Source: Terriglobia bacterium (GTDB lineage: Bacteria > Acidobacteriota > Terriglobia > JAJPHL01 > JAPKYU01). Taken from it: a DNA stretch of 64,000 bases. The translations under genes and the position numbers were made by a program. The stretch covers positions 480,001 to 544,000 of the forward strand of contig CBDCVK010000010.1 of assembly GCA_965223005.1 (NCBI GenBank). Reading direction: 5' to 3'. Positions 1-64,000 of the stretch are shown piece by piece (position 1 is the stretch's first letter; each line of letters opens with the position of its first letter). Under the pieces are notes generated by a model. The model ran no database searches, was not told the DNA's origin, and was given only the letters and a program-made list of their open reading frames with translations.

Positions 1-405
1 GCCATCGGTGCGAGTGATCCTGGCGAACTTGTCTCGATGCACCGAGTCCATGCTGATGTTGATCCGCGTCAGTCCGGCGTCGGTCAGCGCCTGGATCTTC
101 TCCGCCAAAAGCCAGCCGTTGGTGGTCAGGGCCCGGTCCTCCAACCCCGGGATGGAAGAGAGCTGGGTAATGAATCGCTCCACGCCATGACGCAGCAGCG
201 GCTCCCCGCCTGTCACCCGGACCTTCCTGATCCCCAGCCTTACAAAAATCCGGCTCAGGCGGTAGAAATCGTCCAGAGAGACTGTATCGGTGCCGGAGTA
301 GACCATCGGGTCGGCGCTCTTGCAGTAGAAGCACCGGAAGTTGCAGCGGTCCGTGATGGAGATGCGCAGGTCTTGAATCTGCCGACCGTAGCTGTCCTGG
401 AGCAT
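1..405 (-). CDS. moaA: GTP 3',8-cyclase MoaA (N-terminal part, runs off the window)
   Basis: Manual translation from ATG at 405: MLQDSYGRQIQDLRISITDRCNFRCFYC...KVRVTGGEPLLR...LTTNG, with the radical-SAM CxxxCxxC and MoaA motifs. Not in the ORF track. Confidence 0.95.
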   Translation of the reverse strand, partial: MLQDSYGRQIQDLRISITDRCNFRCFYCKSADPMVYSGTDTVSLDDFYRLSRIFVRLGIRKVRVTGGEPLLRHGVERFITQLSSIPGLEDRALTTNGWLLAEKIQALTDAGLTRINISMDSVHRDKFARITRTDG

Positions 406-406
406 A

Positions 407-446
407 AGACAACAAAGCCCGTACCCATGTTTGGCAGGTACGGGCT
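407..446 (-). terminator. Terminator-like hairpin in the moaA leader (possible expression platform)
   Basis: Minus strand AGCCCGUACC-loop-GGUACGGGCU followed by UUGUUGUCUU just before the moaA ATG. Confidence 0.55.
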
Positions 447-465
447 CGAACTTCGAGACCGCGGG

Positions 466-565
466 CTCTCCTTTCCAAACACGGGAGGCGCAGCCGTTTC
501 CCGCTACACCCTATCGGCTCCAGGCCATAGTCCCGGGGGACGTTAGGCTCTGCGAGCTCGGAGAA
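466..565 (-). ncRNA. Moco/Tuco riboswitch-type RNA motif
   Basis: Minus strand CUCCGAGC..GCCUAA-hairpin-UAUGGC..UAGGGUGUAGCGGGAAACGGCUGCGCCUCCCGUGUUUGGAAAGGAG. It has a GAAA tetraloop, a CCUAA/UAUGG receptor and the GCCUCCCG..UUGGAAAGG 3' block typical of moaA-leader Moco RNAs, and lies directly upstream of moaA. Confidence 0.9.
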
Positions 566-855
566 ACCGAAATTGGCGATCGTATCAGTGGCTATTGTAT
601 CAGGTTACTGGGAATACCGTCTCAGGCAACTCCAATCACCTGCACCGACATGCCCCGCTCCCTGGGACCATCCAGTCGACCAGTATGACGTCCCTAACAC
701 CAACTCCGTTGGACCTCGCCGGTCATTCGAAACCGGCGCATTATACCACCGGCAGAAAGGAGAGGAAAGAAGGCCAGTCGAACGTCAGGAACTGCAGTTT
801 TTCTGATAGGATAGACTGTGAATCGGAGCATTCCATTTCCCAGGTAGGAGCTGAT

Positions 856-1044
856 ATGGCAAGGGTTTGCGAGGTTTGCGGGAAAGGCCCGCAATTTGGG
901 CATCGGATCAGTCACGCCCATAACCTGACCAAGCGTCGCTGGAATGTGAACCTGCAGACGGTGCGCGTGGTGGTCAACGGCGGCCGGCGGCGGTTGCGTG
1001 TCTGTACTCGTTGCCTGCGTTCCGGCAAAGTCCGCAAAGCCTAA
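856..1044 (+). CDS. rpmB: 50S ribosomal protein L28
   Basis: MARVCEVCGKGPQFGHRISHAHNLTKRRWNVNLQ...VCTRCLRSGKV, with AGGAG RBS upstream. Confidence 0.97.
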   Translation: MARVCEVCGKGPQFGHRISHAHNLTKRRWNVNLQTVRVVVNGGRRRLRVCTRCLRSGKVRKA

Positions 1045-1101
1045 GTCACCTACGAAAGGTGAGTTCAGATTATCCCGTGGTGCGCCTTCCCCCCTGAGTC
1101 T

Positions 1102-1776
1102 TCAGCGATATTTAGCCAACGCCGCAAGAAGCGGGCGTGCTTCGGTGGGGGTGGGCGCTTTCCCGTTCAGGATATTGAGGGCTGGGATCTCCCGCCCGTA
1201 GAGTTGGCGGTTGCCCTTCTCGTCGGGCTTGACCACGGCGCCTTTCAGGGTCACGCCTGCAAATAAGCCTCTCGCCCGTGAGTAGGTCAGGATTTCGGAG
1301 CGCATAGCGGCGTTCGTCTCCGCCGAAGTGGCGCGCCCAACCGGCCCGGCGGCCACCGAAGCGTCCACGCCCAAGGTGAACTTGTCGCTGGTCAAGAACT
1401 TCATGCCTTTCTTGTTCATCACCAGCATGATCAAGTCAATGGCCTGCCCGCCGATCTGTAAGCCGAAACTGCCACCCCGCACGCTCAGCATGGATGGCGG
1501 CCCCCAATGCCGAGACGCCTTCCTGCAGGTCACCAGCCCGCCTCCGAAGTGTCCCCCGAAGCCGAAGCCACCCTTCTTCATCGAAGGAACAATGGCAATG
1601 CAGTGCGCCCGCACCAGCAGCTGCTTCGGGATAGTGTTCTCGGGAATGTCCATTACCTCAGAAAAGACTTCTGTGGCATTCTGCACTCGCTTCACTTGTT
1701 TCTTCCGGTCAGCGAGCACCGTGGGAACCAGCAGGCTCAGAGTCAACAGGCTCACCATCACGCCGTGGATTCGCAT
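1102..1776 (-). CDS. Lipid-binding SYLF (Ysc84) domain protein, exported
   Basis: Signal peptide; GGSFGLQIGGQ, AAGPVGR and YSRARGLFAG motifs. Confidence 0.9.
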   Translation of the reverse strand: MRIHGVMVSLLTLSLLVPTVLADRKKQVKRVQNATEVFSEVMDIPENTIPKQLLVRAHCIAIVPSMKKGGFGFGGHFGGGLVTCRKASRHWGPPSMLSVRGGSFGLQIGGQAIDLIMLVMNKKGMKFLTSDKFTLGVDASVAAGPVGRATSAETNAAMRSEILTYSRARGLFAGVTLKGAVVKPDEKGNRQLYGREIPALNILNGKAPTPTEARPLLAALAKYR

Positions 1777-1895
1777 GTAACACCCCCTCGGTTCATTTTA
1801 CTCGATGCCTGGCGTGACGGGAACGGTTCCAGCAGAGACCAAAATGGTATCCGCCGTAACCGACGTGTATGGGTTCCTGCGGTGGATTTTCCGGT

Positions 1896-3269
1896 TCAGG
1901 CACCGATGGTGCGGTGAAAAGCAGCAGCGATCAATTCGGCGTAGCGACGCACCTGCGCTTCCTTCTCGCCCTCGATCATGATGCGGGCTAGCGACTCTGT
2001 ACCACTGTAGCGCACGATCACTCGTCCCGTCAGCCCGAAGTGTTCCTGAGCCGAGCGAATCGCCGCCCACACTTCTGGCAACTCCTCCAGCGGCACCTTT
2101 TCCCGCACGGGGACGTTCCGAATGACCTGGGGGAACGGTTTCAGTTCCGAGACCAGTGCATCCAGTGGCCGCCCAGTGGCCGTCACGATCTCCGCGACAC
2201 GCAACGCGCTCAGCAGGCCGTCCCCTGTCGTGTGGGCACTGCCGAAGATGACGTGCCCCGACTGCTCGCCGCCCAGGCTGGCGCCGCAACGTAACATTTC
2301 CTCGAGGACGTATTTGTCGCCCACCGGAGTGCGCCGTAGTCGGACCCCGGAGGCTCCCAAGGCCGCTTCCAGGCCCAGGTTGGACATGATGGTGGCCACG
2401 ACCACACGGTTCTTGAGCCAACCCTGGGCCAGCATGTGCCGGGCGGTCAGAAACAGCACCCCGTCACCATTCACCAGATTGCCGTTCGCGGTGACGAACA
2501 GCGCCCGGTCGGCATCCCCATCGAAGGCCACGCCCAGGTCAGCCCGCTCGGCGGGGACCCGCGCCCGGAGTGATTCGGGATGCAGCGATCCGCACTCCAG
2601 GTTGATATTGCGTCCGTTGGGAGAAGCGTGGATGGCGATGACCTCCGCGCCGAGTCGCCGAAACAACTCCGGAGCCACCGCTGAGGCAGCCCCGTTCGCG
2701 CAATCCAGAACCACCCGCAGGCCGGCGAAGGTTGCCTCACCGGACACCAGCGAGCAGAGAAAACCTCGGTAGCGACCCTGCAGCGAGGTGTCCCGTTTCA
2801 ACCGACCGCCGGGAGGAACTTGCCGCGATGATACCGAAGGGCTGGCCTGCTCAATAGCCAGCCGGAAGATCGTCTGCTCGACTGCTACCTCGCTTTCGTC
2901 AGGGAGTTTGTAGCCGGAACGGGAAAAGACTTTGATGCCGTTGTCGGAATAAGGATTGTGGGAAGCGGAAATCATCACCCCGGCCGAGAACCCCTTGATG
3001 CGTGACAGATAGGCCACCCCCGGAGTAGGGAGCACCCCCGCCGAAACCGACTCCGCACCTTCTTCGGCCAGACCTGTGGCCAGAGTCTCGGCGATCCAGG
3101 GACTGGATTCGCGCGTGTCCTCACCGAATACGAGGCGCGGAGCAGCCTCCGCTTGTCGCAGGAAGTCCCCCAGTGCTCGTCCGATGAGGAAAACCGTGTG
3201 CTCGTCCAGCGGGTATTCCCCGGCAGCTGCTCGAATCCCATCCGTTCCGAACAGTCGCGTCGGTTTCAT
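1896..3269 (-). CDS. glmM: Phosphoglucosamine mutase
   Basis: LFGTDGIR, ISASHNP, FDGDADR, GGEQSGH and RYSGTE motifs. Confidence 0.97.
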   Translation of the reverse strand: MKPTRLFGTDGIRAAAGEYPLDEHTVFLIGRALGDFLRQAEAAPRLVFGEDTRESSPWIAETLATGLAEEGAESVSAGVLPTPGVAYLSRIKGFSAGVMISASHNPYSDNGIKVFSRSGYKLPDESEVAVEQTIFRLAIEQASPSVSSRQVPPGGRLKRDTSLQGRYRGFLCSLVSGEATFAGLRVVLDCANGAASAVAPELFRRLGAEVIAIHASPNGRNINLECGSLHPESLRARVPAERADLGVAFDGDADRALFVTANGNLVNGDGVLFLTARHMLAQGWLKNRVVVATIMSNLGLEAALGASGVRLRRTPVGDKYVLEEMLRCGASLGGEQSGHVIFGSAHTTGDGLLSALRVAEIVTATGRPLDALVSELKPFPQVIRNVPVREKVPLEELPEVWAAIRSAQEHFGLTGRVIVRYSGTESLARIMIEGEKEAQVRRYAELIAAAFHRTIGA

Positions 3270-3925
3270 TCGCGCTGTTCCAGTTGAACGGTGACCAGCA
3301 CTGCGTCACTGCCCTGGATGCGCACCAGCGGATGAGGTACAAACGCACTGGTCCAGAACCGGGTTCGTGCGATGACGCCTGTGACATCCAGAGGATCAGT
3401 CATGGCGGATTCCACCAGGGCCACGTGGCTCCGCGGTCCTACCACGCGCACCATTGGAGGAGACACCTGATAGCCGGTCAACTGGTAGCCTGGGGCGGCC
3501 TCGCCGGTGATGCGCGGGACAACGGGGATCTCACGCTCAGCGCGTGCCTCCAACTGCAGCCCCACCTGTTTGGGAGTGATTTGCAAGACCTGCACCCCGA
3601 AGGGGATCCGCACATTGGAAACAGACAGCTCGTAGCTGCGCTTGCCGGGACGCTTGAAGTCGGCCAAATCCAGCGAGACGGCCAGGTTCGCAGGGGAAAG
3701 CTTGCGTATCGCGCTGGCCGGTCCCCGCACTCGCACCTGCACCGAGTTGGGCGCTTCGCTGCTCAACTCAAGATTTTCCGGCACGTTCTGCAATTCCAGC
3801 GGCGCCCGGAAGGTCACTTCCGCCTGCGGCTCATTGGCGATCGCTGACCACAGCAGTAGGGCCAGGGCAAGTGAGCCCAGCTTCAGAGCGAGGTTGTCGA
3901 GCACGTAGTTCCGCAAGAAGTTCAT
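3266..3925 (-). CDS. cdaR: CdaR/YbbR-like diadenylate cyclase regulator
   Basis: N-terminal TM (NLALKLGSLALALLLW) plus YbbR-like repeats; lies between cdaA and glmM. Confidence 0.85.
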   Translation of the reverse strand: MNFLRNYVLDNLALKLGSLALALLLWSAIANEPQAEVTFRAPLELQNVPENLELSSEAPNSVQVRVRGPASAIRKLSPANLAVSLDLADFKRPGKRSYELSVSNVRIPFGVQVLQITPKQVGLQLEARAEREIPVVPRITGEAAPGYQLTGYQVSPPMVRVVGPRSHVALVESAMTDPLDVTGVIARTRFWTSAFVPHPLVRIQGSDAVLVTVQLEQRE

Positions 3926-4881
3926 GGTTTCGCTGCTGGGCTGCGCGCCTGCGAATTCCGCTCGGGAAGCGCTTCCGGGTGGTCGTCGGCAATCCCCGGT
4001 GCTCCTTCGCCGCCGGGAGCCGGCGGCTCCTGCTCCGCCAGGCTGGTCGTGGGCAACACGGAGGGAGAAATGGGCGTGCCCATCAACTCGCCCAGACGCA
4101 CCCGCAGCCGTTCCAAGCTGACGTTCTGCTCGATGGTCCCGCCCGCAGCCAGCGAGACCTCCCCAGTCTGTTCGGAAACCACCACGGCCACGGCATCGCT
4201 TTCCTCAGTGATGCCAATGGCTGCCCGGTGCCGGCTGCCCACCTGCGTGCTCAGCAACGGGTTCACGCTTAGAGGAAGGAAGCAGGCGGCGGCCGCCACC
4301 TTGTCTTTCTGAATAATGATCCCGCCGTCGTGCAGCGGCGTTTCAGGACGGAAAATCGTCACCAACAGGTCATAGGAAAGCTGGGCATCGAGGCCAATAC
4401 CGCTGTCCACATAGGTGCGCAGGCCAACATCCCGTTCCAGCACGATGAGCGCCCCCGTTTTCTGCGAGGAAAACAGGCTGACCGCCAGCAAGATGTCGTC
4501 GTAGGAGAAATCACGGGACAAGCGAGCAAAGCGGGAGAGGAAGGGGTTCCGTCCCAGCCGCGCTAGGCCGCGCCGAATCTCCGCCTGGAAGATCACGATG
4601 AGGGCGAACACGAGAATGGGGGACATCTTGGTGAGAAGCCAATGAAGCGTCTGCAATTTCCACTGGACTGCCGCGTAGTAGAGCAGGACGATCAGCGCGA
4701 TCCCGAACAACATCTGGCTGGCGCGAGTCCCCCGCACCAGCAGCAGCAACTGGTAGATCAGGAAGGCGACAATCAGGATGTCTAAAATAGAGGTCAGGGA
4801 AATCTCCCTCCAAAAGCCCTGCGGCCCTCCTGTCACACCGTCGCTCGACGGGACCGATGCTCTGATGGTCACAAACGCCAT
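3922..4881 (-). CDS. cdaA: Diadenylate cyclase CdaA
   Basis: Three TM helices and a DAC domain with PLHDGG and GSRHRAA motifs. Start codon uncertain. Confidence 0.93.
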   Translation of the reverse strand: MAFVTIRASVPSSDGVTGGPQGFWREISLTSILDILIVAFLIYQLLLLVRGTRASQMLFGIALIVLLYYAAVQWKLQTLHWLLTKMSPILVFALIVIFQAEIRRGLARLGRNPFLSRFARLSRDFSYDDILLAVSLFSSQKTGALIVLERDVGLRTYVDSGIGLDAQLSYDLLVTIFRPETPLHDGGIIIQKDKVAAAACFLPLSVNPLLSTQVGSRHRAAIGITEESDAVAVVVSEQTGEVSLAAGGTIEQNVSLERLRVRLGELMGTPISPSVLPTTSLAEQEPPAPGGEGAPGIADDHPEALPERNSQARSPAAKP

Positions 4882-4956
4882 CCCCAGATTCACGATCAAG
4901 GCGCTTCTCCTGCGGGCATTCTAGCATCGGAGGGGAAGGCGGTGTAGCGGCCGGCT

Positions 4957-5826
4957 TCAGCCAGGTAGTGGCGATCCCGAGGCAGTACCATGAATCCGGT
5001 CGGTGACGCGGACCACTTGGACAATCTCGGTGGTGTCATGCACACGCACAATGTGCGCTCCGGCCGCAATGGCCGCTGTGACCGTCGCGGCCGTGCCCCA
5101 GACCCGCTGGGAGGCGGGAAGTCCGAGCGTACCGCCTATGAAGGACTTTCGGGAAGTTCCCGCCAGCAAAGGGCACCCCAGCTGGTGCAATTCGCCGAAG
5201 CGGGCCAGCAACGTGTAATTCTCATCGCCATTCTTGCCGAAGCCGAACCCGGGGTCCAAGATGAGAGCTTCGCGCGGCAGCCCGGCGGCCCAGGCCTGAT
5301 CGCGTAGCTGACGGAGGCCGGCCAGCACCTCCCCCACAACGTCCTCCAGGGGAGGCAGCAGGTGCATGGTGTCCGGCGTGCCGCGCAGGTGCATTGCCAC
5401 CAGCGGGACGCCGGCCCGGCCGGCGACACGGGCCATCTCGGCGACTGGGCACAACGCTGGGAAATTGATCAGTTCCGCGCCAGCCGCCAGGGCCTGTTCG
5501 GCCACCACTGGTTTGTATGTATCCACGGAAATGGGGAGGGAAACTCGACCGCGCAAACCTTCTAGAACCGGAAGCAAGCGGTCCAGTTCGGCGGCCTCGG
5601 AAACGCGCGCCGAACCCGGCCGGGTCGATTCCGCGCCCACGTCAAGCAGATCGGCACCCTGTCGCTCAATCTCCCTCGCCCGCGCGACCGCCTCCTCTGG
5701 CTGCAGGTAAAGCCCGCCATCGGAGAACGAATCCGGAGTCACATTGAGAATGCCCATCACCAGGGTGCGCTCGCCCAGAACTAGCTCCCGGCGGGGCAAG
5801 CGAAGGCGATAGCGCGGCCGCGACAC
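4957..5826 (-). CDS. folP: Dihydropteroate synthase
   Basis: MGILNVTPDSFSDGG, GAESTRPG, DPGFGFGK, SRKSF and IVRVHD motifs. Confidence 0.97.
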   Translation of the reverse strand: MSRPRYRLRLPRRELVLGERTLVMGILNVTPDSFSDGGLYLQPEEAVARAREIERQGADLLDVGAESTRPGSARVSEAAELDRLLPVLEGLRGRVSLPISVDTYKPVVAEQALAAGAELINFPALCPVAEMARVAGRAGVPLVAMHLRGTPDTMHLLPPLEDVVGEVLAGLRQLRDQAWAAGLPREALILDPGFGFGKNGDENYTLLARFGELHQLGCPLLAGTSRKSFIGGTLGLPASQRVWGTAATVTAAIAAGAHIVRVHDTTEIVQVVRVTDRIHGTASGSPLPG

Positions 5827-6001
5827 GGCTCCAGTATAGCCCTGTTAGCTACAGCTTTGGCAGCCGGCCTTCTCCGGGGCCAAGTTCTGGAAAGAATGAA
5901 GCGCATCGCCCTTACCAACGCTCAAGCACCTCGATCCAGCGGTCGGAAAGGCCCAACTTTCGGCTCTCCATAAATCCCTTTGGGCAACCCGAGAGTGGGC
6001 T

Positions 6002-6029
6002 TTGACTTGCCTGTCCGGCAGGATATACT
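6002..6029 (+). promoter_or_regulatory. Putative sigma70 promoter of the act-cox operon
   Basis: TTGACT-16 nt-TATACT about 105 nt upstream of actA. Confidence 0.5.
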
Positions 6030-6135
6030 GCATCGGCTGTGTAGGCCCCCTTTGGGGGGTGCGGGCCTCGAAATCTGGGACTAGCGTACCTTGCTGGAAT
6101 TCTGTGGGCTGAGAAGTCGCGCCTAAAGCGCCGCC

Positions 6136-6786
6136 ATGGCTCAGATATTCCACCCAGGCACGAACACGCTCTCGAAGGCAAGCATCTTTGGCGCCGTATT
6201 TATTCTCGGCGGGCTCATCTGGGTATCCACCGTTTTCGAGCGGTCCTCCTATGTGACGCAAGCCGGAGTTGCCCGCGAGCAGCCGGTGCCGTTCAGCCAT
6301 AAACACCATGTGGGCGGCATGGGGATCGACTGCCGCTATTGCCACACCTCGGTAGAGACATCGGCGTTTGCCGGTATCCCCGCCACCGAAATCTGCATGA
6401 CTTGTCATTCCCAGATTTGGGCCGATAGCCCCATGCTGGAGCCGGTACGGGCCAGCTTTCGGAGCGGCAAGCCGTTGGAGTGGAGCCGAGTCCATGACTT
6501 GCCGGATTTCGCCTATTTCGACCACAGCATTCACATCAAGAAAGGGGTCGGCTGCGCCACCTGCCACGGGCGAGTGGATCAGATGCCGTTGATGTGGCGG
6601 GAGAAGACACTGCACATGGAGTGGTGCCTGGAATGCCATCGGGCACCGGAACAGTTCGTTCGGCCACGCCAGTACGTCTTTCGCATGGATTGGGAACCGC
6701 CTGCGGACCAGTTGAGTTTGGGACGGAGGCTCGTCGAGGAATACAGGATCCAAAGCTTGACAAATTGTTCGGTTTGCCACCGATGA
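6136..6786 (+). CDS. actA: Alternative complex III pentaheme cytochrome c subunit ActA
   Basis: N-terminal TM and five CxxCH motifs (CRYCH, CMTCH, CATCH, CLECH, CSVCH); QPVPFSHKHH. Confidence 0.95.
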   Translation: MAQIFHPGTNTLSKASIFGAVFILGGLIWVSTVFERSSYVTQAGVAREQPVPFSHKHHVGGMGIDCRYCHTSVETSAFAGIPATEICMTCHSQIWADSPMLEPVRASFRSGKPLEWSRVHDLPDFAYFDHSIHIKKGVGCATCHGRVDQMPLMWREKTLHMEWCLECHRAPEQFVRPRQYVFRMDWEPPADQLSLGRRLVEEYRIQSLTNCSVCHR

Positions 6787-9700
6787 CGCCACCGATGACG
6801 GAAGACCTCTCCAGAAAAGGTTCTCTCAACCTGTCCTCGCTCCGCGCACGTTTGGCGAACAGCCAGGGCCGCGAGTACTGGCGGAGTTTGGAAGAACTGG
6901 CGGAAACCGAAGAGTTCCGAGATTTCTTGCACAATGAGTTTCCGCAGCAGTTCGCGGCGTGGAGAGGTACCGTCAACCGGCGGGAGCTTTTGAAATTGAT
7001 GGGCGCTTCCCTGGCGCTGGCCGGCCTCTCCGGTTGCACGCAACAGCCCACCGAAAAGATCGTTCCCTACGTCCGGGCACCGGAGCAGATCGTGCCTGGC
7101 AAACCGTTATTCTTTGCCACCGCCATGCCGCTGGACGGATTCGCCACCGGGGTGTTGGTGGAAAGCCACATGGGGCGTCCCACAAAGATCGAGGGGAATC
7201 CCCAACACCCGGCTAGCCTGGGGGCCACAGACATCTTCGCCCAGGCTTCGGTGCTCACGCTCTACGATCCAGACCGCTCTCAGGTAGTGACCCGCCTGGG
7301 GCAAATCAGCAGTTGGGTCGCTTTTGGTTCTGCCTTGCGCACCGAGATGGAAGCCCAGCGTCTGGACAAAGGCGCGCGATTGCGTATCTTAACCGGGACC
7401 GTCACCTCTCCCACCCTGGCCCACCAGCTGCGTACACTACTTAGCGAATTTCCCTCCGCGAAATGGATCCAGAACGAGCCGGTCGGGCGCGATGCAGTCC
7501 GGTCTGGGGCACAACTGGCGTTTGGCGAATACGTCAACACCCTGTACGACTTTGAGAAAGCGGACGTCATCCTGTCTCTCGATGCGGATTTCCTGGGCGG
7601 GGGTCCAGGCCACCTGAGATATGCGCGGCAGTTCACCGCTCGGCGGCAGGTTCAGGCGGGGGCAACGGAAATGAACCGCCTGTACGTCGTCGAGAGCACG
7701 CTCTCCAATACTGGCGGGATGGCCGACCATCGGTTGCCCATGCGCGCCAGCGAGATCGAACGCTTTGCCCGCGCTGTGGCAAACAAGCTGGGAGTGGCGA
7801 GCGAGGTATCCGGCGCGGAGGCCGACCATCCGGGCCACGCCCAGTGGATGAAGGCACTGGTTGCCGACCTTCAGAAACACCGGGGCTCTAGCATTGTTCT
7901 GGCGGGCGAGCACCAGCCTCCCACCATGCACGCGCTGGCGCACGCCTTGAACCACGCTCTGGGCAATGTTGGCAAGACCGTCATCTATACCGAACCCGTG
8001 GAGGCTGATCCCGGGAATCAACTCGCGTCGCTGCGGGACCTGGTGGAGGATATGAAAGCGGGCCGGGTGGACCTGCTGGTCGTCGTCGACAGTAACCCGG
8101 TGTTCACGGCGCCTGTCGATCTGAGCTTTTTTGAGCATTTCTTGAAGGTCAGGCTTCGGGTTCATCTGGGCCTCTATCCGGATGAAACGGCCGTGCTGTG
8201 CCACTGGCACGTCCCCCAGGCGCATTACCTGGAGTCTTGGAGCGACGCCCGGGCCTTCGATGGGACCACCACAATTCTCCAGCCTCTGATAGCGCCGCTG
8301 TATGACGGAAAATCAGCTCACCGGTTGCTCTCAGCCCTTTTGGGAAGGCCCGAACGGCCGAGCCATGACATCGTGCGAGAGTACTGGGAAAAGCAGAACC
8401 TTTCTGGCAATTTCGAGAACTCTTGGCAGACGGCGCTGCACGACGGATTGCTTGCTGGCACAGCGCTTCCCCCCAAGCAGGTCTCATTGAAACGAGATTT
8501 CCTCGGACAGGGTGCCGGAGAAGTCCCTGCGGTCGCGGGATCGGGAACTCCGGGCCTGGAAATCGTATTTCGACCCGACCCGACCATCTGGGACGGCCGC
8601 TTCGCCAACAACGGGTGGTTGCAGGAATTGCCGAAGCCGCTGACCAAGTTGACCTGGGATAATGCAGCCCTGCTCAGCCCGGCCACGGCCGAGCGGCTCG
8701 GCCTAGCCGACCAGGATCTGGTCGAACTCCGCTATCGGGATCGTATGGTACCGGCTCCGGTGTGGATCCAGCCGGGACATGCCGACGATTCGGTGACGGT
8801 GCACTTGGGCTACGGGCGTACCCACGCTGGGCAGGTCGGCGCGGGGGTCGGGTTCAATGCCTACGCACTCCGCAGTTCGGACCGTCCTTGGTTCGATTCC
8901 GGCCTGGCGATTCGCAAGACGGGCGGCCAGTATCCGCTTTCCTCCACACAGCTCCATCACAACATGGAGGACCGACATCTGGTCCGGGTTGGGACGCTGG
9001 AGGAATTTCAGCACAACCCAAATTTCGCGCATGAGGTGGAGCACGAGACGTCGCCGCATCTTTCTTTGTACCCAGAGCACAAATATGAGGGCTACGCCTG
9101 GGGCATGGCCGTTGATCTGAATCGCTGTATCGGGTGCAATGCGTGCGTCGCCGCCTGTCAGGCCGAGAACAATATCCCGGTGGTGGGCAAAGTGGAAATC
9201 GCGCGCGGCCGCGAGATGCACTGGTTGCGAATTGACCGCTATTACCGAGGCTCTCTGGACCATCCGGAGGTGTACCACCAGCCGGTGATGTGCATGCACT
9301 GCGAAAACGCGCCCTGCGAGGTGGTTTGCCCGGTGGCCGCCACCGTTCACAGCCAGGAAGGGCTCAACGAGATGGTTTACAACCGTTGTGTCGGCACCCG
9401 CTACTGCTCCAATAATTGTCCCTACAAGGTCCGGCGCTTCAATTTCTTTGCATATTCGGATTACGAGACCCCCGTCCTGAAATTGCTGCGAAATCCGGAC
9501 GTGACGGTACGAACCCGGGGAGTCATGGAGAAGTGCACCTATTGTGTGCAGCGAATTAATGTAGCCCGCATCGAGGCAAAAAAAGAGGACCGCGAAATCC
9601 GGGACGGGGAAATCGTGACCGCCTGCCAGGCAGCCTGTCCCGCGCAGGCCATTACTTTTGGCAATATCAATGACCCTAACAGCCAGGTATCCCAGCTTAA

Positions 9701-9836
9701 GGCAGACCCCCGAAATTACGGTCTGCTCGAAGATTTAAACACCCGGCCGCGCACAACCTATCTGGCCCGACTGAGAAACCCTAATCCCGAGCTCGAAGGA
9801 AAAGGATGGAGCCCGAACAACCAGCACGGACGCTAG
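6783..9836 (+). CDS. actB: Alternative complex III subunit ActB (molybdopterin-oxidoreductase-like domain plus Fe-S domain)
   Basis: YWRSLEEL, Tat motif NRRELLK, and C-terminal Fe-S motifs ([32 protein letters not shown]). Start set at the ATG overlapping the actA stop. Confidence 0.95.
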
Positions 9837-11308
9837 AAGGCGAACGTGCCCCACAGATCATCGCGCCGGGACACACCTATGCGTCGGTCACCGACAAGAT
9901 CAGCGCCATTGTGCTCACCGGGCGCACTCCGCGCGGCTGGTGGAGGCGCTCGGCTTCGGGGTGGCCTTTGCTCTGGTCATGGTTCTGCTGTATTCGGTGG
10001 CCTATCTACTGGCCGTGGGCACCGGCATCTGGGGGATCACCGGGCGCACTCCGCGCGGCGTTCGGCTTCGGGGTGGCCTTTGCTCTGGTCATGGTTCTGC
10101 TGTATTCGGTGGCCTATCTACTGGCCGTGGGCACCGGCATCTGGGGGATCAACGTTCCGGTCGGCTGGGGATTCGCCATCATCAACTTCGTCTGGTGGAT
10201 CGGGATCGGGCATGCGGGCACTTTGATCTCAGCCATCCTGTTATTGCTGCGCCAGCAATGGCGAACCTCGATCAACCGTTTCGCCGAAGCCATGACGTTG
10301 TTCGCGGTCGCCTGTGCGGGAATTTTTCCGCTCCTTCACATGGGGCGTCCGTGGCTCTTTTACTGGCTCATGCCTTACCCCAACACGATGGGGGTGTGGC
10401 CGCAGTTCCGCAGCCCGCTGGTCTGGGACGTGTTTGCTGTCACCACCTATGCCACCGTCTCGGCGTTGTTCTGGTTTGTGGGCCTGATCCCGGACTTTGC
10501 GACGCTGCGCGATCGCGCCGGCTCGCGGTTGGCTCAAGTCATCTACGGCGTGCTGGCGATGGGATGGCGAGGCTCGGCAAAGCACTGGCACCGCTATGAA
10601 ACCGCCTACCTGCTTCTGGCCGGGCTCGCCACTCCTCTGGTGATCTCGGTGCACACCATTGTCAGTTTCGACTTTGCGATAGGCATCATTCCCGGCTGGC
10701 ACGCCACCATTTTCCCTCCCTATTTTGTGGCGGGCGCCATCTATGCGGGCTTTGCCATGGTCCTGACCCTGGCCATACCAGTCCGCGCCATCTATGGACT
10801 GCAGGATTTCATCACCATGCGGCACCTGGAGAACATGGCCAAAGTCATGTTGGCCACGGGCCTGATTGTCGCCTACGGCTACTTGATAGAAGCCTTCATG
10901 GCCTGGTATAGCGGGAATCGGTACGAACGGTACATGATTTTGAATCGGCTGAACGGTCCATACGCCAGTCATTACTGGGCGCTGCTGCTGTGCAACGTCG
11001 TGACCCCGCAGTTTCTCTGGTTTCGGCGAATCCGCACGAACGTGGTCACGCTGTTCCTGATCGCCATTGTGGTCGGCATCGGTATGTGGTTGGAGCGATT
11101 CATCATCGTTGTTACCAGCCTGCATCGGGACTTCTTGCCTTCCTCCTGGGGCATGTATGCCGGCACCCGCTGGGATTGGGCTACGTTTGCGGGTTCGATC
11201 GGCCTGTTTTTTGCCCTGCTGTTCTTGTTCGTCCGCTTCCTGCCAATGATTTCGATTTTCGAGATGCGGACTATCGTGCCGCGTTCGGAGGACCGGAGGA
11301 AGTCATGA
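9806..11308 (+). CDS. actC: Alternative complex III subunit ActC (NrfD family) with a 39-aa duplication-derived insert
   Basis: [31 protein letters not shown] and [10 protein letters not shown] motifs. Confidence 0.93.
9915..10151 (+). repeat. Tandem duplication (about 117-bp unit, two copies) inside actC
   Basis: Copies at 9915-10039 and 10037-10151 are identical except for a 12-nt versus 2-nt segment after CGCGGC. Confidence 0.95.
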
Positions 11309-11345
11309 CGGACCCGATCGGGGGACACGTCGGAGAGTGCGCAGT

Positions 11346-11882
11346 ATGAAGAAAGCGGCCCTTTACGGATTGATGGCTGAATTTGAGACTTCCGAGGCCG
11401 TGGTGGCTGCCGTACGCCGTGCTTACCAGGAGGGATACCGGCGGATGGATGCCTACACGCCCATGCCGGTTGAGGGATTGGCCGAAGAGTTCGGCTTCCA
11501 TCATACGCGGCTGCCGCTCATCGTTCTGCTCGGGGGGATTGCCGGAGGCGTTGGGGGATTCCTGTTGCAATACTACACGTCGGTGATCGACTTTCCCCTC
11601 AACGTGGGAGGCCGTCCCTTGAACAGTTGGCCCGCTTTCATCCCGATCACATTTGAGATGACCATTTTGGTTGCGGCATTGTCAGCAGTGCTCGGAATGT
11701 TGGCGCTCAACGGCCTTCCCAGGCCGTATCACCCGGTCTTCAACGTTTCTCGATTTGCGCTGGCCACACGGAACCGCTTCTTTCTGTGCGTCGAAGGCAC
11801 CGATCCTAAATTTGACCTGGTTGCCACCAAGCGGTTCCTGGAGAGTTTAGGCCCGCGTGAGGTATCTGAAGTTGCGCCATAA
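11346..11882 (+). CDS. actD: Alternative complex III subunit ActD (DUF3341)
   Basis: MDAYTPMPVEGL, NVGGRPLNSWPAFIPITFE. Confidence 0.93.
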   Translation: MKKAALYGLMAEFETSEAVVAAVRRAYQEGYRRMDAYTPMPVEGLAEEFGFHHTRLPLIVLLGGIAGGVGGFLLQYYTSVIDFPLNVGGRPLNSWPAFIPITFEMTILVAALSAVLGMLALNGLPRPYHPVFNVSRFALATRNRFFLCVEGTDPKFDLVATKRFLESLGPREVSEVAP

Positions 11883-12492
11883 CACGATCCACTATCCGTG
11901 CGCGAACCATATTCCGGGAGGGGGCGTCCGGATTGGCCTGCTCGTCCTTTGTTCCCTTTTGCTGGGAGGGTGCCGCCAGGATATGCACGACCAGCCCAGG
12001 TTCGAGGCGCTGGAGGCCAGCACGTTCTTCGAAGATGGCCAATCCGCGCGGCCGCTGATAGCCGGCACGGTGGCCCGCGGTCATTTGCGCAGAGATGAGC
12101 ATTTCTACGCGGGGAAATCTGACGGGGCCTTGGCCGATACCTTTCCCTTTCCAGTTAATCGTGAGGTCCTAGCGCGAGGCCGAGAACGTTTCGACATTTT
12201 TTGCTCACCTTGCCACGGTCGCGTGGGAGCCGGCCGGGGCATAGTCGTGCGACGAGGGTTTCGCTCGCCGCCGTCGTTTCACATCCCGCGGCTGCGCGAA
12301 GCTCCGGTAGGACATTTTTTCGACGCCATAACGAATGGCTTTGGCGGCATGGCTAGTTACGCGAGCCGGATTTCGCCTGAAGACCGCTGGGCGATTGTCG
12401 CCTACGTGCGCGCGCTCCAATTGAGCCAGCACGCCACGCTGGCCGACGTTCCGTCAGAGCAACGTTCGGAACTCGTTGGGACCGCAGAATGA
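11857..12492 (+). CDS. actE: Alternative complex III monoheme lipoprotein ActE
   Basis: Lipobox LLGGC-RQDMHDQP and one CSPCH. Start uncertain. Confidence 0.92.
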   Translation: MRYLKLRHNTIHYPCANHIPGGGVRIGLLVLCSLLLGGCRQDMHDQPRFEALEASTFFEDGQSARPLIAGTVARGHLRRDEHFYAGKSDGALADTFPFPVNREVLARGRERFDIFCSPCHGRVGAGRGIVVRRGFRSPPSFHIPRLREAPVGHFFDAITNGFGGMASYASRISPEDRWAIVAYVRALQLSQHATLADVPSEQRSELVGTAE

Positions 12493-13679
12493 ACGAATTC
12501 GAAACGCTCCGTCCCGAACTGGATCGCATTCGAAAGCAAGCGCTCGTGGTGGGCAGCGTGGCCTTGGGAGTCTGCATCGTAGGAGGCTTTCCCAACCCGG
12601 AGCAATTTTTCCGCTCCTACCTACTGGGCTACCTGTTCTGGATCGGAATCGCGCTGGGAAGCCTCGCCATCTTGATGCTGCACCACATGGTCGGCGGCGC
12701 GTGGGGTTTTGTGATCTGTCGCGCGCTCGAGTCCGCGACACGCACGCTGCCGCTGATGGGCTTGCTGCTCGTGCCACTACTGTTCGGCATCTACAAGTGG
12801 GGTGTAGTGTATAGCTGGGCGCGCCCCGAGGCAGTGGCTGCCGATGAACTCTTGCAACACAAGAGCCCTTACCTGAATGTCCCCTTTTTTTTCACTCGAG
12901 CGATCGTTTACTTCGCGATTTGGATCGCGATTGCCTACTTCTTGAATAAGTGGTCAGCCGAGCACGATCGAACTGCGGACGGCTCCTTTGTGCGTCGGCT
13001 TCAGATTCTCAGTGGGCCCGGACTGCTGCTTTACGGGCTCACCGTATCGTTTGCTTTTGTGGACTGGGTCATGTCGTTGGAGCCGCATTGGTTCTCAACG
13101 GTTTACGGCGTCATGTTTATGATCGGGCAGGCGCTGGGGGCGCTAGCCTTTGCCATCGGCGTGACCGCGCTGCTCGCCAAGCGCAAGCCTTTGTCGGACG
13201 TCGTCGAGGCCGGGCATTTTCACGACCTGGGTAACCTCCTGCTGGCTTTCGTCATGCTGTGGGCCTACATCGCGTTTTCCCAATACTTGATTATCTGGTC
13301 GGGCAACCTGCCGGAGGAAATTCCCTGGTATCTGCACCGCAGTTTGGGCGGCTGGCAATGGGTGGCGCTACTGTTGTTCCTTTTCCATTTTTGTTTGCCC
13401 TTTCTGGTGCTACTATCTCGCGTCGCGAAGCGCAGGGTACGAATCCTGGCCACGGTGGCGGCGGCCATGACCGTGATGCGTCTGGTGGATTTGTTCTGGC
13501 TGGTCGCGCCGGCATTCCATCCTACTGGGTTCAGCCTCCATTGGATGGATCTGGGGGCACCGGTCGGTATCGGAGGAATTTGGATAGCAGTGTTTGTTTG
13601 GCAACTGGGCAAGAGAGCCCTGCTGCCGGCGTATGACCCTCGTGTGAATGAAGAGATGGGGGTTGCTGAAGGCACTTGA
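12489..13679 (+). CDS. actF: Alternative complex III membrane subunit ActF
   Basis: Polytopic; DWVMSLEPHWFST, DLGNLLLAF and FSQYLIIWSGNLPEE motifs. Confidence 0.92.
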   Translation: MNEFETLRPELDRIRKQALVVGSVALGVCIVGGFPNPEQFFRSYLLGYLFWIGIALGSLAILMLHHMVGGAWGFVICRALESATRTLPLMGLLLVPLLFGIYKWGVVYSWARPEAVAADELLQHKSPYLNVPFFFTRAIVYFAIWIAIAYFLNKWSAEHDRTADGSFVRRLQILSGPGLLLYGLTVSFAFVDWVMSLEPHWFSTVYGVMFMIGQALGALAFAIGVTALLAKRKPLSDVVEAGHFHDLGNLLLAFVMLWAYIAFSQYLIIWSGNLPEEIPWYLHRSLGGWQWVALLLFLFHFCLPFLVLLSRVAKRRVRILATVAAAMTVMRLVDLFWLVAPAFHPTGFSLHWMDLGAPVGIGGIWIAVFVWQLGKRALLPAYDPRVNEEMGVAEGT

Positions 13680-13698
13680 AGCCCGCTGTAGGCGCGTG

Positions 13699-14124
13699 AT
13701 GAGTGAGACGAACCAGTCCGAGGAAAGCCTGGGCCGGCGATACCAGCCGAGCGAGCCGGACGTCGGACGCATTGCGCTGTTCGCGGTCCTGCTGGTGATT
13801 TCCGTCGGGGTGGCCCTGTTGGCGATGAGCTGGACATATACCATCCTGGCTGGCCTCCAGCCGGAGCCTTCTCCGACGGCTTCTCTGTGGGCGGAAGCGG
13901 AGCGTTTGCCGCCGCAGCCTCGCCTGCAAGTCGTCCCCGCACGGGATCTGCAAACAGCGCGCATTGATGAGGAGGCTTTGTTAAATAGCTACGGGTGGGT
14001 CGACCCAGAGGCCGGCGTGGTCAGAATCCCGATCGAGCGGGCCATCGACGTGCTTGCCCAACGGGGCCTCCCTGCCAGGGATCGGAGACAAGAAACCCGG
14101 AGGAGCTCTGATCGAAAGCCATGA
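13699..14124 (+). CDS. ActG-like small subunit
   Basis: Single TM; PPQPRLQ...YGWVDPEAGVVRIPIERA; follows actF. Confidence 0.75.
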   Translation: MSETNQSEESLGRRYQPSEPDVGRIALFAVLLVISVGVALLAMSWTYTILAGLQPEPSPTASLWAEAERLPPQPRLQVVPARDLQTARIDEEALLNSYGWVDPEAGVVRIPIERAIDVLAQRGLPARDRRQETRRSSDRKP

Positions 14125-15017
14125 CAGTTAGCGCGGCTCATCAGAAAGGGCAACGAATTCTGAATTGCGGTGCAGGGTCTCGACCTCTGGGATCTCGTTT
14201 CATCGTGTTGCTGTGTCTTTGCCTGCTATTAGCGCTTGCTGCGGATCTGGCTCAGGCGCAGAACCTCCGGCCCGCGCCCTTGCGTGACGTTGGCATTGAT
14301 CAAAAGCTGAACGAGCAATTACCTTTGAACCTGACCTTTCGGGACGAGACCGGCAAGCCCGTACAACTTCGCCAATATTTTGGCCAGAAGCCGGTGATCC
14401 TATCTCTTGTCTATTACGATTGCCCCATGCTCTGCACGTTAGTGCTGAACGGGTTGGTCCGGAGCCTCCGGGTTGTTCCCCTCGATGTGGGAGATCAATT
14501 CGATGTGGTGACCGTAAGCTTTGATCCACGGGAGACGGCTGCGCTGGCAGCAGCCAAAAAGGAAACTTATGTTAGGCGCTATGCCCGAGCTCAGGCATCA
14601 CAGGGGTGGCACTTTCTTACTGGCGAGGAGGCCTCGATTCAACAACTGACCCGGGCCGTGGGATTCCGCTATGCCTACGACGCGAAAAGCGGGGAGTTCG
14701 CTCATGCCACCGGGATTATGGTCTTGACGCCTACCGGCAGGCTTGCCCGCTACTTTTACGGAATTGATTATTCGCCCAGGGACTTGCGCCTGGCGCTGGT
14801 GGAAGCCTCGGCCAATAAGATCGGCTCGGCCGTTGACCAGTTGCTACTGTTTTGTTTCCACTACGACCCCAAAACAGGAAAGTACAGTCTGGTCGTCATG
14901 AATGTCCTCCGCGTCGCTGGGATGGGCACGCTTCTGACCCTGGGGAGCTTTCTGTTTGTCATGTTTCGCCGGGATCGGCGCAAATACTGGAAGCCGGAGG
15001 AAACAGGTCCGGCGTAA
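14121..15017 (+). CDS. SCO family copper chaperone
   Basis: YYDCPMLC (CxxxC), conserved His in FAHATG, C-terminal TM. Confidence 0.92.
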   Translation: MTVSAAHQKGQRILNCGAGSRPLGSRFIVLLCLCLLLALAADLAQAQNLRPAPLRDVGIDQKLNEQLPLNLTFRDETGKPVQLRQYFGQKPVILSLVYYDCPMLCTLVLNGLVRSLRVVPLDVGDQFDVVTVSFDPRETAALAAAKKETYVRRYARAQASQGWHFLTGEEASIQQLTRAVGFRYAYDAKSGEFAHATGIMVLTPTGRLARYFYGIDYSPRDLRLALVEASANKIGSAVDQLLLFCFHYDPKTGKYSLVVMNVLRVAGMGTLLTLGSFLFVMFRRDRRKYWKPEETGPA

Positions 15018-15061
15018 GAGACGAGAAGACCGGCGATGCCGGTCTCTTACTGCTTTGGATT

Positions 15062-16005
15062 ATGTGGGAAGGTTTTCCTTTATTCCCTGAACAGGCGTCC
15101 ACCGTAGCGGGCGAAGTGGACATGCTGTTTTATTTCTTGATCGCAGTCAGTCTGTTTTTTACCGTTCTAATTTTCTCGCTGATCTTTTACTTCGCCATCC
15201 GCTACCGGAGACGCTCCGAGACTGAACAGCCTCGTCCGATGGTCGGCTCCATCGGACTGGAGTTATTCTGGTCCATCACTCCGTTCATGATTACGGTGGT
15301 CATGTTTGTTTGGGCGACCAGCCTGTATTTCAAAAATGCCAGTCCTACGGCGGGAGCATTAGAGATCTATGTAGTTGCCAAGCAATGGATGTGGAAACTT
15401 CAGCATCCGGAGGGCCAGCGGGAAATCAACACTTTGCACGTGCCGATCGGCCGTCCCGTCCGTTTGATCATGACCTCCGAGGATGTTATCCACAGTTTTT
15501 ACGTGCCTGCATTTCGGGTGAAATACGATGTATTGCCAGGACGGTACACAACCCTCTGGTTTGAGCCCACAAAAACCGGAGAATACCACTTGTTTTGCGC
15601 GGAATATTGTGGAACGAAACATTCTCAGATGGCCGGTCGCGTCATCGTCATGACGCCACTGGAATTCGAGAAATGGCTGGGAGGGACCGCGACAGGAGAG
15701 TCGCTGGCAGAGGTTGGTCAGAGGTTGTTCCAGCGGCTCGGGTGCATTACCTGCCACCGCCCGGACGCGAGCGGACGCGGGCCCGTGCTGGAAGGTCTGT
15801 TCAACAAACCGGTGCCCTTGGCCACCGGAGAGACTGTGATCGCGGACGAGGACTACCTCCGGGAGTCGATCCTGCGGCCCAGCGCGAAAATGGTGGCTGG
15901 ATACACCGTGAGAATGCCAACCTTCCAGGGCCAGATCGGCGAGGAGGGGCTGGTGCAGATCATTGCCTTTATTAAATCTCTTAGTCGGGAAGTGCAAATC
16001 GAGGA

Positions 16006-16009
<4 letters not shown>
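15062..16009 (+). CDS. coxB: Cytochrome c oxidase subunit II with fused cytochrome c (caa3)
   Basis: DVIHSF, CuA motif [13 protein letters not shown]-terminal CITCH. Confidence 0.96.
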
Positions 16010-17626
<1,617 letters not shown>

Positions 17627-17634
<8 letters not shown>

Positions 17635-18274
17635 AACACACGCCGCGCTGGCGCACCAGTTTGACGACCTGGAACAGCAGCACGAAGCCGTCACTCTGGG
17701 CATGTGGGCGTTCCTAGTCACCGAAATCATGTTCTTCGGTGGCCTGTTTGCCGGATACACCGTCTATCGCTCAGCCTATCCCGAGGCGTTTGCCGCAGCC
17801 AGCCGGATCCTGGACAGGGAGCTCGGCGCCATCAATACCGTGGTCTTGATCGCGAGCAGCCTCACGATGGTTCTGGCTGTGCATAGCGCGCAACTCGGCA
17901 GGCGCAAGGCATTGGTTGTGTTTCTGCTCTGCACCATTGTTCTAGGTTCGGTATTTCTGGGCATCAAGGCTGTAGAATACAGTCACAAGTTTGAGCACCA
18001 TCTGGTGCCGGGCCCTTGGTTCCACTACGAGGGTCCCCGCGCGAGCCAGGTTCACCTTTTCTTCTACTTCTATTTCGTCATGACGGGTATGCACGCACTG
18101 CACATGGTAATTGGAATTGTAATTCTAGCGGTTCTTGTCTTCCAATCCTGGCGCGGCCGGTACACAAACCTATACTCTTCGCCGGTGGAGATGACCGGCC
18201 TGTACTGGCACTTCGTGGATATCGTGTGGATTTTCCTGTTCCCGTTACTTTATCTGCTCGGGCAGCACTTATGA
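17627..18274 (+). CDS. coxC: Cytochrome c oxidase subunit III
   Basis: [21 protein letters not shown] and [10 protein letters not shown] motifs. Confidence 0.95.
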
Positions 18275-18624
18275 CGCACCACGTTGTCTCGCTGAAAGCC
18301 TATTACCTTGTCTTTGGGGCACTTCTCCTGTTAACCATCACCACGGTTGCTGTCGCCTCGTGGGATCTAGGAGAGCTGCTGGATCTAGGAGCATGGGTGA
18401 ATACGGTGGTCGCGGTCTTGATCGCGGTTTTGAAAGCAACTCTGGTTGCCCTCTACTTCATGCACGTCCGCTACAGCAGTCATCTCACAAAAGTGTTCGT
18501 GGTGGCGGGATTCTTCTGGTTGGCCATCCTCATTGGCCTGATCATGAGTGACTTCCTCACCCGGGAGCGGCCTTCCCGCCCCACCAGCCTTGGCGCTTCT
18601 GCAACAGCAACCCTGAGTCGGTAG
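18271..18624 (+). CDS. coxD: Cytochrome c oxidase subunit IV
   Basis: Three TM helices with KATLVALYFMHVRYS. Confidence 0.9.
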   Translation: MTHHVVSLKAYYLVFGALLLLTITTVAVASWDLGELLDLGAWVNTVVAVLIAVLKATLVALYFMHVRYSSHLTKVFVVAGFFWLAILIGLIMSDFLTRERPSRPTSLGASATATLSR

Positions 18625-18702
18625 CTCCCTGAAAACCACGCGTAGCAAGTTTTCACGTGTAGCGGGCTTTGATGTTCAGGACAGGCGTCGGAAATTCACG
18701 GC

Positions 18703-20549
18703 CTATAGCGGGCTCACCGACAGCAACCAGTTCGCAGCCATGGTCCCGGCAGCCTGCAGCCACGCCAAGGAGGACTTTCGTGGTTCACAACGCAGGATTC
18801 CAGCGGATGGGAAACTTGGTGAGTTATCGTCTCCCTCCACGCTGCTCCATCGAACCGGAACGGACATGGGTGGGGCAGGTGGGGAGTCTGCTCCCAGCGC
18901 CGTGAGGGAACTCTGACGAGCCTGCGCGAGCCCGTAGCTGGACAGCGTTCCTCGCCAGCCCAGTTGCGGTGAGAGAAGAAAACCCGATTGCCACCGTTGG
19001 TCCGGCAGATAGGGGCGCTCCAAAGCAACCAGCGGTTGCCAGTCGGTTTGAGGCACCAACGACAAGAGACTAACCAGCGGCGAGGACAATGCGAGCAGTG
19101 AGAAGGTTGCGTGATAAGTTGAGAGTTCCAGCGGTCCGTAGCCTAGCGAGGGTAGCCGGGATCCAATCGTGAACTGCAGATGTCCGAAGGCGCTCACTGG
19201 TCCCAACGGCCCCGAGGCTTTTCCTTCACCAGGATACTCAGGTCAACGCAGTGATCCTCCGGAGCCAGCTTCATGCGGACGTCGGATTCTACAACCGGTT
19301 CGATCAAGACGAGCTAGCTTAGACGCGCCAAGCTACGGCGCAGTCGTCCCTCATCAAACAAGTCCCCCTCTTGCAACAGCAGGGCTCGTCGCAGGGTCGA
19401 ATCGCCGACCGCATGGTGGCCGCGAAATTCAATCTGCCCCACCCGATAGACAGCCCCGGTTTCAATTTTCGCCTTGAGGGCGACCCATGGGCGGGCAACC
19501 GCACCCGTTTCAGCTAACCCTCCTCCCTTCGGGTCAATTCCCCCTCTGTCCCGGAGACGTTCCGAGGTCGTTTTTGCTTCCAGCAAGGCGGTGAACCCAA
19601 GTTTGCCCTCTCTTTCCGACTCGCGGCGTGCTTCTAAGAGGAATTGACACAGTTCGCGACTCGAAAAAGTGCCATCCGGCTGCGGCGGAAGTTCTTGGAT
19701 CGACTCGGCTCCCACGACCTCCAGCCGCTCCACGCGATAGCGCGGTCCCGCATCCACCTGCACCGTAACTGTGGCTTTGTCCTCTGCGGTGTTCACGGTG
19801 GAGATTCCTACCTTGGCATCAAAGTAGCCGCGGGAAAGATACAGCGACTGAAGACGTTCCACGTCGGCCTGGAGGCGCTGCTGGCTGAGAGGCGCAAGTA
19901 AGCGCCAACCTCGCCATAACGGGCCTAAGCCAGGCAACAAGCGTTGCGCGCGAGTCGCGCGCAACGCTCCCCGCAACTCGTTTGGTTTCAACCCTAATGA
20001 TCCCGAGAAGCGCATCTCCTGTACCCGATAGTCCCGGCCCCGCTCCACCCGGACCCGCAAGTCCGCCTGCTGGAAACCCACCGGGATCACTCCGGCTTCC
20101 ACCGTCGCCTCAGCGTGACCCTGCTCGACTAGCTGCTGCCGCAGCGCAGCCGCCACTCTCTTGGCCAGCACGGCATCGATGGGCGTGCCGTTCTCAAGGT
20201 CCACCGCGCGACGCTCGTTTTCGGGGTCGAACTCAACCCGCCGCAGGTGAAGCCGCGGCTTCTCTGCCAGAATGAAAACCAGGTGCACTCCCTCCACGGA
20301 TGGAGAGCTTTCGACCAGGATGGCGTTGAACCAGCCCGTCGCCCACAGGCGACGGACGTCGTGCTCAATACGGACCAGGTCGAGCGTTTGGCCGGAGCGC
20401 GTCTCTAATTCAAGAGGCCGCAGGCTGCCACGAATCTGCAACGTTTGGATGAATGGACTGTCTGCCGCCCATAGCGCAGCATGGGAGAGAAAGGAAAGGA
20501 GGAGGGTTCTCCAAATGAACGGTCCTACCATGGAAGTAACCTCGTTCAA
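18703..20549 (-). pseudogene. POTRA-domain (BamA N-terminus-like) protein, interrupted
   Basis: POTRA-like repeats (DVRRLWATGWF, LQSLYLSRGYF, LRRALLLQEGDLF). In-frame TAG at 19314-19316 is followed by a plausible continuation (LVLIEPVVESDVRM..VDLSILVKEK), then a frameshift near 19200 into the 18703-19206 ORF. Confidence 0.7.
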
Positions 20550-20714
20550 GGATGATCGAGCAGCTACTCAGGGTAGCCTGGCGTTCAAGCAATACAAGAC
20601 GGATTTGGAGGATAGAAGTTACAAGATACAGGTACGAAATAGCGAGCACGAACAGAGCCGCGAAGGAAGCGGTCAAATCCCCGTAGCCTGTTGAAACGGC
20701 ATCTTTTAAAAGAA

Positions 20715-20758
20715 TGGTCGGGCCGTCGGGATTTGAACCCGAGACCTCTTGCACCCCA
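20715..20758 (-). tRNA. 3' half of tRNA-Pro(GGG): att-site fragment, not a complete tRNA
   Basis: Minus strand TGGGGTGCAAGAGGTCTCGGGTTCAAATCCCGACGGCCCGACCA runs from anticodon loop to CCA; no D arm or 5' acceptor strand upstream. Confidence 0.85.
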
Positions 20759-21276
20759 ATTGTGCGTTCCATGTTAGCGGCGATGAGATGGAGTGAGCCC
20801 AAGTGATACGACCAGCAAGGGATGACTCGATTCAACCGCTGTGCCAGGTGACACTGACGCACACCGAGTAATAAGGGGTTAGTTGGGCTTGGATGCCAGG
20901 GTCACGTCACAAAGTACGTCACAATCGCCGGGCGCCATCACACCGCGCATGCGAGGCTTCCGGCTCGCTGGGATGCCGAGGGCCCTGATGGTACCAGCCC
21001 GAGCCGTTTCGTGGGCACCGTTTGCTATTGACCAAACCCGTCAAGGGGTTGACGGAGAGTGTCTCACCTTTAGTTGAAAGTCGAGCGGCGGTTCGCTGAC
21101 CTGGTTCCGTAGAATCGGGTTGGGAAACTTTCTGGAAAGGGGAACCGCCGTGCAGAGAAGCTACCACATCCTAGGCCGGAGCGATAGCCGAAGCTCCCGC
21201 AAACTGGCTGCCTACCTGGCTCGCCACGGGCAGTTTCTGCTGCCCTGGGTGGAGTTGATCGAACAATCGCGGTTAG

Positions 21277-22769
21277 CAGCCCGTGTCTAAAATCGCCAGA
21301 TGGGGAAGAAACATGTTACTTCGGAAATGTTCTTACTTACAATCGGGCCATGGCCATGGGAACGCGCAAGCATCGTCAGCGACAAGAGCCGCTGTGGTAT
21401 CGGGCAGAGTTGGCCGAGGCGCCCGGACACCCGTTCTACCGGCGGCTGCACCAACTGTTGGAGGAAGCCGATTTTGATCGATTCTGCGAGAGTCGGTGCC
21501 GGCAGTTCTACCACGAGCGGCTGGGCCGACCGTCGTTGCCGCCGGGGATGTACTTCCGGTTGATGCTGATCGGCTTCTTCGAGGGGATCGACAGCGAGCG
21601 AGGCATCGCCTGGCGGGTGGCCGATTCCTTGAGTTTGCGGCAGTTTTTGCAGATTGGGCTGGATGAACAGACGCCGGATCATGTGACGATCTCGCGCACG
21701 CGGCGGCTGATGGACGAGCCGACGCACCAGGAAGTGTTTGGATGGGTGCTGCGGCTGGTGGCCGAACGGGGCCTGCTGAAGGGCAAGACGATCGGCATTG
21801 ACGCCACCACGCTGGAAGCCAACGCGGCCATGAGGTCGATCATGCGGCGGGACAGCGGGGAAAGCTATACGGAGTACCTGAAGCGGTTGGCGGAGGCCGA
21901 AGGGATCGAAGCCCAGGATGCAGCGGCGCTGCGGAGGATGGACCGCTGCCGACCGAAGAAGATGTCCAATGCGAAGTGGGTGAACCCACATGATCGGGAA
22001 GCGGAGATCACCCGGATGAAGGACGGGCGCACGGCACTGGCTTACAAGGCCGAGCATGCGGTGGACATGGAGACTGGGGCGATTGTGGCGCTGACGGCGC
22101 ACGGGGGAGCGACCGGCGACACGGAATCGGTTCAGCAGACCCTGCCGGCGGCCGGCGCGGCGGTGGGCGAGCAGATCGCGACACCCACGGCCGAAGGGGA
22201 GTTTGTGGTGAACGCAGACGGGGTGGAAGAGGTGGTGGCCGACAAGGGGTATCACAGTGGGGAAGTGCTGGCAGAGATGCAGGCGATGGAGGTGCGGACC
22301 TACATTGCGGAGCCGGAGCGGGGACGGCGGCAATGGACGGGCAAGGAAGAGCAGAAGGCGGCGGTCTACCGCAATCGGCGGCGGGTGACGGGGCAGCGAG
22401 GGAAGGCGCTGCTGCGGAAACGTGGGGAGATGCTGGAGCGTCCGTTTGCGCACATGTATGAGACGGGCAGGATGAGACGCTTGTATGTCCGTGGGAAGAT
22501 AAACGTGCAAAAGAAACTGTTGCTGCAGGCAGCAGCCTGCAACCTGGCGCTAGTTTTGCGCCAGCTGCTGGGGGCGGGAACCCCGCGAGGCCTGCAAGAC
22601 CGCATCACCGAGCTGTTTTTGCTCGTTTTCTGGATCACTGCCACAAGAATGGCCCACCCCGAATCCCCCACGCCCCTATCCTGGTGCAACGGTCAAATTC
22701 ACGGCTTTGCTCTTCACTTGCCCCGCCTGAAAAAGAGGCCGGCCCAAAGGCCGGTTTAGACACGGGCTG
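21277..22769 (+). mobile_element. IS1182/IS5-like element, 1493 bp
   Basis: Perfect 15-bp IRs CAGCCCGTGTCTAAA/TTTAGACACGGGCTG and 4-bp TSD TTAG at 21273-21276 and 22770-22773. Confidence 0.92.
21350..22759 (+). CDS. DDE transposase (IS1182/IS5-like)
   Basis: GRPSLPP, PDHVTISR, IDATTLEANA, ADKGY and ERPFAH motifs. Confidence 0.92.
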   Translation: MAMGTRKHRQRQEPLWYRAELAEAPGHPFYRRLHQLLEEADFDRFCESRCRQFYHERLGRPSLPPGMYFRLMLIGFFEGIDSERGIAWRVADSLSLRQFLQIGLDEQTPDHVTISRTRRLMDEPTHQEVFGWVLRLVAERGLLKGKTIGIDATTLEANAAMRSIMRRDSGESYTEYLKRLAEAEGIEAQDAAALRRMDRCRPKKMSNAKWVNPHDREAEITRMKDGRTALAYKAEHAVDMETGAIVALTAHGGATGDTESVQQTLPAAGAAVGEQIATPTAEGEFVVNADGVEEVVADKGYHSGEVLAEMQAMEVRTYIAEPERGRRQWTGKEEQKAAVYRNRRRVTGQRGKALLRKRGEMLERPFAHMYETGRMRRLYVRGKINVQKKLLLQAAACNLALVLRQLLGAGTPRGLQDRITELFLLVFWITATRMAHPESPTPLSWCNGQIHGFALHLPRLKKRPAQRPV

Positions 22770-23990
22770 TTAGCCGTCGACGAGCTGATCGACGTGGTGG
22801 GTAGGGCGGCGATTGAAGCGGTGCTGGAGTTGTCGGCCGCGCAGGTGGCCGGTCCACGCCGTCAGGGCCGGCGGCGCCGTGGGGTAGGCTGGTATGGGCG
22901 CCAGCGGGGACGGGTGCGCCTGAAGGAGAGAAAGCTGGCCGTGCACAGGCCACGGCTCCGGCGGCCAGGCCGGGGAGCGGGGAAAGAAGTTCCCCTCCCG
23001 GCCTACGAAGCCATGCAGGAGGGCGAGGGTCTGGGGGCCCGGATGTTGGATATCTTGCTGCGGGGCGTCTCGACCCGGCAGTACCAGCGGGTGTTGCCGG
23101 AGATGGCGGACACCGTGGGTGTGTCGCGCTCCACGGTCAGCCGGGAAACGATGGAGGCTGCCGCAGCCGAGTTAGAACGTCTGTTGAACCGCCGCTTCGA
23201 GGAAGTAGAGTTGCTGATCCTCTACATCGACGGGATGGTGTTTGGCGACCATCACGTGATTGCGGCTGTGGGCGTGGATGCGGAAGGGCACAAGCACGTG
23301 CTGGGGATTCAGGAGGGGGCTACGGAGAACGCCGCGGCCGTCCAGGACTTGCTGGAAGGTTTAGTGCGGCGAGGGGTGCAGCCGGCCCAGAAACGGCTGT
23401 TTGTGATCGACGGCTCGAAGGCCTTGCGGGCGGCGATCCGCGCCGTGTTCGGGGCCGAGCAGCCGGTGCAGCGCTGCCGCGCCCACAAGTTGCGCAACGT
23501 CCTGGACCGGTTGCCGGAGCCAGAGCGGGACCAGGTGCGGGCGGCGATGCGGGCCGCCTGGCGGTTGGATCCGAAGACCGGCAGGGCCAAGCTGGAGAAG
23601 TTGGCCCAATGGTTGGAGCGAGATTGTCCGGCCGCGGCGGCCAGCTTGCGGGAGGGTCTGGAGGAATGTTTCACCATCAACCGGCTGGGGCTTCCGGCTT
23701 CGCTGCATCGCTGTCTGGCCACCACCAATCTCATCGAGAGTCCGCAGGCGGGAGTGAGGTTGCGAACTCGCCGGGTGTGCCGCTGGCGGGATGCGGCCAT
23801 GGTCCAGCGCTGGGTCGCCTCCAGCTTCCTGGCCACGGAGAAAAACTTCCGCCGCCTGATGGGGTACCAGGACCTGTGGATGTTGAAAGCGATCCTCGAA
23901 GGATCAAAGTCGGCCACTCGACGGGAGGTGGCGTAGTATGATGGCTCCGAACCGCCGCTACGAACTTTCAACTGAGTTCAGGACACCCTC

Positions 23991-24146
23991 GTTGGCCTGG
24001 CTGGTCAACTTGGCCACTTGGCGGCGGTGCCGGCAGTCCTCCACGTCCAGCTCGTGCAATCCGTGCTGCTGCGCCAGCAAGTCCAGCGCTGTGTCGTCGG
24101 GGTCCGCAAGGTGAATCCAGGGGACGCCGGGAAACGGTTCCGCCAT
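23991..24146 (-). pseudogene. CorA Mg/Co transporter N-terminal fragment truncated by IS256
   Basis: WIHLADPDDTALDLLAQQHGLHELDVEDCRHRRQVAKL resembles the CorA N-terminus (LHxLxxED..QxxK); the frame enters the IS256 end at 23990. Confidence 0.75.
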
Positions 24147-24189
24147 GGCTAGCTCTCAATCAATGGGATTTCCAACGCCCGTAGTCTAG

Positions 24190-25529
24190 CAGGATGCTGA
24201 AAAAGTCCCTGGGCGACCTCTTACGAACAAAATATAAATGAGTATAATTGTTCTCATTATGCGAGGACACGATCTGCACCAAGACGCGATGTTCAGCTAC
24301 CTGAGCCCCGAGCAACGGGTGCCCCAGGATCATCCGTTGCGGCCGATACGCCGCATGACCGACCAAGCACTGCAACGGCTTTCGCCGCGGTTCGAGCGGA
24401 TGTATGCTGACATCGGTCGCCCCTCGATCGCCCCGGAGAAGCTGCTGCGGGCCTTGCTGCTGCAGGTGCTCTACACCATCCGCAGCGAACGGATGCTGCT
24501 GGAGCAACTCGATTACAACCTCCTGTTCCGGTGGTTTGTGGGACTGAACATGGATGACGCGGTGTGGGTGCCGACGGTGTTCAGCAAGAACCGGGACCGG
24601 CTGCTGGAGGGGGCCGTCGCCGAGGCATTCTTTGACGAGGTGTTGCGCGAGGCGGGCGAGCAGGAGTTGCTGTCGGAGGAGCACTTCACGGTGGACGGGA
24701 CGCTGCTGGAGGCGTGGGCGAGCCAGAAGAGCTTTCAGAGGAAGGACGCGCCGGAGGGGCCGCCGCCGGAGGATCCGGGCAATCCCACGGTGGACTTCCA
24801 CAAAGAGAAGCGGACCAACGAAACGCACCAGTCGACGACAGACCCGGACGCTCGGCTGGCCCGGAAGGGCAAAGGCAAGGAGGCCAAGCTGAGCTACGTC
24901 GGGCACGTGCTGATGGAGAACCGCAACGGGCTGGTGGTGAATGTGCGGCTGACCCAGGCCACCGGCACCGCCGAGCGGGAAGCGGCCGTGGAGATGGTGG
25001 ACGACATTCCGGGCCCGAAGCAGGTGACGGTGGGTGCCGACAAGAACTACGACGCCGAAGCGATGGTGCAGCAGTTGCGGGAACGGAAGGCCACGCCGCA
25101 CGTGGCGCAGAACCAGGAACGGCGGCGCAGTGCCATCGACAGCCGGACCACACGGCACCCGGGTTACCAGATCAGCCAGAGAGCGCGGAAGAAGGTGGAA
25201 GAGAGTTTCGGATGGATGAAGACGGTCGGGTTGCTGCGGAAGCTGCGGCATCGGGGCCTGGAGCGCGTCGGCTGGATCTTCACCTTTACGGCTGCCGCCT
25301 TCAACCTGGTCCGGATTCGCAACTTGGTGATCGGGGCCGTCCCGCCGCGGGTAGTGGGCCCAGGGGCCGCCTGAGGAGGAGTGTGTCCAAAGGACGAAAA
25401 AGGGCTGGGAAAGGCAAAAGACAAGGCCCCAAAGGGCCAATAGCGAGGTTCACTACGAACCGAACGGCTCAAAGAAAATTCCCACAGGATAAACGCTACT
25501 GAATTTTTTGGCCCTTTTTCAGCACCCTG
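24190..25529 (+). mobile_element. IS5-family element, 1340 bp
   Basis: IRs CAGGATGCTGAAAAAG/CTTTTTCAGCACCCTG and TSD CTAG at 24186-24189 and 25530-25533. Confidence 0.93.
24259..25374 (+). CDS. IS5-family transposase
   Basis: GRPSIAPEKLLRA, VDGTLLEAWAS, TDPDARL, GADKNYD and RKKVEESFGWMK motifs. Confidence 0.95.
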   Translation: MRGHDLHQDAMFSYLSPEQRVPQDHPLRPIRRMTDQALQRLSPRFERMYADIGRPSIAPEKLLRALLLQVLYTIRSERMLLEQLDYNLLFRWFVGLNMDDAVWVPTVFSKNRDRLLEGAVAEAFFDEVLREAGEQELLSEEHFTVDGTLLEAWASQKSFQRKDAPEGPPPEDPGNPTVDFHKEKRTNETHQSTTDPDARLARKGKGKEAKLSYVGHVLMENRNGLVVNVRLTQATGTAEREAAVEMVDDIPGPKQVTVGADKNYDAEAMVQQLRERKATPHVAQNQERRRSAIDSRTTRHPGYQISQRARKKVEESFGWMKTVGLLRKLRHRGLERVGWIFTFTAAAFNLVRIRNLVIGAVPPRVVGPGAA

Positions 25530-25779
25530 CTAGTGCCGTTCCAACTTGATTTGCTAGTCACTTGGTTTGCGACAGCTAGCCAAAAAACAGCTGAAACAGC
25601 ACTGGTGCAAGCCCTTCCCCGCCGTCTGCCGCTGTTTGGCCCTCGTTCCAGGCCAGACACCCAGGGTGTCTTGTGGCGAGCCGCCCTCTGGCACAAAGCT
25701 CGATTTCCCCCGGCCGGGGTTTCCGTGCTAGATTATTGTCCTCGTTCGGACAAGAAATTCTGCTGGGAGAAGAGGTCTT

Positions 25780-26910
25780 ATGGCGGAAGCCGTTGCAAAA
25801 GCTGGTTTGGAAGGGGTGGTTGCCGCAGATTCCTCGATCTGCTACATCGATGGGGAGGCGGGCATCCTTAGCTACCGGGGCTTTAACATTCATACGCTGG
25901 CCGAAAATGCCACCTTCGAGGAAACAGCGTACCTGCTTTGGTTTGGGCGCCTGCCAAAGCCCGCCGAACTGGAGGAGCTGCAGCAAAAACTGGCCGCCGT
26001 ACGGAGCTTGCCGCCGGCGGTCATGGATTTCCTCCGCGCACTGCCGCCGAAAGCGGTCCCCATGCACATGCTACGCACCGCTGTCTCCGCGCTGGGCGTC
26101 TACGACCCGGACGCGGAAGACATGTCGGAGCAGGCCAATGTGGCCAAGGCCATCCGGCTCACGGCCCAGATGGGCACCGTAGTTGCGGCCTTCGCGCGCC
26201 TGCGCAACGGGGAGCAGCCAGTGGATCCTGACCCGGCGCTCTCCTACGCGGCGAATTTCCTTTACATGCTGAACGGGACTCGCCCGGCTGAAGTGTCGGC
26301 CAAGACGCTGGACATCGCCTTGATCTTGCATGCCGACCACGAGTTCAACGCCTCCACCTTTGCCGGGCGAGTGACAGCGGGTACGCTGGCCGACCTGCAT
26401 TCGGCGGTGACCTCAGCGCTGGGCGCGCTAAAGGGACCGCTGCATGGTGGAGCCAACCAGGCGGTGATGAAGATACTGGCGCCGCTCGGCAGCGCCGATG
26501 AGGCCGTGGCTCACGTGCGGGAGATGCTGGCCGCCAAGAAGAAGGTGCCCGGCTTCGGCCACCGCGTCTATCGAACCGAAGACCCGCGCGCCACGCACCT
26601 GCGCCGCATGTCGGAAGCTCTTGGGCGCGAGCACAACGATCCGAAGTGGTTCGAAATGTCGCGAGCCATCGAGCAGTTGGTGAACAGCGAAAAGCGGCTC
26701 AATGCCAACGTGGACTTTTACTCAGCTTCCACCTACCACGTGCTGGGTATCCCCATTGACCTGTTCACCCCGGTGTTCGCTATGAGCCGGATCACAGGCT
26801 GGACCGCGCATTTCCTGGAGCAGTATGCCAACAATCGGCTGATCCGTCCGCGCTCGGAGTACGTCGGCCCGCCCGTGGGGCAGCCCTGGGTTCCCATCGA
26901 GCAGCGGTAG
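25780..26910 (+). CDS. gltA: Citrate synthase (type II-short / methylcitrate synthase-like)
   Basis: GLEGVVA, LHADHEFNAST, GPLHGGAN, GFGHRVY and NVDFYS motifs. Confidence 0.92.
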   Translation: MAEAVAKAGLEGVVAADSSICYIDGEAGILSYRGFNIHTLAENATFEETAYLLWFGRLPKPAELEELQQKLAAVRSLPPAVMDFLRALPPKAVPMHMLRTAVSALGVYDPDAEDMSEQANVAKAIRLTAQMGTVVAAFARLRNGEQPVDPDPALSYAANFLYMLNGTRPAEVSAKTLDIALILHADHEFNASTFAGRVTAGTLADLHSAVTSALGALKGPLHGGANQAVMKILAPLGSADEAVAHVREMLAAKKKVPGFGHRVYRTEDPRATHLRRMSEALGREHNDPKWFEMSRAIEQLVNSEKRLNANVDFYSASTYHVLGIPIDLFTPVFAMSRITGWTAHFLEQYANNRLIRPRSEYVGPPVGQPWVPIEQR

Positions 26911-26992
26911 GGCTGCAGGGGCCGAGGTTCAAAGCTCGAAGTCCAAGGCCCAGAGTCCAAAGGCCTAGAATCTAAGACTCGCTGGCGTCCCG

Positions 26993-27229
26993 CTACCGTC
27001 TCTTGGGTTGCGCCGACTGCCCGCTGCCTTCCATCTCCTCGACCCAGTTCAGGAAAGCCCGCAGGCGTCGTCGCTCCCGCCACAGGAACCGCCAAAATTT
27101 TCCGAACCCGATCCGCTCCGCCCTGCCGCCAGCGTAGGTTTCGATGCGCCAGCGCAGATAGGGACTGCGCCATGGCCGGAGCCGATGGCCGCGCGTGACA
27201 ACCCACAGGAACCGCAGGGCGGACCGCAT
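26993..27229 (-). CDS. Small Trp/Arg-rich hypothetical protein
   Basis: MRSALRFLW..RGHRLRPWRSPYLRWRIETY; plausible start downstream of the VWA genes. Confidence 0.6.
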   Translation of the reverse strand: MRSALRFLWVVTRGHRLRPWRSPYLRWRIETYAGGRAERIGFGKFWRFLWRERRRLRAFLNWVEEMEGSGQSAQPKRR

Positions 27230-27331
27230 CCCCGGGCATTGAACCACAAAGCCACAATGGAAGGTACATGGTTCGGGCCCGAGGAGTTACTTGCAAGAAA
27301 TGAGGACAGAGCCGGAAGAGACGGCGGGGAC

Positions 27332-28372
27332 TTATCCCCCAGGGCGGCGGGCGATCGCCGACTTGGACTCGGCCGTGGCGTAGTAACCTGTTCGGGTGCG
27401 CACGAAGAGCCTGCCCTTCCCCGGCGCATGGACCTTGACCTTCACGGAGCGATAGCGGCCGTCGGCGGCCGAGTTGGAAGGCTTGTAGGTCAGCAAGTAC
27501 TGGTTTCGAATGTCGTGCGCGATCTTGGCAGCAATTCCTTCCACCTCGTCGATGTTCGCCGGGAAGAAGGCGACGCCGCCGGTGGCTTCAGAGACAGCTT
27601 CGATGGATTTGCGCGCTCGTCGGGCCGCTCGGGCGTTATCGCCGCCCAAGAGGCCGACGCTGTAAATGACCACGTCGGTTTGCTGAACGTACTTGATGAG
27701 CCGCTCCAGAGTGAAGCGGCTGGCATTGTCCTCGCCGTCGGTGATCACCAGCAGCACTCTCTTGGTCCTCTGGCCGCGACCGGTCACATGGTCGAGCGAC
27801 ATCCGGATGGTGTCGTAGTAGGCGGTGCCCCCGCGGGAATCGATCTTCTCCAGTCCTTCCTTCAGCTCCTCCAAATTGGAGGTGAAGTCCTTGTCCAGGA
27901 AGGCCTCGTCGTTGAAGTTGACGATGAAGACCTCGTCATTGCGGTTGCTGGTGCGAACGAAGGTCAGTGCGGCGGCATTGACCCTGACCCGTTTGTCCCG
28001 CATGCTGCCGCTATTGTCCACCAGGATGCCCACCGAGACCGGGATGTCCTCCCGCTTGAAGTCTTTTATCTCCTGCCTGACGTTGTTTTCCAAGACCTTG
28101 AAGTGTTCCCGGCGCAGGTCGGTCACCAGGTGCTTCTGCCTATCCAGCACAGTCGCGTGCAGGACCACCAGCTTGGTTTCCACCGCAAACCGGGGAACGC
28201 CCTTCGGCCGGGCTCGGGATGGCTTGCTTTGCGGAACCGCTCGCGCCGCGCCCGACTTCCCGCGCTGTGGCGCGGCACGCTGCGCTGGCGTGCTGCCACA
28301 CCACAGTAGCGCCAGCGCCACGAGGACCAGCGGGACAGTCCGGCGGGCGGAATGGCTACTCTGTAGGAGCAT
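27332..28372 (-). CDS. VWA domain protein (acidobacterial VWFA-related), exported
   Basis: MIDAS DNSGS, GGTAYYD, ITDGED and IRNQYLLTY motifs. Confidence 0.9.
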   Translation of the reverse strand: MLLQSSHSARRTVPLVLVALALLWCGSTPAQRAAPQRGKSGAARAVPQSKPSRARPKGVPRFAVETKLVVLHATVLDRQKHLVTDLRREHFKVLENNVRQEIKDFKREDIPVSVGILVDNSGSMRDKRVRVNAAALTFVRTSNRNDEVFIVNFNDEAFLDKDFTSNLEELKEGLEKIDSRGGTAYYDTIRMSLDHVTGRGQRTKRVLLVITDGEDNASRFTLERLIKYVQQTDVVIYSVGLLGGDNARAARRARKSIEAVSEATGGVAFFPANIDEVEGIAAKIAHDIRNQYLLTYKPSNSAADGRYRSVKVKVHAPGKGRLFVRTRTGYYATAESKSAIARRPGG

Positions 28373-29354
28373 AGTAACCCGTCTTGGCGTACACGTGCAG
28401 CGGGGGAAGGCCGCGCGGCGGATTCAGTTTCACCTTGATCTTCCGCCACTTGCCGTCCTTGTCCCTATTGGCGGAGACGTAACCGAGCACGTACTGGTTG
28501 CGCAGCTCCAAGCCGATCTTGGCGGCCACATCGGGCAGAGCATTCAGGTTGTTCACAGAGAACTGCCGGCCGCCGGTCGACTCGGCTAGACCCGTCAGCA
28601 GGCCGGGCCCGGCCATTTCTTCCGGCGTGCCACGCGCACTGTAAGGGTTGTAAATGCCGATGGCGTAGATCTGCACGTCGGCTTCCCGAACCAGCGACTT
28701 GATTTCGTTCTGGCTGTAGCGGCTGTTATTGTCTCCGCCATCGGAGATAATCAGCGTCGCCTTCTTCCGATGAACGCCATGGCGCATGTGGTTCAGCGCC
28801 ATGTAGATGGCGTCCAGCAACGCGGTCCGTCCCTTAGCCGCGGTAAAAACCAGCCGGTCCTGGATGTCCTCGATGCGGCGGGTGAAATCCGACACCAGCC
28901 GTGGCCGGTCGTTGAAGTCCACCAGGAAGAATTCATCCTGAGGGTTCGCCGACCTGAAAAATTCCAGCGCCGCCATGCGTGACTTGCGCATCTTGTTCGA
29001 CATGCTGCCGCTGGCATCGAACACCAGCCCCAACGAAATGGGCACGTCCTCACTGCTGAAATACAACACCTCCTGCTCCTGCTTGTCCTCAAACACTCGG
29101 AAGTGCTCTTTTTCCAGGCCGGTCACCAGCCGGTTGAGCGGGTCGGTGACCGTTACGGTCACCAGCACCACGTTGACGTCCACCTGAATGGGGCGCTGGC
29201 GCGTTTTCAGTGTCTTGCGGGACTGTCGGGTCTTGGAAGGCTGGGCGGGCGATTTGGCCAGATCGTCGGCCGACAGCAGCCAGCCCGCACAGGTGAGCGC
29301 GAACAGTAAGAGGGGAAGTGTGAAAAGCGCGCGCTGTAGCTTGCCCAATCTCAT
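28356..29354 (-). CDS. VWA domain protein (acidobacterial VWFA-related), exported
   Basis: DASGS, GRTALLD, ISDGGD and LRNQYVLGY motifs. Confidence 0.9.
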   Translation of the reverse strand: MRLGKLQRALFTLPLLLFALTCAGWLLSADDLAKSPAQPSKTRQSRKTLKTRQRPIQVDVNVVLVTVTVTDPLNRLVTGLEKEHFRVFEDKQEQEVLYFSSEDVPISLGLVFDASGSMSNKMRKSRMAALEFFRSANPQDEFFLVDFNDRPRLVSDFTRRIEDIQDRLVFTAAKGRTALLDAIYMALNHMRHGVHRKKATLIISDGGDNNSRYSQNEIKSLVREADVQIYAIGIYNPYSARGTPEEMAGPGLLTGLAESTGGRQFSVNNLNALPDVAAKIGLELRNQYVLGYVSANRDKDGKWRKIKVKLNPPRGLPPLHVYAKTGYYAPTE

Positions 29355-29500
29355 GACTTGCTTAGCGCCGGTGCGTGTTGTCTCCGGCCTCCCTGTAGAC
29401 CGCCTCTGACTTTATATTATCACGGCCATGCAAGCCTGTGCTAAACTAGCCGGTACTCACTTCCCAGGGCCGACTCCATTCTGATTCGGGTTGGAACCGA

Positions 29501-31970
<2,470 letters not shown>

Positions 31971-31995
31971 CCCGGGCATCGAGAATCCCACGCCG

Positions 31996-32517
31996 ATGTC
32001 GAACGCTGTAAAGGAGCACAAACGGGCTGTCGCGCTTGTCATTCATGACAAGAGCCGGTATGACCAGGGCCAGTATGACAAGGACCGGCAGCACCTTCTG
32101 GTGGTTCGTAGGCCTCCGGAAGACGACCGACTGCCGAATGTCTGGGGCCTGCCGGCAGCAACGTTGCGGGTGGGGGAAAGCTATGAAGACGCCGCCGTGA
32201 GGGCCGGTCAAGAGAAGCTGGGAGTGAAGATTAGGATCGTCGGGGAAATCGCCGAAGGAACTGCGGACCGGGGCGACCACATTCTGCATATGAAGGAGTT
32301 CGAAGTCGAGATTGCAGAGGGGACGCCGAGTGTGCCCCAGTCAATCGCCCAACCAATTGGAGGCGTCACCCAGTACGTGGCCTGCAAATGGGGAGAGCCA
32401 AATGATCTCATCGAGGCAACTCGGAAGGGCTCGCTGTGCTGCCGGCTGTATCTGTCGAGCATCGGCCAATTTCGGGGAAACCAATCGCAAGCGGATTCCT
32501 CACTTGGCCTAGGATGA
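31996..32517 (+). CDS. NUDIX-fold hydrolase
   Basis: WGLPAATLRVGESYEDAAVRAGQEKLG, a degenerate Nudix box. Confidence 0.75.
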   Translation: MSNAVKEHKRAVALVIHDKSRYDQGQYDKDRQHLLVVRRPPEDDRLPNVWGLPAATLRVGESYEDAAVRAGQEKLGVKIRIVGEIAEGTADRGDHILHMKEFEVEIAEGTPSVPQSIAQPIGGVTQYVACKWGEPNDLIEATRKGSLCCRLYLSSIGQFRGNQSQADSSLGLG

Positions 32518-32544
32518 TAGGAAAGGGGAGAGAACGTGGCGCTG

Positions 32545-32931
32545 CTAGCGCTGGCTGATCCGCATGGTTTTGTCCACGCTCAACTCGGGCATGCCAGTGG
32601 CCGGCCCGTGATAGCTGGCGGTGATGACGAAGTGGTTGCCGCTAATATCAATGGAGTAGGTGTAGCCCAGGCGCCCCTCGCGGTTCACGTTGATGTGGCC
32701 TTCCGAGCTCAGCTCTTCCAGGGTGGCGTACTTGCCGTTCAGCGCCATGTAGGAGCGCTCGGCGTTGGCCATGGACATCAAGTCGTTTTTCACCCCGGCC
32801 AGATCGGCTGCGGCCCGCGGGTTGTTGGTGCCCTGGGTGATCGAGCTCTTGCCGGTGAATTGTGCGCGGTAAATGAACATGCCGATGCCCAGAGTCACGA
32901 GCAGTCCTATCAAACCCATTACGCCACGCAT
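32545..32931 (-). CDS. Membrane-anchored pilin-like hypothetical protein
   Basis: N-terminal TM and ANAERSY..NGKYATLEEL as in pilin-like bodies; GGAGG RBS. Confidence 0.6.
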   Translation of the reverse strand: MRGVMGLIGLLVTLGIGMFIYRAQFTGKSSITQGTNNPRAAADLAGVKNDLMSMANAERSYMALNGKYATLEELSSEGHINVNREGRLGYTYSIDISGNHFVITASYHGPATGMPELSVDKTMRISQR

Positions 32932-33131
32932 GCTGATTTGCTACCTCCCTCCGTTGGGATAGCTCCCCTTGCGATAGCTTGATGGTAGGAGAACCGTTCG
33001 GGAGAGTCAACCGTGAGGCTTCGCGCCTGCCTATTCAAACGGGTGGTCCAGGCGCTCCAATAAAAGCACTTGACAGCTGCGGGCCAACACCTGAAACCTG
33101 ACACCTGACAGTCGGCTGCTACGGGGTAAAA

Positions 33132-34760
33132 GTGAAGATCCTGACTGCTGCACAAATGCGGGAAGTGGACCGCGTCACCATCCAGGAGCTGGGGGTGCCG
33201 GGCGTGCTGCTGATGGAGAACGCCGGCATCAGCGTGGTCCGCGTGTTGGAAGAGCGCTTTCGCCCGTTGGCCCGGCATCGTATCGCCATCCTGTGCGGCA
33301 AAGGCAACAACGGCGGCGACGGCTTCGTGGTGGCACGGCAGCTGTGGATGCGCGGCCTGCGGCCCCGGGTGCTGCTGCTGGCCAATCCAGACAGCATTCG
33401 AGGCGACGCGCGCATCAACTACGACATCATGCTCAAGACAGGCTGCCTGCCCGGTCTGGTGCGCGACCGGAACGACTGGCTGGCCGTGAAGGCTGACCTG
33501 CGCGGGTCCACTCTTCTGGTGGATGCGCTGCTGGGCACCGGCTTGTCGGGGCCGGTCGAAGGCTTTCTGGCTGACGTCCTGAGCGACCTGAACACCGGCT
33601 TTGCCGACGTTCCTCTGGTTGCGGTGGACATCCCATCCGGGCTGCCGAGCGACAGCGGCAGGCCCCTGGGAGAATCGCTCCGGGCCGACATCACCGTCAC
33701 CTTTACGGCACCCAAAGTTGCCCAGATCTTTCCGCCCAACTGCGAGCGCATTGGGGAGCTGGTGGTCTGTCCCATCGGGACACCGCCCGAAGTCTACGAA
33801 CGACGCGCTGAGGTGTGCCTGAATCTGATCACTCCAGCGGAACTGGCACCCTTTGCTGGCCCGCGGGCGCGCGCCGCGCATAAGGGTAACTTCGGTCACG
33901 TACTGGTGGTGTCCGGGGGGCGCGGCAAGACTGGCGCGGCAGCTATGACCGGGGAGTCGGCGCTGAAGATCGGCGCCGGTCTGGTCACTGTGGCGACGGC
34001 GGAAAGCGCGCTGTCGGTGGTGGCGGGCTTCGTGCCGGAGCTGATGACCGAGCCGCTGGCCGAAACCGAAGTGGGCAGCATCTCGGGGAGCGCCCTGGAC
34101 TACGGGCGGTTCCAGCAGGTTCTGGAGAACAAGGACGTGCTCGCCATGGGCCCCGGTCTGTCCACTCATCCTGATACGCTGGGCTTTGTGCGCCGAGTGG
34201 TTCGCGACTTCGCCATCCCTGCCGTGCTCGATGCCGATGCCCTGAATGCCTTCGCCGGGGATCGGGAGCTGCTCCGGGACCGGAGCTCCCCGCTGGTGCT
34301 CACCCCGCATCCCGGTGAGATGGCGCGCCTGATGGAAATTTCCACCGCTGAGGTCCAAGGCAATCGGGTGGAGGTGGCGCGCCGGCTGGCCACAGAGCTC
34401 GGTGTCTTCGTCGTCCTGAAAGGCTTTCGCACCCTGGTGGCTGCTCCCGAAGGTCAGGTTTACGTCAATCCCACCGGGAACCCGGGCATGGCCAGCGGAG
34501 GAACCGGCGATGTGCTGACCGGTTTCATCGCAGGACTGATGGCTCAGTATGCCCACGAGCCTTTGGCCGCCGTGCTGTGCGCCGCCGTCTACGTGCACGG
34601 CCTGGCGGGAGATCTGGCGCTGCCTAAGACCGGCGAGAAGGCATTGGTCGCCACCGATCTGATCCGTTCCCTGCCGCAGGTCTGGGAGGAGCTTGGTGCA
34701 GGCTCGCCCGCTTCCGGCATAGGCGATGCGATGCAGAACAGCGAGCCTCCGCGCTGCTAA
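33132..34760 (+). CDS. nnr: Bifunctional NAD(P)HX epimerase/dehydratase
   Basis: LMENAG, GKGNNGGDG, DALLGTG, HKGNFG, LTPHPGE and GGTGDVL motifs. Confidence 0.95.
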   Translation: MKILTAAQMREVDRVTIQELGVPGVLLMENAGISVVRVLEERFRPLARHRIAILCGKGNNGGDGFVVARQLWMRGLRPRVLLLANPDSIRGDARINYDIMLKTGCLPGLVRDRNDWLAVKADLRGSTLLVDALLGTGLSGPVEGFLADVLSDLNTGFADVPLVAVDIPSGLPSDSGRPLGESLRADITVTFTAPKVAQIFPPNCERIGELVVCPIGTPPEVYERRAEVCLNLITPAELAPFAGPRARAAHKGNFGHVLVVSGGRGKTGAAAMTGESALKIGAGLVTVATAESALSVVAGFVPELMTEPLAETEVGSISGSALDYGRFQQVLENKDVLAMGPGLSTHPDTLGFVRRVVRDFAIPAVLDADALNAFAGDRELLRDRSSPLVLTPHPGEMARLMEISTAEVQGNRVEVARRLATELGVFVVLKGFRTLVAAPEGQVYVNPTGNPGMASGGTGDVLTGFIAGLMAQYAHEPLAAVLCAAVYVHGLAGDLALPKTGEKALVATDLIRSLPQVWEELGAGSPASGIGDAMQNSEPPRC

Positions 34761-34766
34761 GACACC

Positions 34767-35219
34767 GTGGGGGAGCAACGCAGGCGCGAGTACATTACCG
34801 AATCGCACGAACAGACGGTGGAACTGGGCCGGGAACTGGCCCAGCAGATGCGCCCGCCGCTGCTCACGCTTCTGGTGGGCAACCTGGGGAGTGGAAAAAC
34901 CACCCTGGCCAAGGGCATCGTCAGCAGCTTGGGCAGCGCCCCGGAAGAGGATGTGACCAGCCCTTCATTCACGCTGATCCACGAATACGGGCGCGGAAGT
35001 TCAAGAGTGTTCCACGTGGATCTGTACCGGCTGGAAAGCCCGCGCGAAATTGACACGCTCGGCCTGGAAGACCTGTTCGACGAGGCCGAGCCGGCCGTCG
35101 TGCTGGTGGAGTGGGGCGAAAAATTGCGTCAGCTGTTGCCGGGGCGGCGCTGGGAGATTCACCTGTCCGATCTGGGCGAGGACCGCCGTAAAATAGTGGT
35201 GGAGGAATGGAATGGTTGA
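34767..35219 (+). CDS. tsaE: t6A biosynthesis ATPase TsaE
   Basis: GNLGSGKTT, SPSFTL, HVDLYRL and VEW motifs. Confidence 0.95.
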   Translation: MGEQRRREYITESHEQTVELGRELAQQMRPPLLTLLVGNLGSGKTTLAKGIVSSLGSAPEEDVTSPSFTLIHEYGRGSSRVFHVDLYRLESPREIDTLGLEDLFDEAEPAVVLVEWGEKLRQLLPGRRWEIHLSDLGEDRRKIVVEEWNG

Positions 35220-36015
35220 AAACAACAAGCGGCTGTGGGCGCTGATCTTGGGCGCCTCCAGCGGCTTCGGCGAGGCCAATGCGCGCGAACTGGCGCGGCT
35301 GGGCTACAACATCCTAGGCGTGCACCTGGACCGTCGGGCCACACTCCCGCACGTGGAGGAGATCATTGCGGCCATCCGCGCCGAGGGCTCCGAGCCGGTT
35401 TTTTTCAATGTTAACGCCGCCGACGCCGAAAAGCGAAAGCAGGTGATCACGCAGATCCGGGCCCGGCTGGACGGCAGCCAAGGCCCGCCAGGGACCGTCC
35501 GGGTTCTGCTGCACTCGCTGGCGTTCGGCACGCTGAAGCCGTTCGTCAATATAGAAAACCCAGTAGTGCGGGACCAAATCGAGATGACCGTGGATGTGAT
35601 GGCACATAGCCTGGTCTACTGGGTCCAGGACCTGCTGGCCTGCCACCTGCTAGAGCGCGGAGCCCGCGTTTTCGCCATGACCAGTTCCGGCGGCACGCGC
35701 GTGTTGCCCACCTACGGCCCGGTTTCGGCCGCCAAGGCGGCTCTGGAATCCCACATCCGGCAACTGGCCATGGAACTTGCCCCGCTGGGCATTACCGCCA
35801 ACGCCATCCGCGCCGGTGTCACCGACACCCCGGCTCTGCGAAAGATCCCGGGACACGAAAAGCTGATTGAGTTTGCGCGCCAGCGCAACCCGCACGGTCG
35901 CCTGACCACTCCACAGGACGTAGCGGCCGCCATTGGGATGCTTGCCCGACCGGAAACTTACTGGATCACGGGCAACGTCATCGGTGCGGATGGTGGCGAA
36001 GACGTTGTTGGCTAG
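35212..36015 (+). CDS. SDR oxidoreductase, FabL-like enoyl-ACP reductase
   Basis: GASSGFG, YxxxxxxK (YGPVSAAK) and TDTPAL motifs. Confidence 0.8.
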   Translation: MVENNKRLWALILGASSGFGEANARELARLGYNILGVHLDRRATLPHVEEIIAAIRAEGSEPVFFNVNAADAEKRKQVITQIRARLDGSQGPPGTVRVLLHSLAFGTLKPFVNIENPVVRDQIEMTVDVMAHSLVYWVQDLLACHLLERGARVFAMTSSGGTRVLPTYGPVSAAKAALESHIRQLAMELAPLGITANAIRAGVTDTPALRKIPGHEKLIEFARQRNPHGRLTTPQDVAAAIGMLARPETYWITGNVIGADGGEDVVG

Positions 36016-36046
36016 CAAACAGCCGGTCGCGGCAAGCCGCGTGGAC

Positions 36047-36265
36047 TTAGTCGCCAAAGAGAACCTTCATCGTCACGTAGAATTGTAGCAAGAACAGGGC
36101 CAGCAGCAGCGCCGCGGCCCCGCGCCGGAGCAGGCGGTGGGTGAAAGACAGTTCGATCGGTTCTTCCGAGGCTGGCAGAGGGAGGTGCGCGTCACAGAAT
36201 TCGGCCCCTTCTATAGGGGGCATGGAGCAGTTTCTTCCTCGGGAATCAATGTGGAGGCAGCGCAT
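36047..36265 (-). CDS. Small membrane protein with C-x8-C-x9-C-x2-H motif
   Basis: MRCLHIDSRGRNC..FCDAH followed by a C-terminal TM. Confidence 0.6.
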   Translation of the reverse strand: MRCLHIDSRGRNCSMPPIEGAEFCDAHLPLPASEEPIELSFTHRLLRRGAAALLLALFLLQFYVTMKVLFGD

Positions 36266-36307
36266 CGTCTACAAACAGTTGCTCATTCAAAGTGTGCTTT
36301 AGTTTAT

Positions 36308-36323
36308 CGCAACCCGCCTGCCG
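36308..36323 (-). promoter_or_regulatory. Possible sigma54 promoter
   Basis: Minus strand CGGCAG-N5-TTGCG (GG-N10-GC) about 45 nt upstream of the 36265 start. Confidence 0.4.
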
Positions 36324-36643
36324 AGTGCGGAATGTGCCGCAACCAAGGTTGCGACAAACCAGGCTCGCAACAAAAATGCCCACCTTCCGGTGAGCATTTT
36401 GTGTCCCCTTTTCCTGGGGACCATTAGGGAGAAAAGCCCCGACGAATGCGCAGCCGCCAAAACTTTTCAGGGCCAGTGTATTCCGCGGGTAGGGGGCTGT
36501 CAAGGGAAAACTCCTGCAAATCGTAATCCAATAAGTCTTTTGGATTCAAAAGATTACAGGGAAAAGCCCTTTCTCCTCCGCTTGCCTTCCGAAACCGGCG
36601 ACTCGGCCCGAGAAACCCTATTTCGGAACTAAACAGTGTTTTT

Positions 36644-37837
36644 TCAATGGCTTATGTTGAGGCGAATGATCTCCGTCTCCTCCAACCGGTCGAAGAACCG
36701 CCCAGGGTAGCGCTGCTTCAGCAGCACCCGCAGAAAACCGAATCCCAATCCGGCAATGAGCGCGAACGCAAGCAGCGCTCCGATCAGCGCAATGATGTTT
36801 AAGATCAACTGCGCGAAATCGGATGCGGTCACTTCTTCCACCGGCTCGTTCCACACGACATCGGCGGTGTAGGAGATGCGGTTCAGAAGCTGATCGGCTT
36901 GGCTCTTTTCCGTGGCGCCGAGAACAAATCCCACCAGCGGGCCAACTCGACGAGCGTATAACTGCTGAGCGACCGAGTCGCTACCTCCGGCAGGTAAATC
37001 TTGCCAGGCTTTCATCTTGCTTGCCGCCAGTTGTGCTATGGGATAGCTGAGCAACAGCAAGGTCAACGGTGGCTTTCCCGGAAATTGGTAAAGGGCCAGG
37101 TTGGCTTCGGCGCCCATCTCGAAGTCCACCAGTTCCGACGGTATCTCGGGCGCTAAACGAGCAAGGGCCACTGGCCCCAGGATGTATTTGCGGCTCTCGG
37201 GGAGAACACCACGCTCGGGAAGATACAGTCGCAGGGTCGGCAGCGGACCTCCGCCCAAGGTCTCAAGTCCAGCAGCCAATTCGCGGAGCTCGGCGACGCT
37301 GAGCCGGGCGTTGGACGAGCGCCCCTGCAAAGACGCACGGACCAGCACTTCCTCCTTCCGCAGCAAGAAATCAGTTCTGCGCCAGGCAAGCTGCTCCGTG
37401 CCGGTTTCCCGGGTGGTCCAGTCTTGCCCGCGATATAAGGTGAACAGCCCATAGCTGCCCGAGGCGTTTTTCAGGCGTACGGCTTCCACGCTCAGGGTCT
37501 GGCTCTCTTTGGTGAACTGCCGCCGCTCAGCTCCAACGTACCCGTATTCCACCAGGATGGGCGCTTCGTCTCCAGCCAGCGTGGCCGCGCTGTAGCGCCC
37601 AAAGGTCTGTGCAGCCGTGCCCACCCATCCGGCGAAGGTGTCTGGGAGGATGGTGCCGCGCTTCGGGCCAGTCGTGGGAGTGGAACTCGCAGGCGGCCGG
37701 CTGGCCGTCTTCGCCGCGGCAGGCGGATCGGCGGGAAGCTCCTTCAGCGCCCGCCGGCCTTCTTCGGGTGAAACCAGCGTGACCTGGCCGAAGACTGTGC
37801 TGGAGAAAAGGAAAAGCAGGACATGCCAGGACTTCAT
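36644..37837 (-). CDS. Exported hypothetical protein with C-terminal TM (DUF6599-like)
   Basis: Signal peptide; YGLFTLYR, LPTLRLYLP, KYILGP and VDFEMGAE segments. Confidence 0.65.
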   Translation of the reverse strand: MKSWHVLLFLFSSTVFGQVTLVSPEEGRRALKELPADPPAAAKTASRPPASSTPTTGPKRGTILPDTFAGWVGTAAQTFGRYSAATLAGDEAPILVEYGYVGAERRQFTKESQTLSVEAVRLKNASGSYGLFTLYRGQDWTTRETGTEQLAWRRTDFLLRKEEVLVRASLQGRSSNARLSVAELRELAAGLETLGGGPLPTLRLYLPERGVLPESRKYILGPVALARLAPEIPSELVDFEMGAEANLALYQFPGKPPLTLLLLSYPIAQLAASKMKAWQDLPAGGSDSVAQQLYARRVGPLVGFVLGATEKSQADQLLNRISYTADVVWNEPVEEVTASDFAQLILNIIALIGALLAFALIAGLGFGFLRVLLKQRYPGRFFDRLEETEIIRLNISH

Positions 37838-38115
37838 GACGGCCTGAGCTTGATCATAGCGCACCTTGCTCACGCTCGGATAGCTTAAGTGGACTCCTCC
37901 GGAATTCAGGGCTAGCCGACCATACTCCCGCGGTGGGTCGTCCCCGATCATCGCGCCGATGGCTGGTCACCTCGGGCGAACCCGCAAGGGCTCGCAGGCG
38001 GATGGGAAAGACTCTCGGCGCACGGTTGCCCCCGCCCTCTGCGAATTTTGGCCATCAACGCTCTGTTTCCGTTGTATATCTACTTGTCTATCTGGTTGTC
38101 TATCTGGCGGTTCGC

Positions 38116-39483
38116 ATGCTGGCTAACCGGTTGTTGGTAGTTGGAGGACAAGCTGCAGGACTGAGTGCGGCCAGCCGGGCGCGCCGGCTGGACTCGCGGC
38201 TGCATATCACCGTCTTGGAACAAGGGCACCATATCTCCTACAGCGCCTGTGGCTTGGCCTATTTACTCAGCGGGCAGGTGCCGCGAGCCGAGGATCTGCT
38301 GGTGTACTCGGCCGAATTTTTTCGGGAGCAGCGCAACATCGAGGTGCTGGTTGGCATGCGGGTGGTTGAGATCGAGCCGGGACGGCGGAGGGTACGCGCC
38401 CTGGCCGTCGAGACCGGGCAAGAACACCTGTTCCCTTACGACCGGTTGGTTCTGGCCACGGGCACCCGGCCAGACTGGCCCGCCATCCCCGGCATGGATT
38501 CACCCGGCGTCTTCCAAGGGAACAACCTGGCAGGGACGCTGGCCTTACAGGCCTTCCTGGAAACCGGCCAGCGGCCTCGTCGGGCCGTCGTCCTGGGCGG
38601 TGGCTATATTGGGCTGGAGTACGCCGAGGCGTTGCGCCAGCGAGGTCTGCACGTTGTGGTGCTCCACTGCGGCAGCGAGCTATTGGAGGGATTCGATCCG
38701 GAAATCAACGAGCTGGTGGAACAGAGGCTACTGCAACACGGCGTGGAAGTGTTTAAGGGCACTCCGGCTACCGCGATCCTGGGGCAGGGGCGCGTGCAGC
38801 GGGTGCTCTCTGCCGCCGGGCGGCACGAGGCGGACCTGGCGTTAGTGGCCACCGGCGTTGTGCCACGCTCCGAGGTGGCCATAGCCGCCGGCCTATCCAC
38901 CGGGGTGAGGGGTGCAATCGTCGTGGATGAGCGGATGCAAACCAGCCTGCCCGGCGTCTATGCCGCCGGCGATTGTGCTCATACGATTCACCTGGTAACC
39001 GGGCGTCCTGTCTACATCCCGCTGGGCACGACCGCAAACAAACAGGGCCGCGTCGCGGGCGAGAATGCCGCCGGTGGCAACGCGCGCTTTGCAGGCATCG
39101 TAGGCACCACTGTCACCCGGGTGTTCGAATTGGAGTGCGGCCGCACTGGTTTGTCGGAATCCGAAGCGCGCGCCGGAGGCTTCCGCGTGGTCACCGCGGT
39201 CATCGAGCACGGGAGCCGCGCTCACTACTTTGGAGCCAAGCAGATGCGGGTGAAGCTGCTGGCCGACCGCGCCAATGGACGCCTCCTAGGGGGGCAGCTG
39301 CTGGGCGAGGAAGGGGTGGCCAAGCGGGTCGACGTGGTGGCCACGGCCCTGCATGCGCGTATGAATATTGAGCAACTGGCTGGCCTGGACTTGAGTTATG
39401 CGCCGCCTTTCGCCCCGGTTTGGGACCCGCTCCTGACTGCCGCAAATGCTCTGGGCCGGAAACTTCGTGACGGACGTGGCTGA
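38116..39483 (+). CDS. CoA-disulfide reductase / NADH oxidase family flavoprotein
   Basis: GGQAAG, SYSACGL (redox Cys), GGGYIG, YAAGDC and LDLSYAPPF motifs. Confidence 0.9.
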   Translation: MLANRLLVVGGQAAGLSAASRARRLDSRLHITVLEQGHHISYSACGLAYLLSGQVPRAEDLLVYSAEFFREQRNIEVLVGMRVVEIEPGRRRVRALAVETGQEHLFPYDRLVLATGTRPDWPAIPGMDSPGVFQGNNLAGTLALQAFLETGQRPRRAVVLGGGYIGLEYAEALRQRGLHVVVLHCGSELLEGFDPEINELVEQRLLQHGVEVFKGTPATAILGQGRVQRVLSAAGRHEADLALVATGVVPRSEVAIAAGLSTGVRGAIVVDERMQTSLPGVYAAGDCAHTIHLVTGRPVYIPLGTTANKQGRVAGENAAGGNARFAGIVGTTVTRVFELECGRTGLSESEARAGGFRVVTAVIEHGSRAHYFGAKQMRVKLLADRANGRLLGGQLLGEEGVAKRVDVVATALHARMNIEQLAGLDLSYAPPFAPVWDPLLTAANALGRKLRDGRG

Positions 39484-39588
39484 CAGTGGCCTGCGTGGCT
39501 GGCAGTGGCCAGCTAGGATAAGCGCCGGCGCAAGTTGACACTTCATGTTCGGCAGGTTATATCCACACTGATAGGGAGGAAGCGGCGT

Positions 39589-40104
39589 ATGAGTGCTTTG
39601 GAGGCAGAGTCGCGGGCGGCGGACTTTCTTCTGCCGGGCCTGGACAACAAGACATATTCGTTGGCGGAATCGTTGAAAGAGGGGCCGGTGCTGGCCGCTT
39701 TCTTCAAGTCAAGCTGTCCGGTCTGCCAACTCACCTTTCCATTCCTGGAACGGTTTCAGCACCATTTCCGCGAAACCAAGGCGCACATCTGGGCTGTCAG
39801 CCAGGATGAGCCGGAGGAGGCGCTAACGTTCGCCACCGAATACGGGCTCAGCATGCCGGTGCTCCTGGAGAATGTAGAACACAACTATCCGGTATCAAAT
39901 GCCTACGGCCTGACTCACGTCCCTACAGTCTTCCTGATCGGTCAGGCCGGTGACATCCTGCAGACCTCGGTCGGTTTCGTACGCAAAGAGCTGGTCCAGA
40001 TGGGCCGTAGGCTGGAGATGCTCACCGGCAGAAAGGGTTTCGTGCCTTTCGGGGAACAGGACGAGGTCCCGGAATGGCAGTCCGGTTGAAGCTCCAAGAA
40101 CTAG
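39589..40104 (+). CDS. TlpA/peroxiredoxin-like thioredoxin-fold protein, predicted selenoprotein (UGA at 40087-40089)
   Basis: CPVC motif; C-terminus reads WQSG-TGA-SSKN-TAG; hairpin follows the UGA; tRNA-Sec lies about 300 bp away. Confidence 0.8.
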
Positions 40105-40411
40105 CCCCCGTCGGGGGTTCTAATCCCGGTCGACTTCCCGCAGCAGGTTTTTCTTGTGCTTGGGGGTCTTTCGTTTCCGCGTATCCGGAATGGGGCGGGA
40201 GGGAGGAGGCGTGCCCAGGCGCTCGCGCGCGATCGCCCGAACCTCTTTGCCAGAGCTGAACCGGCGGCGGCGCCTACCAGAACGAACCATCGGGTGATCC
40301 CAACCTGAACCAAGCGGTACGACAACTGTTTGCCCTTACCTGATCTTCGCGAGCCCTCGCCGAGGCTTACTCAATCGGCAATCAGCCTATCGGCAATGAC
40401 TCAATCAGAGA

Positions 40412-40506
40412 TGGCGGAAGGTTATGGGAATCGAACCCATCGCTGCTCGTGAGAAACAGCCACCGGCTTTGAAGGCCGGGCGAGTCACCAGACCCGATTA
40501 CCTTCC
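40412..40506 (-). tRNA. selC: tRNA-Sec (UCA)
   Basis: 95 nt: GGAAGGUA acceptor, 6-bp D stem with 4-nt loop, CUUCAAA anticodon loop, long variable arm, T loop UUCGAUU and GCCA end. Confidence 0.96.
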
Positions 40507-40550
40507 AGGCCCAGTATAGCTCGATATTCGAAGGCGGCAGGCGGCGGCCG

Positions 40551-43025
40551 TCAACGGGAGGCAGTCCGTTCCAGAGCCCGCTCGGTGTACCGATACACCA
40601 GGTGGTTGGTGCATACTTCGTAGTAGCGTCGCTGGGTGTACTCCTTCAAGCTGAAGGAGTGGGCATCCACAAAGGGAATCTGCGCTTCGCGCACCACCAG
40701 CCGCTGGAACACCTCGTTGGGCAAGGGGAAGGCACCACAGTGCAGCGTCACCTTTTCCGGCTGCCAGAGCAAGGGCATTTCCAGCTCGACCGGCTGGAGC
40801 GAAATCTCCTCTTGCAGTTTGTCAAACGCCTCCTCGCTCAGGCAAATCCCGGTGTTGTAGCGGACCAGGAACTCTTCCATGGCGCCTGCGGCGGCCTCTT
40901 CGGTGATGGTCTGGAACACGAACGCCCGGAAGAGCGACTGCTTGCTGTCCAGCGCGCGGCGGGCCAGCTTGCTGCACCCGCTGAGCCGGTCGGCCAGGTT
41001 GATGGCCGAGGAGATCATGATCCGGGTCTCGCCGTCCAGCAGGTACATGGGCGTCGAGTTCTGCCAGCAGATTCCGATGCCAATCTCCAGCCGCGGCAAG
41101 TCCGCCTTCTCGGCCCTCGCATTGTATTGCTCGACCACGGCCATGATCTCCCGCGCCAAGCCACAGGCTCGGGCCACGGGATAACCGCCCAGCGCCGCAC
41201 CTTGTTTCTCGAACATTGCCAGAATCACCGCGTCGCCCTCAATGAACACCTTCTCACCGGCGTACTTGGGCAGCAGCTTGTTCAGCGGTTCGTAAAAGTT
41301 CAGACTGAAGTGGCTGGCCGGATTCAGGCCGCGGGCGAACAGGTCGGCGGTGAGCCGGGTGGAGTCACGCACGTCGGCTTTCAGAATCACGTGGCCTAGT
41401 ATCTGTTCGCCCTGCGGCTTGTCCTCCGCCGGCAGCAGGAACTCGTACAGGGTGTTGTTGATTCGGGAAAGCTGCCGGGTTTTTTCCTCAAACAGCAGGT
41501 TGACCCGCTCCATCAGGCCTTGCAGGGCCTGTAGCAGGCAATTGTCGCGGTGGTGCCGCAGGAAATCGCGAACGAAGCGAACGAGAAAGGCGCGGAGGTC
41601 ACGTGGTTGATAGGTACGCACTCGAGCGGCGGCCTCTTCCAGAGTGGCTACGCTGGCCCGGGTCAGCTTGTAATGCGTGATCAGGTCGGCCACCTTCTTG
41701 AGTTCGGAAGGGTCCAGGAGGGCGCGTTTCAGTTGCTGCGGATGGATCGGCGGGCAGTAGTCCTGGTAGACGTTCGCCGTCTCGTAGGCGGCGGCGAAGC
41801 AGGGCAATAGCCCCAACTGCTGCGCTGCGTTATAAAATTCATCAACTAGCTGGCGCTGGATCTCTAGCCTTTCCTTCAGGGCGCTCAGTTCTTTCCGCGG
41901 TGCCTTTCGCGACTGCGCCTCAGCCAGCAGTTGCTCGGTGCGCACAGTACCGAGCAGCTGCTCCACATTTTCGGGGACGTTGAGCATCTCCGTCAGGTGC
42001 GCGTCATAGGCTTCCGTCGACAGCCGCAGTTGTTCGGCCGACTGCCTCAGTTGTCTCTCCGGCTCCTCTAGGCGCCCCGCAAGATCGGGAGAGGCCGGAG
42101 ACGGGGTCTCGGGGCGGGGACCGAAGAGGCGTCCCAATCCCAATCCCAGCCCGCGCTCGGGAGGCTGGAGCTGGTCGCGCAAAGATGAGGTCCGGCTGGC
42201 CAATTGGTGATGCTCCTGCTGACGGGTCTCCAGCTCACGCGCCTCCGGTCCGACTGCGTCCACCCCCTTGAGCATGGACTTCAGCCAGCGCTCCACGGAT
42301 TCGTACAGGTCCGGGTCGCGGTGGAAGTTGCCCAACATGACGTACTTGGTTAGCTGAATGTAATCGTCACGGCCGGTTTCGGTGAACACCAGCGGGTGAG
42401 AAAAGTAAGTGAACCAGGGACTGGCTTCGTCGCCGAAAAAGGATTCGCGCGTCTTGCGGACCACACCAGCCTGCACTTCGTTAGCCAGCGACAGTAATTC
42501 ATTCGAAACGCGTCGGAAGACGTTCTTCTTGTCGGCCTGAAACTCGCTGAAGATTTCCTTCAGTTGGAAGGCGCGCAAGTTCCGATCGTGGCGCGGCCCT
42601 TCATACATCCGCAGCTTGTTCTTGCCCTCCATCTGGATGCGGCCGTACTGTTGCTGCACTTCCCAGCTCAGGTACTTGAAGAGGGCGACGTTTCCCAATA
42701 GGTCGATGTCGGGGTTGCGCGCCTCCTTGGCGTGGCTGAGCGCACTGAGCAGTACCTCCTGCAACAGACGCTTGAATTCGTTGCGCTCCTGCGGCTTGGG
42801 CGGGCCCGGGTTCTGCTCCGCCAGTTCAGGCGCGCGGCTGTGCTTCATAAAGAGCTTGAGAATGTAGCCCCCGGTGAAGCCGATGAAGCGGGAGCTCAGG
42901 TGGACGTCGTGGCGGACGTTGTCCACGCCCGGCACTAGCGATGGAAAGCGCAGGTCCGGTGCGGACCCGACGAGGTGAACCGCTGCATATACGCGTTCCG
43001 GGCTGGAACGGGAGAACAGCGGCAT
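40551..43025 (-). CDS. Large protein with C-terminal class III nucleotide cyclase-like domain
   Basis: ILKADVRDST, FIEGDAVIL, IGIGI and AINLADRL motifs; helical/coiled-coil N-terminal region. Confidence 0.75.
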   Translation of the reverse strand: MPLFSRSSPERVYAAVHLVGSAPDLRFPSLVPGVDNVRHDVHLSSRFIGFTGGYILKLFMKHSRAPELAEQNPGPPKPQERNEFKRLLQEVLLSALSHAKEARNPDIDLLGNVALFKYLSWEVQQQYGRIQMEGKNKLRMYEGPRHDRNLRAFQLKEIFSEFQADKKNVFRRVSNELLSLANEVQAGVVRKTRESFFGDEASPWFTYFSHPLVFTETGRDDYIQLTKYVMLGNFHRDPDLYESVERWLKSMLKGVDAVGPEARELETRQQEHHQLASRTSSLRDQLQPPERGLGLGLGRLFGPRPETPSPASPDLAGRLEEPERQLRQSAEQLRLSTEAYDAHLTEMLNVPENVEQLLGTVRTEQLLAEAQSRKAPRKELSALKERLEIQRQLVDEFYNAAQQLGLLPCFAAAYETANVYQDYCPPIHPQQLKRALLDPSELKKVADLITHYKLTRASVATLEEAAARVRTYQPRDLRAFLVRFVRDFLRHHRDNCLLQALQGLMERVNLLFEEKTRQLSRINNTLYEFLLPAEDKPQGEQILGHVILKADVRDSTRLTADLFARGLNPASHFSLNFYEPLNKLLPKYAGEKVFIEGDAVILAMFEKQGAALGGYPVARACGLAREIMAVVEQYNARAEKADLPRLEIGIGICWQNSTPMYLLDGETRIMISSAINLADRLSGCSKLARRALDSKQSLFRAFVFQTITEEAAAGAMEEFLVRYNTGICLSEEAFDKLQEEISLQPVELEMPLLWQPEKVTLHCGAFPLPNEVFQRLVVREAQIPFVDAHSFSLKEYTQRRYYEVCTNHLVYRYTERALERTASR

Positions 43026-43449
43026 CGTTTCGGCAGTCTAGCAGAAAAATCGCGACCGAGAGCAACAGAACACTGAGGGCCAAGTTCAAGTTGGAACCGG
43101 GAAGCTATGGTTTAGCCAGAGCTTCCTTGTTGCCAGCTATCGTTGCCAGCCATCACACACAGTGAGTTGCACCAAGCCAAAGAGATGGGAAAAATATGGG
43201 CGCGCGGAAAAGTGATTTTCCGCCCGCAAGAGCCCGTGATGGGGACGTGATCGAAATTGCCAGGGTCAAACTGCCGTTCAGTTTAAGAAAGTAGAGTCGA
43301 ACGTGCACTCACTCGCCCACCAGCCACGTGAACTAGCTCCGCACACAGCATTCTGCTGATGGATTCCCGCCGCTGAAGGATCCTCGAAGGATCGTTGGGC
43401 CACCACTAAATGGCGGCCCTGTAATCGAAGCAGCTCTGCCCGGGGCCGG

Positions 43450-43632
43450 CTATGAGGCTCGAACCAGCAGCGGACGTGCGCGGATGGCTTCCCCCGCTGC
43501 CTCCAGAGCCGCAAGTTCGTTGTCCATCACCACAAGCCGCCGGGAAAAGCCGGCGCAACTCCAGCAAACGGCTCGCTTGATCTCATCCCGCGTCATCAGG
43601 AGTTCTCCGCAGGCGCATTGGTTAGGTTTCAT
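43450..43632 (-). CDS. Small Cys-rich hypothetical protein
   Basis: CAC..CWSC possible Zn ribbon; GGAGGTG RBS upstream of the ATG. Confidence 0.5.
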   Translation of the reverse strand: MKPNQCACGELLMTRDEIKRAVCWSCAGFSRRLVVMDNELAALEAAGEAIRARPLLVRAS

Positions 43633-43781
43633 CTTTCACCTCCAACGCCTGCAAAGATATGCGCGCTCCACCCGACTGGCAATAGAACGCCCGTCTCATT
43701 TTGCGTGGGACGGCAGTACTGAGTCCGCCCACCCCGATGGTACTGCGTGTCCTAGCTGGCCCGAACCCCGCTGGCTCCCGC

Positions 43782-44327
43782 TCATCCCCCGGCAGACAGA
43801 CGACTGCAAACCGCATAGGCGCCGTTGGGGTCAATCGCGCTCCCGCCTTTCTCGATGTGGCGAATGATCCCCTGCTTATCCACCACGAAGGTGACCCGCA
43901 GAGCGAAGTTGCGCTCGGGATCCAGAATCCCGTATTTCTTGCTGACCTCGCGCATGAAGTCGCTCAGAAGCGGAAACTTCACCCCGAGGTCTTCGGCGTA
44001 ACGACGATTGGCGTAAGAGCTATCCACGCTGATGCCCAGCACCTGCGAGCCGGTCTTTTCGAATTTGGCGATATCATCCTGATACGCCTTCAGTTCCTTC
44101 GTTCAACCACCCGTGAATGCCAGGACGTAGAAGGCCAGTACCACATTCTTCTTCCCCTTGAAATCGCTCAACCGGACCGGCTTGTTGTTCTGATCCGGAA
44201 GCGTGAAATCGGGCGCGGAATCGCCTACTTTCAGATGGGTCATGACGTCGGGTGGCGGCTGAGCCGGGGCCAGACTGAGTGGCGCGGGCAGAATCAAAGC
44301 CAGTGCCAAAGCTGTTCGACAAACCAT
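43782..44327 (-). CDS. AhpC/TSA peroxiredoxin, selenoprotein (UGA at 44103-44105)
   Basis: Two ORF-track pieces join in frame as VLAFYVLAFTGG-U-TKELKAYQ..VLGISVDS..FPLLSDF. The UGA sits at the peroxidatic TxxC position and a SECIS-like hairpin follows. N-terminal signal peptide. Confidence 0.92.
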
Positions 44328-44505
44328 ACGCCTACCTCCAGTTTCTTGCAATTTCGGGATTTGCACAGGATTCCGTCGATGCGCTCGTTCCTTGCACGAC
44401 CCCCGAATTATGTACCCAAATCCTGGCTTCGTCCAGTTTTTGGTAGCGGACACTCCACTGCGGCGAGGGTCCTGCAGCGGCGGTGGGAGTCCACGGCTTT
44501 CCATC

Positions 44506-44534
44506 TTGACACCACGAGGACCCGAAGCTAGGAT
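44506..44534 (+). promoter_or_regulatory. Sigma70 promoter
   Basis: TTGACA-17 nt-TAGGAT. Confidence 0.7.
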
Positions 44535-44561
44535 GCGCCTACACGAGAAAGGAGGTGGTCG

Positions 44562-44609
44562 ATGTTGCAGGATCCATTATGTAGGCCCCGTGAGGTGGTC
44601 GCGCCTTAG
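44562..44609 (+). CDS. 15-aa small ORF MLQDPLCRPREVVAP
   Basis: Directly downstream of the promoter and of the extended SD AGAAAGGAGGTGGTC. Confidence 0.55.
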   Translation: MLQDPLCRPREVVAP

Positions 44610-44843
44610 GGCGGAATTTGCCTCAGAGCCGTCGTGTTTTCTTTCTGCTTGCCTGTGGCTGTAGAATTCCGCCTCAGGTACTCTTACGCGGCTACCGGCG
44701 CCGGGCAGGAGGGGTTGGCCCTTCGGCCCGGCGTTTCGCTTCTATCAGGGTGCTGAAAATTAGCGACTGGATCCGCTCAGAACCGTTTTCTGACGCCCGC
44801 AGTTCCTTAACTGTAACCACTTGTCAAGCCGCAACCCACTGAT

Positions 44844-45917
44844 CTAAAACAGCTTGAACTTGATGGTCAGATACTTTTTCGGGTCCTTCCGGAAGTCGGC
44901 GATCAGGCCGCGCATCTCCAGGCTGAAGGTATTGACGTTCTCATAAAACGCCTGGTCATGAAGGAACCTGCCGAAGGAACCCTCACCGCGTTCCAGCCGG
45001 CCGGCGATCTTGTCAATACGGCCCATCGCGGAATTGGCTCGGTTGTAAAACGATTCGTCCTTCAGCAGCCGGCCGACCGTCCCACGCCCCGCGTTCACGT
45101 CAGTAACCACGCGATTGGCCCGGGTCATCAACTGGTCGGCGTTTTCGTAGAGCCCGGGATCATAGATGAACCTGCCCAGGGAACCCTTGCCCTCGCGCAC
45201 TTCGTCAAGCACTCCGTCCACTTTCGTCACGCTGCTTCGGATCTCGTCGTACAGGTCTTCGGTCATGATCAGCTTGCCCAGGGTCCCCTTTCCCGCAGCA
45301 GCATTGGAAATTAGAAGGCGCGCGTCATTCACGGTCTGGTCCGCCTTCCGCCACAGCGCCTCGTCGTAGAGGAGCTTTCCCAGACTGCCTTCTCCGGACT
45401 CGACCTGCTCTATAACGCGGTCCACACGCCCCGCGATGCGATTGAGTTTGGTCATTGCGTCGGCGCCCGTAGCCAGGACCTCACTGAGTTCCGGGGTTTC
45501 CTTGAGCTTGATCTCCCCGCCGGCCTGGATCAGCGGCTGCCCGGGACTGCCCCGGGTAATATTGATGAAGCGTTGGCCCAGCAGCCCTTCGGCATCCAGG
45601 CGGGCCAGGGAGTCGGTGCGCAGTTCCTGCTGATACTTGCGCAGGATGCGCATGACCACCTCCACCGACCGGTCGGGCTCGTGGCTGCCGGAGACGCGGA
45701 TTTCCGCCACGTTGCCCACGTCAATGCCGGTCAGGCGCACCGGGTCGCCGGTCTTCAACCCGGCGGCGTCCTCCATGAAGACGCTGATGAGATATTTGCG
45801 CTCCAACAGGCCTTCGCCAGTCATCAGGAAGACCACGGTGGCAAAAATGATCAGGCTGGTCAGGACCAACAGGCCAACGCGCAGTTGGGTCCACTGAAGT
45901 TGCTTGGGTTGCGGCAT
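44844..45917 (-). CDS. mlaD: MCE/MlaD family protein
   Basis: N-terminal TM; AGLKTGDPVRLTGIDVG, GLLGQRFI and repeated GSLGKLL helices. Confidence 0.9.
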   Translation of the reverse strand: MPQPKQLQWTQLRVGLLVLTSLIIFATVVFLMTGEGLLERKYLISVFMEDAAGLKTGDPVRLTGIDVGNVAEIRVSGSHEPDRSVEVVMRILRKYQQELRTDSLARLDAEGLLGQRFINITRGSPGQPLIQAGGEIKLKETPELSEVLATGADAMTKLNRIAGRVDRVIEQVESGEGSLGKLLYDEALWRKADQTVNDARLLISNAAAGKGTLGKLIMTEDLYDEIRSSVTKVDGVLDEVREGKGSLGRFIYDPGLYENADQLMTRANRVVTDVNAGRGTVGRLLKDESFYNRANSAMGRIDKIAGRLERGEGSFGRFLHDQAFYENVNTFSLEMRGLIADFRKDPKKYLTIKFKLF

Positions 45918-45935
45918 GCGACCTCCTCAAGGAAA

Positions 45936-46751
45936 CTACAAGACAAACTTTCGCACGTATGAGTCCTGCGAGCGAAACAGTTCCTGATGGCTGCCGTCGA
46001 AGACGACTTCGCCTTCGCGCAGGACCAAGAACGAAGTGTTGGTGTCCACCTGTCGACCGTCGGAATCAGCGGGCAGCAGGCGACCAGCCGTTTCATCAAA
46101 ATAGTAGTTGGCCACCACGTCGGCGTCCTGGAGGCGGTGCGTCACCAGCAGGCTGCTGACGTCCTGCAGGTCGCCCAGACGGATGATCAACGAGACGATG
46201 GCACGTCCGGTGAGCGGGTCCAGGCCGCCGGTGGGCGAGTCGTAGAGCATCAGTGGCGGCTCGCCGACGAAAGCTCGAGCAATCGCCACCCGGCGGCGCA
46301 TGCCGCCGGACAGCTCCGAGGGCAATTTTTGCATGGCGTCTTCCAGATCCACAAAGCGCAGTGCCTGGCGCACCCGTCGCTCCTCCTCCTCGGGCGGCAG
46401 GGCCCGGTCCCCCTGGAAGACGTAGCCGACGTTCTCGGCCACGCTGAGCGAGTCGAACAGCGCGCTTTCCTGGAACACCATGCCGATTTTCTGCCGGATG
46501 GGCTGCAGTGTCTCCTCGCCGAACCCGGTGATGTCCTCTCCAAAAACCGAGACGCGACCCGAATCGGGACGGAACAGCCCCAGCGCCGTCTTCAGCAACA
46601 CCGATTTGCCCGAGGCCGTGGCTCCCAGCAGAACCTTGGTTTCGCTGCGCGCGAGCCGGAAGCTGATGTCGTGCAGCACCGGTGCATCGTCCAGGGTCAG
46701 TTGGACCCGGTCGAACTCCAGCACTACCTCCGAACTGCGCTCCAGCGCCAT
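45936..46751 (-). CDS. mlaF: MlaF-type ABC ATPase
   Basis: GATASGKS, FQESALFDSL and LSGGMRRR motifs; Walker B reads YDSP. Confidence 0.9.
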   Translation of the reverse strand: MALERSSEVVLEFDRVQLTLDDAPVLHDISFRLARSETKVLLGATASGKSVLLKTALGLFRPDSGRVSVFGEDITGFGEETLQPIRQKIGMVFQESALFDSLSVAENVGYVFQGDRALPPEEEERRVRQALRFVDLEDAMQKLPSELSGGMRRRVAIARAFVGEPPLMLYDSPTGGLDPLTGRAIVSLIIRLGDLQDVSSLLVTHRLQDADVVANYYFDETAGRLLPADSDGRQVDTNTSFLVLREGEVVFDGSHQELFRSQDSYVRKFVL

Positions 46752-47530
46752 TACATGACGGCCAGGAGGAACTTGGTAATGAAGAAATCGGTTGCCAGGA
46801 TCAGCACCGAAGCGGCCACCACCGCTTGGGTCGTCGAGCGTCCCACCCCCTCGGTGCCGCCGCGGGTGGTCAGTCCGAAATAACAGCCCACCATGGAGAC
46901 GATGAAACCGAAAACGAACGGCTTCACCAGGCCCTGGAACACGTCTTCGAAGTGCAGGGCCTGATAGGCGCTGGTCCAGTACTGGATCGGGTCCATGCGG
47001 ATGATGAAGAAGGAAACCACGAAGCCGCCGATCAGACCCACGAAATCGGCGATCACCGTCAGCAGCGGCAACATCGTCACTGTAGCCACCACCCGAGGGG
47101 TCACCAGTTTCTTGCTGGGGTCGGTGCCCAGGGCGCGCATGGCGTCTATCTGCTCGCTCACCGCCATGGAGCCCAGCTCACTGGCCATGCCAGAACTGTT
47201 GCGCCCGGCCACCATCAACGCCGTCAGAACCGGTCCCAGCTCTTTGACTAGCGACAGGGCCACCAGTTGACCGGCGAGGGAGACAGCTCCGAAAGTTTGC
47301 AGCATCTGGGAGGTCTGCAACGCCAGCACCGCCCCGGTGAAGAACCCGGCCAGGATCGCAATAGGCAGCGAGCCTACACCGATGATGTCCATCTGGACCA
47401 GAATGTCGGCCCAATAGCGGGGGCGGGAGAAGAGGTTTCTGATGGCCCGCGCGCCCAGAAAGGTGAACTCCTGGACGGCGAAGACTTTGCCTTTGGCAAA
47501 ATCGGCAGGCAGGGTGAAGATGCGGTTCAA
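46751..47530 (-). CDS. mlaE: MlaE-type ABC permease
   Basis: [21 protein letters not shown] and GVGRSTT motifs; start set at TTG 47530. Confidence 0.92.
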
Positions 47531-47635
47531 GGTGATTCGTTTTTCCTCACCGCGCGGCTTCCAAATTCCAATGTAACACAAACTGCCCGCTCCGACGCAC
47601 ACGCCCCCAGCGGTACAATAGAATGCCAACGAGCG

Positions 47636-48751
47636 ATGAGTATCCGTATCCTGGGCATCGAGTCCTCTTGCGATGAGACGGCGGCCGCGGTCGTCGAACA
47701 GGGGTCACGCGTGCTTTCCAATGTAGTGGCATCGCAGATCGCCACCCATCAGCCCTACGGCGGAGTGGTGCCCGAACTGGCGTCGCGAGAGCACCTGAAG
47801 GCCATCGTGCCGATCGTCGGCAGAGCATTGGCGGAAGCCGGAATCGGCTGCGACGAGCTGGAGGCGGTCGCCGTCACCCAGGGGCCCGGACTGGTCGGTT
47901 CCTTGCTGGTGGGGGTGACTTACGGCAAGGCGTTGGCCTTCTCGCGGAGCTTGCCGTTGATCAGCGTCAACCACCTGGAAGGCCACATCCACGCCGTGCT
48001 GCTAGAGCAGCGACTGGCGGGCAGCCCGGAGGTGGAGTTGCCGGCTCTGGCCCTGGTCGTCAGCGGCGGCCACACTCTAACTTGCCTGGTGGAGCAGGAG
48101 AGTGGCCGCTTCCGGTACCCGGTACTGGGCAGGACCCGCGACGATGCAGCCGGCGAAGCCTTCGACAAGGTAGCCAAGCTTCTGGGGCTCGGCTATCCGG
48201 GCGGCCCAGTCATTGACCGTCTCGCCGCTCACGGCAATGCCCACGCGGTGCGCTTCACTCCGCCAAAGATCAAAGGCAACTCGCTGGATTTTAGCTTCAG
48301 CGGCATCAAGACTGCCGTGCTGCGCTATGTGGAATCCCATGCGCTGGCCGCGGAAATCGAGCGCCGCCGCGTCCTGCTCGACCGCCAACCCCGGGTCCCG
48401 ACTGAGTCTTTCCTGGAGCTATCGAGCCCGACCACGCTGGATCTGGTGGCCAGCTTCCAGCACTCTGTGGTCGAGCAACTGGTGCAACGCACACTGGTTG
48501 CCGCCCAACTGCGCGACGTGCGTGCGATCATTGTTTCGGGCGGCGTGGCCTGCAATTCTCTGCTGCGCGCACGCTTCCAGCAGCTCCCTGGCAACCGGCG
48601 GATTCCCGTGTTCTTCCCCAGCATGGCACTTTCGACCGACAACGCGGTGATGATCGCTGCGGCCGCCTATCCCAAGTTTCTGGCCCGGGATTTCGCCGGC
48701 TTCGACCTGCCCGCAGAGCCGGGCTTACCGCTGGAGGGAAGCGCCGGCTGA
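47636..48751 (+). CDS. tsaD: tRNA N6-adenosine threonylcarbamoyltransferase
   Basis: [36 protein letters not shown] and TDNAVMI motifs. Confidence 0.97.
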
Positions 48752-48795
48752 TAGGCAGCCCTGGCGACGGGTGCCTATTTGGCGGCGACGCGTGC

Positions 48796-49119
48796 TTACT
48801 TGGCGCGGAACACGACCCAGGAGAAGACGATCGCCGCCAGGACGCTAATGATCAGAAAAATTCCAGTGGGGATGAAGTTCCCGGTCTTGGCTACCCGCAT
48901 GGAGAAATTGATCGTCAGCAACAGCGCCGTCACCGAAGCAATGGCAAACCCCGGCCGTGGTCGGGAGCGGGACACGGCGAAGGCGCCCAGCAACACGATC
49001 GCGCTGCCGAAGCCCCCGATGAGGGAGGCGGTGCTTCCGGCGGCGCGGTAGCCCATGATGCCGCCGATCAGCATCAGCGCCGCGTAAGTTAGAAGAGCAA
49101 TCGTCGCAAATCTGGTCAT
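48796..49119 (-). CDS. TMEM14 family membrane protein
   Basis: YAALMLIGGIMGY..GSTASLIGG, four TM helices, F.PTG. Confidence 0.8.
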   Translation of the reverse strand: MTRFATIALLTYAALMLIGGIMGYRAAGSTASLIGGFGSAIVLLGAFAVSRSRPRPGFAIASVTALLLTINFSMRVAKTGNFIPTGIFLIISVLAAIVFSWVVFRAK

Positions 49120-49155
49120 TGGCTGGCTCTCAGCGAAAGACAACACGCCGGGGGT

Positions 49156-49905
49156 TCATCGAGCGAGCTTCCGGTAGTCCTCGGCGACGATATCAACCAG
49201 GCGGCACATTTCTTGCAGCCGGGACGTCACTCGCGCTCCCAGGCGCTCTTCGAAGGTTGCATACGTGCGGCGCTTTCCAGGCACGCCGCTCACGGGGTCT
49301 TCCTTCAGATTGGCGGTGAGCAGCGTGGGCTTCTTCTCGTTGTAGCGGTGATTGAGGAGGTAGTTAATGGTGTCTTCCACCCAGTCGGAAACGCGGTTGG
49401 CTCCCAGATCGTCAATCACCACCACTTCGGTCTCCAGTACCGGCCGCATCACCTCACGCTCGGCGGTCAGCGCCTTCGGGTTGTAGCTGGACTGGATGCG
49501 CTTCAGCAGTTCCTGGTAGTCCAGGAACAGGACTTCGGCGCCCTTCTCGACGAGGCCTTTCAGCAGAGCCACCGTCAGGTGGGTCTTGCCGACGCCGGTC
49601 TCGCCCATCAGTAGCAGGCCCTTGCCGTCCACCAGCGGGTAGTCGGCCAGGTACTGATCCACGACGCCTAAAGCTTTCCACAGCGACTCGTTGCGCGGGC
49701 CGCCCCGCGGCGGGTACAGCTCGAAATTGGTGAAGGCGCAGGCCTGGTACCGCGGCGGAATCCGCGCCGCAGCCAGTGCGCGCTCCAGGCGGGTCTGGGT
49801 GCGGCACTCGCAGGGCACCACGGCGTCGCCGGTTCCGCTGGAGCGCCAGCCAGTGCCCGAGCACAGCGGGCACGCCACAGATGCGTCACTGATCGGCGAG
49901 GCCAT
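49156..49905 (-). CDS. DnaC/IstB-like helicase-loader ATPase
   Basis: CPLC..CEC Zn motif, GETGVGKT, IDDLG, RYN..TANL and RVTSRL motifs. Confidence 0.88.
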   Translation of the reverse strand: MASPISDASVACPLCSGTGWRSSGTGDAVVPCECRTQTRLERALAAARIPPRYQACAFTNFELYPPRGGPRNESLWKALGVVDQYLADYPLVDGKGLLLMGETGVGKTHLTVALLKGLVEKGAEVLFLDYQELLKRIQSSYNPKALTAEREVMRPVLETEVVVIDDLGANRVSDWVEDTINYLLNHRYNEKKPTLLTANLKEDPVSGVPGKRRTYATFEERLGARVTSRLQEMCRLVDIVAEDYRKLAR

Positions 49906-50060
49906 GGCATCCAGTCCAAGCTATCCCGACACCGGGCAAATTCCGGTCCCTACAATATCGCCTTGAACGCCATGGGTCAAAGAATGCCGAGTGTCTCCTA
50001 CACAGGCGCCGGAGACGCTCGTAAACACGGTGGTAGTGGCCGGGCTTTAGCTGCTCCAAT

Positions 50061-50927
50061 TCACGGCTTTGTCTTATGAGCGCTAAGCAGAAATCCAGAC
50101 ACGATTCCAATGAGCTGGATTGCTGCTCGCGCTTCTACATCTGAAACGGTCGGCAGCCAAGGTCTTCCGTGTCCAGTACCCTCCTTGTTTCTGAGAGCGT
50201 TCACAGCACAACCAGTCTCGTATAGAGCCCGCGCCAGTCGACGCTGTGGCGGTTCGGTTTGCTGTGGTGCGGTAAGTGGAGTTGCGAGCTCTAATGCTGT
50301 GAACGCCTGACCGAGCAGTGTGGGGAAGTTGGCTTGTTGAGGATACTGTCCGTAGCGTTCATAGATCACGTGAGCCGCTGTGGCCTCCAACAGGTCTTTG
50401 CCCGCGCCCACCAAGAGCGCGGCATCCTGACTTCCTCGTCGGGCACGCCGAACATACGCCTCTAGGGCGCTTGTTAACTGCACACCAGTGAGCGTGTCGA
50501 TACTAGTGGGTTGGAGCTCTCCTTCCGCCGTGAGCACATACCCTTCACCGCGGAATGCGTCCGCAGCATCTGTGATTGCGTCTTCCCTGACAAAGTTGGG
50601 AGACCCGCGGCGGAATCCACCCTTTCCCCGAATCAGCGCAACCAGTGCAGCTAGGAAGACCTCTCCGCTTTCGGGAGCATTATCCAACGCCCAGCTCAAC
50701 ACTGCTCGAACTCTCTTCGCCTTACCGACGATTTGCCCCTGCAATTTGGGATCGCCTGCGCCCAGATCTGCGCGAGTAATCCGGAACTCGATGTCGGAAT
50801 GGCTTGGCTCGCGCGTTTCTGTCTGCGCGTCGTCTACAAGGCGAGCGACCGCGGTTATGATGGCGTCACTGAGCGGCGCGTGCGGTCGTTTTTCTCGTTG
50901 ATTCGTTGTCACACTTGACCACCCCAC
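50061..50927 (-). CDS. Abortive infection family protein (Abi_C, HEPN-like C-terminus)
   Basis: KDLLEATA and C-terminal LRNKEGTGHG (RN..HG); codon usage looks less GC-biased than flanking genes. Confidence 0.75.
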   Translation of the reverse strand: MGWSSVTTNQREKRPHAPLSDAIITAVARLVDDAQTETREPSHSDIEFRITRADLGAGDPKLQGQIVGKAKRVRAVLSWALDNAPESGEVFLAALVALIRGKGGFRRGSPNFVREDAITDAADAFRGEGYVLTAEGELQPTSIDTLTGVQLTSALEAYVRRARRGSQDAALLVGAGKDLLEATAAHVIYERYGQYPQQANFPTLLGQAFTALELATPLTAPQQTEPPQRRLARALYETGCAVNALRNKEGTGHGRPWLPTVSDVEARAAIQLIGIVSGFLLSAHKTKP

Positions 50928-50946
50928 CCAATACCGATGTGAACCA

Positions 50947-51000
50947 GCCTAACGCAATGAAGCTCAGTCGCGCGGCGCCTTCTTGCAGTTCGCTGCATCC
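50947..51000 (-). mobile_element. Eroded integron attC-like site
   Basis: Minus strand GGATGCAGCGAAC...CTGAGCTTCATTGC-GTTAGGC: L''/L'-like boxes and a perfect R' GTTRRRY, but no RYYYAAC R'' box. Confidence 0.5.
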
Positions 51001-51542
51001 TGGCACTCCACAGCTACGCTTGGTCGCTTCGAGACCTGGCTCCTCCCCTTATTCCACAGAGCGCCAAGGACCCCCAACCACACGGTCCCGACAAACACCA
51101 TGACCCAAGGGTGAACGCACTTCTCATACAGGTGAACGCACTTCTCATACAAGTTGAACAGTAACTTGACGCCTACCACGGTGAACGAACCCACGAACAT
51201 ATGCCACATGTGGGGCCACCTCGGCGTTGTATCCTGTAGGAAATCCTTGAGTTTCCCTTCTTGTAGTAATTCGTGGTGAAGGCGCGACCGGAAAAATCGA
51301 AAGGTGGCGACGTAATACACCCCCATCACGGTCAAGAGAAGGCCAGCGGACTCAGGCCACAACTCTTCGGCGTTTTTGTCATCAAAGCTAGCCGCGAGCA
51401 GAGCACCAACCCCAGCTGAGAAAATGGTGATTACGACCCATTGGAGTTGGTCATAGTGTCGGCTCCACTCCTGCCCATGCTGGTGCGCATCCTGGTCGGT
51501 TTTCTTTCTTTCTTTTTCCTCGTCTTCCTTTTCCACCGACAC
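50964..51542 (-). CDS. Hypothetical membrane protein (cassette-like gene)
   Basis: About four TM helices and a GGGAGGTG RBS immediately after GTTAGGCTG; contains a 21-bp tandem repeat (LYEKCVH x2). Confidence 0.65.
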   Translation of the reverse strand: MSVEKEDEEKERKKTDQDAHQHGQEWSRHYDQLQWVVITIFSAGVGALLAASFDDKNAEELWPESAGLLLTVMGVYYVATFRFFRSRLHHELLQEGKLKDFLQDTTPRWPHMWHMFVGSFTVVGVKLLFNLYEKCVHLYEKCVHPWVMVFVGTVWLGVLGALWNKGRSQVSKRPSVAVECQDAANCKKAPRD

Positions 51543-51550
51543 CTCCCTTG

Positions 51551-51590
51551 CAGCCTAACTCTTGTTTATGCTGTCCCGCATAAAATCCGT
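51551..51590 (-). mobile_element. attI-like simple site
   Basis: Minus strand GCATAAA-CAAGA-GTTAGGC has the same L/5-nt spacer/R geometry as attI1 (CCCTAAA-ACAAA-GTTRRRY). Confidence 0.55.
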
Positions 51591-51985
51591 CCCGGTCGGC
51601 ACAAGAGGAAACCCCCACAGCCGGGCTGCGGTGGTGACTTCTGAGTTCAGCGGAATTCGCGTCCGCGTGCAATTATAGCTGACCGAGATGCCTTAGAGCG
51701 GTTGACGATAGTGCGCTATAGCCTTGTAGCCAATCCTTCTTCCCGTGTGCCTGTTGCTGTCGCGAACAGCCCTTTACACCAACAAACGATTACCGCCCAA
51801 TAAACGCTGTTCCCGGATTGTGACTTCGGGCTGGGATGCGCCGGTTTCCAGTTCAAACTGACCGACTAGCGGAGGGGTGGGTCGTTGATGCGGTTAGGGG
51901 CGTGTGCTAGGATGGGCGTCTTGGAAGCCGCCGGGAAAATCTACCGGGGCGGAGCCTTCCCTTTCCGCTCCAAGGAGCTTCTGCC

Positions 51986-54097
51986 TTGAAGGTGTACCAC
52001 GGCAAAGACATCCGCAACGTTGGGGTGGTTGGCCACGGGGATGCCGGTAAGACCACGCTGGTCTCCGGGCTGCTCTACACGGCCGGCATTGTGACCCGGC
52101 TGGGCCGTGTGGACGACGGCAACACGGTGACTGATTTCGACGAGGAGGAAATCCAGCGCCGGGTGAGCATCTCGACCGGGCTGGCCTACCTGGAATGGAA
52201 GAAGGTCAAGGTCAATCTGCTGGATACGCCCGGCTACAACATCTTCCTGAATGACGCCAAAGGCAGTCTGGTCGCCGCCGATACCGCGCTGGTGGTGGTG
52301 GACGGGGTGGCAGGAGTGGAAGTGCAGACCGAAAAAGTGTGGGGCTTTGCCGAGGAGAACAGCCAGCCCCGGCTGCTGGTGATCAACAAGATGGATCGGG
52401 AGCGGGCCAGCTTCGAGCGGGCGATGGAATCCATCGGCAACGTATTCGGCCGCGCGGCCATTCCTCTCCAGTTGCCGATCGGAGAAGAACGCGGCTTCCG
52501 CGGCGTGGTGGATCTGCTGCGGATGAAGGCGTTCACCTACCAGAATGACGGGGACGGCAAGGGAGCGGAAGCCGACATTCCCCCCGAGCTGGCCGAGGCC
52601 GCCGGGGCTGCCCGCGACAAGCTGGTGGAGATGATCGCCGAGGGCAAAGATTCACTCATGGAGGAGTTCTTCGACCAGGGCACCCTGAGTCCGGAACACC
52701 TGCAGGAGGGGCTGCAGGAAGCCATCCGCGCCAGCAGGATTTATCCCGTGTTTTGTGTCTCGGGCTATCACAACGTGGGCAACGACCTGTTATTGGATTT
52801 TCTGGTGGATTTCTTGCCCACCGCGGTCGAGCGCGGTTCGGTCTCTGGCAGCGTTCCGGGAGACGGCGCCGGTCCGCTCGCCCGGAAGCTGGCGGACTCC
52901 GAACCTGTTTCCCTGTTTGTCTTCAAGACCAGCGCCGACCCGTTCGCCGGCCGCCTCTCCTACTTCAAGGTCTACTCCGGAGTGCTGAAGAACGACACCA
53001 CCCTGGTGAATTTCAACAAGGGACACCAGGAGCGGCTTGCCCACATCACGGTGGCGCAGGGCAAAGAGCATGCCGGAGTGCAGGAGATCCGGGCGGGGGA
53101 CCTGGGGGTGGTCACCAAGCTGAAAGACACCGTAACGGGCCAGACGCTGGGGGACAAGGCGGCCCCGATTCTGTATTCTCCCGTGAAGCTGCCCGAGCCG
53201 CTGATTGCCTTCGCCATCCAGCCCAAGTCGCGGGCCGATGAGGACCGCCTGGGCCCCGCCTTGCACAGGATCCTGGAGGAGGACCCGTCGCTGCGCTTCT
53301 ACCGCGACCCGCGAACCCACGAATTCCTGCTAGCCGGGGCCGGGCAGCAGCACGTGGAGGTGATCGTCTCCCGGCTCAAGCGGCGCTACCACGTGGAGGT
53401 GCAGTTGAAGGCGCCCAAGGTGCCCTACCGCGAGACCATCCGCGGCACTGCCGACGTAGAAGGCAAGCATAAGAAACAAACGGGCGGCCACGGCCAGTTC
53501 GGCGTCTGCCAAATCAAGATGGAACCGACGCCGCGCGGAGCCGGCTTTGAGTTTGTCAACGACATCTTCGGCGGGGCCATCCCCAAGAACTACATCCCGG
53601 CGGTGGAGAAGGGCATCGTCGAGTCTGCCCAACGCGGCTTTCTGGCAGGCTATCCGGTGGTGGACTTCCGCGCCACCCTCCATGATGGGAAGTATCACGA
53701 TGTGGATAGTTCAGAGTTGGCCTTCAAGATTGCCGGTTCGCTGGCCTTCAAGAGCGCCATGAAGGAGGCCAAGCCCATCTTGCTGGAGCCGATCATGAGC
53801 GTGGAAGTCCTCTCGCCGGACCAATTCGCCGGCGACCTCATGGGAGACCTAAACTCCCGACGGGGCCGCATCCAGGGCATGGAGAACCGGGGGACGCTCA
53901 CGGTGATCAAAGCGCAAGTGCCGATGGCCGAGATGCTAACCTATGCCACCGACCTGACCTCCAAAACCCAGGGGCGCGCCAGCTATAGCATGGAATTCTC
54001 CCACTACGACACGGTGCCACAGCAGATTGCCGATAAGGTGATCGCTGCCACGAAAGCGGCGCGTGCGGCCGAGGCAGCGGGGGAGGGAGAAGCATAG
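51986..54097 (+). CDS. fusA: Elongation factor G paralogue (EF-G II)
   Basis: GHGDAGKTT, DTPG, NKMD and KKQTGGHGQF motifs; RVSI replaces RGITI; located outside the str operon. Confidence 0.92.
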   Translation: MKVYHGKDIRNVGVVGHGDAGKTTLVSGLLYTAGIVTRLGRVDDGNTVTDFDEEEIQRRVSISTGLAYLEWKKVKVNLLDTPGYNIFLNDAKGSLVAADTALVVVDGVAGVEVQTEKVWGFAEENSQPRLLVINKMDRERASFERAMESIGNVFGRAAIPLQLPIGEERGFRGVVDLLRMKAFTYQNDGDGKGAEADIPPELAEAAGAARDKLVEMIAEGKDSLMEEFFDQGTLSPEHLQEGLQEAIRASRIYPVFCVSGYHNVGNDLLLDFLVDFLPTAVERGSVSGSVPGDGAGPLARKLADSEPVSLFVFKTSADPFAGRLSYFKVYSGVLKNDTTLVNFNKGHQERLAHITVAQGKEHAGVQEIRAGDLGVVTKLKDTVTGQTLGDKAAPILYSPVKLPEPLIAFAIQPKSRADEDRLGPALHRILEEDPSLRFYRDPRTHEFLLAGAGQQHVEVIVSRLKRRYHVEVQLKAPKVPYRETIRGTADVEGKHKKQTGGHGQFGVCQIKMEPTPRGAGFEFVNDIFGGAIPKNYIPAVEKGIVESAQRGFLAGYPVVDFRATLHDGKYHDVDSSELAFKIAGSLAFKSAMKEAKPILLEPIMSVEVLSPDQFAGDLMGDLNSRRGRIQGMENRGTLTVIKAQVPMAEMLTYATDLTSKTQGRASYSMEFSHYDTVPQQIADKVIAATKAARAAEAAGEGEA

Positions 54098-54339
54098 CCT
54101 GCTCCGGGCAATCTTGTTGATCCCCTGAGCGCGCATTGCTTTCCGTTGTCAACCGGCGGGTTCCAACCGGCTACCATCAAGATTCCATCCTTTTGGCAAA
54201 CCTACACGTCTCTTGGCGGGACACTACCAGCAGGCTATTGGGTTGACCTGTGGCAATCCTGTGTAGTAAACTTTTTTGACGGATTGTAAACGTAGCGAGT
54301 GGGAAGCCAACCTAGAGGGACAGCATTCTTAGGAAATCT

Positions 54340-56169
54340 ATGAAACGGGGAAGTGTTGTCCTCCTGCTTGGGCTAGTGTTCCTGTTGGTGGGGTTGTCGG
54401 GCTGCGAAATGCCCGGCAGAAAAAGGGTCCTGGTCGTTCCTCCCGTTAAACACATTCCTCCTCCTTTGCCCTTAAAGCCGGCCCCTGAGCTGGTGACCGA
54501 GAAGGTGGTAGCGGCTTCTCCCGCGCTTCCACAGCCGAATCCCGCGCAGGAGCTCATTGTCCAGAGTGAGGCCGCGTACCAGGCGGGGGTCGCAGCTTAT
54601 GAGTCTGGCCACCTGGAGCGAGCCAAGCGCGAGTTTGATCAGGCGGTGGACCTCCTGCTGGAGGGGCCAACCGACCTGGCGTCCGACGCCCGGATGGAAA
54701 AGCACTTAGAAAAGCTGGTGGACCAAATTCACAATTATGAGCTGCTGGCTCTACAGGAGGGGGACGGCTTTACCGAGCAGCGCCCTGTGCCGGCTGCGGT
54801 GGACGAAATTGCCGACCTCACCTTCACCTTCTCCTCCAGCCCAATCCTCAAAGAGAGGGTCGAGCAGGAGGTCCGGGAAACAACCTCCGACCTTCCGCTG
54901 GTCATCAACGAGCACGTGCTGGGCTACATCAATTACTTGTCTACCCGGGGCAAAGGCGGCCTGCAGACCACGTTGCAGCGGGCTGGCCGCTACCGGGCCA
55001 TGATCTCCCGCATTCTGCGCGAGGAAGGCGTACCCCAAGACCTGATTTACCTGGCTCAGGCGGAATCGGCCTTTCAGCCCTGGGCGGTTTCTCGAGCCGG
55101 GGCCCGCGGGATGTGGCAATTCATGCGCAGCCGCGGCCGCGAGTATGGCCTAATTATCAACTGGTGGGTGGATGAGCGGCAGGACCCGGAAAAGTCCACC
55201 CGCGCGGCGGCTCGCCACTTGAAAGACCTCCACCAAGCCTTCGGGGATTGGTATCTGGCGATGGCCGCCTACAATTCCGGACCCGCCAGGGTGCAACGCG
55301 CGATTCAACGAACCGGGTATGCCGATTTCTGGGAGCTGCTGAAGCGCAACGCGCTGCCGCGCGAAACCCGGAACTATGTACCGATTATCTTGGCCACCAC
55401 CATCGTGGCCAAAAACCCGGAAAAGTACGGGCTCGACCGTGTCTCACCGCAATTGCCGGTGGCGCTCGAGACGGTGACAATTTCCACTCCTACCGACCTG
55501 CGGCTGATCGCCGAGACCATAGATTGCAGCGTCAATCTGCTGCAAACCGTGAACCCCAGCCTCCTCCGGCTCGTTACTCCCAAAGGGGAGTTCGAGTTGA
55601 AACTGCCTGCCGGGACGAAGCAGCGTTTCCTGGAGCAGATTGCCCGGATCCCGGAGAACAAGCGGGTGTTTTGGCGCTGGCACCGCGTGGCTCCAGGTGA
55701 GAGCCTCGGCAAGATCGCTGGCCGGTACAAGACGACGGTGGCCGCCATCGCCAAGGTCAACGAACTGAAAGTCAAGGCTCCTTTGCCGGTGAACGCCAAG
55801 CTGGTGATTCCGGTCACCAGCAGGCAGGCGGCACAAACAGGGACAGTACGATTGCGCTACCGGATCCGGTGGGGCGATACCCTGTCCGAACTTGCCGAGC
55901 GCTTCGGCGTTTCCATCTCGAACCTCCGCCGCTGGAACCGGATCCGGGGCAGTCGCCTGGTTGCCGGGCGCTTTCTGGTCATTTACGCCAAGCAGCCGGG
56001 CACGGGTCGCACGACCTCCAGGCGGCGCTCCTCCAGCAAGGCGGGAGGAAAGGCGGTTCGCACTTCCGACGCTAACCGCAAGGAAAACAAAAGGTTAGCA
56101 AAGACCAAGACTCCCCCTGCCAACCTTCCCCTGCCCCCTGTGACTGGAACGCGCCCAGCAGTTCGTTGA
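54340..56169 (+). CDS. MltD-like lytic transglycosylase lipoprotein with two LysM domains
   Basis: Lipobox LSGC; AESAF, GMWQF, AAYNSG and ETRNYV motifs; two LysM repeats. Confidence 0.93.
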
Positions 56170-56341
56170 AATCATGCCCCCCTTCCTCTCTGACTTTTTC
56201 CTGTGCCACATCTAGTCCGCTCTTGACAGCTTGGCGGCAGTGGAGTTAATTTCGCGCGGGGAAAACGTTTATCCGCGCATTTGTTTGACCAGGGTTCTCG
56301 TTGATCAGGGTTCTCGAAAATCTATACCAAAGCGGTAGTGA

Positions 56342-56830
56342 GTGGAGCACATGATGGCGATCGACTATCGGCAGGAGGAAGACAGCGAGATGGAAGAGCT
56401 GGGGTTAGGCTCCCAACACGAGGAAGAAGCGGAGGGGGAAACACTGGAACAAGAAGTGATCGGCGGCGTGCCTGAGCTGTTCCCACCTGTTCCCGTGCCT
56501 CTGCCAGCGCCGGCCGCTCCGGCACCCCCAAGGGTCCGGAGGGCAACGAAGAAGCCGGCCCGCAGGCCAGCCAGGAGAAAGCCGGCCCGCAGGCCAGCCA
56601 GGAGAAAGCCGGCCCGCAGGCCAGCCAGGAGAAAGCCGGCTCGCAGGCCAGCCAGGAGAAAGCCGGCTCGCAGGCCAGCCAGGAGAAAGCCGGCTCGCAG
56701 GCCAGCCAGGAGAAAGCCAGCCCGCAGGCCGGCCAGGAGAAAGCCAGCCCGCAGGCCGGCCAGGAGAAAGTCGGCTAGAGCCAGACCCAAGAGGAGGGCG
56801 AAGGCCAAGAAAATCCGGCGGCGGCGCTAG
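56342..56830 (+). CDS. Histone H1/protamine-like protein with acidic N-terminus and (KPARRPARR)8
   Basis: Glu-rich N-terminus, Pro linker and Arg/Lys repeat C-terminus. Confidence 0.75.
   Translation: MEHMMAIDYRQEEDSEMEELGLGSQHEEEAEGETLEQEVIGGVPELFPPVPVPLPAPAAPAPPRVRRATKKPARRPARRKPARRPARRKPARRPARRKPARRPARRKPARRPARRKPARRPARRKPARRPARRKPARRPARRKSARARPKRRAKAKKIRRRR
56552..56767 (+). repeat. 27-bp tandem repeat, eight copies
   Basis: Unit AAGCCGGCCCGCAGGCCAGCCAGGAGA in three synonymous variants arranged 3+3+2. Confidence 0.97.
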
Positions 56831-57038
56831 GCTAGGCCACGGCAGGACAAATCTTTTGCTGCCCGACTGCTTCCTGATTGGCGTTCCGGCGATTTTTGCC
56901 GCGCTGGGCTTGCTGAGCAGGTGGCTGAGCAACCTTGATTTTCGGCGCAAAGGCAATCCTAGCCGTCCCGGGCTCTGCGGCTTGCTGGCGCCGGCGGAAT
57001 ACCCTTCCGCTTCCGGGCAAGCGCCGTAAGCCAGCTTG

Positions 57039-57260
57039 CTAGGCCGTTTCCACTGCTTTTTCCACCGCAGCCCGGCAACGGGAGTAAAGTTTCAGCAAAC
57101 TCTCAGCTACGTCTTCGCTCTTCTCCGGCTTGGCCTGGAATCCTGCCGAGACAGCCGGGCGGTCGTATCCGGTTGTTATGGCGATGAACTTCATCAAGTC
57201 CAGGGCAATATCCTCCACCCGCCGCGTGCCCGATCCCACCGCAATGGATTCTTCCGGCAT
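57039..57260 (-). CDS. Small hypothetical protein
   Basis: AGGAG RBS; EDIALDLMKFIA..LLKLYSRCRAAVE. Confidence 0.7.
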   Translation of the reverse strand: MPEESIAVGSGTRRVEDIALDLMKFIAITTGYDRPAVSAGFQAKPEKSEDVAESLLKLYSRCRAAVEKAVETA

Positions 57261-57286
57261 GTGTGCTCTCCTAAAGATTTCGTCTG

Positions 57287-57805
57287 ATGGCGCACAGCTA
57301 CTATACTTGCTGTGTGGAAGACTGGGAAAGCGTCGCGTTACCGGGACCGGCGCTGGACTACGACTGGGTAACAGATCGGCTGGCCGTGGGCGGCGCCATT
57401 TGGACCCGCAGAAACATGCAATTGTTGGCCGCCGCTGGCATCACCCATGTCGTGAACATGCAGCTGGAGTTCAACGACTCGCAGATCTCCGACGGCACCG
57501 GCGTGTCCGTGCTGTGGAACCCCTGCGATGACGATTTTCTGGAAAAGCCACCGGAGCTGTTTCGGCAGGGAGTGGAGTTCGCCCTGCATGCCTACCAGGA
57601 GCCTGGCTCGCGGATCTACTTTCACTGCTCGGCCGGCGTTCACCGTGGGCCCATGATGCTGCTGGCGTTTCTGAGCGCCCAGGATATGAGCATGGACGCG
57701 GCCGTGGCCCTGATCCGCAGCAAGCGTCCCGGCGCCGACTTCCCCGCCGTCTACCGGAACAGCGTCGAGCGTTTCCTGGCCACCTACCACAGGCTGTCCA
57801 AGTAA
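57287..57805 (+). CDS. Dual-specificity protein phosphatase
   Basis: HCSAGVHRG (CX5R) motif; true start may be GTG at 57314. Confidence 0.9.
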   Translation: MAHSYYTCCVEDWESVALPGPALDYDWVTDRLAVGGAIWTRRNMQLLAAAGITHVVNMQLEFNDSQISDGTGVSVLWNPCDDDFLEKPPELFRQGVEFALHAYQEPGSRIYFHCSAGVHRGPMMLLAFLSAQDMSMDAAVALIRSKRPGADFPAVYRNSVERFLATYHRLSK

Positions 57806-57914
57806 CTGGGCTCGTTTTCCCGAGACCAGCCAAGCTTCCAGAATGGGCTGCCGATTCCGGAACTTGCCCCACTGGGCCCGGAATTCGCCGCATTTGAGCT
57901 AAGATGGCGCCGTC

Positions 57915-58730
57915 ATGCCCAGGGCCCTCTTCCAGGTGCAGCGCATGCGCGGCGGAGCCCAATCGCACCTGATTTTCTGTGAAAATGGCAGCTTCTATGT
58001 CGTGAAGTTTCAAAACAACCCCCAGCATGTCCGTGTTTTGGCCAATGAAATGCTAGCTACTTCGCTGGCAAACTTTCTTGGGCTACCGGTCCCCGAGTTT
58101 GCCGAGGTGGAGGTGTCAGCGGAGCTGCTTGAGCGCGCTCCAGAGCTGAGTTTCCAGGCTGTCCAGGGACGTGTGGGTTGCGCCGCCGGCCGGCACTTCG
58201 GCTCGAAGTTGCCGGTTAATCCCTCGCGCGAACCACTCTACGATTTTGTCCCGGACCAGACGCTGGCGCTGTTAGCGAATCGCCAAGCCTTCGCCGGCAT
58301 GTTGGCCTTTGACCAGTGGACGTGCAATGCCGACGCGCGCCAGGCAGTGTTCTGTCGAGCCCCGGATTCGGGGGGTCGTTACCGGGCTCTGATGGTCGAC
58401 CAGGGCTTTTGCTTCAACAATGGCGAGTGGAATTTCCCCGACTCGCCTCTCCGCGGGCTGTATCCGCGGTTGGTCGTTTATGAGGGCGTGACGGGCTGGG
58501 ACAGCTTTGATCCCTGGTTGACGCTGTTGCGCGAGATGGACTGGCGCGTGGCGGAAGAGTTTGCCGGCCGGGTTCCGCCCGCCTGGTACGACGCTGAGGA
58601 CGCGGCCTTACAGAAGTTGGTGGAAGCTCTGGACCGTCGCCGCCGCCGCCTTCCAGAACTCCTGGAGGCCGTGCGGCGGAGCCCGAAGAATCCGTTCCCC
58701 AACTGGCGATTGCAACTGGCCGCCAGGTAA
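57915..58730 (+). CDS. HipA-like Ser/Thr kinase
   Basis: MRGGAQSHL, YVVKF, LANE, FDQWTCNADARQ and MVDQGFCF motifs. Confidence 0.85.
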   Translation: MPRALFQVQRMRGGAQSHLIFCENGSFYVVKFQNNPQHVRVLANEMLATSLANFLGLPVPEFAEVEVSAELLERAPELSFQAVQGRVGCAAGRHFGSKLPVNPSREPLYDFVPDQTLALLANRQAFAGMLAFDQWTCNADARQAVFCRAPDSGGRYRALMVDQGFCFNNGEWNFPDSPLRGLYPRLVVYEGVTGWDSFDPWLTLLREMDWRVAEEFAGRVPPAWYDAEDAALQKLVEALDRRRRRLPELLEAVRRSPKNPFPNWRLQLAAR

Positions 58731-58869
58731 GGAGTGGCGGCCAACGGGCCGCGGATAACCTCCGGTGCATAGCCGCCATAGAATAGCCGGAGATCAGAAG
58801 CGCCGCGGGCAAGCTACGGCGGTAGTCAGGAAGCAGGCGGCAGTGAGGTAGCAGAGGGAGGGGTAGCAG

Positions 58870-59655
58870 ATGGAAACATTTCGATTTCAGTTGCTGCGCT
58901 ACGTGCCCGATCCAGTCAAGAACGAATTTATCAACATCGGCGTGGTGCTGCTGGACGACCTCAGCCATTCGCTGGGCGTCCGCATGGCCAGTGAGGCCGA
59001 CCTGCGCCGCGTGCGCTGTGTCCATCCGGGCGCCGACCTGGACTTGCTTCGTTCCTGGCAGGCCACCGTGGAAGACGAACTGGCTCGCCAGCCCGAGGCG
59101 GCAGGCGAGTGGCTGCGTTCCCTGGAGGAGGTGGCGTCCCACTCGCTTCGCTGGACCTCGCCGGCGGGTTGCCAGAGCCGGGACGCACCGGTCGCACTGC
59201 AGGAACTCTACGAACGGTTCGTGGCCTCACCGCCGCGGGCCGCTGTGGGCGTCCGTCCTGGAACCGCTGCCTGGGTGAAGCGGGAGGCCGACAGCGTATT
59301 CCGGGCTTCGGGGTTGCTGGAGCATTTCCAAAGCGGAGTTTGGGCCCAGCGCTTCACCTATCCGGGCGACCCATTCCGCATTCACTACGCCTATAGCAAT
59401 GGCGCGCCTCGCTACATCCACATGCTCTCTCTTGAGCATTCGATACAGCAGGCCAAGGTCCTGGCATTCACCTTCGAACGCATCCAGCGCAACGGGCAGG
59501 GGGCTCTGACCTCGGTGGTGGAGCCGGAACCCCGGCCCATCCCGACGGTCCAGTTCACGCGTCAGTTGCTGGAACAGAGCGGCATTGAAGTCGTTTCACT
59601 GGACCGCATCCAGGCCTTGGTGCGGAGGGCCAGGGAGGAGCTCCGTCTCGTTTAG
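58870..59655 (+). CDS. DUF3037 domain protein
   Basis: LLRYVPDPVKNEFINIGV N-terminal signature; follows the HipA-like kinase. Confidence 0.85.
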   Translation: METFRFQLLRYVPDPVKNEFINIGVVLLDDLSHSLGVRMASEADLRRVRCVHPGADLDLLRSWQATVEDELARQPEAAGEWLRSLEEVASHSLRWTSPAGCQSRDAPVALQELYERFVASPPRAAVGVRPGTAAWVKREADSVFRASGLLEHFQSGVWAQRFTYPGDPFRIHYAYSNGAPRYIHMLSLEHSIQQAKVLAFTFERIQRNGQGALTSVVEPEPRPIPTVQFTRQLLEQSGIEVVSLDRIQALVRRAREELRLV

Positions 59656-59784
59656 CGATCGCGTTGACCAACCTTCCGCGTTTCTATCTGCGAAATCTGT
59701 GTAAATCTGCCGATTGATTCCTGTCTGGTTTTAAGAAACACTGATCAACTGACGGATTTCTGTTAGGACTGAGGAGGTCCCCTA

Positions 59785-60756
59785 GTGGGTGAGGTTATTC
59801 TGCCGGCGGCGGTGCGCGTGCCGGGCTCCAGCGCCAACCTGGGGCCGGGGTTCGACGTGCTGGGCCTGGCACTGGAAATCTACCTGGAGGCGCGAGTCGA
59901 CCGGTCGACACCCGGCAAACCCCCGGTGCGGCTCGCCGGTCCCCACATCGAAGGAATCTCCACCGACGATTCCAACCTGGTGCTGACCGCTTTTCGCACT
60001 GCCTTCCAGCGCACGGGCAAGCAGGCCCCCTCAGTCTGCCTGGAACTGCGCAACGGGATTCCTCTGACACGAGGATTAGGCTCCAGCGGCGCGGCCGCCG
60101 TGGCGGGAGCCACGCTTGCCAACTACTGTGGCCGCCTGGGGTTGTCCCGAACCGACATGGTGGCGCTGGCCGCGGAACTGGAAGCCGGTCATGCGGACAA
60201 CGTGGCCGCCTCCTGCCTGGGTGGTTTGGCGGTGGCCTGCCGGGGTGGCAGCGCGGATGGCGGCGCCGCGGGGGGAATTCAGGTTCTGGCCTTGCCCTGG
60301 CCGCCGGAGATCGTACCGGTGCTGGCGATTCCGCAGTTACACCTCGAAACCCAGGAGGCGCGCAGCGCGCTGCCGAACTCCTACAGCCGCGCCGACGCCG
60401 TGTTCAACCTGCAGCGGGTAGCACTGCTGGTGGGGGCACTGGCTTCCGGGCGCGCGCCCGAGCTGGCCGACGACTCGGAACTGTTCGCCGCCGCGCTCGC
60501 CGACCGCCTGCACCAGCCCTACCGCGCCCCTCTCGTGCCGGGACTTCGCGAAGCGCTCGGGCTCCGTGTCCCCGGCCTGCTCGGCGTGGCTCTGAGCGGG
60601 GCAGGCCCTTCGCTGATTGCCTTCGTCCGGGGGGCGCCTCAGCCCACCGTGGCCGCTCTGGAGCAGCTTTACCGAGACCTCGGGCTCACAGCCGAGGTGC
60701 GGCCGGTGAAGGTAGACACCGAGGGCGCCGTCGTGATTGATTCATTGACGATTTGA
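59785..60756 (+). CDS. thrB: Homoserine kinase
   Basis: PGSSANLGPGFD, PLTRGLGSSGA, GHADNV, DRLHQPYR and LSGAGP motifs. Confidence 0.95.
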   Translation: MGEVILPAAVRVPGSSANLGPGFDVLGLALEIYLEARVDRSTPGKPPVRLAGPHIEGISTDDSNLVLTAFRTAFQRTGKQAPSVCLELRNGIPLTRGLGSSGAAAVAGATLANYCGRLGLSRTDMVALAAELEAGHADNVAASCLGGLAVACRGGSADGGAAGGIQVLALPWPPEIVPVLAIPQLHLETQEARSALPNSYSRADAVFNLQRVALLVGALASGRAPELADDSELFAAALADRLHQPYRAPLVPGLREALGLRVPGLLGVALSGAGPSLIAFVRGAPQPTVAALEQLYRDLGLTAEVRPVKVDTEGAVVIDSLTI

Positions 60757-60860
60757 GCTTTGAATCATTGCGGTCCTGAGTCGGGTTGGATCCATCGTTA
60801 ATCCTTCCATCTTCAACGATTCAATTCCCCGCGAATCAGTTCTGTGCTTTCATAGGGTGA

Positions 60861-62171
60861 ATGAACGGTTATTTCCGCTGCGTGCGGGCGAGGTGCGGCG
60901 CCGATTTTTCCCTGAGCGAAAACATCCACACCTGTCCACGCTGTGGCGGCCTGTTGGACGTGCTGTTCGAATTTGACCGGGACGCCGCGCAGCAGTGGCC
61001 GGCGCTGTGGCAGAAGCGCCGGGCCTCGCTCCACAGCCTGGACGCCAGCGGCATCTGGCGCTTCCGCGAACTGATCCCCTTCCTGGACGACTACGGCGCG
61101 GTGGCCACACTCGGGGAGGGGAACACGCCGCTGCTGGAGTCGCCCAGAGCGGCGCGCTTTGCCGGGGCGGAGAACCTTCGCTTCAAGCACCAGGGCTTCA
61201 ACCCTACAGGCTCGTTCAAGGACAACGGGATGACCTGCGGGGTCGCCCGGGCGCGGGCGCTGGACATGGGCCTGGTGGGCTGCGTTTCGACCGGCAACAC
61301 CTCGGCTTCTATGGCCGCCTATGCGTCCCATGCAGGGCTGCGTCCGGTGGTCTTCGTTCCGCACGGCAAGATCGCAATGGGCAAACTGGCCCAGGCGCTA
61401 GAGTATGGCGCCGTCACCTTTCAGGTAGAAGCGAACTTCGACGGGATCCTGCGACTCATTTTGCAGATAGCCGACCAGGTGGGCCTCTACCTGCTCAACT
61501 CGGTGAACCCGTTTCGTTTGGAGGGCCAGAAGCTCATCATGGCTGAGCTGCTGGAGCAGTGCGGGTGGAAAGAGCCCGATTGGATCGTTCTGCCCGGCGG
61601 CAACCTGGGCAACGTCTCCGCTTTCGGCAAGGGGCTGCGGGAACTGTTGGACCTGGGCTTGATTCGCAGGCTGCCGCGGCTGGCGGTGGTGCAGGCCGAA
61701 GGGGCTGCTCCGCTGTATCGCATGCTGTCGGCAGGCGCGGAGCAACTCCAGCCGCTGGAGCACCCACAGTCGCTGGCGACCGCCATCCAGATCGGCGCGC
61801 CGGTCTCCTGGCCTAAGGCCGTCCGCGAATTACGGGCATCGGCGGGGATTTGCGAAATCGTTAGCGAGCAGGAGATCGCAGATGCCAAGGCGGCCATCGG
61901 GCGCGCCGGGATCGGCTGCGAGCCCGCCTCTGCCGCCAGCCTGGCCGGCGTCAAGAAACTGATTGCTTGCGGAAAAATCTCTTCCCACGAGAGCGTGGTG
62001 GCCGTGCTGACCGGCCACCTGCTGAAAGACCCCGACTACATCTTGCGCTATCACGCCGGGGAATTGGAGTGCGCCGGGCAGCTCTTGGAGAGTCGCTTCG
62101 CCAATCGACTCCGACAGGTCCCCGCTGACAGCGCCGAGCTAGAACGCGCCATCCTCTCTATAACGTCTTAG
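60861..62171 (+). CDS. thrC: Threonine synthase
   Basis: LGEGNTPL, NPTGSFKD, STGNTSAS, NSVNPFRLEGQK and TGHLLKD motifs. Confidence 0.95.
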   Translation: MNGYFRCVRARCGADFSLSENIHTCPRCGGLLDVLFEFDRDAAQQWPALWQKRRASLHSLDASGIWRFRELIPFLDDYGAVATLGEGNTPLLESPRAARFAGAENLRFKHQGFNPTGSFKDNGMTCGVARARALDMGLVGCVSTGNTSASMAAYASHAGLRPVVFVPHGKIAMGKLAQALEYGAVTFQVEANFDGILRLILQIADQVGLYLLNSVNPFRLEGQKLIMAELLEQCGWKEPDWIVLPGGNLGNVSAFGKGLRELLDLGLIRRLPRLAVVQAEGAAPLYRMLSAGAEQLQPLEHPQSLATAIQIGAPVSWPKAVRELRASAGICEIVSEQEIADAKAAIGRAGIGCEPASAASLAGVKKLIACGKISSHESVVAVLTGHLLKDPDYILRYHAGELECAGQLLESRFANRLRQVPADSAELERAILSITS

Positions 62172-62379
62172 AACTCAGAAGCAGTCGCAAATCTGTGTAG
62201 TCGGGATTTGGTCGGTGCCGACCAAAAGAAAGTCCCGTGACTTCCGGTTCCGTCGGTAAAACATTCTGCTTGCATTCTGTTCGACTCCGTTCCATTCTAG
62301 CGTGGGGCCTACCTAGACGAGGAACGGAAGGCCCAAGGATGGGCACCAGCGGCCATCTCCGGAGCGTCTCATAATTGAG

Positions 62380-63405
62380 ATGGCAATCCTGACTGTATCT
62401 CGACAGTTCGGCAGCCGCGGGGATGACATTGCCCGGGAGCTGGCGCGGCGCACCGGATTCCGGCTCCTCACCCGAGAAATTGTCGAGCAGCAGATGCGCG
62501 AGCTGTGCGGCGTGGAACCGCCAGCCCTAGCCACCGAAAGTGAAGAACCGGACGTCAACGGGAGTCCTAATGGGCGTCCGGCCGCAGAAGTGACCCTCTA
62601 CGCCGACCTGGTGACCACCGTGGTGGCGGACCTGGCAACGGTTGAGGATTTTGTCTTGGTGGAACTGGGCGGCCAGTGCCTGTTCCACGAGGCGTCCTGC
62701 GCAGCGCACCTGCGCGTGGTGGCGCCGCGCTCCTGGCGCGCTGCGACGGTGGCCGCTGAGCTGGCACTGGCTCCGCCCGCCGCTGCGCAACTGGTGGCTC
62801 GCCAGGACGTCGCCCAGGCGCGGTATCTTCGGATGGTTTTCAGGCGTAGCGCGGAGCGAGCGGATCTCTACCATCTGGTCCTGAACACCGCGGCGCTGGA
62901 TCAGGATCACGCCATGGACCTGGCGATGTCTGCCGTGGATTCCATTCGGTTGCGCAGCGCGGGCCGGCTTTCGGCCGAGGCCGGCGAGCGCATGAAGGTG
63001 CAAAGCAAGATGCGCCTGGCCCGGCACTTTGCCGACCTGCCCGGCTCGGCCCTGCTCGAACGCGTCTCCTTTGCCCACCCCAGCGAGCGCGTCTTCGCCC
63101 GCCTGATGGACTTTTATCGCATCGAGTGGGAGTACGAGCCGCGCACCTTCCCCATCGAGTGGAACGAGCAGGGCGTCGTGGTGGAAGCCTTCACGCCCGA
63201 CTTCCACCTACCCGAACTGGGCTTGTACGTGGAATTGACCACCATGAAGCAATCCCTGGTCACCCGCAAGAACCGCAAGGTCAAGCGGCTGCGTGAGCTG
63301 CATCCGGAGGTCAACATCCGCATCTTCTACCAGAAGGACGTCGAAGACTTGATCTTCAAGCTGGGAGCGCAGTACCAGCGCGAAGAGTTAAGCGTAGGGA
63401 GTTGA
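62380..63405 (+). CDS. Cytidylate-kinase-like domain fused to a C-terminal PD-(D/E)XK-like domain
   Basis: N-terminal LTVSRQFGSRG..IA..LA and YHLVLNT; C-terminal FAHPSE..EYEP..FTPDF.LP..YVELT. Confidence 0.75.
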   Translation: MAILTVSRQFGSRGDDIARELARRTGFRLLTREIVEQQMRELCGVEPPALATESEEPDVNGSPNGRPAAEVTLYADLVTTVVADLATVEDFVLVELGGQCLFHEASCAAHLRVVAPRSWRAATVAAELALAPPAAAQLVARQDVAQARYLRMVFRRSAERADLYHLVLNTAALDQDHAMDLAMSAVDSIRLRSAGRLSAEAGERMKVQSKMRLARHFADLPGSALLERVSFAHPSERVFARLMDFYRIEWEYEPRTFPIEWNEQGVVVEAFTPDFHLPELGLYVELTTMKQSLVTRKNRKVKRLRELHPEVNIRIFYQKDVEDLIFKLGAQYQREELSVGS

Positions 63406-63492
63406 CAATCGCGTCCTGGCGAGTGATGGCGCGTGCCGGGTGGTCTTGGCTTTTAACTTCTCACCCTTCATTCTAAACTGTCCACTCATCCC

Positions 63493-64000
63493 ATGCATGC
63501 GGACGTGGAACGCATCCTGTTTCCCGAAGAAGAAATTCGTCGGCGCGTGGCCGAGGTGGCCGGTGAAATCTCCGCCGACTATGCCGACAAGGAGCTGACG
63601 CTGATCACCGTGCTTCGCGGCGCGCTGTTCTTCGGCGCCGACTTGGCTCGCGCCCTGCGGCCGCCTGTGCGCATGGATTTCCTGGCTGTCTCTCCTTTTC
63701 CACGCGCCGCCGACTCGGGTGTGGTCCGGATTGTCAAGGACCTGGACGAAAGCATTTCCGGAGAAGACGTCCTGCTGGTGGAGGATATCGTGGACACCGG
63801 TCTGACCCTGCGCTACCTGCTCAAGACCCTGGCAGCGCGCCAGCCCAACAGCCTGGCCGTCTGCACCCTGCTGGACAAGACGCCCCGCCGGCTGGTCGAG
63901 GTGCCGGTGCGCTACCGCTGCTTCGAAATCCCCGACCGCTTCGTAGTAGGCTACGGGCTGGACTACCAGCAGCGCTATCGCAACCTGCCCTACGTGGGGG
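63493..64000 (+). CDS. hpt: Hypoxanthine phosphoribosyltransferase (runs off the window)
   Basis: Manual translation: VLRGALFF.ADL, VEDIVDTGLTL, LLDK and FVVGYGLDY..YRNLPY. Not in the ORF track. Confidence 0.93.
   Translation, partial: MHADVERILFPEEEIRRRVAEVAGEISADYADKELTLITVLRGALFFGADLARALRPPVRMDFLAVSPFPRAADSGVVRIVKDLDESISGEDVLLVEDIVDTGLTLRYLLKTLAARQPNSLAVCTLLDKTPRRLVEVPVRYRCFEIPDRFVVGYGLDYQQRYRNLPYVG

Follow-up and report, generated by a model that had tools for sequence, protein, structure and literature searches.

A small RNA gene in a Terriglobia genome, apparently a divergent relative of Ms_IGR-5, joins an extended 16S rRNA complement to a conserved mini-ORF

The window analysed here, a 64,000-nucleotide stretch of the genome of a Terriglobia bacterium (assembly GCA_965223005.1, contig CBDCVK010000010.1), contains a promoter followed at once by a long complement of the 16S rRNA 3' end, a 15-codon reading frame and a repeat of the Shine-Dalgarno-like sequence (SD). 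This arrangement raises the question of whether the locus is a micropeptide gene, a leader, or an RNA that acts on the ribosome itself. The first-pass annotation, made from the sequence alone, offered an unannotated micropeptide gene or a ribosome-binding or sequestering RNA, and proposed that the element was undescribed. The features of the locus, by position in the window, are as follows.

44506-44534, plus strand: sigma-70-type promoter (-35 TTGACA at 44506-44511, 17-nt spacer, -10 TAGGAT at 44529-44534)
44541-44743, plus strand: small RNA gene of ~203 nt, with predicted start and end; the match to RF02471 spans model positions 1-184
44546-44560, plus strand: SD1, AGAAAGGAGGTGGTC, a 15-nt complement of the 16S 3' tail with one G-U pair
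44557-44587, plus strand: helix P1, GGTC (44557-44560, the 3' end of SD1) with GGCC (44584-44587, codons 8-9), enclosing the start codon
44562-44609, plus strand: mini-ORF of 15 codons plus TAG, MLQDPLCRPREVVAP; start, frame and stop kept in 114/115 distinct copies
44592-44603, plus strand: SD2, GAGGTGG (codons E-V), with the 5' strand of helix P2, GGTGGTCGCG (44594-44603), identified by repeat, pairing and covariation
44610-44673, plus strand: P3, a variable long hairpin in the constrained fold, GGCGGAATT (44610-44618) with AATTCCGCC (44665-44673)
44679-44686, plus strand: unpaired junction linking P3 to P2 on the 3' side, TACTCTTA here, an AATC-containing motif in relatives
44687-44696, plus strand: 3' element, CGCGGCTACC, the 3' strand of P2, covarying with SD2 across phyla
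44699-44743, plus strand: terminator, a hairpin with arms at 44699-44713 and 44719-44733 that is followed by the U-rich tail TTTCGCTTCT at 44734-44743

The locus is a separately transcribed small RNA gene of ~200 nt. Its promoter, already described as near-consensus, matches 10/12 consensus positions, and both hexamers are kept in 12/12 acidobacterial copies, in which the spacer varies and a T-rich stretch lies upstream. A search of 1.2 kb gave two promoter-like sites, compared with 0.5 ± 0.7 in shuffled sequences. The predicted start of the RNA is the conserved ACAC, 7 nt 3' of the -10 hexamer, and it is predicted to end in the U-rich tail that follows the terminator; the arms of the terminator hairpin form a 15-nt inverted repeat with 87% complementarity. 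A strict terminator rule called no site at the locus; in relatives a hairpin plus T run occupies the matching place, with T runs clearer than here. An earlier suggestion that a 5' GCCTACA pairs with TGTAGGC did not hold, as GCC (44537-44539) lies upstream of the predicted start at ~44541 and the pairing is lost in relatives. The next gene 3' of the small RNA is a convergent MlaD-like ORF on the minus strand (44844-45917), and roughly the next 3 kb hold no gene on the strand of the RNA. The conserved promoter, the dedicated terminator, the convergent downstream gene and RNA contigs covering only this stretch all support the original view that the gene stands alone and is not a leader.

Evidence of expression comes from metatranscriptomes. 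Within a 1001-nt interval, identical contigs are confined to 44553-44771 (219 nt) and 44557-44713 (157 nt), and a second study provided a 171-nt contig at 44562-44733; contigs from RNA libraries give neither strand nor ends and may include DNA. In run X5 a 1088-nt contig extends from 44579 into the neighbouring gene, while in runs X1 and X2 parts of the flanks are without cover, which contigs cannot establish as true absence. According to the accessible text of the respective papers, actinobacterial homologues were validated by RNA-seq in Streptomyces (PMC8079986) and also in PMC8780764, carry ribosome footprints in M. abscessus and M. smegmatis (PMC4974804), and include IGR-5 of M. smegmatis, which was detected again under cold stress as ncMSMEG15794c (PMC10454040). 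These data are consistent with a small ORF of the kind carried by dual-function sRNAs that, judging from its conservation, appears to be translated.

Comparison with Rfam placed the RNA next to a described family. The covariance model RF02471 (Ms_IGR-5) matches this copy with 31.9 bits (E 1.6e-5), below the gathering cut-off of 45, and its positions 1-184 align without truncation to 44541-44743 with the elements in matching order. A search of 41 related genomes returned matches in 13, at 14 places, two of which (L014 and L015) looked unrelated and were dropped; the related MAGs are labelled Acidobacteriota or Terriglobia. The full-length alignment, together with the score of a relative from the same order (G010; 55.2 bits, above the cut-off, compared with 22-41 bits for other relatives), overturns the proposal that the element is undescribed. 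The first-pass annotation had made its case depend on the existence of homologous units and on the lack of a known Rfam match; such units were found, and the match of this copy to the known family is a partial one. The 5' block of RF02471, comprising ACAC, an extended SD, a short ORF through GAG GTG and a stop three codons past GTG, is visible in the Rfam consensus line, in actinobacterial loci and here. The 3' helix of the model aligns to the terminator hairpin of this copy with gaps and mismatches, and a separate inner hairpin with a GUCC loop is not seen in its 3' domain. Judged by these alignments, the locus is a divergent acidobacterial relative of the little-studied actinobacterial sRNA Ms_IGR-5, and its host, an acidobacterium, lies outside the stated range of RF02471, which is Actinobacteria. 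In the literature searched, which did not extend to the founding paper (Li et al. 2013) or to any supplementary tables, the mini-ORF, the P2 helix and the occurrence beyond Actinobacteria are undescribed; names of sRNAs linked to Rv0812/Rv0813c, and ncRv variants, turned up only a different small ORF.

The distribution of the RNA was assessed with a covariance model built in this work (R1), against which this copy scores 72.4 bits, in four phylum or class samples under strict filters. Single copies were matched in 22/151 Acidobacteriota, 73/151 Actinomycetota, 70/81 genomes of the Rokubacteria phylum and about 5/101 Planctomycetota, so that each carrier has one copy of the gene. A genome search for units of SD, ATG, SD and stop, which had been suggested as a check, returned at least 117 loci by pattern scan; the matches listed are mostly from Actinomycetota and Acidobacteriota, with a few from Rokubacteria and one from Planctomycetota. 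Several candidates were rejected. Two weak planctomycete matches (L171, L172) come from the 16S 3' end read in antisense, a third planctomycete (L170) differs in the spacing from SD2 to the stop, and a Rhodobacteraceae site (L073) is a chance pattern match without an ORF. An apparent occurrence in Firmicutes, in a 'Heliobacteriaceae' MAG (L027), was also discounted, as the sample of its GTDB class gave places identical to those of acidobacterial genomes. There was no evidence of the RNA beyond the four phyla in the samples searched.

The genome's own 16S rRNA has the 3' end GGATCACCTCCTTTCT, with which SD1 makes 15 contiguous pairs, one of them G-U, exactly as had been expected from a typical 16S terminus. 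Among 10,703 GGAGG sites on both strands of the 3.24-Mb genome, SD1 has the longest in-register run with the 16S tail, the only longer run (16) being the antisense strand of the 16S gene itself; the runners-up reach 14 (3 sites). The complementarity of SD1 to the 16S tail exceeds chance. The SD1 core is invariant in alignments A1 and A2, and a complement of 15-17 nt is common to the whole family and kept across phyla. The 5' end of the RNA is single-stranded and complements the entire free 3' tail of 16S rRNA. Ribosomal protein bS21 sits near the anti-SD. The possibility that the sRNA substitutes for bS21 was rejected, as the two show no anticorrelation: PF01165 is present in 150/151 Acidobacteriota, including this genome, and the sRNA in 22/151.

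The reading frame that follows SD1 was confirmed in each particular: ATG lies at 44562, one base past SD1, the frame translates as annotated to a TAG, and the motif GAGGTGGTCG occurs both at 44552-44561 and, 40 nt further on, at 44592-44601, where it supplies SD2. In 114/115 distinct SD1-to-stop strings a stop is found exactly 5 codons past the GAG of SD2, in frame with an ATG, GTG or TTG located 4-16 nt 3' of GGAGG; the control frames gave 15/115 and 0/115. The codons at the stop position are TAG (91), TGA (12) and TAA (11), with no others in the 114, while the distance between SD1 and SD2, taken modulo 3, occupies all three classes (61/29/25). Matches found by the model, which were not forced by the search pattern, show the identical design. 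These data support the view that the mini-ORF is under selection for translation: copies from four phyla share the start codon, the frame and the stop position, in ORFs of 11-20 codons in which most residues are variable.

Whether selection also acts on the peptide is a separate matter. If the locus were a micropeptide gene, the 11-20 residue product, or its C-terminal R-[TP]-x-E-V-A-x-x, would be the effector, for example as a cis-acting ribosome-arrest peptide, and the RNA structure would merely tune its synthesis. The retention of start, frame and stop in all but one copy fits such a gene, and the conserved residues are clustered at the C-terminus, as is typical of arrest peptides. The codons for the conserved E-V-A, however, fall within the SD-like motif and the P2 strand, changes in the last two residues go together with changes in the 3' element, and GAG and GTG have almost no synonymous alternatives, even in matches not forced by the pattern. 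The comparison of codon with structure conservation that the first-pass annotation recommended places the conserved residues where the RNA itself is constrained. No third-position bias is seen in the variable codons of 65 distinct actinobacterial 12-codon ORFs (mean entropy by codon position 1.30/0.91/0.97 over the first six codons), and the amino-acid-level conservation associated with dual-function sRNAs was not found in this set. By contrast, the first codons of Terriglobia-type ORFs (n=20) display weak wobble-biased variation (entropy 0.33/0.23/0.70), with MTSSD kept despite third-position changes, and a peptide function may exist in some clades. A 22-residue read of 44541-44606, which includes 7 residues upstream of the ATG, has no Pfam or NCBIfam family, and the peptides of the mini-ORF and of its relatives, all short, are polar or charged rather than hydrophobic and membrane-active as in type I toxin mRNAs. 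Of the earlier micropeptide claim, then, selection for translation stands and a functional peptide is not supported; a micropeptide gene is an unlikely account of the locus.

Covariation supports a long-range helix within the RNA. In a set of 48 sequences P2 is 92.7% paired, with both sides changed at 7/10 pairs; this set, like that used for the duplex energies below, was trimmed or chosen by the SD2 duplex itself, which favours P2. The 41 fixed-length actinobacterial windows are free of this selection bias and cover only Actinomycetota; here P2 is 95.1% paired, with both sides changed at 5/10 pairs, and slid controls gave 23-60%. In shuffles, 0/500 match the observed pairing percentage or the covariation score and 1/500 matches the count of pairs changed on both sides. 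These sequence comparisons show P2 to be a covarying helix through which the 3' element, beside the terminator, would hide SD2. In this copy the 3' element forms 10/10 standard pairs with 44594-44603 and 8/8 with 44554-44561, within SD1 and its flank. Mean duplex energies are -19.0 kcal/mol for SD2 with the 3' element and -10.6 for SD1 with the 3' element, SD2 being the stronger partner in 80/81 copies. The two conformers of this copy are nearly equal in constrained folds (-87.8 and -90.6 kcal/mol), and its minimum-free-energy fold pairs the 3' element with SD1, not SD2.

P1, read in this copy from the sequence and including one G-U pair, has an equivalent GUCC:GGAC helix that is 90.1% paired in the 48 sequences. 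The helix drawn by Rfam, between SD1 and the two codons past SD2, is 96.7% pair-compatible, a value equalled by all 500 shuffles; since SD1 never varies, helices that involve it are beyond the reach of covariation testing. A candidate actinobacterial pseudoknot, between GGAC of the ORF and a GUCC in the 3' hairpin loop, is 87.5% paired with no pair changed on both sides, and no counterpart was seen in this copy. P3, the long 3' stem noted at the outset, was verified as 100% complementary in its two strands; the stop codon (44607-44609) sits at its base, and its length and sequence differ among relatives.

These features bear on two further readings. In the first, the RNA is an untranslated decoy or sponge, binding the anti-SD of the 30S subunit through SD1, and through SD2 when exposed, with an incidental ORF. 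The complement, at 15-17 nt, far exceeds an ordinary SD in length, is the top site of the genome and is conserved across phyla; moreover, the full duplex would end 1 nt from the ATG here, a geometry that is probably incompatible with placement of the start codon. An incidental ORF, however, would not hold its start in frame while the distance between SD1 and SD2 shifts through three phases, nor would its stop position be restricted to TAG, TGA or TAA in 114/115 copies. A purely untranslated sponge is therefore inadequate, leaving the conserved start, frame and stop unexplained, and we regard it as improbable. The original suggestion of a ribosome-binding or sequestering RNA is possible, and the anti-16S complement behind it is a family-wide feature.

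In the second reading, which appears no more probable than the sponge, the RNA is a conventional trans-acting base-pairing sRNA, whether or not dual-function, with its seed in the 3' half, and the ribosome motifs serve only its own expression. This would suit a stand-alone gene with its own promoter and terminator, and a title cited in PMC10454040 indicates that a foreign Hfq was used in the first recovery of the family. Alignments A2 and A3 share a conserved, unpaired block of the AAT(C/T)C type directly 5' to the 3' element, as might be expected of a seed. This block, however, at 4-5 nt, is the sole conserved single-stranded stretch besides SD1, the P3 hairpin and its loops are not conserved in sequence, and the conserved 3' element is explained by intramolecular pairing.

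The reading that we favour, and consider probable, is that the locus is a constitutively promoted stand-alone gene for a structured homologue of Ms_IGR-5, ~200 nt long, which engages the ribosome rather than makes a useful peptide. In the resting fold SD1 would be accessible except where P1, a short helix, covers it. Docking of a 30S subunit at SD1 would displace P1, after which the ribosome would translate the mini-ORF and unzip P2. With the stop codon in the A site, SD2 would lie 8 nt upstream of the last sense codon. This spacing is near that at SD1, where the gap to the start codon is 6 nt in this copy, so the anti-SD could pair again at SD2 and hold the terminating ribosome. The 3' element, once freed, could pair with the 3' half of SD1, an interaction that would be unusually strong in this copy because of the duplicated 10-mer; in Actinomycetota the two codons past SD2 could also pair with SD1. 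Through such re-pairing after translation the RNA would toggle between SD1-open and SD1-closed states. Candidate outputs are the sensing or buffering of free 30S subunits or translation capacity, and regulation of a partner or of the stability of the RNA itself. A more specific version of this scheme, which we advance only as a speculation with a low chance of being correct, is a housekeeping RNA that checks ribosomes, standing to the ribosome as 6S/Ms1 RNA stands to RNA polymerase. Its 5' end would base-pair with all free nucleotides at the 3' tail of mature 16S rRNA, the dispensable mini-ORF would give the docked subunit one short, self-limiting round of translation, and SD2 and the 3' element would reset the RNA. 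The cell might thereby gauge or buffer its free competent 30S subunits, or test-drive subunits with a newly matured 16S 3' end.

The genomic context points to no fixed partner. Clustering of the flanking ORFs of 129 loci, using crude gene calls (stop-to-stop ORFs with a GC3 filter), yielded clade-specific neighbours only. Mycobacteria-type loci have a class IV aminotransferase and GCV_T upstream and a THAP4-like gene downstream, Terriglobales loci a flavoprotein upstream and NUDIX downstream, some Actinomycetota loci ABC or MFS transporters, and the present locus peroxiredoxin and MlaD. The commonest conserved downstream neighbours (THAP4-like, NUDIX and MlaD) are convergent. A cis-acting leader-peptide attenuator is accordingly very improbable: the SD, short ORF, competing helices and terminator resemble an attenuator in layout, and Nocardioides-type loci are followed on the same strand by an MFS transporter, but the convergent gene here leaves no same-strand target, neighbours vary by clade, and no segment able to sequester a terminator arm, and no competing antiterminator helix, was evident on reading the sequences.

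The closest known system is Ms_IGR-5 itself, with which the RNA shares the order ACAC, extended SD, mini-ORF ending in EVAxx-stop, variable hairpin and 3' hairpin, as well as its stand-alone, single-copy nature. The actinobacterial ORF has 12 codons compared with 15 here, and the branched actinobacterial 3' domain with its GUCC loop contrasts with the plain terminator hairpin of this copy. In the Rfam model the 3' element is unpaired, whereas the covariation described above supports P2, which the model lacks. The accessible portions of PMC8079986, PMC8780764, PMC10454040 and PMC4974804 give no function for Ms_IGR-5. Attenuator-derived sRNAs such as rnTrpL of Sinorhizobium, as presented in the accessible part of PMC6614838, likewise combine a promoter and SD with a very short ORF, helices that exclude one another and an intrinsic terminator, and once released the RNA can be an independent molecule; the present locus differs in having no downstream operon, regulatory codon run or antiterminator that could be found. 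Dual-function sRNAs, as outlined in the available text of PMC12310071, similarly carry a translated small ORF, but here the peptide is mostly unconserved and the conserved codons coincide with RNA motifs. tmRNA is also a structured RNA with a mini reading frame read by the ribosome; in contrast to tmRNA, the RNA described here has no tRNA-like domain and possesses its own SD and start codon. ARAGORN found 0 genes in 44300-44900, and the Rfam comparison, followed to an E of 10, gave no match to tmRNA. By analogy only, 6S RNA and Ms1, mimics made of RNA that occupy RNA polymerase (for Ms1, accessible part of PMC4191392), are abundant, widely conserved, context-free RNAs that imitate the nucleic-acid ligand of a core machine. 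Here the ligand imitated would be an mRNA initiation site and the target the anti-SD of the 30S subunit, with no homology to 6S RNA or Ms1, and an RNA that is apparently translated would do more than hold the ribosome.

Ms_IGR-5, listed by Rfam as actinobacterial, represents a single-copy design that is now found in at least four phyla. In the samples it is carried by roughly half of the Actinomycetota, by most genomes of the Rokubacteria phylum, by part of the Acidobacteriota and by a handful of Planctomycetota. Selection appears to maintain its start codon, frame and stop rather than its peptide. A widespread, context-independent RNA seemingly built for ribosome handling would be a new kind of translation-linked regulator.

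The sRNA is a gene of its own, bounded by its own promoter and terminator hairpin on the plus strand of the window. The parts of the gene and its immediate neighbours are as follows.

44506-44534 (+), promoter TTGACA-17-TAGGAT, from a promoter search
44546-44560 (+), SD1, the 5' complement of the 16S 3' tail, AGAAAGGAGGTGGTC, present where the first-pass annotation placed the motif
44562 (ATG) to 44607-44609 (TAG) (+), mini-ORF of 15 codons, MLQDPLCRPREVVAP, read from the sequence
44552-44561 and 44592-44601 (+), two copies of the 10-mer GAGGTGGTCG, from a repeat search
44594-44603 (+), 5' strand of helix P2, GGTGGTCGCG, starting at the final G of the GAG codon
44610-44618 and 44665-44673 (+), stem of hairpin P3, a perfect 9-nt inverted repeat, GGCGGAATT/AATTCCGCC, from a repeat search
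44687-44696 (+), 3' element, the 3' strand of P2, CGCGGCTACC, just 5' of the terminator
44699-44713 and 44719-44733 (+), terminator hairpin arms, then a U-rich tail closing the unit, from a repeat search
Upstream neighbour, a peroxiredoxin-like ORF, divergent from the sRNA
Downstream neighbour, an MlaD-like ORF, convergent on the sRNA

A hairpin and T run occupy the same place in relatives. All of 12 acidobacterial copies retain TTGAC(A) and TAnnnT boxes whose distance from a conserved ACAC is fixed, with a spacer that varies freely. The conserved promoter, the terminator hairpin and the convergent downstream neighbour support the view of the first-pass annotation that this is a stand-alone unit, and the start codon, TAG-terminated ORF, promoter, duplicated motif and 3' stem were all located where it had put them. 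A proposed pairing of 5' GCCTACA with TGTAGGC was not upheld, because the GCC precedes the inferred start and relatives do not preserve the pairing. In seven loci of the acidobacterial family f13 (L148-L154) the promoter boxes are not obvious; these share a conserved G+C-rich stretch of ∼40 nt immediately 5' of the SD block, which could be an extra 5' domain or another type of promoter.

With respect to the flanks, the peroxiredoxin-like gene (43782-44330, minus strand) is interrupted by a single in-frame stop, giving ORF pieces at 44103-44504 and 43782-44042 (-), the first of which ends ...LAFTGG right before the stop. The convergent block 3' of the sRNA (44844-47629, minus strand) comprises MlaD-like (357 aa), ABC ATPase (271 aa) and permease (292 aa) genes and, judged from the translations, looks like an Mla-type lipid transport operon; the next plus-strand gene resembles TsaD. 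Elsewhere in the window, on the minus strand, two sites (40416-40506 and 452-575) match Rfam families at gathering level, namely tRNA-Sec with 78.5 bits and the molybdenum/tungsten cofactor riboswitch with 72.2 bits.

In a permissive Rfam scan, 44541-44743 gave an end-to-end alignment to RF02471 (Ms_IGR-5, 'Actinobacteria sRNA'), scoring 31.9 bits (E 1.6e-5), below the gathering score of 45; no rival Rfam family scored near it, and ARAGORN found no gene at the locus. As the sRNA falls below the cut-off, lies outside the taxonomic range of RF02471 and has a simpler 3' domain, it is a divergent relative of the family rather than a member. The earlier description of the locus as a candidate undescribed element thus gives way to kinship with a catalogued family. 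RF02471 matched 13 of 41 related genomes (the four members of the genus and 4/4 of a sister family among them), with a best score of 55.2 bits, and had no match in 14 control genomes. Two of the 14 RF02471 places (L014 and L015) were dropped as the motif was absent on reading.

The search for like units proposed in the first-pass annotation returned homologues in Actinomycetota, Acidobacteriota, Rokubacteria and Planctomycetota. An exact-pattern scan for the two motifs with a variable gap, using one genome per species, identified at least 117 loci; among the matches listed most were from Actinomycetota (Micromonospora, Mycobacterium/Mycolicibacterium, Rhodococcus, Nocardioides and others), many from Acidobacteriota, a few from Rokubacteria and one from Planctomycetota. 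R1, a covariance model built from 48 mixed-phylum copies and run under strict filters, matched 73/151 Actinomycetota (six in genomes flagged unpublished: G192, G209, G239, G273, G279 and G311), 70/81 genomes from the phylum of the Rokubacteria MAG (two unpublished, G370 and G399), 8/101 Planctomycetota, about five of which were accepted, and 31/101 genomes of one acidobacterial class. In the 151 Acidobacteriota sampled there were 22 positive genomes, patchy by family (7/10, 5/5 and 3/7), with no copy found in most other families of this sample. Positive genomes carry one copy each. A link between the sRNA and absence of ribosomal protein bS21 was rejected, as bS21 is present in 150/151 Acidobacteriota, a tally that contains the window genome and the unpublished G063 and G086. 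One locus, L027, derives from an 8.4-Mb MAG (G190) publicly titled 'Heliobacteriaceae'. GTDB places this MAG in a class from which the genomes sampled are identical with acidobacterial ones of the phylum to which the window belongs, suggesting a mislabelled MAG or a mixed bin. In some Actinomycetota an MFS transporter of the drug-efflux type lies 3' of the sRNA on the same strand (L067, L113 and three similar loci), or a fused ABC transporter lies 5' (L031, L042 and similar), a clade-specific pattern.

The 16S gene of the genome ends in GGATCACCTCCTTTCT, and therefore the complement to SD1 extends over 15 contiguous pairs with one G-U, bearing out the anti-16S complementarity of 15 nt reported earlier. 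When all 10,703 GGAGG sites of the 3.24-Mb genome were ranked by the run of pairs in register with the 16S tail, the one run longer than that of SD1 was in the antisense strand of the 16S gene (16), and a run of 14 occurred at three sites. R1 also weakly matched the antisense strand of the 16S 3' end in two Planctomycetota genomes (L171 in G472 and L172 in G436; E ∼1e-3), which shows how near the 5' block comes to a perfect complement of the 16S tail. In loci of the Rokubacteria/Planctomycetota type (L094, L074 and L166-L169) the last codons of the mini-ORF, immediately 3' of SD2 (the internal SD-like motif), spell CCTCC, which is the anti-SD core; some of these copies contain a third GAGGTGATC within the ORF.

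The reading frame was evaluated with 115 distinct SD1-to-stop strings, drawn from 128 loci. Of these strings, 114 have the stop exactly five codons past the GAG of the internal motif, preceded by an in-frame start 4-16 nt past GGAGG (ATG in 59, TTG in 42 and GTG in 13) with no intervening stop; the single exception, L073, is a chance match. The control frames passed in 15/115 and 0/115 strings. Mini-ORFs range from 11 to 20 codons, and each of the three classes modulo 3 is represented among the SD1-SD2 distances (61/29/25); the start codon thus follows the frame. The stops are TAG (91), TGA (12) and TAA (11), and nothing else; in the window genome alone 36% of long ORFs end in TAG. Whereas the search pattern dictated GGAGGTGGTC and GTGAGGTGG in the copies derived from it, the design is kept, with variant SD1 and SD2 spellings, in matches found by the model alone.

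These sequences indicate that the frame of the mini-ORF is under selection and the peptide mostly not. A functional micropeptide fits the 20 Terriglobia-type ORFs, which keep MTSSD and show a weak third-position excess (entropy 0.33/0.23/0.70), but not the variable codons of 65 actinobacterial 12-codon ORFs (1.30/0.91/0.97, no such excess); synonymous variants of GAG GTG are nearly absent, and this explanation is unlikely. The conserved residues, R-T or R-P followed by E-V-A, are encoded by precisely those nucleotides that form helix P1, the SD-like motif and P2. An untranslated decoy, which would leave the conservation of the frame unexplained, is quite improbable.

P2 pairs 44594-44603 with 44687-44696 in the window copy, a 3' element that the Rfam model of RF02471 leaves unpaired. 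Across the 48 mixed-phylum copies P2 is 92.7% paired, with 7/10 pairs changed on both sides. Because these copies had been trimmed at a 3' element located by duplex prediction, the analysis was repeated on 41 actinobacterial windows of fixed 200 nt, where P2 is 95.1% paired and 5/10 pairs are changed on both sides. None of 500 shuffles matched the observed percentage paired or covariation score, one matched the number of pairs changed on both sides, and sliding the partner reduced pairing to 23-60%. P1, formed by the last bases of SD1 and the R-T/R-P codons, encloses the start codon and is 90.1% paired; the variable hairpin P3 has the stop codon at its base, and a conserved unpaired AAT(C/T)C-type block separates P3 from P2 on the 3' side. 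A base-pairing sRNA, for which a conserved seed is lacking, is as improbable as the decoy. In actinobacterial loci a GUCC loop of a 3'-domain hairpin could pair with the ORF GGAC, a segment that in P1 pairs with the SD1 flank (alignment A3, columns 43-46 and 232-235); the proportion paired is 87.5%, none of the pairs being changed on both sides, and one Nocardioides copy has GGAT in the ORF with ATCC in the loop.

As SD1 and SD2 have GAGGTGG in common, the 3' half of SD1 is an alternative partner for the 3' element. In 81 copies the mean duplex energy with the 3' element was -19.0 kcal/mol for SD2 and -10.6 for SD1, SD2 being the stronger partner in 80, in a set selected in a way that favours SD2. 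In the window copy, where the 10-mer is duplicated, the two states are nearly equal (P2+P3 -87.8 kcal/mol versus -90.6 for the SD1-paired state, the unconstrained minimum). In Actinomycetota the two codons past SD2 are 96.7% pair-compatible with SD1, the helix drawn by Rfam, a figure without statistical power as SD1 never varies. The family therefore has three mutually complementary segments, which is the anatomy of a switch. An attenuator is very improbable, as at the window locus there is no same-strand gene for some 3 kb downstream.

In two metatranscriptome runs of one study the sole contigs on 44100-45100 were of 219 nt (44553-44771) and 157 nt (44557-44713), identical to the window sequence. 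A second study, with sequence 95-99% identical, yielded a 171-nt contig (44562-44733) and a 1088-nt contig that extends from 44579 into the adjacent gene. As contigs show neither strand nor ends, and RNA libraries can include DNA, these are a moderate hint of an abundant small transcript and not proof. IGR-5 is ncMSMEG15794c in M. smegmatis (PMC10454040), homologues were validated by RNA-seq in two Streptomyces species (PMC8079986, PMC8780764), and MS_IGR-5 is listed among sRNAs for which ribosome-protected reads were significant in M. abscessus and M. smegmatis (PMC4974804); the passages of these four papers that treat the family give it no function and mention no ORF. In a search of the literature other than the founding paper (Li et al. 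2013) and supplements, no published account emerged of the conserved mini-ORF, of helix P2 or of the spread across several phyla.

Most likely, the sRNA works as a translated RNA on which a 30S subunit docks. A 30S subunit would dock on the single-stranded 5' end, displacing P1, and the ribosome would translate the mini-ORF, unzipping P2. As there is a single base between the 15-bp duplex and the ATG in the window copy, the full duplex is more likely the docking than the initiation state. With the stop codon in the A site, SD2 would lie 8 nt upstream of the last sense codon, similar to the spacing of 6 nt from SD1 to the start codon in the window copy, so that the anti-SD could re-pair with SD2 and hold the terminating ribosome. 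The freed 3' element would then close SD1 until P2 forms again. For the cell, candidate gains from such an RNA are a gauge or buffer of free 30S subunits or translation capacity, translation-dependent RNA stability, or a partner that reads the freed elements.
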